Assembly (NCBI GenBank): GCA_037447605.1
Contig: CM074808.1
Span: 2,728,001 to 2,792,000, forward strand
Source of the DNA: Zygnema circumcarinatum SAG 698-1b
Taxonomy: Eukaryota > Plantae > Zygnematophyceae
Length of the DNA: 64,000 nt
Direction of reading: 5' to 3'
Part shown: positions 1 through 64,000 of the stretch, piece after piece
How positions within the stretch are numbered: position 1 is the first letter of the stretch
How the letters are laid out: each line of letters begins with the position of its first letter
Notes under the pieces: generated by a model
Database searches by the model: none
What the model saw: the letters and a program-made list of their open reading frames with translations, nothing else
What the model was told of the DNA's origin: nothing
Translations under genes and position numbers: made by a program

Positions 1-122
1 CATTGAGAGCTACGGTAAAGCAAGTATCCTAAAAGACGGGTCTTTACCATGAAGGCGTTGGTCCTTTGAGGCATTGACAATCTGTACTTGAAAACGATAA
101 CTTCAACACTCAAGTATTTTGC

Positions 123-3100
123 TCAGGTGGGTACCGCCAGCTTGCCCAGCAGCACCCCCGCAAACACGATAGCTCCAAGCCACTTGTTGGAAGCAAACCT
201 GCAACAGAAATGTCAGACAATTAGAAGGGGCCGTTGGCAACTGAAGACGACAAGGGATGGTCATGAGATCCAGACAGAGTTAAAAATTTACATGCTCGCA
301 AAGCCATCAAACACTGAAGGATGGGTTGGATGAATGGAGATATACATCTACCACTCGAGACAAAGGCCTCACAATAACAGCAACAATCTTGGGAAAATAT
401 TCACTTCCATGTCTTTGACAAGAAGATTTTGTGTCATGCAGATAAAACGGTTGCTTACTTTGTTGCGCAGTCTGACTTGCTGTTGTAATTCACACCAGCA
501 ACTTGCCATGCCAAGTGCGCCCCAACTGCCATGAGAGCCACGTCAAAGGGCCAACCTAGAAGCCCAAGAGAAGCGAGAGCAAGAAACACGTCAGTGAAGA
601 TCAAAAAGGTTCATTCAATTTCGCGTTCTCCCTATTCAGTAGTTTGACTCGGCTCCTCCAGGCAAAGCTGTTCAACACATGCTTAAAACCGAACCCGAAA
701 CCCTCTTCTGAATTTAATGTCGTTAACATGCGCACTTGTTTTGTATCACCGTTTAACTCTTCCCTAGCACATTTTTCACACCGAACGGCCTTAGTGGAGA
801 GGTTGTCCTACAAGTCACTGCCATAACAAAATGTTCATTGCTTCACAAACTTCTAGAATCCAAACGCTGTTCGTTCTAGGTCTTCTATTGCCTTTTTCTT
901 ATTTTTCCAATCTCAAGGACGACACAAAAAGAAACGCTCCCACAACGCAGGCACTCATGGCATATGACCCTCCTCTGCAATCCGTGGCAAGCTTACCAAG
1001 TTCTGCTGCGTGCCCTGCAAGCGCTAACCCACTGATCATGGTGGTGCTGAATCCAGCCAGCCAATATGGCGTATGCTTGTCAAATAATAGTGCTGTAGAT
1101 TTGACACCCACTTTCCTATCATCATCTTTGTCCTGTTCAGCAATGCACCACAGAGTCGAAGGTCAAAAGTCTAATGCAGTTCTAACTGGCAGTAACAAAT
1201 AGCCAAGAGTTGCCTGAGCGCAGGTTTTACCCTCCTCGTGTTTGATGAATCGAAAGTATATTCGAGAAAATCGAGAAAAGCATTTGAAGTGTATTCCATC
1301 GTTAGTGCAATGCTCCTTGTGTGACAACAAGACAGAAACCAAACTTCTCTACTTGCAGCAATTCACGCATCGTATCGTCGAAGCTGTTTATGTCAGCTCA
1401 TAATAACCAGCCGATTGTACAAGAGTTACCTATGCCCACAGACATGAGCATGGACAAAAAAGGTCAAATGCTTCACCCACATTGGCCGGAGTGACGAAGA
1501 GTATTCAAGAAGAAAGCAGAAGATTGCGTACTTGATGTGCGTAAATTGTATCGTAGACTAGGGTCCACGATATAGCGGCCGCATAGAGGGGTAGCACAAT
1601 TGGCAAATCCAAGCTTCCCCTCACTGCTGCCCAGCCTAAAAGTGCGCCCCAGTTGAATGTCAAACCGAGGTAGGCCTGTGGCTGCCACCCAAAATTACCA
1701 GAACAGACTTGACCTTGAAGTTATTGCTGCATTACTCTGACCAGACCAAACGACCTTCTTGTGGGGTGCAGGACGCAACTATCACGTCAGCGGTGAATTC
1801 CTGAATGCAAACAATGTAGGGCAGCCCCTCCAGGGACAACTTCTGTGCTACAAGGCAGTCTGAAGAGCACATACCCAATACGTGACGCGCTTCATAAGAG
1901 GATACGTGAAGACCAAGAGCAAAGACGAAGCTCCCAAGACCTGGCTGCGAGCATCACATGGGCACGGGGAGCGACGATGGGATCAGCTTTGCAAAAGATA
2001 ATGAATTGTTCCTGCAGCAATAGGTCTAACATAAGGGAGCGCGTGTATTAAAAGAGAGGGTAGGAGAAAAAAAAGAAATGGGTCAATACCTAAAGGTGTT
2101 CAGTTGCAAGAGGATCATTAGACCCAGCAAAAGCTGTGCTCCTAAAAACGCCACGGCCTGGAAAGGTGTAACAGTCCCAGCTGCTAAAGGTCGCTGACGA
2201 GTTCTTGCCACCTGCCAGAACAACAATCTGCCATAGACTGAGCTTCAGGCTGATCACATTCAAGCGGAAGACACTACCTGCTTCTTCTACATCTCTTAAT
2301 ACATGTAACACTCCATAGTACAGACTGATCACAACGCATCTTGGGCTCCTGTTTTTAATAAGCAATGCCTAACTTGCCCTCTCCCTGGGCAAACATTCAT
2401 CGATATATTATTGATGCGAAACTGGTCCCAACAAAAACTCACTTCCTTTCCGAGACCTCATCATGGCTTCTTGCATGTTCAATTTGACTGTGCGTGCACC
2501 TATCAGTTTCATAAAAAAGAGTAAGTGCCGCGTCTCTTGGTTAAGGGTACTCAAATTCAACCACGCCTACAGGCCTCTTACTAAGAAGACATGGTCAAAG
2601 AGAACATCAAACGTCAGGCTCACAACCTCCTTCCACTTCCAACCACTTCTAGACGACAACCAACTAGCCTGCATGAGTTATATCTGCAACATTCCCTTAT
2701 AAGTTGAGAAACGGCAATCGACCTGAGCATCGATTTTACGATCCAGCAGGTCGTTGACGGTACAACCTGCACCACGCAAAAGCAACGCTCCTGCTCCAAA
2801 GAGAGCGAGCATTTTGGCGTCTGGTAAATGTCCAGGTGGTGCAGCTAGAGCAATGGACCTGCCAAAATGAAGATAGCATTTGAATCATAGGTCAGCGGGA
2901 ACGACTGCTGACAAAAAGCTGATGGAGAAAAGCTTCGCCAATCATTCACTGTTGTTGGGAAATCCATATCATCAAGTAGGGAAAGCAAGTTCAAGCATTA
3001 GTAATACATAAAGAGAATAACGACGTTTAAGTCGGCGCAATCTTTCAAATGACTCAAGGAGAAACAGATAAGGGAAACTCCAGGTACCCCTATCTTTATT

Positions 3101-4130
3101 TTCAGGTTTCTAGCCTTGATGATGTGCATCTGGGATTCTTTTTCAAAGGGCATTTTCAAAAGTAAACATTAAAAAAAACATTTTTTTGGGAAAAAAACAC
3201 AACCATTTTCTTTTCTTTAACTTTAGATTTTTTCGGTTTGTAAAAAAGAGAATGAAGCATACATCACGGACGTGTTCTCAAGATCATGGTTCGTCGCTAT
3301 ACCATGGCTCTCCTATTTCTATCTCGCCCAACGACAAGATAAGCGGGAAATACTGGAATCCTTGGACAGACACTCAGGCTCCTCTATTAACATGTTAACA
3401 TCCGGAATTGAAATGGGAAATCACGTAATATTGAACAAAACACGTACCAAAAGCATGGCCACGCCAAAAGCCACGTTCCAGCTGGCTTGCTTAGACGAGC
3501 CAGATGTGCAAAAGGCTGAAAACTGGGGGGCAAATTGCTGATCCAAGATATCTCAGAAGCTGCTTTGGAGTCCTTGTCCTCAACACCTCTTGGAACAATT
3601 GTAGTGGAAACTGCATCCTTCTCAAAGCCAGTGCTATACGCCTGGGAGCTATGAAGACAATGCGGAAACATTTTTCTTCCAGAAAGAGGACGTGGCAACC
3701 ATATCCCTTGTTTCCAATCGACAGAACTGATGACGGCTTTATTCCCAGGAAGTCGAGAATCGACGTGCTGTTCAGCGGATGGAAGAAATTGAAACGATGC
3801 CGCCTGAGACTCAGTGCCACCAATGTGAATCTTGGCAAACAAACCGTGCGTGTGGGAAGGATGATCATGCCCATGGCCAAGTCCAAGGTCACGCCCATAA
3901 ACAGGAGTATAAGCAGGTGCTTGAATGTAATGTAACGGCGAAGAGGAAGCAGGAAGCAAGGAGTGCAGAGGAGCAGCAGAATCACGATATGCGAGCGGTC
4001 TCTTCTCCCGCTCCAGCACGTCCGAAGCACATGCAGATCTTGAAGCGAGGTCCAAGGGGAGGCGCTGCCAGTAACTGCTGCGTGCACCCACCGCCGCAAG
4101 GCGCCATCCTCGCCTGCAAGCAGCCGCCAT
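123..4130 (-). CDS. COQ2: 4-hydroxybenzoate polyprenyltransferase (COQ2/PPT1, UbiA family), mitochondrial; 8 exons, 489 aa
   Basis: Spliced by hand, all GT-AG: 4130-3448, 2858-2723, 2211-2090, 1944-1875, 1681-1532, 1132-997, 555-459, 198-123 (1470 nt, ends TGA). Motifs [116 protein letters not shown] match plant PPT1/COQ2. Confidence 0.95.
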
Positions 4131-4566
4131 GGCTGCGGCCTCTCACTGCTCACTGCAAATACGGTAACCCTAAAAGACCTTAAAAGGCAGGACCTCTCCG
4201 AAGCCCGCCACAACTGGCCTCCGCTCCTGCAATTTTGTTGCTGGGTCATCCGCGGTAGATCGGAGAATAAGTTCCACTCTAGGGAGGTCATCAACGGTGG
4301 ACCTATAGTGCTCGTATGGATTTTGCATATCTGCTCAAGTGGATCCCAAAAGGAGTTAACTATGTGAGCTAGAGAACGTCAAGTGACTCAAGTGAGTCAA
4401 GTCCCACTCTCGAGGGATCAACAATGGGAGTTGAATATGTGGAATGGATTTGGTATTGATCTCGCGATGGTGATGTGGATTCAAGGGGAGAGGGTGCTGG
4501 GGGCATGGGCCCATTGAGGGGCCATGGCCGAATTGGGTTTGGGGGCAATACGATGAGGGAGGGAGT
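4131..4566. promoter_or_regulatory. Short head-to-head intergenic region, probable bidirectional promoter
   Basis: 436 bp between divergent ATGs (4130 on -, 4567 on +). Contains AACCCTAA (4166-4173, telo-box-like), inverted TGACTCA-ag-TGAGTCA (4384-4399) and TGGGCCCA (4506-4513, Site II). Confidence 0.55.
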
Positions 4567-7500
4567 ATGCAGGGCGGCCTGCAGGGAGCGCTGACAGCCA
4601 TGGCGTCGCAGGGAGCCGGAGCTCCAGCGGCTTCCAAAATGGAGGGGGGGGCGGCAGCGCCGTTGGAGAAGGTTAACAAGAAGAAGCGTAAAGGACGGTG
4701 GGGCTCAACAGGACGTATAGACAGTCTCCTAAACAAAGCATGGGGTAGTGGCAGCTCCAAGAAGAAGAGAAACAAGACCAAGCAGAAGGGGAAGGAGGAG
4801 AGTAAGATTGTGCTGGATGATAGACAGGAATATGTGTCTCCTGATGAGTCTGTGAGGGTTTTTGCTTTGGGACCTGAGGAAGATGCAACAGGGAAGGAGG
4901 AGGACACTTTTGTGCCCTTCGAACCACCTATGGGACTCCTTCTCGCAGGGCGTGCGGCCAGAAGTCAGATACAAAAGAGGAAGTGGAATTCTGCAGGCAA
5001 GGAGTTTTTATCTGGAATGGATTCAGGTGCAAGTGCAAAGACTTTTAAAGGTGCCAATGCGGGAAGGCCTTCTGTGGAACAGGCGCAGCGGTGCAGCTTG
5101 AAAAATACGTCTGAGCATAATGTAAGCAACCCTTTAGCAATTAGGAACGACATTCAATTGACTAGCCGAACACGTAAGAAGCCTGAGCGATATGGGAACG
5201 AGGCTGCAAATGATAGAAGTACAGGGAGTAGCAAGAGAGCATCAGGAAGTGTTCCGGATTCTGGGAAGTCAGGAGCGAAACGAAGTAAACGGGAGACTGT
5301 ACCCATTCCAAAGCGTGGCCGGGGACGGCCGAGGAAGAATTCCTGTATTGCAGCAGTGGCAATCGCTGAAAGTAAGTCGCAAGCGGCATGCACGCCATCT
5401 GCCTCTGGAAAGCAGAGACAAGGGGGCAGGAGAGGAACTAAACGCAAACATCACCCTTCTGAGAGCATTTCACCGACACAAGGCGATCCCGGCGATCCTC
5501 AGGAAGTCAGTGGCTGGTTAAAATGGAGCAGAAAACGGAGGTCTCTAAGCACTGCGTCTAGCCAGCTGAATCAATGTCATGACGCTGGGACTCCCTTAAA
5601 AGGAGGCAGGTCGAAATGTGGAGGTACAACTGAGCAGCGTGAGTGGAACAGGAGAACAAGGGCAGTTTCTCAAGATAATGGGAGGGAGGAGGCATCCCAA
5701 GCGCAGACTGTTGTAGAAGCAGCTTTGCAGTCTGATTCTGGTCACATAGAATCAAGAAGTTCTGACGATTCTAGGCAGGATACGCTCTTGCGGGATGAAG
5801 AAGATGATCTTCAGTTAGAAGGGGCATCAAGTATCCATGAACCTTGTGTGCTTGCAGTGAGTGCACCTATGCTGCTCTCGTCTGGCAAACGTCATAGGGA
5901 ATATGTGAGAGGTCCTCAGACAGGCGTCAAACACAAGAGGTCAAGGACCCAGAGGTCTGCTGCCAAACAGTGGCAGCCTATGTGCCCCTCCCTCGCAAGT
6001 GGAGGTGTTCCGTCATTGAATGGAACTCCTCCACAGCTAGAGAGGGAGCCGGAATGCGTCCAGGAAGGCATTGCGATGGTCTCGCTTCCAGGTGAAAGTT
6101 TGGACCTCTGTAAGCTGGGCAATGCTGGCTCAAATGTAGATCCCGCTAGTACTTTAAATGAAGAGGAGTTGTTGCCAGTTGGCGAGGGTTACAAACCCGT
6201 GGCCGAAGCAGATGCAGGTGGGACCTCAAGCTTGGACCCAGAAAATGGAGTTGTAGTTGGAGATACAATAGAAGAGGACGTGGAGAATGCAGGAAATGAG
6301 ACGGAGGATTCTGAGTGCGACCGTCTACAGCCAAAGAATGACGAGCCATCCTCTCTTCTATTGGCAGATGAGCCAGCAACTGCTGCTGTGACAGCAAAAC
6401 AGATGGAACATGATGTGAACAACAATGTCGTGCTACACAAACAAGTTCACCAGCAGGAAACATCCTTACCTATGGCATCTGGGGAGGTTATTTCAGATGC
6501 AAATCATCCAGTTAGCCACCAGCCTACTATGGAGGTGGAGCCAATGCCAGCACAGGCTAGCCATGTTTCCCCTACTGACGAACCAATCAATAACTTGGTA
6601 GCTACTTTTGAAGCCAATGGTGACGCTGGTGTAAATGACCAAGATAATGCACTTGGTTCAGCAGTGGAGCTGGATGCGAAGGCTGGAAGTACGCAGGCAG
6701 AAGTGAAGAAGGATCCAATAGGGGAGGGGTCTGAACTGGAGAGGCTTCCAGCAAGACTAGTGGAAGGCGTGGAGAATTTGCAAGAATCGATAGACATAGT
6801 TATGGCATCTGAAGGAGCTGAAGTTTTAGAAGTTGGTGTAGAAGTCGCAGTAATCACTCCCCTTCCGCCTCCTCCAAAAATATGGAGAGACGGTCGTTAT
6901 ATGGATGTAGAAATGATTTGCCAGCAGAATTCACTGTTGTCTGTGGGGTTGGACAATGTTGAGCAAGCAGGGGCCGGCGAACCGACTGCTGGGATAAGAG
7001 CAATGGAGACAGCGGATGCAGGTGATGGAGGACTGGAGCCGTCGGAGAAGGAGGAGTGTCTGATGGATAAGCAATATGAAAGAGAACTGGCATTGGAAGT
7101 GGCAGAGGAACGAGGTGACAAAGAAGACCTGCATAATGACGAGGCCCTGAATTTTCATGCAGAAGTTGCATTACAAGAAGATGGTTCAAACGAGCATGGG
7201 GAGGACAAGGAAGCCTGGGAGATTCTGGCTAGCCTGACGGAAATTCATGGTGATGATGGGGAGCCGAAGGTCCTAGATGATGCTACTGTAAACGAAGCTT
7301 TGCCGTTAGAAGGAGTCCCGCAAGCTCCCCAAACGGGGACGCATGAATCAGGCGCTTCAGGCGTGCTTGTGTTTACCAGTCATGTAGAGCAGCTTCAGAA
7401 GTCATTTGCTACAGATACTTTCACGCCTGCGGAGGAAAGGCTGGAGCCGACTGAGCGCGTCCAACTGAATGAAGCAGAGATTAGTTCTACAGGAGAAGTA

Positions 7501-10299
7501 ATGCAAGTAGACACTAGCCTTGACGTGACCAGTTGTAAGAGTGTCACAGATGACATTGGGGCAGTTAAAAACATTGAGCAACGGGCCTATAGTGAGCCTC
7601 ACTCTATAACGGACAGCGGAGAAGGAAAAGAGAAACCTGTGAGCTTTGTTGAGACCTCGCAATGTGATGCACTCATCTCGCAGGCTCTTTCAGAGGTTAG
7701 GGTGGCTGAGCACCCAGCTGAGGCAGCTTTGGAAGCTGGGCCTGCAGATTATGCAGTAGGGGCTCAGCCCGTTGTTGTAATTCACGAGCAGGAATGCGGA
7801 GTTCCTCCTTCAAGTAGTGTCGCTGTAGCTCATTTGCAGGAGATTGGAGCAAGCATAGAGTGTGACGAGAGGCAGGAGTTTGCAGAAAGTGAAGTGGGCC
7901 ATGTTGGTGAAAAGATGAAATTATTGAATGAGGTGATTACACATGCTGAACAAAGGAATATTGTAATTGAAGAACGTCTATCTGGAGTTCATTCTTGTAG
8001 TACTATAACCGTCGTTCCGTTTGTAGAGGTCAAGAAGAGCAAGTTTATAAGTTGTGTACAGAGTCGGAAGTCTGCAGAGAGTGAAGTAGGGCAAATGGGT
8101 GAGAAGATGAAATCGCTTAACGATGTGATTGAACAGACTAAGCAGAATAAAGGAATTCACCTGGAGGGGGGCAAATCTGCCAAGGAGAAGCGGACCAATG
8201 AAGGCGTCGAAAGGACACTTAGGAAGGATGAAAAACAAACTGAAGCTAGGGGGGACACCACTGCTTTGCTTGCAGTGGAGAAGCAAGTAGCCATGGCATC
8301 CCAGGGTGCACCCGAGCGTTCAATCCATGAAACACAACCTGAGAATCTTTACCGGATGATCGACTCAAAGTGTGCACGCAAAGGGGTTGCAAACGTAGAC
8401 TACGAAGTCCCTGCGAATTCAGTGGTAGATTCTGAGGAGGTGGCACTTCTTGGGCGAAACATTGACAAGCAGGAGATTAACAAAGGAGATGATAGGGGCA
8501 CAAATATCTCAGAGAAACTGATAGCAGAGCAGCATCTGCAGTGCAGAAACTGGACAGAGGCACAGAGAAAGGCAGCGTTGCAGGACCTGGACAGGTTTCG
8601 ACGGACAAAAGATTTACACTTGCCTAAAGGGACACGAGTTATGTGGCACAATAAATCAACTGAGGGCCAGAGAGGAATGAAGGGAGTTGTGGATTCTGTG
8701 AACAACTTCAAGCAGTATTATGTGGTAAACACTTGCTCTACAATGATCTCCAGCGTAGTGACTTGAGAAATGTAAAATGTAGGGTTCATTAACCGTTAGT
8801 TGCTGCTAGTATGGATTTCTGTTGTGTTTGGGGAATCTAATCTAATTCTTAATCACTACTTTAACTTCCACAATCCTTGTCGACGCATTACTCTGCTTCT
8901 TCCCCTCCATACCCTTCAGCCAGAATCTCTACTAGGGATTGCTGTGCAGTCTGAGAATCCTCAGGTGAAGGGAAGGGCAGGGTTTAATTTTGCTTGCAGT
9001 GGGTGGAGACCCTCGGCTGCTCCAAACGCGCGCAGTCGCGAGACAGTCTGGTGGTGCTCGCTCTGCCCCCCGACCTCCCTTTGTCCGCCGAAGACTTTCA
9101 GCCGAGCGGGCAATGGAGTGGAATGACTGCGGCGGAGATCAACGCTGCAGCGGCGGCTGACTGTCAGCAAGAAGCCCCCCCAACGGAGGCTCGGAAAGTA
9201 AGTGGCAAAGCAGATGCCAAGAAGGGGCGGCATAGGAAAGGGCAACAGAGCACAGAATTGGCCACTATTAGTGAGGTTGCAGAGGAGTTGGGTGAGGTCG
9301 TATGCATTGCCAGGAGGCTAAGGAGACGGTCAGCGGAAGCACCTGCAAAGCAGCAGGAGGACCGAGAGGCTGCGCAAGGGGAGGTGGGGGGGGCCATAGT
9401 GCAATTTAAGGACAAGCCACTGACAGAGGTTGAGACCTCTTCAATGGCCCTTCGGCAAAAGGAGGAGGAACAAGTCGTAGTTTTTGAAGATGACGGACAA
9501 GCAAAGCGGGTAATCCTTCTGGCTATTGCCCACGTTTTCGACGTATGCTTTGATTTTCTTAACAGTTTGTGTCATTATGATTGTGGGTTGGGCGACATGT
9601 ACCACGGCTTGCACTTAGGTGGCGACGCATCAACGTTCTTTGAGAGGAGAAATGGGCTAGGGCTTGCAGAATGTAAATTGTTCTCTTTCTGGGTGTATTG
9701 GGACAGCTCGCAGAAATGGCGCAAATGTTAGCTGCCGGCTTCGCTGATCGTGATGAGGTGAGAGATATCCATGTTGATAGCTGAAGGCCTGCAAAGTATT
9801 GTCATGTTGTCCGGCTCAGATCCGTACTTCATTCCGCACGCTTAGCGTTTGAGCTTGATGTGCGCGACCTACACAGTGGGAGCACTTCTCCTTCTCAAGA
9901 TAGGAAGTCTGCCATTCATGGAAACAGTAATCAAGCGAATTGAGCGTTGACCAAACTTCAAACGAAGCCGCTGATTCTTTCTTAATTTCCAAATAACGGA
10001 AAGTCGCATTCCTTTAGTATGTTTAGGAGCTCATCTCAAGCCAAGAACATAGAGAAACCACGTCCACACTATTATATGTAACCGTTGTTAAACGGCTTGT
10101 GTGAGGCGAGCAGGAACCTCGTGCGAAAATGGTGCTATGGATAATGTTGAAGGAGGACGTGACGGTACGGCAGCTGAAGTCAACCGGCGTACATGACGCA
10201 GTCTGCGCCTTCAAGAGCCACCGGAATCCCCACTTGGTCACTCGAGCCAATGATCTTCTTGAGCATTGGAAGCAGCTGGGGTTGCTGATTGGAGAATGA
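4567..10299 (+). CDS. Uncharacterised 1634-aa nuclear protein: AT-hook, long disordered acidic region, SH3/KOW-like module, C-terminal TFIIS N-terminal (TND)-like domain
   Basis: Predicted exons 4567-8724, 9000-9509, 9707-9757, 10114-10299 (all phase 0, GT-AG, 4905 nt). AT-hook KRGRGRPRK at 5311-5337 and basic NLS-like clusters. Last exon reads VTVRQLKSTGVHDAVCAFKSHRNPHLVTRANDLLEHWKQL, the TFIIS-N pattern. Splicing 8724 to 9000 restores a continuous beta-rich module. Exon 1 is a directly seen 4.2-kb ORF; exons 2-4 are inferred. Confidence 0.75.
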
Positions 10300-10846
10300 C
10301 CGAGAGAGGGGACTGCAGAGCAGATCTCGAGCAGAGAGGGGAGAGGGAGGGAGGGGGGGGGGAAAAGGGGAGGGGGAGGGGGGGAGGGTAAGAAGCAAGT
10401 GTACAGGCAGTGAATAGATGGGTAGATGGATAGGTAGATAGAGAGATAGGTGGGTAGTTGCACAAATAGTCAAATGGAGGGACAGGCTATTAGAAGGATG
10501 CATGGACAGGGAGACAGATAGGGAGTGATGGTGAAATGCAGAATTTTGAGAAAGGCAGAGAGTGAGAAAGAGAGAGAGAGAGAGAGCATGGGCCCAGCCA
10601 TGCCCCGTTCTAATTTGTTCCTGCGATTTGAGTGGCCGTGATTTTCAATGTTCGAGAAATGTGTTTGTTGGAAACAAGTCTTACTTTGAAGGGTGTGTCC
10701 TTGTGTATTCAAAAATAAAAATAAAAATAAGAAATAAATTGAAATGTCCCGAAGTTTTTCTCATTAGCTCACATACAAGAACAGTTTCAATATGAAAGCT
10801 GAAAGCCTTTATTCACCTCATCTTTATCCGCATTCTCCCCTTCCCC

Positions 10847-11010
10847 CTCCATCTCTCTCCCTACTCCTCACTCTTCCTGCCTATATCTCCCTCCAACCAG
10901 ACCCCTCCCTTCTCGTTCCCCTCTCCCTCTCCATCTCTCTCCCTTCTCCTCACTCTCCCTGCCTATATCTCCCTCCAACCAGACCCCTCCCTTCTCGCTC
11001 CCCTCTCCCT
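10847..11010 (+). repeat. 82-bp tandem duplication within a pyrimidine-rich (CT) tract
   Basis: Units 10847-10928 and 10929-11010 (ctccatctctctccc...cctgcctatatctccctccaaccagacccctcccttctcg...) differ at about 3 positions. Confidence 0.85.
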
Positions 11011-11560
11011 CTCCCACTCTCTCCCTCTCACCTCTCTCTCTCTCCCCCACTCTCTCTCTCCCTCTCAACCTCTCTATCTCTCCCCCACTCTCTCTCTCCC
11101 TCTCGCCTGCGCCGCCATGTCTGGACAGGATCTGTAAGAGGTGAAGGCCGCATTACCGTCATGGCTCTAACAAGGAGGATTGGTGGTTTTGAGAAGGCAA
11201 TTATTCAGTCTAGACGCTTTCTCGGTTTAACCTTGAGCTTTCTCAGAGAGACATTCTTCAATCAGATGTTGCTCAGATTGCTGACACAATCAGTCATTCA
11301 CTATTTTGATGTTTTCTGTTTTTTTAAGTATTTTATGTTAAAGAAACTTTCCTATGCCCGAATGATGCTCTCACAATAGACATGTGAGCAGGCACCCGCC
11401 AATGATGCTGAACTTGCCTCTCCTAGCAAGCGAGCACCTCCATGGCTCCAACATTGTTCGTGTTGCTCTCATGCTCGCCATCGTTCCCACATGAGCCATG
11501 TCATCGCCGTTAGGCGAGTCTACAGGCACATCGCACAGTAATGAACCCGCGAGTATTGAT

Positions 11561-11614
11561 CCAATCACAACACGCCATGTCAGCAGTGGCGCACATGTGG
11601 CGTCTTGTGATTGG
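11561..11614. promoter_or_regulatory. 54-bp inverted pair of CCAATCACA-N4-GCCA (ERSE-like) half-sites
   Basis: ccaatcaca-acac-gcca...tggc-gtct-tgtgattgg; the same geometry recurs at 43734-43787. About 470 bp upstream of the CPBP ATG. Confidence 0.5.
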
Positions 11615-12086
11615 TTATACGTTTCGACGTTTTAAAGGCCGCCCTCCCGGGAGCGGATAACGAGCGGCTGGTCCGTACGCGTCGACGTGGACATCCGTCC
11701 GGTCAACACGTGGCACAAAAGCTCATGGATCGGACCTGTTCGGTGAGCTCCATGAGCGTCTCCGTTGGAACTGGAAAGCGGACTGCGTTGCTCCATAGGT
11801 CGTGGAACTGCGTCTCATCTGTGTGTGGGCCGAAGCTGTCAGCCATGGCGGAGGGAGGGGTGAGGGGGTGTAGGCGAGAGGCAAGTTAGTGGGGAAGGGA
11901 GGGAGGGGAGGGAAGGGGAGAGGAGAGGAGAGGAGAGGAAGAGAAGGGACGGCAAACGGCTGGAGGGAATCGACAGATGCAAGTGAGAATTGAAGGAAGG
12001 ACGGTGCAATGAAGGAGGAGAGGGAAAAGCTCCGTTGTTGATATGCGCCATACCTGCTGCTCTTCGCCTTGCAGGGCGTCATTGCC

Positions 12087-14414
12087 ATGGTCGCTGTTGG
12101 GGACCATTTGGTCTTCAAAACTTGCGTCGTGAATAGTCCTTTGCAGTCAATTCATTCGCCCTGTCTCATATGCAGAGTCGCCGTACAGAAGACAGGACGG
12201 CAGGTAGCACTTTTTAACAGACAGAGGGCTTCATTTTTTCACCGTGAAGGAATTCTTTTGGAATCAAGAAAAGGGACGCTGCGTGGTTGCGGCAAGACTC
12301 GCCCTTTTTGTACCCTGAACAGTGAGCAGGGGACAGGCCAGCTCGAACCCTGGGGTCAAGATCAGAGCTCGGAGAGAAGAGGATCAGGATTTTTTCACGA
12401 GCTTTTGGGAAAATTTGGAGCTTGGAGATGGTCTCGGGATACTCGGAATGGAGGGACAGAACCTTTAGGAGGGGCGAGTGCAAGTGGCCCTGCACGGCCC
12501 AGCGGTGCTGCTGCTGGTCAAGTTTTTCAGGCTGAAGGTCACCAGCGGGTGGAGGAAAGTAACGATGAGGGTGACACAGCCGACAATCCTGGAAATGTAC
12601 GTCTGTTTACCCTTGCCAACTGTTGTTGATGAAAGAGACAGTTTTACAATTGAAGAAACAAGTCTGTTTTGAGAAGTATGTTTCCTTCAGTCCATAAATT
12701 TTCTAAGAATGCTTGGCATATTTTTTTAAGAAATAAGAATGAACATCCAGTTCAGACTCACTGAAAATTAACCGTTTTTAAAGGCTCAGTAATAGAGGTA
12801 TCCGACCAGGTTTGCAAAGATCCCTCCTCACAGTTCCCCTGCATTCTGCACTTCCTGTTCTCCGTTTCGTTTCTCAAACAGAAGGTGCTATCATGGTTAT
12901 TGCGCATGCAACCTGGAGAGAAGATTTGGACAGTTCCGTGGAAGGGGGATACCATATTTTTGGTATGTCACCTTTTCCTCGTTTTGAATACGATGTAATA
13001 GACTTGGAAATTGTAGTCGTGGAGCCCGAGCTCTGACTTTGTTGGGTTCTTGGCATAATCTGCACCTTGCAAGTCATTCACAAATTGTGATCATAGTTTT
13101 AAGTTTTGCCCGATAGTCATCAAAGGAGTTCTCATGTACATGAAGATTAGCATTCCGCAATGACAGACTCCAAGACATTCCGTCTACATTCTTGGCAAAA
13201 ATGCAATGTTAGAACGCTTGTTGTGCACTTCGGCAGCTCTAGACACTCTATAATCTGTCCGCTTAAAGTCATTGACTGCCCCGAAGGCAGAAGTGTATAT
13301 TCCCCAAACCCTATGTATGAGGGCAGCCCAAAACCGCTTCAAGTGAACCTTCTTCAAACTCCTTCAGAATATTCTAATGTTAGCAGCCTTTTGCTTCCAC
13401 TTTGTGTTGTTTAAACACTGCCGCCGGTTGTACACGCGCTGTTTTGGTTGTTTAATTGGGCAACTTATTGCCAAGCTGAGAGACATCTGATCTGCTTACT
13501 CTTCAAGTATTGAGAAGTAACAGTGGAGAAGTCGAAGCAGAAATAGAGCTGGAGTTATACAGATACTCAAAAGTGCAGCTAAATAAGTGCATTCCTGCGA
13601 ACTTCATCTCTTCAAATTGGTCAAAGTTGGTCGTTGTATTAAACTTTGTAGACCATAGCAAGCTGCTCTGCCCTATCACACCGTGATTCTTCTTACTGCG
13701 TATGGCAATTACCGTAACTCCTGGTTATGGTGTGGATTGCAGGTTATGATTCTCTGGTTCACTGCTTTTTGGTTTGTTGGCTCCTGGGGCATGCCTTTGG
13801 CGGCGCATGCTCTTTCCTGGAGTTTTGAAGGCTCCGTTCGTGGCATGGCCTTTTATGTTCTGCTCACAGATATTGCAGAAATGGCCGTTGGACTATCAGT
13901 TCTTTACTATTGCTTGGCGCGATTCTTGCCACTGCCGGAAGGCTGGTTCAGAATAAAGTGGAGGGGCGGATGGCTGCTCGAAGTTCTTGCTGCCAGTTTC
14001 ACATTTCCGCTGGTCAAAATGTTGACAGTCATGAGCAGTTTCTTGCTGCCAGTGCCCACAACCTTTCCGTCTCCACCACAGGTAGAACAGTGCTTGAAGG
14101 AGCCTTTTTCCATGCTCCTGTTCGTTCTAGTGCTATCCATTTGTGCCCCAATATGGGAAGAGGTCTTGTTCAGAGGCTTCCTCCTCCCATCCCTTACCCG
14201 TTACCTTCCTATAGGGAGCTCTATAGCAGTGAGCTCCATCATCTTTGCCTTGGTCCACTTCCAACCCCAGCGCCTGCCCTCTTTGGCCTTCTTAGGCGTA
14301 GTTCTTGGGACAGTGTTTGTCCGGTCCCGCAACCTCTTGCCCTCCATGGTCCTGCACAGCCTCTGGAACAGTTACATCATTGCAGACTATCTATTGAAAG
14401 CTCGTAGACTATGA
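12087..14414 (+). CDS. CPBP family (CAAX protease 2 / Abi) intramembrane metalloprotease, probably plastid-targeted; 3 exons, 420 aa
   Basis: Exons 12087-12596, 12882-12962, 13743-14414 (phase 0, GT-AG). WTVPW..TIFLVMILW junction, catalytic motifs APIWEEVLFRG, FALVH, HSLWN, multiple TM segments, and a Ser/Arg-rich N-terminus. Confidence 0.9.
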
Positions 14415-15667
14415 AAGCAACATTGTCAAGGCCGCCATTCTTTTCGCTTGTGTTGAAGTTCATATTCTGTACTTGAGATGAGGTTCAGTTGTAGCCGTCC
14501 CCATGTTAGAGGTACCGACCTTTCAATAGTGCCTTGTGTATATTCTGACCCTACTCCGCAATGTGCTGCAATCTCCATTTTATTGTCATTTGTTGATTTC
14601 GAACTACCAAAGGCCCGTAATGCCCAAAAGGAACAGTTGGCAGTCGGTGTAGTTCTTCTGTTCTTTTTCGAATTTGCGATGTCCACGCGTGTGAGGAACC
14701 CCATGTACATTCATTAGCTGTTTCTCAGGTCAACATAATACAAAGAAATAAACGCAGATTGACTCCACTGGTTGTTTGAACTACTCATCTAACGGCACAG
14801 GCTGGTGTGCTTTGGGCTTACAGTGAACTTGCCCATCAATCTTCAAAATAAAAAGGTGGCTGATTACAATGTTCTCAGGCAAGGACAATGACTTTGGGTC
14901 AAAGTCAAGCTTCGAAGCTTCTTGGAAAGAAGCTCAGGTTTAAATCATTGTACCAAACCACCTGACCGTGTTCTTTGACTATATTTGGCTATTTGGCTTT
15001 TTGCTATTGAGCTGCTGCTGTCAAGTGGAGGTAGGGGTGAAAACGAGTGAGCTTTATCAAGCGCTTAAGTTCTGGAAAGTCTCTCTCAAAATTTTCTCAT
15101 AGACATTGGACTCCACGTTGGCTTCTGTGAGCTTCATACTGCATACAAACTTCACAGTCGCACAGATTTTTCTCTCAGATAAATTAAAAGACAAGAACAA
15201 AAGAAATCGCAAAAGAGCAATAATTAGAAAGCAGAGGCGAGAGAGAGAGAGAAAGGGGAATGGAAAGGGAAAAAGAATAACTCAATACCACTATACAACC
15301 TTGACTTCCAAGGGTTTGATAATTCCAAATTGCCATCAGGGTGTGTCAAATTTTAATATTGTGGTTCAGGACCAATGTCGAAAACAGAACTTAGGGATTC
15401 CTCTTTACAACCTGTTTCGCAGGAAAGCATATATTGGTTTCAGATTCTGTAGTTTTTTCATGATACGTATGTCATATATTGACACGCTTCATTAACAGGT
15501 TATAAGCTAGTCTAACTGCCGGTCCAAAAGCATGGCCAAAAAGGTTCACTAGCCGAATTGACCACATCCTAATTTCCGCTAAAAATGGTGGGTCGTGGTG
15601 AGGGAAGGGGGCAGTGCCTCACCTGCTTCCAAGCAAAGCGCCTCACAGTGAAAGAAATTTCCGCCCC

Positions 15668-18600
15668 TTACCTCTTCCGGGGGGCTCCAGGAGCGCCCGC
15701 AGGAGGAGCTCCCGTCAAAAAGAAGGTGAGCACAAACATGAGGGCATAGAAGAAGAAGATGCAGACAAACCACAGGTTGGGGTTCACAACGCTCCCATTC
15801 ACTCCCGCAAGCCACGCGAACAAGCTCGACGAAGACTCGGGAGCCCACACTTGGAAAAAGACGCTGACTGTCTGCGAGGCGCCGTTCATGAAGCCAAGAT
15901 CGCGGGGGTTCTCCACACATTGAGCGAGGAGAATGTAACAAGAGGTGAATCCTGATTGTGGGAAGCTGATTTCCTCGCAAGAACAAAGCAAGCCACGTCA
16001 TGAGTGAGCAGCCCGTGGAAGAAAAGTTTGATTGCACGAAGGCAAATAATGCATGTGGAGATCCTCAACACAGCTTTGGACCGTGAACTTCTTGACATTC
16101 CTTAAACATTTCCTTGATGCATGATCCTCTCGCTCAATAACTTTGACATTAGCTCCTTCGAGACGAGGGATCGAAGCATTTCCTTGATCCATGAATTCTA
16201 AAGCATGAGAGTCTCTTTTTTCCTCTCTCAGCGTGCCCGCATGCTTGTACTCCATTGAAACTGCGCGAACACTATCAAAAACAGGTGGGCCTTGGCATGG
16301 AGTCGACTCAATTTGCAATGCAATCTAGTTCCCATTTCCTTTCTGCTTCTACTAATTCACCGCATGACCTACCTGCGAAGGGCCTGCAGCAAACATATGC
16401 TGATGACGAGTCCGAAGGTTCCCTCACCAAAGACTCGGGCGACAGGGAAGAGGAGCACTACCAGTGCAATCGTGAGTGCAAGCCGTAGAGCAGCTACAGG
16501 ACCCACTCGGCCCACAAGGGGAGCGTATACAAACATCTGCAAGGGGATCTGGATACTCCACATAGCCACAGCCAAGCACAAAGAAAAACTGAACTCCTTG
16601 TCCGACACCTTGGATCCCTTTGAACGCCTACATGGACACCTCTGAGTGGTAATCTGTTAGCAGATTGAAGAAGAGACAGGAACTGGGAAAAAGGTCTTCT
16701 AGAGTCAGTAGAATCTGACCAGAGCAAGGCCTGAACATGTCTGAGCAAGACCCACAAGGTTGGTTCCCCAGCTAAGGCCGCCCCTCTCCCATGGCGTCAC
16801 GCACCAAAGGGGAAACACCTGCTCAGCAATGTTCACATTGTTAGTCCGGCAAGCTTAACTTCGCTCAGGATCAGACTCGACAAAAAATGAGCTGTAAATC
16901 AAAATTCAGACAAGATCCAACATGAAGCTGACGATATCTTGTCTTTGATTTCCACAGTGGATGCCTCTCTGCATCAGCGGAAAACAATCACACGATGATA
17001 TCCACACCTCTGGGCCTCCAACTCTCCTCACATGATCAATGGAGCTACTGTTCAGAGCGGCTGTTTTGTTGGATACATCAGACATTGAGACAAGGAAGGA
17101 GGGAATAAAAAATCACCTCGTTGAATGCTGCTGAAATAAAAACAAGGACGCTGAATAGAAGTGTGGCGACAACTGTCACGTTGTTATCAACATTGTACAA
17201 GAAAAATCACTTTGAGAACGTCAGCTTATTTTTCCTTTGATCTTGAGAAGCAAAACGAAGATCTCCAGGCGCGATAGCATTCTTCAAACTAGACCATACC
17301 TTTCAGGGATCATACCACGAACTTACTTGCGTTCTGCCGCAGCAAGACTCTTCTGACTCTTCCAAACATGCTTTCTTGCAGCAGAGGTGATGCGGTCACT
17401 TGTTCACTGCCTTCCGCCTTCTCTGTGTCTCCTAAAAGTGGTTTGCGCAACTCCTCTGATGTTTGATCCCCTGCTTTCTGCTGTACTTCAGGAGGAATAG
17501 GCGGCTGCGAACGCGGAGGGCCTTGTTTGTTATGATTTCTCCCTAATGTCTCCGGAAGAAGAATGATCGTTGTAACAAGTGAAATCAAGTTCAACATAGA
17601 TAGAGTGAAGCACGGAAGGAGATAGGGAAAAGTAGCAAAGATTGAGAACGGTGGAAAGAACCCTGGATATTTGCTTGCTGGTTCGCACAAAAAGCCTCCA
17701 ATAGCGGGTCCTGCAACAGCCCAGGTGCTCCAAAGCCTTAGTCGAGGAAACAACAAAGTACAGTTTAGAGCACAGCCTTTAAAGGTAAAATACATGAACA
17801 TACATGCCTCCAGATCAACTACTATGTCTACCGAGAGAAGGGGCGGGCAAAGGAGGAGAGCGAGTATCACCTAAAAGCAAGCCCACGCCGAACATTGTGC
17901 CCAGAATGGAAAACCTGCAGGACTTCCCACATATCACAATCATGCCGATTAAATAGCTCCACATGAAGAAAAAAATTGGCGTCTTCTCAATTTCAAATTT
18001 TCACTCAATGCCTGCCTTACACCTGGGTCGTCTACAGTTTCCCTCAATGCCATTACAGCATAAACGTATGGTAGAGATAGAACTGTTTTCTGCAATGCTA
18101 ACCACTTTTTGTTAACAAAATTAACGAGGTAGAAGACAGCCCAACTGTGAATAAGTCTTTGAGGAGAGACAAAGGTGAGTGTCTATTCACGCAAAAGTCA
18201 AATTTCAAAGAGGGCAAAAGGTTAATGTGACAGGATCAACTTAGTGATTGCAAGTCCGAATACCTATGCATAAATTAAGTGGAGATCCAATAGGCACCAA
18301 CTTTTCTTTCAAGGAGAACGAAAAATATCCCTGCTGCACATCATGACCAGCTTATATCACCGAACCATCCAACAGAAGGCTCACCCTTTAGATTGATTTG
18401 AGCGATCACAGAGCTCCGCGACACATCTGAACGACAAGCCAGGCAATGCGTGAGCATAGGTAGATAACTTTTCACTGTAAAAGTGGCAAGCGACAATGGA
18501 TCGAACAATACTTTCCATTCATTATGCTTGATCAATAAGTTAGGCACACATCCAATGAAAAGGAAGTGCACTTCTCCTCAGGCTTACGTCCTTGCAGTGG

Positions 18601-19327
18601 GCGCGACACTGTTAAAAAGTCCTCCAATTAAGCGAGTTGTGATAGCCATGGTCAGATTTGTGCTAAGTCCAAAGAGGAGCGAGGATACAATGTTGACAGC
18701 AATGCCCAACAAAATAACAGGTTTCCTCCCGATGTGATCTGATAGAAATCTGAGCCACCCCAATTCACAAAAAAAAAAGGGAGTCAGAATTACAAATGAA
18801 GCAGCGCTGTCAGTCGCACTCAGTGGCTGCTGGAGGCAAACCGTTGCATTAGGGATGCATTCTCACCCCCAGAAGATGCTGGAGAAGAAAGCTCCAAGAA
18901 AGGCAGCGGATCCTATTAGTCCAACGTAATATCTGCAAGGAGTATACCGACAATTTCTTTGATGTGACAAGCAGGCGCTTGCATTAAGAAGAGGTCTGGA
19001 AGAATGGAAGTGAGCAAAGAGGACACAAGAAAATTCCAAGACCAAATATTTTTTACCCCGACTGCTACCCTCTCTCCAGCTGTGAAGTTTGAAGGCAAAT
19101 GTTTAATTGCAGATTTCCATCTGAGCACATGAGAAGGCGCCAGCTTACCCTAGTTTGGAGACGTCGTCTACCACATTGAACGATTTCACCATGAATGCCA
19201 CAAATGGAAAAAGAACAGTGAGACCAAGAGAATTGGTAAAATACATGAGCACTATGGCTATAAATGGGCCCTTTGGAAGAGGCGTGGGGTTCCCGGAAAG
19301 TCGACCACCCCCATCTGGAGGTGCCAT
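15668..19327 (-). CDS. Major facilitator superfamily transporter, ZIF1/ZIFL (DHA1-like) type; multi-exon
   Basis: Exon 1 19327-19149 (MAPPDGGG...TVLFPFVAFMVKSF), then GYYVGLIGSAAFLG, motif A GFLSDHIGRKPVILLG, CVAELCDRSNQSKGFSILG, GPAIGGFLCEPASKYPG...FPYLLPC. Last exon GFMNGASQTVS...RKR ends at the stop at 15668. Some middle exon boundaries not resolved. Confidence 0.85.
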
Positions 19328-20894
19328 GATGGCAGGAAAATACTCTAGACAGTACACTCAAGCAGGCCTACCAGAGCCTGCAAGACATGCACAGAAAGGG
19401 CGTTAACGTACTTTAAGACAGTTAAAACAGCCTTTCTGCACATTCGCAACATCAACGAGGAAACTATGTGAAACAGCGCTGCAGCATTTCAAGTCCGAAC
19501 AGCCGGTAGTCGCGACAAGCATTTACAGAATAAGAGATAAAAAATAATGATGTACGAAAGAGAACAGAAGCTTGCTCGCAAATTACCTATGCCGTTTCAA
19601 ATGATTTTCCCGTTTGTTGGTTTTCGATTTAGCTTAGAAACAGTTCTTCTAGTTACTCTCACTCATTTGACAAATGTAGCTCGTCATGGTTTTAAGTTCG
19701 CTTTTGCGATGATAGTTGACGATCACTACGTCAACACATGTCCTCAGTTTGCAGAAATCCTTCAAAAAATGCAGAAAATGAAACTAAATAATCTCGTACT
19801 TTACAGGGTAATACAGCAATCTTGAAGAAATGAAATTCTGAAAGTGCTCACAAGTATCCAAGTCAACGGTTCTGTAATCTGCAAAGCGAATTAGATACAG
19901 GATATTGACATGACTTAATAATGCTGAGGATTGCAACAATTCACTATTCACTATTCACTTACAATTTTCTTGAATAAGAGTTTTCCTCCAACTTTAGAAA
20001 CGCGGATTCTCTATCTTTACGTATATTTCGAGCTCGGCAGTCATTTTGAATGTGAGCTTACCGACGGTGTGCAGTGCTTTGCTTGCTTGCGGCCAGGGGG
20101 AGAGATGTGGCCAGATTTGACCTCCAATGCTTGGCCAGGCCACGGCTTCGACCTTCTCTTGGAGTGGCACCAAGATCTGCAGGAGGGCTTCAAATCAGAA
20201 AGTCAGGAGCGGGGACGACACGGCAAGCATGGAACCTGTGGACCACCACGGAACTGGGTGGGCTGGGAGCACGGCTCCATGAGGCTGCGCCACGGAGGGC
20301 AGTTTGACTGGACACATGAAACTGGCAAGGGACGGCCGTATGGTACGGACGAGGCGGTACGGACGGCTGAAGGCGCGGGAGCGGGAACTGAGAGGTTTCA
20401 AACAGAGAGGGTGGTTAGTCATTGGTCGCTTGGCTGAGTAGTCAGGGTGACTAGCCATTGGTTAGTCAGACTGGTCAGATGAGAGGGGCATACGGAGGGT
20501 TACATTCCAGTCCTTGGAAGTTTTTTGGAGGGACCAACCCAAGACTGGCTTAGTCGAAGTCATAGCTTTTGTGAAAGTTATTAGTGTCCTTTAAAACAGC
20601 ACTTAATTGTAAAGAACGTATAGGGGCTGTAGAAGTTGCACTGCCCCCCCCTGCACACGCACCACCATTTCTCTGCTTGCATACCAACCCCCATGCATGC
20701 ATGCCTCCTTCCAGCCGCCCACAAACGCGCTATCCTTTTCTCCCCTGCTCCGAAGGTTTGCTGAAACGATTGCCAATGAGGGCGCGCAGTTGCCCATTTG
20801 CGGAACTTGCCGCGAAGGGCAACGCCCGACTAGAGGAAGATTAGGTAGGCAGGCTATACTAAATATATTGTGCAACTTATCACTGCGCATACAA

Positions 20895-20967
20895 GCCGGC
20901 CTAGCTCAGTTGGTAGAGCGCAAGGCTCTTAACCTTGTGGTCGAGGGTTCGAGCCCCTCGGCCGGCG
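20895..20967 (+). tRNA. trnK: tRNA-Lys (anticodon CTT)
   Basis: 73-nt cloverleaf: acceptor GCCGGCC/GGCCGGC, D stem GCTC/GAGC, anticodon stem CAAGG/CCTTG with loop CT-CTT-AA, T stem GAGGG/CCCTC with TTCGAGC, discriminator G. CAA immediately upstream, AT-rich TATA-like stretch about 40 bp upstream, T5 Pol III terminator at 20972-20976. Confidence 0.97.
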
Positions 20968-21139
20968 ATTCTTTTTCGTTTTGGACATCCCCTTTTTTCC
21001 GGCTCGCGCCCTAACCGTTGCACGCCTTCCCTCCCTCCCTCCCTCTCTCCCCCCCCCCCCTCCCCGCTTGCAAGGGCGCGCGCCCGCGGCCCGGGCCGGC
21101 TCGAGTCGCCGCTGAGGGGAGGGAGGGAGGGAGGCGGCC

Positions 21140-24100
21140 ATGCTCGACGAGTGGCACGCGGAGGCGGAGGCGGAGGCCGGGCCGAGCCCCGCGCCGCCTC
21201 CCCTCTCGCCTCTCGCGGCCTCCTCCGATCCTCGGGACGCGGTACGCCCCTCCCTCCCCGTGCAGCTGCGCCTGCCTGCCTGCCTGCCTGCCCGCCTGCC
21301 CGCCTGCCCGCCTCCGCTTTCAACCGCAACTCAGCCATTCAAAAACAGCACATGGCATGGCCCCAATCTGCAGATTTTGTCACATAATTCTACGCCTTGT
21401 CATTTCGCAGCACTCCCTCATTATGGATAGCTCCTACGTATTCGCTTGGCCCCATATACGGGTCTGAATTGCACTGCTCAGCGTTTACTACAACTTGCAA
21501 ACAGTTGGAATTTAAGTTTGGGCTGCTCAGCCTGTGACGATTTTGAAGTTTTCGAACGGAATTTCGAAAGGAAGGTCTTTTCCTGGAAAATTTTAAAGTA
21601 TTGTCAATGCTGTTGTTTTTTGGGACGATTTAACAGGAACATGCTTTGCCAACTTTTACGTTCAGTAGATTGTTGGGAACCAGAAGAACAGCCGCCTCAT
21701 TAACCTAAAAGCATTACAGGCAAGAAAAGAGCCTATTGTGTCAGGTCGAATCGAACGTTTTGGACAAGAGCGAGCATTTGGAACATTTTGTGTAAGGGCG
21801 TCATGAGCAATAAAACTGAAGAGTTTTTGCTTGAAGAGCTGCTCACACAGTAATGTTCATACTGTAATGCGCACTTCCTGTGGACGTCCCTAGACTTGCT
21901 ATCGTCAATGTTGTGAAGGCATCCATAGTGGAGAATAACAATCGATAATCGAGTAGATCCATCCAGCGAGGATTGCAGTGTTCAAGAGTTGTTTAGAAAA
22001 TCGAAAAGGGAGTTATGTAGAGAAATATTGAAGTTGTACACTCAGCAAAGGTCATAGTTTCCACACAGTTGGTAAACGTTTGCCTGTCGAATAAGTCATG
22101 AAGAAAGCGCACTCACAAAACTTCTGGCTCCTTATTATGGGATGCTTTTGAGAGTATGCCTTTGGAAATTGGAGGTGAGTTTGACAAAGGGTACTGCGTT
22201 CACGACAATTTGTACGGTGCTCATTATACTGTGGTTTACTGCTCATTATTCAGAGCACATGGAGCAAAGTGAAATGCCTCTTTCTTCAAACTTGTGACCT
22301 TGGCTGCTATTCAAGAAGCTCCCACCCTTGACTCTTGCTTTCTGTTTTTGTGACAGCAAGTTAGATCAAATTCGCTTGAGAGGGAACGCATCTTTTCTGT
22401 GGACGTCCTGGAACGGAATGCAGCTCGAAATCATGGACTGGTCACCTGTATGACGGCAGCTAACAATGTCCTCTTACTTGGCACAAGTAAAGGATGGCTT
22501 GTGCGTTACGACTTTGGCTCAGACGACTGTTTGGGTACGGACCTTGCAGATCCTCTTAAACTTGATACGGATTTAATGGAGCGTCTAGTAGTATGGCATT
22601 AACGCTTTCATGAGACATTGCTTCAGAACGCCATTGCAATGGCTGTGAAGAACAGCCTTTGAATAACTTTTGCATTGCTCCTACCCTTGTAGCATCAGCC
22701 AAGAACATACCAGTAGGTTGCTGATCGTTGAAATGGGACCATTCTAGTATCTAGTGGAGCACAACGACTCCAATGCATTGCACGCATTTCCAGATATTTA
22801 CGTACTTGCCGTCAGAGTCGTGTTGAGGCTCTCAAACCCACCGTCAATGTGTGTCTCATTACCAGAGATCGACCTAAACATCCCAAGATGGGGGGAGCAA
22901 TCCGTGCATCGTGTGTTCCTCGACCCCAATGCCCGGCATGCACTTGCTTCCGTGCGCAGCAGCCTTGGGGGTGGAGAGACCTACTATATGCACTCCAAGT
23001 GGAAGAAGGCTCGCTCCTTAAGCAGGCTGAAAGGCGCCCTGCTCAATGCTGTTGGCTGGCACAAACATCAGCCAAGTGAAGGTAAACAGTAGCAGTGTCT
23101 CCGGTAGGTCAGTCCTATGGCTAGTAATTGCGAATGATGTCTGATTCAATGGTGCTGAAAGGCCCCGAGTTAGCATTCTAGACTCACATGAGGTTTATAC
23201 AACTCACGATATGGTGGAAGAAGGTGAGGCTTCTTCGGGACGGCATGCAAATCATAGCAGGCGACTTTCCTTGGGACGCGAATATAGAGACATGAAGTTG
23301 AACAATTATCCAGTGTGGAGGATGATGCATGGAATGTCATGTCCCTGTTGTTGCTGGCAATGCAGTAATATCTGAAAGAATGGACCTCACTTTCTTTGTA
23401 GTGGCTGCTGATGAGGGTTTGGAGGGGATGGATTGTAGCAACTACAAAGGACATTGTTCTTGGCACATCGGGGGGCCAACTATTTGAGACCCTCGTGGAC
23501 GAAAAAGACAAGAAGGAAAAATACATGCACCAACTCTACGAGCTAACAGATCCTCGCGAACCTATTTGTGGTGTGCAAGTAGGTGCACGTTTAACCATTT
23601 TTAAAGCCAGCTCTTAAGGCTTGACTTCCACTTTAATAAGCGTGTGAATGAACAAAGTACTTTGCAGAATGACTCAAAATCTTCGTAGGAGTGATTAGAT
23701 GTGTCAGAGCAGTACTGGTTGCCAGCATTTTTTATGCGGAAGCAGAATAAACTGCTTCAGTTGCTTCTATTTTGCCCTATATGTATTGAAACAATTCGCT
23801 TGGTTTGATTCGGCCAAAGATCTGTGTTTTGTAACCGGGATATCGCCCTTTTTGGTTGAGTGGCCATAGTGCAAAGGTTAGGGGGAAGTATCTTCATATG
23901 CTGGTCATGTTTTAAAGCGGGCCAAGCATTAGAGTATAACTTTGAAGGGGATGATGCACATCGGGGGCTGAGGAATTTTCTTCCACTCTTGGATTCCTTC
24001 CCCGGCCAGTGATGACCATATGTTAATGAGGACAATAACGCCGAAAAGAAGCTGGCAACTTAGCAACACACCCTTGAATTTCTATTTACACCTTCCAAGG

Positions 24101-27100
24101 TGCTGTAGACACTGATAAGGTTGTGTGAATGTTAGTTTCAATCCGGCTTGGCTCGAAATTGGGGTGATTGTCTGCCGCACTTTCATGGACTGTAGGTCAT
24201 TCTTGGGGCTTTGTCTGAGCAGATGGAGATTCTCGGATCTGCCATGGGTGTTCGTTACTTCGTCATAGTAGCAACTCCCAGCAGGCTTTACGCCTTCGTT
24301 GGGCAGGCTTCCTTGGAGGTGAGCTGACTTTAACAAATGTCAAATGCAATAATGCGTTTGCACCCATTCAATGAGTAGTGAGACTTGGCTTACTTTCGTC
24401 ATTTAAATGAGCACAGAAAAAAAACTATTACCCCTGTAACCTTTCTTTGTCCACTATTTCACGATCTGGTTACAGTTTACCCTATGAGATATCTGATTAT
24501 ACCATCAAACCCTGGTAACCATGCACACTGACAATCGTCATTAAGATCTTTCATCCATTTCATCAGCAAATTGGAGCTGGGTTTGGGGCCAGTTCACATT
24601 TTCTGCTTTTGCCAGTCCAGATAGTAAGCCGTGGTTCATGGAGGTGAAGGCCCGACTACCCAACAGGTGCTGCATGCTGTTCTAACGTAGCCTGCCTCAA
24701 ATGTGAACCTAATGGAACATCTACTTGCCTCACTGTTGATAAAGTTGCTAGAGCAATGTCTGCATGTGGCCGATTTTGGTCTGCACGTCAAGTTCAGTTT
24801 CTCGAGTGTGACGCTCTAACGCCGAGAACCTTTGCCTAGCATTCAAAGAGCAACACGAAGAGGAGAAAAGGGTTTTTTTTTTTTCTTAATGGGTTCTCGT
24901 ATCTGCGAGTCGGATGAGTGCTAGGGATGGTCCATTTGGTCCTCATGTGAATGCACGTTTTGTGGGCTTTGCAGTGAGCTGCATCTCTTTGGCAAACAGC
25001 AGCGGCGCATGGAACAGTTCGCATGGCTGTCAGGAGATGGAGTGCATGAGGGGCAAATCAGCTTCAACGCACAACCCGGGTATGTGCACCTCAAGCTGTA
25101 TCAGCCCTCCCTATTGCTGCCGGTGTATTAGCCAGTCTTCATTTCATCACCACGAAGTTCTTCTTTTAATTTGCAGGTTATCAATTGATATCAACTTTCG
25201 TGCTTTTGCATCCCTTGCTCTTAGTGCGCCTGTTATCTTAGTTGGCTCCCATATATAGATGCTTTGTTACCGGTATGGTCGAAGCTAAACTTTCTTTTCC
25301 ATACGTCTGTCCTTGATTCTCAGATTAACACCGAATTTGATGAAAGTGTCATAACTGTTTGCTGTTGTTGTTCGGAATTCTTTTAAGGCAATGCCAATAT
25401 CATTCTTGCTTGCTTGGTCTATGATGCAGTAGCAATTCAACAAAAGGCGAAGCTGTGCTCGTCGCTCAGCGATTGCTGGAGTACTCAAAGTTGGGTTCTG
25501 ACGAGGATGTTGCAAAGCCACTTTCTTTTGCGATCTCAGACTACCACTTCCTTCTCTTGTACAGTAGTAAACTAAAGGTAGGGATCAGCTGCAACACTTT
25601 AAACTTGGCCAGTTACTTATGCCACATGTTATCTGACAATTATGCAGCAGCTTTGATTGTCTGCCCTAAAAGGAGAAACGTAAATTGCACGTGTCTAACG
25701 CTTTTGAAGCTTTCGCCATCTTTGGATGACTAGCCACTGCCGCCCCTTGCGTTGTTGTTAGAAAGCAAAATAGCAATGTTCTGTGTAATGCCATCGAACA
25801 GCCACCCTTTGCTGCCACATCACCATGTTTATCCGTAGCATATTTTTGAAGCCCTCTTTGCTGGTGATGTATTCTTCTATCAGGTGGTTAACCGAGTGAG
25901 TCAGGAGGTAGTAGAAGAAGAGCGATTCAGTGGCTCGCGGGAGGCAGGATCTGGTGGACTGCTCGGCCTCTGTACGGACTATCTTGGTGGAGCATTTTAT
26001 GCTTATAGCCAGACTGCCATTTACGAGGTATGCTTCCGCTTCACCCCCGCCTGTTTCACGAGCAAATGCCTCGTATTTCTAACTCTTCAGTTCTCGCTTT
26101 TTGTATGATCCCCATCAATCCCTGTGTCGATAGCAAAGTTATTCCATAAACACATTTGATTGAGATTTGCCACGCTATTGACAGCTATATGGGCAGTCAT
26201 TAACAGTATAAGGTAGTATGGTAAGGGAACCGCAGGGGTGAAGGGACTATCTATGGGATTTGAACGTTGCACTTTTGTCAATTGATAGGCATATTGTGAA
26301 CCTTGCCAGAATCATATCCTTGTGTTTCATTCATCATCCAATACCGAGACGGAGTGCTGTCCATTCCTTTGGTGGGATGTCTTAGAAGCACACGAATAAT
26401 GTAACTTGTTTTGTATGTGTCCTTCCAAGCTGCCGTCCTTGTGGGGTCGCTTTCAGTACCTCATCGAGATGTAGCACTTCATCAATATGCGGACACTGCT
26501 TTCTTCATTCCCCCCATTCTTCCTCTATCAAATGCTCTGTTAGCAAGCAAGCAGATCGCATCCTCCTTCCATGTGCTGAAATTACACATTTTGATATCAC
26601 ATCGCTTACTCTATTGGCCGGTCAGATAGCAGTACAGGACGAATCTCGCAACATGTGGCGCGTGTACCTTGATCAAAAGGAGTACGCCGCTGCTCTTGAG
26701 CTCTGCCGCACGCAGGCTCAGCGGGACAGTGTATACTCTGCCCAGGTCTTTATATATTGCCTTTTAAGGTCATAAATTTTTGCTTAAGGGGGATGAAAAA
26801 TACTCAGCAACAAGGATTGGAGGCAGTTTAGTATATATCTCTTTATATTGACCAAACAGAGAACTACATGAAATGGTAGGATGAAGTCTCGAACATTCTC
26901 GAAGGATTGTAGGTCCGTTACAATGGTGAAAACTACCAGATTAGGATCTTGAGGAAAATTTCCGGTTGCTCAGGACTTTCTATTGAGGCAGAAAACATGG
27001 GTATTATGGGGACAACAGGCAGAAGCAGCTTTTGCAGCAGGAGACTATGAGAGGGCTGCTTCTTTCTATGCTAAGGTGAGCAGGGTCCTGCTTTTGCCCC

Positions 27101-30100
27101 TATAAATTTCCTGTTTGTGGCCAGTATCCAGTCTGCGTTGGGTCTATTTGGTGACCATTCCTTGCAGGCGGAGACTCGTCTTTGCCTTCATTTGGGAAGC
27201 CCCTATGGCTCTTTGCTGGCTATTCATACTGGAAATGGGAGTGATCTATGTATGCCTTGCATGTGACAGGCTTCTTCTGTGGCTTTTCTAGGGGATTTTT
27301 TTGGATTTATTTCATTCATCAGGTTCTTACTCTGAGCTTGAAAGCAGACTGAAGTCTTTGGATATGATGCTGTTGTTAATTGACTTTCTTTCTGACTCTC
27401 TTTCTGACTTTCATTCATTTTTTATGGGGTGTGTGGGTGGTGCAGACTGCAAGCATTGCCCCCTTCGAAGAGGTGGCCCTTAAGTTTGTGGTTGTTGGAG
27501 CCCAGGTGCAGCCTTGGTACAAAAAATTCCTGATGTTCATATTGACTTCCTTCGTTGTTTTTCCAGTAGCATGGCAACCATGCATTTCATATTCTGCGAG
27601 TATATTGTCTTTGTAGTTTCATAATGAGGCCAACATTCGTAGATGATTAGTGTGCTGATCTGAGTTGCTCGTTAGAGTGGGCTCTGGACAAGAATATTGA
27701 CTCTCTTGCAGTCGAAGTTACTCGGAGAACGTGCAGAATAGGATACACTCTCTGTTTTGGGTAAAAGACGAACCGGGGAAATTGGACATGGTTGCCGGCT
27801 TATCACCTTCTCTTTTCAAGTCTTCCCTAGTAATCATCAAGCCTGTGTTACATGGCTTGACTTTCTGTTGTTTACAGGATGCGCTCCGAACCTTTCTGCT
27901 GAGAAAGCTCGACCATCTGGGAAAGGATGTGAGTCTATCCTCTGCTTTGGTTGGCGGATGGAAGGAGTCCGACTTTATAGTTATAGTTCTGTTAGTGTGG
28001 AAATAGGGGAGATCAGATGATTTTGTTTTGAACTCGTCTGTTGTGATCGTGTTGAGAGAGAGATAAGACTTCTGATTTTGTCTATTGAAATGTACAGTCT
28101 AAACCAATAGACCATGATGTGATGATGTGTGCAGTTGTTAACTTGAGAATCTATGTTGGAAATGCAGGAGAGGTCGCAAATTACTATGGTCGCTACTTGG
28201 GCAGCAGAGCTGTACCTGGACAAGGTGAGAAGTACAAACACCAACATGTTAAACTGCTTTAAACTGTTATCTCTTACACTTCATGATTGTAACAATATCA
28301 GTTATGCTTTGCCCTTTGCTGTGCTTCCCATTACCTAGAGACAAGGGAGTTTGATCTCTGCCATGCAGGAGCTTGCTCCAGCGCTATCTTGCTCTCTCTC
28401 TCTCTCTCCCCCCACCCTCCTTTCTCTCTCTCTCTCTCCCTTTTTGCTGTATGGTTACAGCAGACAAGCCTTGAATAATATGGTGAACTGATACCTGAAG
28501 TAGAGAGCCCCTCCCTCCTTTGCAGATCAACCGTCTGCTTGTTCTCGATGAAGGGAGAGAGGCGGAGGAGGAGCCGAGCGAGTATGAGCGGACTGTGAGG
28601 GAATTCAAAGCCTTTTTGAGCGACTGCAAAGATGTGCTCGACGAGGCAACTACTGTGCAGCTTCTGGGAAGGTGGACCCTCCCATGTGCTCATAGCGGCT
28701 TTGGACTGTTTCAGGGCAGATGTGGCTACTTCCACATTCATATCTGCTCAGCTCCCTCTCCAGTGGACCTCACTCTTCAGTGTAGCCAGAATTAAATCCC
28801 ATGCACCAATGGAAAAGCAGGCATGATTTACAGATTTCTCAACAGCCTTCACTTTCTCGACATGAAGCCCCAAGAAGCATTAAGCCGGCGATTGGCCTTA
28901 CTGAACTCACTCGTTGTTTGTGCGCTCATTGGACTCGGGACTAATGCCACACTGCATCTGCGGTCCCCTGTGCAGCTATGGGCGGGAGGAAGAGCTTGTG
29001 TACTTTGCCACTCTCAAAGAGCAGCACGAGACAGTTGTCCAGTATCACATTCGGGTGGGCAGAGCACTCATCCCAAAATAGGTTCACCTTGTTTCAAGTG
29101 CATACTGTTTATGCCATTCCCCTCTCGGATTGAACGCATAGTCAACAACAAGAAAGACAAAGAAGAGACCGGCTTGAAACAGCCTGACATGCATCTTTGA
29201 ACCCCAGTTTGTCTGAGTATTTTCAATGCATGAAACATCTGGGCAGAGATGACCGAATGATAAGGTGTTGTCTGCAAGTAAGTTAGTCAAGGCTGAGCAT
29301 TTGAAGACATTTATTGGCCACCTGCTGGTTGGTTAAACAGAACGGTGATGCACATGGAGCCCTCGCAGTTCTGAGGAAACCTTCAGTGACTTCAGAACTC
29401 CAGGTCTGTGCAAATATCCAAAGATACTTCTCGCATTCTTTGAATTGTCCCATGAACAGCCATTTCCTCATGCTTTCATAAGAAAACGCGCTTCTGTTCC
29501 ACTATTGCCACCATTCCCACCATGCATGGATCAACTTAGTACTGACTTTGAGATAACGGCAGGCCTTCCCTATTATTTGGGGTGGGGAATACATGCGTGG
29601 TTCAGTATAAGTATGGCCCGCAGTTGATGCTGCTCTCTCCTACCGATACAGTGGATGCATGGATTGCTGCAAGCACTCGGCTGAACCCCCAAAACCTCAT
29701 CCCTGCTCTCGTCCGCTATGCCGGCTCGGTTCGACCAAAGTAAGTCTCATACTAAAAAGCAGAGAATGGTCGGGGTGTTGTTACATGAAATTTTACGCAA
29801 GTGTAGTTTGTTTTTATACCGAATCTTAACACCTGAATCTGAAGCCGAAGCATCCTTTTGTGCCTTGTCATTTTGCGGAGGTAACCACTGGATTAGCTAC
29901 AGGGTACTTTTTGCTAGTTTTCGGAATCATGTTTCTAGGAGAATTGGTTATGCGATGCTCTTTATTAGCCAGTAGAGTTCTCGGACTAATGTTTGTAGAA
30001 ACAATTTTTATGTCGCTGCACGAATGCTGAAACGATGCCATAGGACGAAAGCAAATGCTATTCTCCCTGCTTCAATCTGTCCAACCATTGTGACTATGGC

Positions 30101-33100
30101 TCAAGTGGTTTATGAGTGACACTAACCACATTGGGTCCTTTGTTTTTGGAGGGATTATTACATTGTCTGCAGAGATGAGCCCAACGAAGCCATTCGGTAT
30201 TTGGAATTTTGTGTTCGACGGCTGCAAAATGAGGATAGCGCTATTCACAACCTGTTGGTCTCACTTTACGCCAAACAAGTTGAGTGTTGGGAGCACCTCC
30301 TAATGATCCACCAAAGTTATTAATTGGAGTAGTGATGGCAAACTGCCTGGGCACGCGTACAACCTGAACGAAGTTAACCAGTTTGTTAGTTATTGCACGC
30401 TAACCAAGTGAAGACCAGTCAGAAAGTGGTCTTGGCCCAATACGGTCTCTTTCTGCTGCCAATTTTGAGCAAGTCTCTTGTGACGATCGTAGATTTCACT
30501 GCAATTGAGTGCACTCACTTGATGTATCATCCTCTATTCTTCCGCCCCTCTTGCTTCTTCCTTTAAGACTGTGTTCCTGCCCTCCTTCCTTCTCAATGCA
30601 GGGCGATGAGAATGCCCTTCTCCGCTTTCTGAGTCTGAAGGCGAGCACCCCGAAGACCGGAAAGTTCGATGTTCTGTACGACCCCAAGTATGCTCTCCGC
30701 GTGTGTCTTCAAGAAGGGAAAATGCGAGCATGTGTTCGCATCTACGGGATGATGGCGATGAGAGAGGAGGCAGTCGCACTCGCTCTGCGGGTGAGCTACC
30801 TTCATGCTTTACTATATGCCCTGCTCTCTGCTTACTTCTTGCAACTGGTGAAGTCTCATTGTCGACCAGTGCAGCAGCAGCAGCAGCTGTTGTTGTTGTA
30901 GCATGCTCCAAAAAAATAAAAAATTACAAAAAAAATAAAGAGGAGGGGGTAGTTTTACTTTAAGCAATACGCCCATGGCCTTGCGAATGGGCAAGACCTA
31001 TCCCCGCCAACCTCCACTCCCACTAGCCAGTTTTTTCTGCGTGAACTCGAGCAGTTGACCTGCTTACGAATTTCGCTCCTATTCTAGCCATGTTGGCCGC
31101 CACTAGCTACCGCACGACCAGAGTCGCCTTTCTTTATCTGTTTTACATAATTTCGAAGCTTTGACCTCAGTAGGAGACTGACAGGAGGTTTTGACTGACA
31201 GCAATGGAAAAGTATTACCAGAGCAAGAGCTAAGGCCATGGATATTTCTGTTCAGGTTGACAGTGCTAATGCAGCCTTGACTAAGGGGGGAAAAAGTATC
31301 CAATATGGGGCGGCTTACAATATTAAGAGGATGGTTTTGGTGAAGTTGTTGAATGGACTCCGAACTGTGTTGTATCTGGAAAGCAGGTGGACCTTGAACT
31401 GGCCAAAGTGGAGGCAAATAAAGTAGAAGATGATGAGCTCCGAAAAAAGTTGTGGCTAATGGTAGCACGCCATGTTATCGAGAGGGAAAGCGGGTCAGGG
31501 GGAAGCACACAAGAGGGCGAAAACATTCGAAGGGCTATTGCCTTTCTCAAGGAAACCGACGGGCTGCTCAAAATAGAAGACATCCTGCCATTCTTCCCTG
31601 ACTTCACTCTTATTGACGACTTCAAGGTGAGGTAGATAATTTCTTTCTGTCTTGTAAGTTGGGGGTTCGTTTGCATTATTCTCGGGAAAGGGTGCAGAAG
31701 GAGGGAAAGCAGGGAAAGGAGTAACAAGGAGTCTATTCTATGATTTATGGGGGATCAGCATCATTTTTCCTGGGAGATAGCTATCTGTGTCTTCACTAAG
31801 AGTTTGCTGCTTTTCTAATGTCTGCATGATGCTGCTCTGGCTGTGTTTTCGTTACATCTTTCATCACATGTTTTCTTTTTTGATGGGTGGCAGGATGCCA
31901 TTCGTTTATCACTGGAGGAATACAACCGTCAGATTGCAGATCTGAAGGAGGAGATGCAAGAGACAGCGCGAGGTGCTGACAGTATTCGGCGAGACATCAA
32001 TGCCCTCTCTGAGCGCTATGCAATTGTGGACATGGAAATGACATGCGGGGTGGGTTCCTCCACACCTCTGGGGGTGATCTCATTTCGCAGATACTGATTG
32101 TCTCAACGGGGTAATGAGATATGCGTTGGCTCTTATTCGTCTTCACTCGGTTCAATGGGGCTGACTACAGCGTACAGCCAATGCAGCAGCTTACAGTTGC
32201 TTGTTTTTCTGAAACATTGGACCGCCTTTTCATTTCTAGAATGCTTCAAAATAGATCAGGTCCAGCATCCTGTATGCAGAAGAAGGTAACCTTCAGCTGT
32301 TTAATGGGGATGGGATTGAGCAGCTCTGTCGAAAGCTTCTGCTGACTGGAACACCATCACGGAGGACAGCTTCTAGAACTTCTTCAGCAGCAGTGGGAGT
32401 TCCAATGGTGCCATTTTACATTTTTCCATGTAACCATGCTTTCCACGCTGATTGCCTCACAGCCCATGTTCTACAACACGCAGAGATGAGTGAGGTGAGT
32501 ACCTGTTTATCATGCCTATGCCTTGTGAGGTTTGGCCATATACCTCCATGGTGTGCATCATCGCAGCCACTACATCCATCTCCTTCCATGGAATGCATCA
32601 CGCTTGGAATGATCCTTTTTGGAAGCACATATGTAATAACTTCTCAGTTTTCTTTTATGAGTGGATGTTTCTGCAGAAGGAGCGCATCTTGCAGCTGAAA
32701 CGTCGGTTGGCCCTCCTTACAGAGGATGCGAGGAAGGGAGGGAGCCGCGGGGATGGGGGGGAGGGGCAGGAAGGGGCAGCCTCTGCTGAGAAGGTGGGAA
32801 GAGATTTTCCTGGTTGTCAGCACATGGCTAATTCGAGCAATTCATTTCCCCTGAAGAAGAAGAATGAAGTGGAAGTACTGTGCGTCCTGGTGCAAATGTG
32901 TGACGAAATGTCACGTGTACTGCGATTGGCGACTTGCATTTCCCTCAAGAACAAGGAAAAACAAAAAAAAAAACAAGGAACTGAATTTTGAGACATAGGT
33001 CGGCCTGCAAACCTTTGGAGAGGATACCTTGCAATCCAATTGTCTCAAAAAGGTGATGGTAAAGAATGCGGTTTTGCTCTTGTTCTGGACATGGAGGTGT

Positions 33101-33368
33101 GCTCCTCTCACTGCTTTCTGAATTTGTATTGAGGTGACGTGTCAAGCATTGCATTGCTGCCGCCCTTACTCTCCCTCAATCGTCCGCACGTGTGAGAGGT
33201 CCTGCGCAGGTCCGTACAGAGCTGGACGGCGCGGTGGCGGGCGACTGCCCGTTCTGCGGAGAGCTCATGATCCGGTCCATCACGGAGCCCTTCATTCCCG
33301 CCGAGGAGGAGCCGGACGCTGCGACCTGGACCATTGGCGGAGGGCAGGAGGGGGGGGCACCTCCCTAG
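21140..33368 (+). CDS. VPS18: Vacuolar protein sorting-associated protein 18 (HOPS/CORVET core subunit); about 25 exons
   Basis: Exon 2 (from 22357) reads IFSVDVLERNAARNHGLVTCMTAANNVLLLGTSKGWLVRYDFG. Also VHRVFLDPNARH, SRLKGALLNAVGW, FAWLSGDGV, WAAELYLDK, KKLWLMVARHV, LLKIEDILPFFPDFTLIDDFK, and a C-terminal RING (TCGLCRK...FYIFPCNHAFHADCL...GDCPFCGELMI). Last exon 33210-33368 ends TAG. Exon 1 (21140-21241) is inferred. Confidence 0.95.
21271..21312 (+). repeat. (CCTG/CCCG)n microsatellite in VPS18 intron 1
   Basis: cctgcctgcctgcctgcctgcccgcctgcccgcctgcccgcc seen directly. Confidence 0.85.
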
Positions 33369-33382
33369 ACGACTGCCAAATA

Positions 33383-33514
33383 AGTCAGTCAGCCGACCAG
33401 CCAGCCAGCCAGCCAGTCAGTCAGTCAGTAAGCCAGTGAGTCAGTCAGTCAGTGAGTCAGTCATTGAGTCAGTGAGTCAGTCAGTCAGTCAGGCAGGCAG
33501 GCAGGCAGGCAGGC
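33383..33514 (+). repeat. Compound tetranucleotide microsatellite (CAGC)n(CAGT)n(CAGG)n in the VPS18 3' region
   Basis: Runs of cagc, cagt/gagt and cagg directly after the VPS18 stop codon. Confidence 0.9.
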
Positions 33515-34562
33515 TCATGCTTTGAGAGCACCATGGCATTGGCCGGTACTCAAATGCCCAGCGCTTCATTCTGCATTGAAACAGGTGTAAAATTTTTGTA
33601 AAGAAAATTTGACGGCTGACGCGTAAGCTCAATTGCTGCCTGATGAGGGTGGAACTACATTAACGGTAGCTAGGGGCGGCGTAGCTTTCCGCTCATAACT
33701 TTTTTCTTTTTATCCTTAGGTCCTTTGTGACCAGTTCCTCGTGGTTTCCCATGATGGATTTTGTCCATGTACATTTGATGGCATCGCCATCGTGAGATCA
33801 AGGCCACATCTTTCATTAACAGTACGCTGACTATACGAAGCCAATCTATGCATGCCAGCACGTTGGCAGTACATAAGAAGATCTTTTAGCTTTTCTCTTT
33901 AAAGTTGATAACTGAATGTTGTGAAAGGACGTCACAGGAAGTAATGGATGGATTCATGGTCATCCCTGCCAAGTTCGTGCAACATATACACCAAAGGCGA
34001 AAGACGGAGATGTAGCATTGCTCTCACAATGGCGGTGCCATCAAATGTACATGGTTCATTGTTAAAAGTTGACATCGCATGTGCTTTATATAAATGGGCA
34101 ACATTTGGCCGCAAATTTTCACGAGCACTTACATCGATGACTCGTTTTCACCCTCATTTCCTGATTCAGCAACACGATCATTTTCAGAGAGGGAAAAGAG
34201 TAATTGACTTTGCAGATTGGAACTGCGGGAAAAAAGGATTTTCCCTTCGAACGAAAGCGTTAGAACATGAAGCTGCTATGTGCTCCACCCAACTACATTT
34301 CGCACCATCTCCAAACCTTGACATGTGAACACGGATGGGAACATTGAGGATGTAGAGCTCTAGGGATGTGAGAGCAGCTACAACTATCGTTTACCTAAAC
34401 AGTAATCAATGCACAGATAAAATGAGTGTACATACAACCACAGACCTCCAGCTGTCTACGTCTTCCGCCAGTCTCAAAAGAATGAATACAGCCGTGCTAC
34501 TCGTCATGGGTTGAAACTATCGCAGCTTGTCGACCACAATTACAGTCGCGCTAATTTCAAAA

Positions 34563-40986
<6,424 letters not shown>

Positions 40987-42508
40987 CGTTCTTGCTGACG
41001 CTCAGCTGACAGCCACCTGCGTTCACAAATTTCTGATGAATTTTCAGTAGAAGGCATTGACAATCACTGCACAATTGTTAATGTCAATCCTGTACCGATA
41101 CTCTAGCCTATTTGGACATGACTCCAAATTCCAATAAAATGGTGGCGCCAGAACTTCAAACTCGTTCAAGCACCCTGGTTCCTCCTCATCAGTCGTTCAA
41201 CAGGCTAAAAACCAGGTATATTTATTGTTCGTAATGGTCTGGAAGTCACTGAACAATGCTATAATTATTCTCGTGGCTATCTTGTTGCTAAACTATCAAG
41301 TTGCTCAAATCACATAAAGAAATTCAATATGTCCGGAGCTTTGAAGTTGAATTTACAACAAAATTGAATGAAAAAAAACTGCTCCATCTTGAACTAAAGT
41401 CCTCCTGAATGATAGGAACCTCTCGCTGCTACGCTATAGCTGCACTTTACAGCGCTTCTGCATTGTAAGGATTCGGAACATTTGTCGAAGTCGACGAAAG
41501 AGAATAGCCGACCAGCAAAACTCTGATAAAAAACCGCTCCCTTCCTGCTGCAACCAGTATGAACCAGTATGAAAACGTCATGAAAAGTTCTTTGCTTCTC
41601 AAAGAAATTTTCATGACTTCTCCATTCTCTCAAAGACTCTCACATCACGATGTAGACCGCACAACTTACCCCTCTCCTCCAAACTTGAAAATCGCACCAG
41701 ACAACACAAGTGAGTTGAAACACTATGGACCGATAAGTCATACCTGACTGCAGACAGAAGCCCGCCCCGCCCTGTCGCCCTCCCTCTCACTTTCTCTCTC
41801 TCTCCCCCTCTCCCACTCCCTCTCCCGCAACCTGCAGACCTCCCTATCCCTGCCCCTCCCCCCTTAGGGCAGGCCCGCTTCCGGGAGCACGAGATCAGCA
41901 GCAGCAGCAGGAACAGGCCCGGGCGACACGTGCCCGGCCAGCTTCCTCAGTTCCCAAAGCGCGACATGTTCGAAATAAGTACTCGATTTTCTCGAGATTT
42001 ACTCGAAGCGCGAGTTTTGGTTTCGAATAACGTCAATCCCGAAACGCAACTGGTCGAGCTCGCACGCGCTCTACGAGAGCGAGTTTCATTCTCATCTTTC
42101 GCGCTGCGTGCAAGAAACCAGATTCCGTAGTGTCTTACAACTCAAATTTCCCTTCAAGACAGTACGTATTTTGACTTTGTTGTTTACGACCGTTTTCTAA
42201 GAATGAATACCCTTCTTGCAATCGAGAGGGCGTTGCGGTCGGTCGGTCAGTCGGTCTGTCCCGCGGCCGCGGCCGCGGGCGCGGGTAGCACCCGACAGGC
42301 GTGTCAGCCGGATTGAGCCGGCGCGCAGCAGATGGAGGGGGAATCAGGATCAACACCAGCGGTGCCATGCGATCAACCATCCGACGACGAGCTGGCAAGC
42401 ACGGCACATGATTCAACGTTGATGCGCAGCGCAAGACTGGGTCAGTCAGGGTTACCCCGGGCTCCATCGCGGATCCACCACAACCACCACCCATCACGAC
42501 AGTACAGT

Positions 42509-42883
42509 TAGGGATGGCCCGCGTTATAAAGTCCGACTATATTATATACTTTACAACGGGTTTAAAAGTAGTAATATAGTACAAAGCAAAACACTTTATT
42601 ACATATATTATACCCACTCGTTTTGAAAAATTGTCGACCGTATGACCGTACGAGTACGGTCGTACGGTCGTACCATACCAAAATTAGGTCGTTTTGGCGT
42701 TGGCGTTGCGAAATGCGTCCGTCTGGTTCACTCCGTCGTCACCGCATAATACCGTACAGTCGTACGACCGTACGACCGTACATGTTGTAAAGGCGTTGTA
42801 AAGTATTATATAACAGCCGTTATTTAGTCGTCACAGTTATATAATATAATATAGATTATATAGTCGTAATTAAGCCATCCCTA
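42509..42883. mobile_element. Non-autonomous hAT-type DNA transposon (MITE), 375 bp
   Basis: Perfect 10-bp TIRs TAGGGATGGC (42509-42518) and GCCATCCCTA (42874-42883). Perfect 8-bp TSD AGTACAGT (42501-42508 and 42884-42891). Inverted clusters of (G)ACCGTAC/GTACGGTC subterminal repeats; AT-rich and non-coding. TAGGGATG termini with an 8-bp TSD are typical of Ac/Ds-like hAT elements. Confidence 0.93.
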
Positions 42884-43013
42884 AGTACAGTACACAGCAC
42901 ATGAACATGGAAAAGAAAAAGTACCTTGCAAAGTGTGAATGGTACGGACAATACGGCCTGTGCGCCTCCCCATGTGAGTTCCGTGTGAGCCGTCACCGTC
43001 ACCATCCCGGCCA

Positions 43014-43053
43014 TGACGTGACGTGACGTGACGTGACATGACGTAACATGACG
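43014..43053 (+). repeat. Tandem pentamer array (TGACG)n, 8 units, 6 perfect
   Basis: tgacg tgacg tgacg tgacg tgaca tgacg taaca tgacg seen directly. Confidence 0.85.
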
Positions 43054-43062
43054 TGGTACGCA

Positions 43063-43064
<2 letters not shown>

Positions 43065-43093
<29 letters not shown>

Positions 43094-43130
43094 CNNNNNN
43101 NNNNCCCCCCCCCCCCCCCCCCCCCCCCCC
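43065..43130. other. Poly-C tract spanning a 10-N assembly gap (43095-43104)
   Basis: 30 C, 10 N, 26 C; the true length is unknown. Confidence 0.95.
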
Positions 43131-43733
43131 GGGCATGGCGCGTGGCCCCAACCGTACGCACGAGGAGGGCGGGAGGGCGTGCTTGGGGTCGCGTGCAAGA
43201 TAGGGAGGGCAGGCGTGATGCGGCGCGGGACGGAAGGGAGGCCTGCAAGCGAAACCACGACGGTCTTCCGCACTTATATCAGCATAATTACTCTTTAAGA
43301 TAAAAAACTGAGTGTTGGCGCTTTTTTGCAAATGTTTGACGAACTTCACCGACTTCCGGCTGTGTCGAACAAAAGCTCCAATTCGAATACGATTCAATTA
43401 GCATAGGAACATATCCATTTGTGGGCACAGCACCTACTGTATTAACAATTGTGTCAATTAATGTACAGCGAACGCATACAGCATAGCCAGCAGCGGCTGC
43501 TCAGACCTTTGCAGCAGCGCAAGTCAAATTTCCCTCATGAAGTGAACACCGGAGAACGCATACGAACTATAGTCCTGATTGACAACGAACCTGGCCAAGG
43601 GTTATGACTAATCAAGTAAGCTGCTGACAAAGACCCAACCTATAAACTAAAACCTAGCAACTAGAACTAGAAACTAAACTTAAAAACTAAGCTTAATGTG
43701 GGAATCCATAGAAAATACCCTCTTAAGCGGAGG

Positions 43734-43787
43734 CCAATCACAAATCGCCACGTTTGCATTTTGTGTGACATGGCAGGCTGTGATTGG
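43734..43787. promoter_or_regulatory. Second 54-bp inverted pair of CCAATCACA-N4-GCCA half-sites; left arm is an exact CCAAT-N9-CCACG (ERSE)
   Basis: ccaatcaca-aatc-gccacgt...acatggc-aggc-tgtgattgg. Confidence 0.5.
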
Positions 43788-43955
43788 TCCAGTCCAGTCA
43801 ACCTTTTTAGTTAAACCAATTTTTTTTTTTTCCCCCTGCGTCGTGCTGTCCTGCACCTTAACGCCACTTTGGACCCGCTCGTGCGCTCACGCTGGGAGGG
43901 GTCGCCCGTCGTCCTCTCAGCAGCAGGGGGCAGGCCCGCCATGGCGACCTCCCGT

Positions 43956-44603
43956 CTACTTAGCAACCTGCTTCATGATGATGGTAACGCGGCAAGTCCT
44001 CTTGCGAATTGGAAACCCCCGGCCCTGTGCCCTAGGCTGAAATCTCTTAAGGGTCGGCCCTGCATCCACCAGAGCTTCACTGACGTACAGATCGCTCTTT
44101 TTGAGGCCCAAATTGTTCTCGGCATTCGCAGCGCAAGAGAGCACCAAGTCGTACACAGGCAAGCAGGCGCGGTAGGGCATGAACTGCAATATCATGAGAA
44201 TGTCCTCGTACGTTCTTCCGCGAACCTGGTTCACAACCCGGCGAAGCTTCATTGGGGACATGCGCAAACCCTTAAGGAACGCCCTGGCACTTTTCTCCGT
44301 TTCCACCTCTTCCTCCCCAGTCAATAAAGCCATTGCAATAGGGGAGGCGTGTGACAGAACCTGGCGCTGTTTCATGATCTTGCAACTTACGGAGCGGCAT
44401 AAAGCCCTTGATGAGCCCATGAATTCTGAATGAGATAATTGCCCACAATTTACAATCAAGCTTTGTGATGGCTTGCTTGCAACTCTAGTGAACTCGGCTC
44501 CAGGTGCAGCCGCTCTATCTTGCCTCAATGTGAGCCCAGAGCTAGCTGCAGGGCCAGCACAAATGGCCATGGATGCCATGCCTGCGACTAAAGATGTTGT
44601 CAT
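43956..44603 (-). CDS. rpl22: Nuclear-encoded plastid 50S ribosomal protein L22 precursor, 215 aa, intronless CDS
   Basis: C-terminal ~115 aa (LRMSPMKLRRVVNQVRGRTYEDILMILQFMPYRAC...SCAANAENNLGL...AGPTLKRFQPRAQGRGFPIRKRTC) are cyanobacterial/plastid-type uL22. The preceding ~90 aa are Ser/Ala/Arg-rich and acid-poor, like a transit peptide. Confidence 0.95.
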   Translation of the reverse strand: MTTSLVAGMASMAICAGPAASSGLTLRQDRAAAPGAEFTRVASKPSQSLIVNCGQLSHSEFMGSSRALCRSVSCKIMKQRQVLSHASPIAMALLTGEEEVETEKSARAFLKGLRMSPMKLRRVVNQVRGRTYEDILMILQFMPYRACLPVYDLVLSCAANAENNLGLKKSDLYVSEALVDAGPTLKRFQPRAQGRGFPIRKRTCRVTIIMKQVAK

Positions 44604-44784
44604 GTGAGGAGAGGAGGAGAAGATAAACGTAAGGAGAACCTGTCACCAAACACCTGCACCAGGAAGGGGTCTCAACTTGGAATCAAAACCAAGCTGTCGG
44701 CACCCTTACAACCATAAATTCTACAAGCAAGAAAATCTACTAGCTAGACGACCAGAACACAGCAGCGTTCATAAAACTCCTACC

Positions 44785-44793
44785 AAACCCTAA
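44785..44793 (+). promoter_or_regulatory. Telo-box (AAACCCTAA) in the predicted 5' leader intron of rpl22
   Basis: Exact motif about 180 bp upstream of the rpl22 ATG; such motifs are common in plant ribosomal-protein gene leaders. Confidence 0.45.
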
Positions 44794-45640
44794 CCTTAAA
44801 CTTAGCACTAATTTCTCCCCAGACCTTGCATCCCATTATCCCAACAGCTGCTTCTTTCCCCCACAATTGAAGAGTACCGAGCAGCATAAATCATCCCTTT
44901 CACAGCCAATCCGCACCTTTTCGCTGCTGTGCATGCGAGTCTCCTCGGAGGGGCCGCCCTCCTGCCGAAGCGCTCTCCGTCCGCCACGTGGAAAGCAGAG
45001 AGGTGGCAGGGAACCCTTCTCCCCTTTCGCTGTTGCCGGGCGGAGGGCGGGTGCTGAAGAGCCGTCCGATGCGGATAGGCAACATCGGACGGTCGACGAT
45101 GCGCGAGACACGCGGGAACGGTGGCATCCCAGCCTCCTCTCAAAAAGGGAGGGCGACAGAAATTTTATTGAGAGCTGCCCTCGAGGTCGGGCCCTTCGGT
45201 CACTTCGAAAAACATGGAATCGGGAGTGGTGATTGGCTGCCGCCGACGGGAAAAACGTTTTTGTGCGCGGTGGCGAAGGTTCCGACCTGCTGGAGTTTGA
45301 TGTGTGAGAGAGGAACGGATCATTTGGGGAATGGACAAATGAACACTCGATAAGCGGTTTTACTTCTTCACAATTTTTCAACTATGAGGAGAAGGAAGTG
45401 ACATTGATTGAAGTGGCATGTAACTATCCTTTCGTTCCAATTGGAATTCGTTCCAACAAGCAGCAGCTTTCAAGAGCTCAACGCAGAACTGCAAAGACTC
45501 GCAGCTGGTGAGCACTGCCCATGGAGGGCTGCTTGGAGCGCATGCCCAGATGAACGTCAGGACGGACTATCATTCACCCAACAATGGGCTGCCTGACAAG
45601 AATTGAGGGCTAATTCCCTCCCACTGCTCAGTAAGTTAAG

Positions 45641-45652
45641 GGCCCATGGGCC
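45641..45652. promoter_or_regulatory. Back-to-back Site II elements (GGCCCA TGGGCC) upstream of rpl22
   Basis: Exact motifs between the fusion-gene stop (45734) and the rpl22 leader. Confidence 0.4.
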
Positions 45653-45733
45653 AAATGCATGAACCCTTCTCAATCGTCCCAGGCAGTGGTGCTTTGTTCA
45701 CTGGAGAGACTTGCTGAGACCAGACCCCCTCCC

Positions 45734-48700
45734 TCACAAAGCCTTCCCGGCGGAGCCGAACATGCGCAGCTTCTCTGCCACAACTGCCTGCATGGCCGCC
45801 TTGGCCTTCACCATGAGGTCCAGCAGGTCCTTCCCCCCTTCTTTCAGGGCATCCACATATGCCGCACGCACCTCCGTGTTCACATTGAACTTACGAACAC
45901 CGATCGCCACACACTCCTGCAAGGGGGGGGGGGGGCATGGTGGTACACACATCATCGTATTACGCCTTCAGTCAAGGGACATTGCCGTCATGCTTTGGGC
46001 TAAAAAAAAAGGGTTGGGGGGGCGGGCAGCAAAACAAGGATTGAGGCCACGCTAAGTTGACAAACGACCCTCGTTGCATTGGTGAACAGCAGGGTTCAAA
46101 ATCACGGTATGGACTCTGATTACACGTGTGGAACTATAGGAAGGAGCATACCTCGACAAGCTCCCGAGGCAGCCCTGATGCTCCATGCAGCACAATCGTC
46201 ACTCCGTTTTTCAGTGCCACCTCTTGCAGGGCCTGCAAACAACACAGTCATGGAACCCGTTCACCAGTTAGCCCGCTGCGACTCGCTACGGCAAGACATG
46301 GAACCGCACATCACCACACTTCGCCTGTGTGAAGCATTTAGGGTTCAAGGAGGTAAACATAGAAGAGGGACAGACCCTGAGACGCTCCAAATCGATCTTC
46401 GGCCCGCTGGGAGGGTACTTCCCATGCACATTGCCCACGCATACGGCAAGGGCTGATATGCCAGTTGACTTCAAAAAATCGTCAGCCTGCACAAAGCCAT
46501 TTAGACAGGAAACGTGAGGATAGGACCGAACCAAGATGTCTCTCCCCAGCCCAGCTCCGATTCTCTGGCTAACTCAAAGCTCTTCGTTTGTTATTGACAA
46601 TGCGAAACTAGACAAAGCGCGCTGATTTGACCTGCAAGAAAGACGTAATCGACAGGAATTGAGTAATTTCACCAGAAGGAGCTTACCTGAGATACATCCG
46701 TCAATTTAGCCTCATATTCCTCCACCGTAAGTCCATCCTCAGTTCCAGACAACCGCCCCAACTCTGCTTCCACCAAAAGGCCACCGTTCTTTGCTGCTGC
46801 AGCTATCTTTGATGTGAATGCAACATTTTCTTCATAGCTGAGGTGTGAGCCGTCCACCATGAGCGAGTCGAATCCCTGCTAACAGCGGAGGAAATAGGTC
46901 AGAAACCATCTGAAGCCGACGTTTCAGCGTTTCCTTGCATGGGTGAACTGAACTGCCCAGGAACAAGCACTGTCGTTCAATCTACCGTTTTTTGCACTCC
47001 TGCTAGGTATTGTTTATCCAAATCTAAAGCAGCCACGAGTGGATTCAGGACAACAAGGCAGGAAACCAGGAATTTCAGAACCTTGTGCACCGCTGCCAAG
47101 AGCTCGCCTTCATTAGTGCCATGATCCATGTGCACAGTGACAGGAACCTGATAGGCCCAACACAGAAAATTATCCTTAGAATGGGCCTGCAGCATCGCAT
47201 TTCATTTTATACGTATGGACTAGATTAAAGGGGATGGAAGCAACTGCTCTCCAGAGTCTGCAGATCGCAAAAGGAAAGCAGCACCCGTTTATCTCAGGCA
47301 GCTTCAGGCAAGGGCAATCAAAAAAGCGATTGGAAGGATTGGGAAGCGCACAGAAGCAGTGTCAGCAGCCGCTCTGCAGGCTGCGATAAGCAGGGAGCCG
47401 CCCTCACGCAGACTGCTGGGGTGAATCTGCAAAAAGCAACAAAAAGCAGAAAAGCAAAAAGCAAAGAAAGCAGAAAGCAGGGCTTGTGTAAGGTGCTTGC
47501 TTCAGCGTTTGAACGACTGGGAACCATGACAGCAAGGACAACTGCCTCCTTTATCAAGCATAAGCAGTGAGAGGCTTTCTAATGGCTGGCAGAAATAGGA
47601 AAAGAGAGACATTTGCACAAGCATTTACAAGTTCCGGCCCACAGAAACATAGAGATGTGAGAAAGTCTTTCTGAGATGCAATGGAAGCTTGATGTATTTT
47701 GAACACCAATAAGTTCACAGCAAGCATAACTTGCACCTGACAACTGCTTAACCTGTCATCGGAGTCATTGCATGGAACACAATCAGAACAATGTGGCTAC
47801 ATTCGCTTCAGGTCTCAGGTCTCGCAGATCACTGATCTACAAACTAATGACACCCCAGCTGCGCTTTATTTCACAGCTGTACAACAGCAGATAACCACGC
47901 AATAGAGATCAGCCCCGAATACTACATTCGTTGCCGTGTTACCAGCAGCCAAAATCACGTACAAACGTGTGAGAAAAAATGCATCTAGATATTAGTTATA
48001 GTGTAGGAGATGAGCACAGAAAGTATCCCCACCTGCAATATTGCGGGGCTGCGCTCAGCCTCTGCTGCAGCTACCACTGCCTGTATTCCTTCCAAGTTGT
48101 ACACATTAAAGGCCCCCACAGCATATCCACCAGCTTGAGCAGCCTGCAACAGGCATTCAACAAAGATACCCACTTTGATGAACAAAGTGATCCGGAAATG
48201 ACATGGTTGACATTTGCGTGCTTCATTAGACGGGAGAATCAAGGGTTCCCTCTCTGCACTAAAGCCATGTCCACATCCTCTCAACATACAAGAAGAGGTT
48301 GCATCACTTCGAACCACGAAAGATCATTAGCTTCCCAATGGATTATTACAACTGAATGTTGGGAAATCAAGGATGGAGCGAGCATATGCCGCCCTTCACA
48401 ATATTCCTGCTCATAAAACCCACCTGCAGAATGCCTGCAGTGGAAGAGCGAGGCACCTTCGACCATTTGGCAACCACCTCTGCGAGAGCAGCCGGACCGC
48501 CAACATTCCCTGAAGGCCCCCCAACGAGCTCTGCTCCATCACTCGTTTCAAAGCCCAAGAGAGGCCGCACAATTCCTTACACTAAAAGGCCAATGGATAA
48601 AGCAACATAACAACAGTGAAAATTTATGGTGACAGAACACTGCGGCTACCTGGGAACACGATGTATGGTACACCTGGATATCTGCTGCCATTGCCCAGAG

Positions 48701-51700
48701 CCCATAGAGGGACTCCCGGGAGAGCTTGCCCTAAGACCAAAGCTCTCTTAGCACCAAGTGCTTTAGTGGCCGTGTCTGAGGAGGTGATGCCGCCCTGACA
48801 AAAAGGGGCAAGAAGGGAACAAATCTATCCAGATCAGATCACTGAACTTGCACGATTGCTACTGCACGAGTGACTACGTGGATCGATGGTCTCTTACTGA
48901 TTGGGATTCAACATATAAGTGCAAGTGGTAGTCTGATGCTTCTGCCGGGAAGATAGAGTGGGCTACAATGCACTCTCATGAGGCGTCTGATCTACTGGAA
49001 GCAAGGGGTCCTAAACGGAGCAGTCCTACAAACCTTGGCCAGAATGTAGCGAGGACGAGTCTGAATACGCTGCACTATTTCCACGAGGCTTGAGCTGATC
49101 CGCCCCCCAATGGCCAGGCTGCTTGCAGGATCTGCACAGGTTGCAAAGTTGCAGGATAATGAAGGGTGCTGCAACGAAACCTTGCAGAAGGAAACTACTC
49201 ATAAACACTTTTTACGGGTTTGGAGACATTGCAGCGGGGAGGCTTACTTGCTCCAAGGAGCAGCTTGCGACTGGTCAGCACCAAGGTGTCTCGACCGGCA
49301 GCAAGGGCTGCATCAGCCGCACTTGCAGCTCTACCAATCTCTGCTTCTCGGACAGTGACATCTTCGGAAGCAACAGCTTCTGCGTTCACCTGGAAACAGT
49401 GTATTTGCAGAAAATGTGGTCATCCATGGAAGGATTGTTTGATAGTCTTCAAGCATGTCTTGTCGACTTGAAGTGGCGGAATGCAAAAAAGCACACGTCC
49501 GGGTGTAATCATTGTATGGCTTTTGGAACATGTGGTATTATTTCTCGGAAGATCACAGTTGGAAAAGGGAAGAAAAACTACTCTAGGAAAAACTGCTCGC
49601 CAAGGCAGGAAAGTTTTAAATCTCCTGGACACGCTCCTTCACTTCGTTGTTAATGGAGAGAAAAAGGTATAGAATGAAGAGTGGAAGACATGGGCTTTAC
49701 ATAAGCAAACTGAGTCATGATGAGTTCCAGTACATCTGACGGAATAGACTGCAACACGTAGGCGGAGCTGCAACAAAGCTGACTGAAAAAGTATTACTGA
49801 GAAATGAGCTCCTTTTTTGAGGTTCTTGCCAAGTGGGCTTCCTAACAGCTGTCAAGCAGATGGACAGTACTTACAGTGATGGCCTCCAGGGAATCCCCTC
49901 GCTCTGCCAAAAGTGTTTCCACCTAAACCGAACAGCAAACGAATGTGGACCAAACTTAGTCAGTATGCAGAGCTCATCTCTGGTTAGACTTCGTTTGCAA
50001 GTACACACTCTCTGCACTGACAGTCACTATAGTTTTGAGGGAAAGCACATGGTCCCGAACAAAGGAGTCTTCACTCGGGAAGGTGAGACACTCACGTGGA
50101 ATTTGGTCGACCACACAACAATCTACACCAGAAAGGCAGTCACTAGTAGGTATTGAATTTGAAAGAGATAAAGGAGACGAATCCAATAAGGTTGAGTCTC
50201 TACGGAGCTGCATACATTGTAGCTTCAGTCTAGAATACCGTTCAATCACCATAAAAAAGCAGGTAAAAACTGCATTCTCACAAGGCAAAGTTATCTCTAA
50301 CCTCTCTATACAGGAGTGTTACCTGCTTGCTGGTCTTGGGAACATAAGAGCCGACCACAATGAGCCCTCCATGGCGTGAACTCGCGGTATTCAGTGAGAG
50401 GCCAACCTCTGCAGGACCAAGAGGGGGCCGAGCCTTCATGCCCAATCTCGCAGATACGAATGATGCGGCTGTACGGCAGAGAAAACGCTTCCCTTGCAGC
50501 TCGGCCTGCAATGCAACTCAGAGGAAGGTTAGAGCCCGCATTGTCGCAAAGCAAGCACATCTCTTTCCGCAGAGTTGGCACTTCTGATGAGGTTGGCTTG
50601 TGTTGTGTGTGTACCTGCAGCATGCCGGCCGCCACCACTCGCATGTCTCCATCGCTGGCAGCGTTAATTATGCAAACCACTCCCTGAACGAAGAAACAAA
50701 AAAAGTTCATGAATAGAACTTATTGAGTGGCAGTACAAATCTCGTGTATCTCTGCAAACATGCAGAGATACACGCTCTGCTGCTTTCCAACAAGCGGGGT
50801 ATTCTGCAAACTTGACCATTGATGGCAGCAGCCATTTCCTCATTTAACTCTGCTAAAGCGCCGATAGGGATTTTTGGCATCGTACAACAGGAAGAACTGT
50901 ACCCTTTGGCATATTATCATACCATCAGGTTGCGATGGACGTTGCCTTCTAAGCTTACCTTGGAAAAGCCACAAAGCTGCTTGGCCACCATCTTAGGTCC
51001 TCCATTACGAATTGTTTCCAATGAGATCGACGCAACATCCTTTGCCAAGACTCTGCCTTTCGTCTTTTCCTCCACCCACTGCGAGCAAAATTAAAAAAAA
51101 AATCAAAACAGTTTCGTGATAGAAGTATCCCAATCTGAGCGTTACTGATCGATGATCAAGAAACGATCACGATTGCTGGAGTTCATGAATTTCTTATCCG
51201 AGGAGCAGAGGGCATATGCGTTTACACAGTATTGCACATACTTTATACACATATTCACATATTGCATGCACGCAATAACTTAACCATAGAGAGACCTAAG
51301 GTTTTGAGGAGTTTGCATGCCCAATGAAGCAGAAGCGCACCTGTTTGAGGTCTGAGGATGTGTACCCGAACGCGGCATCCTTTGCAAATTCCGTCAGTCC
51401 TGCAGGCACTAGCCTGCACTCAGCAAGGCCTCCACTTTCCATGAGCGGAAATACAAGGCTGTGTGATCTGTCAAGAAGTGCACTGAAAATGCATAGAAAA
51501 TCAAACGAGTGTTACCTGGAAGAAGGGGTCGTGTAACGGGAAAAAAACAGACAATTTAAGGGGGAAAAGCAGACAAAGAACATGCAGCCGTCACCGGTCA
51601 GGTTAATTCATTAAAAATGACTTTCTGAAGGGTGCAATCCTTAATGAGAAAAGCTTGTAGGGCATTTTATTTGAAGAAATGCATTACAAGCGTGATACAC

Positions 51701-54700
51701 TCGACACAGGGCCTAACGCTCCGCATTTACACTCAAGTCGTCCCAATTTCCGTCTGAACAGACTGATGAATGTTGCATCAAAGCATTCTTAACAAGCGGC
51801 AGGGTTCGACGCGGAGATTACGAGATATGGGTTTACACCCAAGAATGTCCTATTCGATGACTAGCAAGAAGACTGATAATCGCAGCTAAACATGGTGAGG
51901 CGAAAGTCAAGGGAGCTGCGGGCAACACAAACACTCTAGGAATAGCAGTCTGTCTGTTTTCGAAAGCTAGGGCGAGCCACTCCACTCACCTGTCGAATGA
52001 GTGGCTGTGAACTCATCCAACACCATCCCTCATATGGCAACTAAGAAATGAAACGTATTTAGACCTTCAAGATATGGTCTCCAAAGGGGATTAGAGTTCA
52101 TCCACTTTTCTTGGTTTCCACCTTTGACCGGTCTTCTTTTGCTCCGGCACAATAAGCCATTCAATTTGTGCAGCAAGTCAGCCAATGAGAGGCAGGTAAG
52201 TCACATTGCCAGGCTATAAACACACCAAGTCTCAGGTTGGCTCCGAACAGTTATCGCCTATGCAAGGAACGGAGGAAGGACGCTCACATATCGCCATCGG
52301 CAACATAATGTATGTCGGAAATGGTATAGCGCCCGCCCTGCAAGAAGAAAGGGCAAAGAAGCCACGCATCCGTCTCTCCTACCACCTCTGCAGCTGCATC
52401 AGCCTCCTGCCATGGCCATAAAAAAGTAAATCAAAACGATTTAACCTCACAGCCGAGGTCAACTCAGCTCCACCGCACACCCAGATCAACAAAGGTGGAT
52501 GGATTGCCACTTGGTCTGAAGCAAGGAGAGTGCATTTCCTCACGGGAGAGAGATGCCCACCTGCGGAAAGTGACCCCTTAGGGTGGAGTCGCCCCTTAAG
52601 ACTATGGTGAAACCTCGCCCACCCGCTCTGCCTGCCGCCTCTGCGATTGCGCTGCAGATCTCTCTCGTCAATTTCACAGCCTGTCACCAGAAGGGTCTGA
52701 ACACCATCTCAGGCTGCATATATAACGAGCCGGGACTGACTGCCCGACAACGTTCTTCAAGAGAGGAATGCAGAGTGCCTCGCATGCTTCAAGAGGCATG
52801 TTCAGAACGGGGACAATGCGTTCAAACTTCACTGTCTATGGGACGAGGCAATAAGAATGACTGGGAACACGAGACTACTTCTGGTTTTTACTCTTGATTC
52901 TTGGCCATAGACAAAAGTCTCAGATGATAAGCCCGTCTCTTCCCATGTGTAAGGTTAGTAAAATAAAAGGTTTTTCTGGACCATGAAGCAAGAGCCCCCC
53001 ATGATCGTATCCCTGCTTGTGTGCTAAACCCCACAAAGTGCTTACCCACCTCTTCAGTAGGAAGAGCTCGCGAGTTTGTGAGAATAAAGAAGCATGCAGG
53101 GTTTTTCTCCAGCTCTGCCTGAAGGGACTCCACACTCCTGCAACCGGGGAATCTTCCAGCATGAATCAGTGTCTGCCACTTCCATCTTGGGCAAGCTCCA
53201 TGGATGCTAAACAAGAAGGTCCGGTGACTCCGGTAGTTGGGGCATGCATGACAGAGGTCAATAGGATTTGGTGGTCTAAGAGAGAGCTTCTGTGGGACTG
53301 AAGGGCAAACACACGAACTGCGCTGCTTCATGCGTGCAGTGCGTTTCCTCACCAGCCATGACTGTGACGGAACATAATGACTGCAACCATCAGCATGTCA
53401 TCAACACATCTTTCGATCCGAAAGATAAAACGGCAATAAGTCACTGAATCAAGCTGCAATACGAACAGCACTACCATCTCATCTCTGAGAGTCCCTAACG
53501 TCTCAGTTGAAGACCACGCGCCATTCCTTACCATTCCGTCAGTACGGACACACCATGCACAGTCTGAGTTCCTGTTGGGTCGTCATCCAGCACTATGAGC
53601 ACATCCGCCTTGCCAGACCCCTCCGTCTCAGCAATCTCAGCCGTTAAATCATGCGGCCATTCTGGAGGGAGGGAGTGAAGGGTTGCTTCCAATGGCAGAG
53701 GCTTTATCCGTCCATCCTGAAGGGACGGTGCTGCCTCCGTCTCCGGCGAAGCAACGGAAATTCCTGCCAGCTTTTCGAAGACCTATCCATATGATACCCA
53801 GAGAACGTGATTTTTTTAGCAATTTCTGCAGGTGAGATTGCACAAGGCTTCGTGCACAAGAAACTTTTCATGTGCTTTCTGATGCAATTTCCAAAACGTC
53901 TACAAACGAGGAACCCAGTCAGAACTAGAAAACGCTGATTTTTCCACGTTGGCCGTGCAATAACAGCCTTGCAGCGTTGTGGTTACCGAGTTCACCCCAG
54001 CAACATTTCACGGGACTGAAGAAGTCGATACGATATAAAAGCCCTAAAATCACTCTCTCCTGTAGTTGCAAATGGGGCAAGCAAACCACGAGGAAGAGGC
54101 TGGCACACCTTCACAACCGCTGCATCGTCTTCACGGCCCATGCCTCCTGCTGCCCCTGCATTCCATGGATGCACCAATATGCCCTCGTTATAGCCCACGT
54201 GTACATCCTGCTCGAGAAAGAACCATGTATGAAGGGTATGAACTTGCAACATACGAGACCAGCTACACAATAGAAAATCGAGACACAGTGGGAACTAACA
54301 GACTTGAGTGATTTCAAGCGCAACGAAAGAACAGTTGTGAGGCGGTGGGGAGGCACAAGGGCCTGACAAGAAGGGTTGCTGTCAAAGTGCACATGAGCTT
54401 AGGTGTTGGATGCAACCTACCATAGAGGAACTGCTGATGGGCAATAGCAGCCAAAGGCAGTGGGAAATAGAGGGCCTGTGCCTGACCAAGAACGATGGCC
54501 TGCCATGCCAAAACTGCAGAGTCAAAACATTCGAACACTAGTGTCTATAATTTCGATAGTCTAAGGTGCAGGTTACGCATTTCTATCAGGAGTTTGCAAG
54601 CAAAAGGAAGTTACTGGCATAAGATTAACAGCTCTCTCAGTACAGAGTCAATCATCATGAGACAGCCAGAATGCAAGAAGCGTGGGCCTTTTTTAAATAT

Positions 54701-57700
54701 GTACACTCTCACAAGAGTTAAAGTGATGACAATGTTCGTCAAAAGACTGCATGCAAATAGGAGACATAAGTAGCAGGTGCAGAGCGTACAAGGTCCTTGA
54801 CAAAAATGTTGAGGGCAGACCGAGGAGTGTAGTCGGCATCCAGCATGTGCGGTACACGGTTTTCAAACATCCTGCCACATCAGAGTAAATCACACAGGAT
54901 CGTCAAATGCTGCTACACTTCGCTGTTACGTTGCCACGAACTCAAAGCAATCAGAGCAGCCGCATGACAAAACCCAACAATTGCAGCGAGAGAAGTCAAC
55001 ATGAACGTAAAAGAAAGCCACCCCGCATCTTCCCATAGCATTTGAAGAACGCCCGAAACACTTGTCTACACACGTTTCTGGACCAATGATGTGTTGTGAA
55101 AAGTCTTTCCCCTCAGCAACGAGACAAAACACTTGTCTACACACGTTTCTGGACCGATGATGTGTCGTGAAAAGTGTTTCCCCTGACGAAAGGGAGCCCC
55201 ACCAGGATGCCCCCGCCGCGTCGCGGATGACGGCGTAGAGGGGCCGCGTGGCGAGGCCCGCCCTCGCGCCCAGCGCCATCGCCTCCGCCGCGGCCGCAAT
55301 GTGCACCCCCGCGAGCAGCTGGTTCACCATCTTCACCGAACTGCTCCAATAGCCATACATACACCATACAACATACAACAGAGACCATTGGCATTCATGC
55401 CCTGCTCCTAGACCCATCTTCGTCGTTGCTTCGGAAGGGTTTATCGTTTGCAATTAAGGAGCGGCCTATAGTTGGACAGAAAAGCCATCCAGTTGAGAAG
55501 GAAGGGACAGAGAGTTCACTATCAATAATCAGTCGACCATGGAAGTCTTTAGGGACAATTCGATAGAATAAGTAGAGCCAGAAAACAAGTGAGACCGTAG
55601 CTTATCAACCATCAGACCCCCAAAGTCCTGAGCAGAGATAAAGTTCACATGGAATTCATACGTGAGGCTCCAGTTTCGGTGAACCGCCTCAACCGTTCCT
55701 AAGGTTGTCGTTTCATTATTTCAAATAGAGTTTTAAATAGGGGTGTGAACCTACCAAAACAATGCCTTTTCATCTTCATATCCTTCTGAAATATAACTGT
55801 GGCATCATCAAGAGACTTATTGAGGACTCGAGAGCCGCACACTACTAACCAACATCCTGGTGCCCTTTAAGGGCGGTTTTTTCCTCCAAAGCAGGACTTA
55901 CCTGCCCGCTCCCACTCCTCCCGAAATGACATAAAGTTTCTCCGCCATTGCTGCCCCAAAAGTCCCAAAACAGACCAACATCAGTTCCATCGTACTCCGT
56001 CAGGGACCTCGAGTTGGGTTGCAAAAAAGGGCGACCAACGGGGAATTGAGCTATTTCAGACCTCGTAGGACCTCCACCACTTAGATGTTGACAATCACTT
56101 TACACAGCCATCAGGCTGTTTCAAAGTAAAGAAAAATTTGGTCAGCCTGACAAGTTTAAATGCAGACCTTTCAGAGCGGCTCCAGCTCTTGCAAAAGCGT
56201 CGTTGCTGCCAGACGCCATTATCTGCAGAATGATGGCCACATGCCAAAGCATGAGGAGAACAATCTATCTTGGTCTTAATGCATTTCAGAGTACGATCGT
56301 TATTGCGACTAGAAAGAAAGGTAATGCATAGGATGAAAAGTGGCAAGCAGCTGTATATGAGATGCACCGTGAGTGAGCCCGCTGCCGCTCGAGCTACTCC
56401 GCCGGACACCGGTGCATCCACTAGAAGAAGACCTCTTCCCTCCTCTGCAGACCCGCGAGAATCAAGGTATGACACTTATCCTCCACAGCTGCTTCTACAA
56501 TGGACTGCAGATTAATAGTACTCAGGATTCATCACTCCAACACTTCAGGTTGACCCTAGGCGTGCTCGTCACAGCTTAAAAGAAAGTTGATGGTGTCGTT
56601 GATGCGTTAGCAAACAGCACATTTATGGTCATATTTCTCGCTACAAGCCACTCATCACCACCACACGTCTTGATGGTACTTAGAAGCAAGTTATGGAAAG
56701 GACGTTACGGAATAGGCACCTGCCAAACGCTTCTCCAATGTACGTACAAAATCTGGGGAAACGGTAGAGCAGAGTACCACCACAGAGCCAGGCTCGAGCT
56801 CTGCTTGCCAAAAAAACGCTACGATCAAATTGCTGAAAATCTGATCAACAGATACGGCTGTGAATCGCCATTCTAGATTACAATGTTGCAATCATTCAAG
56901 CTGCCTACAGCACTTGGAACGTCAAAAGCATTCCATAGAACGAACAAGTAAAACCGAGGTCATACTTTACAGAGTACTCCGATCAACAGACAAGAGAAAC
57001 GTGCCATAGAGTTGTGCGAATAACAGAAGCCTAGTTCATTCAAGACTCGCACACAGAGGATGCCGCGGTCCTATGATAGCAAGCCCTCCAGACTATCTCA
57101 CATTCCGCCTAGCATTCTAGTGAGTGAGTAGAGCTGACCATGAACTTGTAATTCCGATTCGTATTCATCTAAATTTCTTCAATCAGCAAACGGAGCCCCT
57201 TATCTAACACACATTTGCAGATGTTCTTTCCGTAAATCAGAATTAGATAGGAAGCGGATTCTGTCCATTAAGTTTCGAGTCCGACCTGCAGCCGCCTTGC
57301 CTGAGCCGAACAGTACATCGTCTGCCTGTTCCGCATTTACCACCATGAGCACCAAAATTCCAGCACCTGCACCATCAGATTGCTTCAATGAAATATAGTC
57401 TAAACTGCATGTGTGATGCCGATACTCCTCTGTTCCCTTTTTCCAGCAAACACAGTAAGACGACAGACGCATACCCCTGTTACCCCTTTATCAAGCCTGA
57501 ACATGACCTTGTCCTAAAGAATACATCGAGAGATTCTCGCTCCGTGGCTTGCACGGATCTTCGCCCTTTGGCCATTCACTGCGACTGCTCGCTTCGAAGC
57601 TCACTTGGATGGAATCTTCACTGACGACTTTACTAGAGCAACATGAATGCAGCGGGGTTAAGATGTGCTCATATGGCAAACACTACAAGCACTGCTCATC

Positions 57701-60700
57701 CCAAATAGGCTCTAAACTTCACATAGATGCAGCAAGTCCCCGTTATGCACGCATGTCCAGATTTTCATTACACTATATGATACTACTTCAGTGAATCCAC
57801 ACTGCACCATCTTGCTATGCTTGGAGCTGGCGAGTGAACTAGATGAATTGTTCTTCCTCTCACAAATGACCATTTGAATAAGGAAGCAATGGAAAAGAAA
57901 CTTTTGTGTATATTACCACGACTTCAATCTCAAGGTCCAATGCAAGTAGCTATATGAGTCCCATTATTCCCAACCTTTGGCAGCCTGTGCAGGAGAAGCC
58001 GCAGTGGTCCCACCCACTTGGCGAAATCGCGTCATGGCCGGCTCATAAACCTGAACCACGGGAAATAGAGTCAACAGCAACTTTGTTAAGGGTGGAATTC
58101 AGTGGAGGAAACCGCTTAACCTTGCCAAGATCTTAACACTTAACAGTTTTGGGGAAAACATGCTGAAGGTTGCACGCCTACAGGAGTTTTTATACAATGT
58201 AAGCACAAGGCTGATGGCATGAGATTCATTTCCATTGCAAACATGCATAACTTTGAGAGAGAGAATACTTTCAGCCTGTACTGATAACAAGAACGAGACA
58301 GAAGAAAGATGAAGGTTCTGTATGATTCAAAAATAACTGCAGTTGAGGTTGCTACTTTGATTCATCAAGCGGCTCGTTATCAAGCAGGAGTCTAGCTTTT
58401 CTAGTGTAAGGAAACAATGGCGAGATGGCATTGCTGTGCGATTAACCAGAGTTGTGTGTTCAGTTAAAATACCACGGTTTTTAGGCGGACTAGGAACCCT
58501 CGAACACTACGGTTTCAGCAAACGCCTCACCACTTTCATTAAAACAGACACTTTAAATTCATTGATGAAAGCAAATTATTGAAGTCCTGTTCCTTCACAT
58601 TCATCAAAGGCGCCATAACCACTTCAGGTACCAATAACAGTAGCCATGAGGGCTTGAGCCCCTTTGCTATGAAAACAGAGCTGGCTATTCTAATCCCAAC
58701 TGCACAATTTCCCGGACGAACAGAAGGCAACACCAATCAGCGATGTCTCCCCATAACCTGCGGCCGATTTGACTGAAAACTGCCGGACCCAACAAAGTGT
58801 TTTATAAAAGAATTTCACACTTTCTTTAGTTGGCTAGAAAGAATGAAGTACTCACATCGTAGCCACAAACAGATATCCCAGCTCTGAGCAACGCCGTGGC
58901 CATGCCACTGCCCATTGCTCCGAGGCCTATGAAGCCCACGCGAGTTGGAGGAGGAGCCCCGTCAATGGCCGCCTGTGCAGCTTCTGCTAAGGCTTTTTCT
59001 GCCGGGCTATCTTCTACTGGTGAAGAGACAGATACATCTCCCAATCGTTCCCAAATCTGCAAGTAAGTCATAAGGACTTTCACTGACAGGAGAAAAGGGC
59101 TACCAGAAAGGAGAAAGGACGATGATGACTGTCAGTCTCTCCCTGCTCTATTATGTGGAGGGGTTTCTATCAGAGAACTTCCATGTAAAAGTTGAAATCT
59201 GCACCAATGAGAGGCAACCAAGTATTGCCTAGGCATAGCCAGCAAACAAGACTAGAACGCTATTTATTGTGCAGCAAACTCATCACTCTCGTAATGACAA
59301 AAAAATCTGGCTAGAAAAATGTGAGGGCACAACCTTCACGACAGCAGCATCGTCCTCACGCCCCAAGCCGGCATGGGTACCTGTCAGACCAGTCATAATT
59401 TTCGGTACTCATCAGACCACTCAAGTTTATCAGTTCAGATGCATGGAATCCTTTTCGTGTAGCCGTGATAATTGCTCCCAAAATCAAAAGATAGAAGAAA
59501 GGTGTTAAAGAAATCAAAACTTTTGCATTGACCGCAGTCGACAATGGATAGCCTGAACCACTTGAACAATAACCACAGAACCTATTCAACCCTAAATGGC
59601 AGCACATATCACATGCTAAAAGATCACAGCTTGTAAACACTCTCCTGCTAGTTTGGGTATACTGAGAAATTGCTGCTAAAAACTGTCGTGATGGGAATAC
59701 AACTCATCTACCAAAAATTTCACGTACAATTATGGACGGGTGTTTGTCGTTGTTCAATCATGCCCATCGGGAGATTTTCTTTGACGGCATGACCAAAGGC
59801 CACGAAACAAAACATTCCATCTGCAGAAGAGTCTCCTATTGCAGAATAAAAGGAGAGACAGAGGCTGCCTACCAAACAAGAACTGTTGATGCGCTGCAGC
59901 TGCAAGTGGTGTGGGGAATGTGAGCAGCTTGGCCTCCCCCAAGACAATACCCTGCAGGGTGCGATGCAGCAGACGAGGCAGTCCATGAGGAGCTGCCACC
60001 TGGCAAGCAGCAGCATAGCTCGACAATTCTTCTTGCCTGGCCCGCAGATGCCCTTGGCAGGGCTCACTATTAGAGTGACTGCGAGCAATTTTGGCGGCCT
60101 AATAATGGTGTCGCTGTACAAGCTGATGCGCAACATGGCATGGCAATTCGCCATTGACATCTGAACTGTTGTCAACAACTGGAAACATGAAATGTCGAAG
60201 TCCGTGTCCCAAATCATGCAGAACCTCCAAGTGGGTCATCTAAGCCTCTAATTATCAGGGTTGAGGTTAGGTAGATCGCCACAGCCGCTTCTCAGAGTAG
60301 ACATTAATGGGACATATTAAATAGATGAGATGAGAGAAACAATGAGAGTAGGCCAAAGAAGGAGCAAAGACTGAGTGACAGAGCGCACCAAGTCCTTCAC
60401 GAAAATGGACAGTGCAGACCGCGGGGTATAGTCAGCGTCGAGCATGTGTGGCACGCGGTTTTCAAACATCCTGTCACATAGCGATAAAAATTACAAAAGT
60501 GAGAGTCACATCATAACCCGAGGAGGAGGCTTGTACCTCTCAGTGGGATTTATTTTACCGAGACTCCCTATTTCGAGAAAAGCTTAGAGATTTGTTGAAC
60601 CGCAGAGAAAAAGCCAACTTTCCCAGGGAGAGATTGACATGTTTCAACATCCAAAGCATGGTACACTGACTTGGTTGAGGTCAAGCACAGCTTCGAATTT

Positions 60701-63700
60701 ATGAGTACAGATGATCAGTCAACATTGCTTTTTGCATTCACTTCTTGTTGGGCCTCAACAGAATCAAAGTCCGTGAGTCTCACAAATCAATGGTCTGGCA
60801 AAGGAGCCAACACTGTTCCTGTTTATCAATCGTAGTCGGGAAGTAAGAAAAAGTCAGGAGTAAAGAGTGGGTCAGGAGGTAAAAGTATGTCTTTGCCCGG
60901 AACCTGGTGCATACAAATAGGTGATCTGGACTAATGTGTCGTCAAAAGTCAACATAAACGTAAAAGAAAGCCACGCCGCAATCTTCCCATAGCATTTGAA
61001 GTACGCCACAAACACTTGTCTACACACGTTTCTGGACCGATGATGTGTCGTGAAAAGTGTTTCCCCTGACGAAAGGGAGCCCCACCAGGATGCCCCCGCC
61101 GCGTCGCGGATGACGGCGTAGAGGGGCCGCGTGGCGAGGCCCGCCCTCGCGCCCAGCGCCATCGCCTCCGCCGCGGCCGCAATGTGCACCCCCGCGAGCA
61201 GCTGGTTCACCATCTTCACCGAACTGCTCCAATAGCCATACATACACCATACAACATACAACAGAGACCATTGGCATTCATGCCCTGCTCCTAGACCCAT
61301 CTCCGTGTTTGCTTCGGAAGGGTTTATCGTTTGCAATCAAGGAGCATTGTTTCCATAACTTTCCCCATGACAAGGAAACTGAAGTGGATACTGACAATGG
61401 AAAACGTTTTGAAACGACATCTACTGATCACTCTAATCACTCACCTGACCAACGCCACTTCAGACAGAAAAAAACGAAGCAAGGCCCCTAGACAGCTGAC
61501 ATGCTTAGGATATCGGAAGAACATAGGGAGTTCGAGGGTGCCGGAACCGGGTGCCACACCATAGATCTTAGATTTGCTATAAGGACATTCTGAGTACAGG
61601 ATCCATACAAATCCTGGTTCACAATTTTTAATCTTCGAAACTTCGGTGTTCGTGAAGCCGTATATGAAATCCTAATGCTGTCTGAAACCATCCATCCGTG
61701 TATTGTTTCCTGAAGCATGAATGAAGGGCTTGTGTTGAATTCTAACACATGTTTTCTAGCTAGTGAGTCTTCAGAGGTGAAGCCACTGCAGCTCTGAATT
61801 CAGCCCTCGAAAATGAAGGAGAATACTCAGAAAGTTATTGTGACTGGCAATCCACCAGATTTTCGTTGTCATGTCTATCGCTAACAGTCATGCGAAAAAG
61901 GACCACTTATTTTCGCACCTTTTTAAAGACCTTGACAGTACGATTCCACTCAACTGTCATCAGGAACCAAAAAACACAGATCCTGCTGCTGCAGCTGAAG
62001 CTGCTGAGCTCTTCAGCAATGCAAAAGCACACCCGAACATGGCGGATAATGCAAAGTTGGAAAAGTAAAAAAGGAAGGGGGGGGGGGGGTCACTAAAACC
62101 GCGACTTCTGAGTAGAACTTTGCACTGCAAGGCTGTTCTGCTGAGAGGTAATCATCCCCAACACTAGCAGGGCAGGAGTCACATGCCAGTAATGAACTCT
62201 TACCTTCCAGAGCCTGGCTCCTTGCCGATAATGTACAGCTTCTCACTCATGGCTGCATCCACAAAATGTACCGACAGTTTGGAAATGCCACATTCAAGTG
62301 ATGAAATGATGAGATAAAATGATGTAATCATAGTAACATGAGATGAGATGAGATGATGATGATGATGGGATGAGCATCAGGGAAAATTTGTAATGGACAA
62401 AGGTACTTCTCTGTCTGAAAGGTACGTCTCATGACAGGTCTAGGTTGGAACACTCTAGCATCATCCCAGCAAATGCAAGCAAATGATTGTCTGGGTTCAT
62501 TGATGATAGAATACAGTGGGGCTACTCTCAAAAAATCCTTATGGATATACGCTTCGAAATGTATCCGCCATCTGAAAATCACGGTGAAATTCCTCACAAT
62601 GTGTTACCCAGTACATTCGCTTGTAACCCTTGAAACCAAAGAGAATATGAAAGGGTACCCTACTGTAAGGGTCCGCCCTTACCAGATAGAAAGGGGTCGG
62701 CTCGATCCAAAGCTTCAGTTGAACCTGAAGCCATGATCTGACACATGCAAAAACTCACGTCCAGTTTTTTAATCCAAAAGCAAACTTCAACAAGAGTGGC
62801 AGAGAGATAAAATCAGCAGCTTCATAATGTCAGGCATACACAGTGAAAAGATGAGGCAATTCTTCACCTATCCTTGGCAGAACTTTTAAAAACATTTAAC
62901 CTTTGAATTGAACGAGCCTGCAAACAAGCGACAGACCGCTGTTATCTATCATCAGTGGGACAGACAAGCCGCAGTCCCATGAGTAATTCAATTCAGTTTT
63001 ATCAACCGCTATGCAGCCCACGCCAAAGGAGCCAAAGGCGACGACCCTCCAAAAAGAGACCAGGGTCGCACAAGAGAATGAACCCACTACTTACAGTAAG
63101 AGAACCCGCAGCAGCGCGAGCCACCCCTCCTGAAACAGGCGCGTCAACCAGCTGCAAACCTCGTCCCAGCCCTGGCACGAAATCAAGCAAAACATTGCTC
63201 GTCGGAAGACAATAGATAGTGCTTGAATACTGTTAGAGCAAGAGAGGCAAGTGCACACACAAGCATAAGGAGGAGTGTTCATGTAGTGGGGAAAATATTA
63301 GAATAAGCATTTATAAACCAGCCTCGAAAGGATGGAAAAAACATCCCGGTCGGTGGAGTAAAGTCTGAAAGGCTCAACTTCTTTCAGTCAAGCGACGTGT
63401 TGGATGCAAGAGTTGATAATGTAAATTCCAGCTTTTTAACTTCTTCAACATTCGACAATTTTAGGCTTAATATAGAGGTCATTTATTGGACAGTTCGTTA
63501 ATCAATTCACCAGCTCTTCTCCCAGTTGAAAGAAAAAACAAACTGCTCTTCTTGAAAGAATACAAGTTCGCTCTGAGATAAGAAAGCATGCCCAATTCCT
63601 TTCAGAACACTTCTGAAAATCAGATACACACTAGTTACAAGCGTGGCATTAGATAGATCAGTCTATGAAAGACGCTACGATAGCAAAAAATCTGCTCTTT

Positions 63701-63841
63701 ATGTAGGAGAACTCTTTAACTATATTTCACATCATGCAGTTCGATGAAGAAGTGGCCTACCATTCAAGCGTTGATGGAGAGACCGGGCATAACTCGGAGG
63801 AACAGTTGAACATAGCACCACCACAGCATCATTCGCCAGGC
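45734..63841 (-). CDS. Multidomain fusion: two 3-hydroxyisobutyrate/6-phosphogluconate-dehydrogenase-like modules, DUF1537 four-carbon acid-sugar kinase, class II ketose-bisphosphate aldolase (Arabidopsis At1g18270-like); 5' end lies beyond the window
   Basis: Paired exons VVVLCSTV, LVDAPVSGGVARAAAGSLT, VKMVNQLLAGVHIAAAAEAM and MFENRVPHMLDADYTPRSAL occur twice; Rossmann motif VGFIGLGAMGSGMA; kinase motifs VLDDDPTGTQTVH and GLIVVGSYVPKT; aldolase motifs AVGAFNVYNLEG, VTVHMDHG, MVDGSH, VEAELGRLSGTEDG, VGNVHGKY, KFNVNTEVR; stop at 45734. Most 5' exon seen is 63841-63761. Confidence 0.93.
54993..55462. repeat. Intragenic direct repeat, copy A (exon 55340-55203 plus intron flanks)
   Basis: 55127-55419 is identical to 61010-61302 (offset 5883), with ~90% identical flanks. 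Copy A carries an extra 71-bp tandem unit at 55056-55126. Confidence 0.95.
60946..61345. repeat. Intragenic direct repeat, copy B (exon 61223-61086 plus intron flanks)
   Basis: Base-by-base comparison with copy A; the supplied ORFs 55137..55394 and 61020..61277 translate identically. Confidence 0.95.
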
Positions 63842-64000
63842 CTGTTCTGCATCATGGGTGAATCTTCAGTGACAAATCATACTGCTCTGCAGAGTAAAGA
63901 GCTAATGAAAGCTGCTTGACTAGATACAGGGAAAAGGAGACCTTTTTTCATTTCAAGATTGCTTATAAAATTAACTTGCAGTTCCTCAACCCGTTTATTC

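Follow-up and report, generated by a model that had tools for sequence, protein, structure and literature searches.

A catalytic-lysine exon probably homogenised by recent gene conversion between the two LtnD modules of a Zygnema LTD-type gene

Introduction

The ectopic repair of double-strand breaks in somatic plant cells can proceed by one-sided invasion, or by SDSA that is closed by end-joining, and GC-biased gene conversion is known from the converting paralogues of the histone, Hsp70 and HINTW families. The closest described proteins are Arabidopsis LTD (L-threonate metabolizing domains, At1g18270) and bacterial LtnD/YgbJ, with which the Zygnema gene analyzed here shares the order LtnD1-LtnD2-OtnK-OtnC, motif 2 (DAPVSGG) and motif 3 with its catalytic Lys; in addition, PDB entry 3g0o matches the 138-bp exon that is the subject of this work. 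The module order used for comparison was that of 10.1101/2025.05.18.654769, and motif 3 of the family was taken as GXXGXGXXXKXXXN/Q, which includes the catalytic Lys (PMC3642240). LtnD1 is degenerate in angiosperms and liverworts, whereas the Zygnema gene appears to carry intact motifs in both LtnD modules.

Results

The window, i.e., the whole 64-kb stretch of DNA that was analyzed, contains the following gene:

45740-64000, minus strand: LTD-type (At1g18270-type) gene, with its 5' end beyond the window and the N-terminus of LtnD1 outside it

Its product consists of LtnD1, LtnD2, an OtnK-like kinase and a class II aldolase, in that order. Pfam matches on the exon translations (NAD_binding_2, NAD_binding_11, SBD_N and F_bP_aldolase) showed two NAD_binding_2 plus NAD_binding_11 modules followed by a four-carbon acid sugar kinase and a class II aldolase, which is the arrangement that characterizes LTD. 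The 1393-aa Diphasiastrum orthologue P0001 was collinear with the gene by tblastn, and RNA splice joints also supported it. Motif 3 was found in both modules, as GGVGAGSSVKMVNQ in LtnD2 and as KEPGSGSSVKMVNQ in LtnD1, the latter with the G-x-G present and the first G absent. On the basis of motifs and domains, LtnD1 and LtnD2 are predicted to be L-threonate dehydrogenase-like members of the LtnD β-hydroxyacid dehydrogenases. The nearest LTD orthologue was that of Spirogloea (~62%). The two-LtnD architecture was present in a zygnematophyte alga, in every land-plant group sampled and in fungi, and the LtnD duplication is therefore old, in line with a sequence-only reading of this DNA, which had placed it before land plants. 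When a tree was built without the 138-bp exon, LtnD1 and LtnD2 were not cleanly separated outside land plants (algae and fungi).

Two segments of this gene, one in each LtnD module, proved to be identical over 293/293 bp, with no extension at either end and a spacing of 5883 bp:

55127-55419, unstranded: identical tract copy A, in LtnD2; exact 293-bp match with its own read contig
61010-61302, unstranded: identical tract copy B, in LtnD1; exact match, with contigs entering on the left and leaving on the right
55203-55340, minus strand: 138-bp exon of LtnD2 (SVKMVNQ...GASW) with the motif-3 catalytic Lys; AG/GT borders and an RNA splice joint from 55340 to 55902
61086-61223, minus strand: LtnD1 counterpart of the 138-bp exon, with the same sequence as in LtnD2; AG/GT borders and RNA loose ends

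This tract, the sole long near-identical repeat in the window, comprises the 138-bp exon together with 76 bp of downstream and 79 bp of upstream intron, such that 155 intron bases are identical as well. The exon matched NAD_binding_11 (E = 8e-12) and holds both the Lys and the Gln of motif 3. In this respect, the sequence-only reading was accurate: the exact identity, the make-up of the tract (as judged from splice borders and coordinates) and its centring on the catalytic-Lys exon were all confirmed. Since neighbouring exons are ~65% identical and introns are at background, 293 consecutive matches cannot have arisen by chance. The identity run is bounded by diverged sequence, and silent sites within it, both synonymous and intronic, are homogenised, as in a conversion tract.

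That the exon encodes a catalytic motif could speak for extreme purifying selection, or for an embedded functional element (an intronic RNA or a transposon), as the force that keeps the two segments identical. However, the identity extends to synonymous and intronic positions, and neighbouring exons under equal constraint show synonymous saturation. Furthermore, the tract gave no Rfam match, no inverted repeat was found at it, and the 64-kb window held no further copy, on which grounds the intronic RNA or transposon reading was rejected; the probability left to this explanation as a whole is negligible. No G-quadruplex motif was present in the tract.

The exact identity of short paralogous segments is also typical of polishing error, and we considered whether one copy had been overwritten by reads of the other during assembly or polishing, or a repeat collapsed or expanded. 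We used two DNA runs (X1 and X4; runs of 2019 and 2023), from whose raw reads de Bruijn contigs had been made independently of the assembler, although both runs may derive from the assembled strain. In the read graph, the tract was a separate 293-nt contig with two entries and two exits, all four matching the window flanks. Its depth in X1 was 178 against 64-69 in the flanks, a ratio of 2.7 rather than 2.0, and in X4 it was 329 against 148-183, i.e., ~2.0-2.7-fold flank depth overall. The contig of the left flank of copy A spanned 55046-55156 with zero differences, which confirms in reads the 71-bp scar described below; a single 5650-nt contig ran from 55390 to 61039, entering copy B from the left, and a 19467-nt contig left copy B on the right into its right flank. 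With regard to RNA, an 871-nt contig linked the LtnD1 exon to the LtnD2 exon in one transcript, loose ends joined the LtnD1 exon (61086-61223) to the upstream exon (YIIGKEPGSG) and to exon 60389-60470, and the same exon sequence was spliced into both domain contexts. No second version of the exon was seen in the DNA or RNA contigs, a type of contig that drops rare variants. Both copies of the tract are real in the genome. The checks for mis-assembly and for two differing exon sequences in cDNA, which the sequence-only reading had called for, thus came out in favour of the assembled sequence, and an artefact is now only a very slight possibility.

Apparent joints from 60980 to 55046 and from 60479 to 60946 were also considered as deletion or circular forms and were rejected: they arose because the queried stretch started at 55046, and the left flank contig of copy A was placed on its homologues at copy B.

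The remaining exon pairs of LtnD1 and LtnD2 contrasted with the tract. Their nucleotide identity was 0.55-0.79, introns were at ~0.45-0.55 and not alignable, and synonymous divergence (pS) was 0.66-0.81 in neighbouring exons versus 0 in the 138-bp exon, so that 1 of 8 comparable exon pairs was affected. The immediate neighbours are as follows:

60389-60470, minus strand: LtnD1 exon that comes next (MFENRVPHML...), without sign of recent conversion; 65/82 nt identical to 54790-54871
54790-54871, minus strand: next exon of LtnD2, partner of 60389-60470
62204-62252, minus strand: preceding exon of LtnD1 (AMSEKLYIIGKEPGSG); LtnD2 partner 55902-55950, with 33/52 nt identical

The sequence of the preceding LtnD1 exon corresponds to the RNA loose end behind 55342. 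In the next exon pair, 26/27 residues were identical at a pS of 0.77, and the flanking introns were at background. Both the divergence of neighbouring exon pairs and the near-identity of this one in protein, in spite of many synonymous changes, agree with the earlier description. Residue identity between LtnD1 and LtnD2 in exons e77 (23/24) and e82 (26/27) exceeded that in every other species compared; an older conversion was considered for both and rejected, since saturated synonymous sites and the wide conservation of both motifs leave no evidence beyond constraint. The protein identity of the next exon is likewise explained by constraint, and its sequence bears no sign of recent conversion. 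For the 138-bp exon, residue identity between the modules was 46/46 here versus 16-40/46 in 19 other species, and in two orthologue cDNAs the nucleotide identity was 0.59-0.70.

Around the identical core, an older layer of ~400 bp at ~90% identity was observed, with the following shoulders and scars:

54993-55054, unstranded: older-layer shoulder of copy A, gene-sense downstream side; ~92% identical to 60946-61009
60946-61009, unstranded: older-layer shoulder of copy B, gene-sense downstream side; partner of 54993-55054
55420-55463, unstranded: older-layer shoulder of copy A, gene-sense upstream side; 40/44 versus 61303-61346, then unalignable
61303-61346, unstranded: older-layer shoulder of copy B, gene-sense upstream side; partner of 55420-55463
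55055-55125, unstranded: scar left by the latest event, an older segment of the intron after the exon that was displaced in copy A; 71 bp
60925-60949, unstranded: scar of the older event, a 25-bp fragment retained in copy B; resembles tract intron 61031-61058

The shoulders fit their earlier description (~40-65 bp at ~90%), and the sequence-only reading had also proposed repeated, nested conversion within one gene, which the 100% core, the ~90% layer and the saturated synonymous sites beyond support. What it had missed were the 71 extra bases in copy A that separate the left shoulder from the core. This unit is a 61/71 (86%) copy of 55126-55196, reaching 55/58 (95%) over 55056-55113. Since 54993-55125 in copy A aligns collinearly, at 120/135 and right through the 71-bp unit, with 60946-61080 in copy B, the unit would be copy A's old intron, and in this copy the older layer comes to within ~6 nt of the exon. 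In copy B, the 25-nt fragment and the beginning of the shoulder overlap by 4 nt (AAGT microhomology), and the fragment ends exactly at the shoulder boundary; its local alignment score of 31 was reached by 0/2000 shuffles, and it implies a still earlier conversion layer. No significant scars were detected on the upstream side.

We consider it likely that the 293-bp identity reflects a recent ectopic, non-allelic gene conversion between homologous LtnD exons of one gene, with the latest transfer from LtnD1 to LtnD2 by one-sided repair and end-joining. The data support a recent conversion limited to the 138-bp exon and ~80 bp of intron on each side, nested in the older layer. The right junction lies in register inside the ~90% shoulder, while the left one is non-homologous and carries the 71-bp displaced older copy; one homologous junction, together with a non-homologous one marked by duplication or microhomology, is the pattern that one-sided invasion or SDSA with end-joining would be predicted to leave. 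A double-strand break, which we infer as the origin of the tract, would have occurred near the 3' end of the exon or at the start of the downstream intron and been repaired from the other module. The upstream end would have invaded existing homology and copied a piece of the donor's upstream intron, the exon and, downstream of it, 76 nt of intron. End-joining, and not in-register annealing, would then have connected the new strand with the second broken end, pushing the recipient's own older intron segment outward and producing the 71-bp duplication that copy A carries. An earlier event of this kind, now ~10% diverged over ~400 bp and probably in the opposite direction (into copy B), would have left the 25-nt older fragment there, joined via the 4-nt microhomology. 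On this reading, at least two and probably three conversions took place, one-sided and each closed by end-joining. The source of the 123-nt upstream-intron homology is not explained by any scar, which counts against this explanation.

Regarding direction, the anatomy of the scars points to copy B (LtnD1) as the probable donor of the latest transfer to copy A (LtnD2), while residues and tree were uninformative. The reverse, in which copy A was the donor and already carried an independent 71-bp tandem duplication, with the tract in copy B ending at the limit of homology, would give a natural stopping point for the tract, and the exon is slightly nearer to LtnD2 (38/46) than to LtnD1 (34/46) of Spirogloea, which is the nearest orthologue and not a close relative. 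Nonetheless, it requires an additional, unrelated duplication whose divergence happens to equal that of the shoulders, and the similar scar in copy B suggests overshoot and end-joining as a recurring mechanism; we therefore hold the reverse direction to be unlikely.

The non-homologous junction, with its duplication and a possible filler for which no template was found, could also be taken as the product of a replication template switch (FoSTeS/MMBIR-type) or another non-homologous insertion. Against this, the second junction is in register within 90% homology that was already there, and it is exactly the orthologous segment that was replaced, with exon phase and splice sites kept, which homology-guided repair fits better; such an origin seems improbable. 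The template-switch and homology-guided models differ in mechanism and have the same outcome.

The GC content of the exon was also distinctive. Its GC3 was 43/46 (0.93) compared to 0.33-0.71 in 17 other exons and ~0.55-0.58 elsewhere in the gene, and no such spike was seen in two orthologue cDNAs. The six residues specific to the Zygnema exon (A30, P33, A36, R39, D40 and A44) all need A/T to G/C changes (6/6), with the ancestral state judged from the consensus only. However, the intron parts of the tract, with a GC of 0.47-0.50 versus 0.43-0.49 in other intron DNA, were not enriched, so that either GC bias was at work chiefly at a time when tracts did not reach beyond the exon, or something else caused the spike. 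The raised GC3 and the residue bias suggest long-term GC-biased conversion in the exon, a footprint that would not extend to the non-coding part of the tract. Repeated conversions confined to the exon, as the only long homologous stretch, combined with GC-biased repair, could have led to the GC3 of 0.93 and the six GC-increasing changes.

Discussion

A broader reading, which we put forward tentatively and hold to be possible rather than likely, is that the catalytic-lysine exon is a long-lived conversion site that has been re-used: at least three one-sided events in alternating directions would have kept the active-site exons identical, GC-biased repair would have raised GC3 to 0.93 and fixed the six changes in both catalytic cores simultaneously, and conversion would, as a side effect, keep LtnD1 catalytically intact in this lineage, in contrast to its decay in angiosperms and liverworts. 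The concerted evolution of a single exon proposed earlier stands insofar as only this exon is homogenised; its long-term persistence is a suggestion drawn from the GC3 spike and the layers.

The locus indicates that break repair can homogenise one exon between domains otherwise diverged beyond recognition at silent sites, and the preserved junction scars let mechanism and direction be read from the sequence. In per-domain LTD/LtnD phylogenies, such tracts may mislead locally. As direct repeats of 293 bp that lie in phase at a distance of 5.9 kb, the two copies could also allow one module to be lost in frame, and the GC3 spike offers a small test case for GC-biased conversion on an active-site exon in a streptophyte.

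Compared with converting paralogues under GC-biased conversion, the likeness lies in a GC3 far above the gene background and in A/T to G/C amino-acid changes located exactly in the converting segment, while here the rise in GC stops at the exon borders and the tract's intron sequence has background GC. With one-sided invasion or SDSA in plants, the locus shares one in-register homologous junction, a non-homologous one with templated overshoot that duplicates the recipient, and the 4-nt microhomology at the older scar; in contrast, it is a fixed evolutionary product read from sequence, apparently recurring at the same exon. As in ectopic gene conversion between tandem duplicates, a short identical tract that includes silent and intronic sites lies between old, diverged flanks, and tracts of differing age are nested. 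Here, however, the partners belong to a single polypeptide, as two halves that go back to a duplication common to land plants, a zygnematophyte alga and fungi; of 8 comparable exon pairs, only 1 is involved, and the scars at the junctions have survived. The current view of gene conversion is unchanged, and the tract represents an ordinary, well-documented kind of event.

An identical 293-bp tract in both modules of an LTD gene

The segments 55127-55419 (copy A, in the LtnD2 half) and 61010-61302 (copy B, in the LtnD1 half) of the minus-strand LTD gene were identical at 293 of 293 bp, exactly as the sequence-only reading had claimed, with a spacing of 5883 bp and a mismatch directly beyond either end. 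No further long near-identical repeats were found in the whole 64-kb window. The exon borders reproduced the layout proposed in that reading, i.e., a 138-bp exon (e138) flanked by 76 bp of intron downstream and 79 bp upstream:

55203-55340, minus strand, e138 of copy A, with AG and GT borders
61086-61223, minus strand, e138 of copy B, with AG and GT borders

Translations of the exons matched NAD_binding_2, NAD_binding_11, SBD_N and class II aldolase, and a 1393-aa Diphasiastrum protein, whose relatives are At1g18270-type proteins (some named L-threonate dehydrogenase), aligned in collinear order between 63.2 and 45.7 kb. The gene name LTD and the domain order LtnD1-LtnD2-OtnK-OtnC come from a 2025 preprint, in which L-threonate dehydrogenase activity in Arabidopsis was found to require LTD, and chlorophytes were the only algae searched for it (10.1101/2025.05.18.654769). 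The gene was present in the Zygnema window and in the zygnematophyte alga Spirogloea (proteins P0156 and P0158), and is therefore not limited to land plants.

After its split first codon, e138 translates as SVKMVNQLLAGVHIAAAAEAMALGARAGLATRPLYAVIRDAAGASW. It matches the Salmonella structure 3g0o and, together with the end of the preceding exon, encodes motif 3 (GXXGXGXXXKXXXN/Q), the Lys of which is the catalytic residue (PMC3642240). In alignments, this Lys of LtnD1 was lost in liverworts (R in Marchantia, N in Calypogeia), and the LtnD1 DAPVSGG motif was degenerate in angiosperms and liverworts; it was intact in the Zygnema window, Spirogloea, Selaginella, mosses and gymnosperms.

Both copies are present in reads and transcripts

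Logan contigs from four runs were compared with 55046-61045; the DNA runs, X1 and X4, dated 2019 and 2023, were possibly both made from the assembled strain. In both of them the tract formed a stand-alone contig of exactly 293 nt, which is what a de Bruijn assembler makes of a true two-copy repeat exceeding its word size. Read depth, a check proposed in the sequence-only reading, and the continuity of contigs into unique flanks both agreed with two copies. Depth of the tract contig was 178 vs. 64-69 for the flanks in X1 (ratio 2.7) and 329 vs. 148-183 in X4 (ratio 2.0), a difference between runs that could stem from GC bias or from a further copy of the tract elsewhere in the genome. As for the flanks, a 10454-nt contig covered 55046-55156 on the left of copy A with 0 differences, a single 5650-nt contig ran through 55390-61039, from the right of copy A to the left of copy B, and a 19467-nt contig began 30 nt within the tract and left it into the right flank of copy B (loose end ATTGTTTCCATAAC...).

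Among contigs of the RNA-like runs, one of 871 nt with ten canonical splice joints started in the final bases of exon B, crossed the remainder of LtnD1, the linker and LtnD2, and ended 28 bases into exon A. Another, of 155 nt, contained e138 itself, and a loose end connected the exon to the upstream exon of LtnD1. Two different exon sequences in cDNA, which the earlier reading had held out as contrary evidence, did not appear: the contigs of these runs showed a single version of e138, although contigs in general lose rare variants.

Only one of eight exon pairs is homogenised

Eight LtnD1/LtnD2 exon pairs, named by length, were set from RNA joints and homology.

Nucleotide identity of the LtnD1/LtnD2 exon pairs
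e81, 0.55
e77 (63095-63171 / 56368-56444), 0.68
e55, 0.61
e49, 0.63
e138, 1.00
e82 (60389-60470 / 54790-54871), 0.79
e79, 0.62
e47, 0.70

Seven pairs had the same length and phase in both modules (77, 55, 49, 138, 82, 79 and 47; 53.5-64 kb), and therefore the internal duplication copied a unit already bearing introns, and the reading frame would survive unequal recombination at the 293-bp repeat. Among the eight, e138 is the only homogenised pair. The divergence of neighbouring pairs noted from sequence extended to all seven others (0.55-0.79), and intron identity over 80 nt per side was 0.40-0.57 for every pair but e138. The proportion of synonymous differences was 0 in e138 vs. 0.66-0.81 (saturated) in e77, e82, e47 and e55. 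The next exon, e82, was indeed near-identical in protein (26/27 residues) with saturated synonymous sites; e77 (23/24) behaved likewise, and both exceeded all 19 other species in residue identity, which may point to very ancient conversions or to exceptionally strong constraint.

Over e138, LtnD1 and LtnD2 had 16-40 of 46 residues in common in 19 other species, and two orthologue cDNAs showed nucleotide identities of 0.70 and 0.59, the agreement at third positions being at chance level. The two-module architecture is common to Spirogloea, bryophytes, lycophytes, seed plants and fungi. In a tree built without e138, the D1 and D2 clades (LtnD1 and LtnD2) were unresolved outside land plants, and fungal D1 and D2 were sisters (SH-aLRT support 95). 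The latter belong to ascomycete proteins of ~1100-1140 aa (P0168, P0172, P0229 and P0270) with the order LtnD1-LtnD2-kinase and lacking the aldolase; this hints at homogenisation or independent duplication in fungi, and raises the question of plant-fungus transfer.

Older layers, junction scars and probable direction of conversion

Around the identical core lies an older layer spanning ~400 bp. On its left, 54993-55125 of copy A was collinear with 60946-61080 of copy B (120/135), and on its right, 55420-55463 matched 61303-61346 (40/44); nothing aligned past these limits. In copy A, the left older layer reached to ~6 nt short of the expected exon start, where the start of the identical tract stands instead. 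Therefore, 71 bases in copy A are extra (55055-55125), namely its own older version of intron sequence also delivered by the new tract. The simplest reading of this scar makes copy A the recipient in the latest event: the upstream junction would have been resolved within the 90% homology, and joining at the downstream end would have been irrespective of homology. No scars were found on the upstream side. Given a conversion, the latest one probably ran from LtnD1 to LtnD2. Silent sites of the tract showed 0 differences in ~193, and the event is therefore at most ~1/6 of the age of the 10% layer.

Copy B carried a scar of its own at the shoulder's outer edge: 60925-60949 was a ~85% copy of 61031-61058, a score unmatched in 2000 shuffles (0/2000), and the A/B homology begins with its last four bases, AAGT. 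This suggests an older event with B as the recipient, via 4-nt microhomology. The sequence likewise suggests a still older layer extending to about +55 of the intron.

An exon-limited rise in GC content

GC3 reached 43/46 in e138. It was 0.33-0.71 in the remaining 17 LtnD exons, 0.57 over the kinase and aldolase portions, and 0.58 in the uL22 gene next to LTD. The latter is an intronless 215-aa ORF (43956-44603, minus strand) that has an N-terminal extension of ~95 aa and whose C-terminal half shares 55-67% identity with the plastid uL22 of bryophytes and streptophyte algae, as would fit a nuclear copy of plastid rpl22; an assembly gap of ten N lies at 43095-43104.

Six residues were particular to Zygnema e138 (A30, P33, A36, R39, D40 and A44), each requiring A/T to G/C changes relative to states common elsewhere. 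The spike was absent from the two orthologue cDNAs, and the intron parts of the tract had background GC. The restriction of the spike to the exon agrees with a past in which conversions would mostly have stayed within e138, the only long homology, and flanking intron sequence would have been carried along only in rare events with an illegitimate end. Alternatively, the spike could stem from a hotspot of allelic recombination.

Relation to known processes

The identical tract is a case of ectopic gene conversion, a known process, and represents a well-supported new example rather than a new kind. Its junction anatomy resembles that of one-sided invasion products of plant break repair, and the GC signature of e138 is like that of other converting paralogues.
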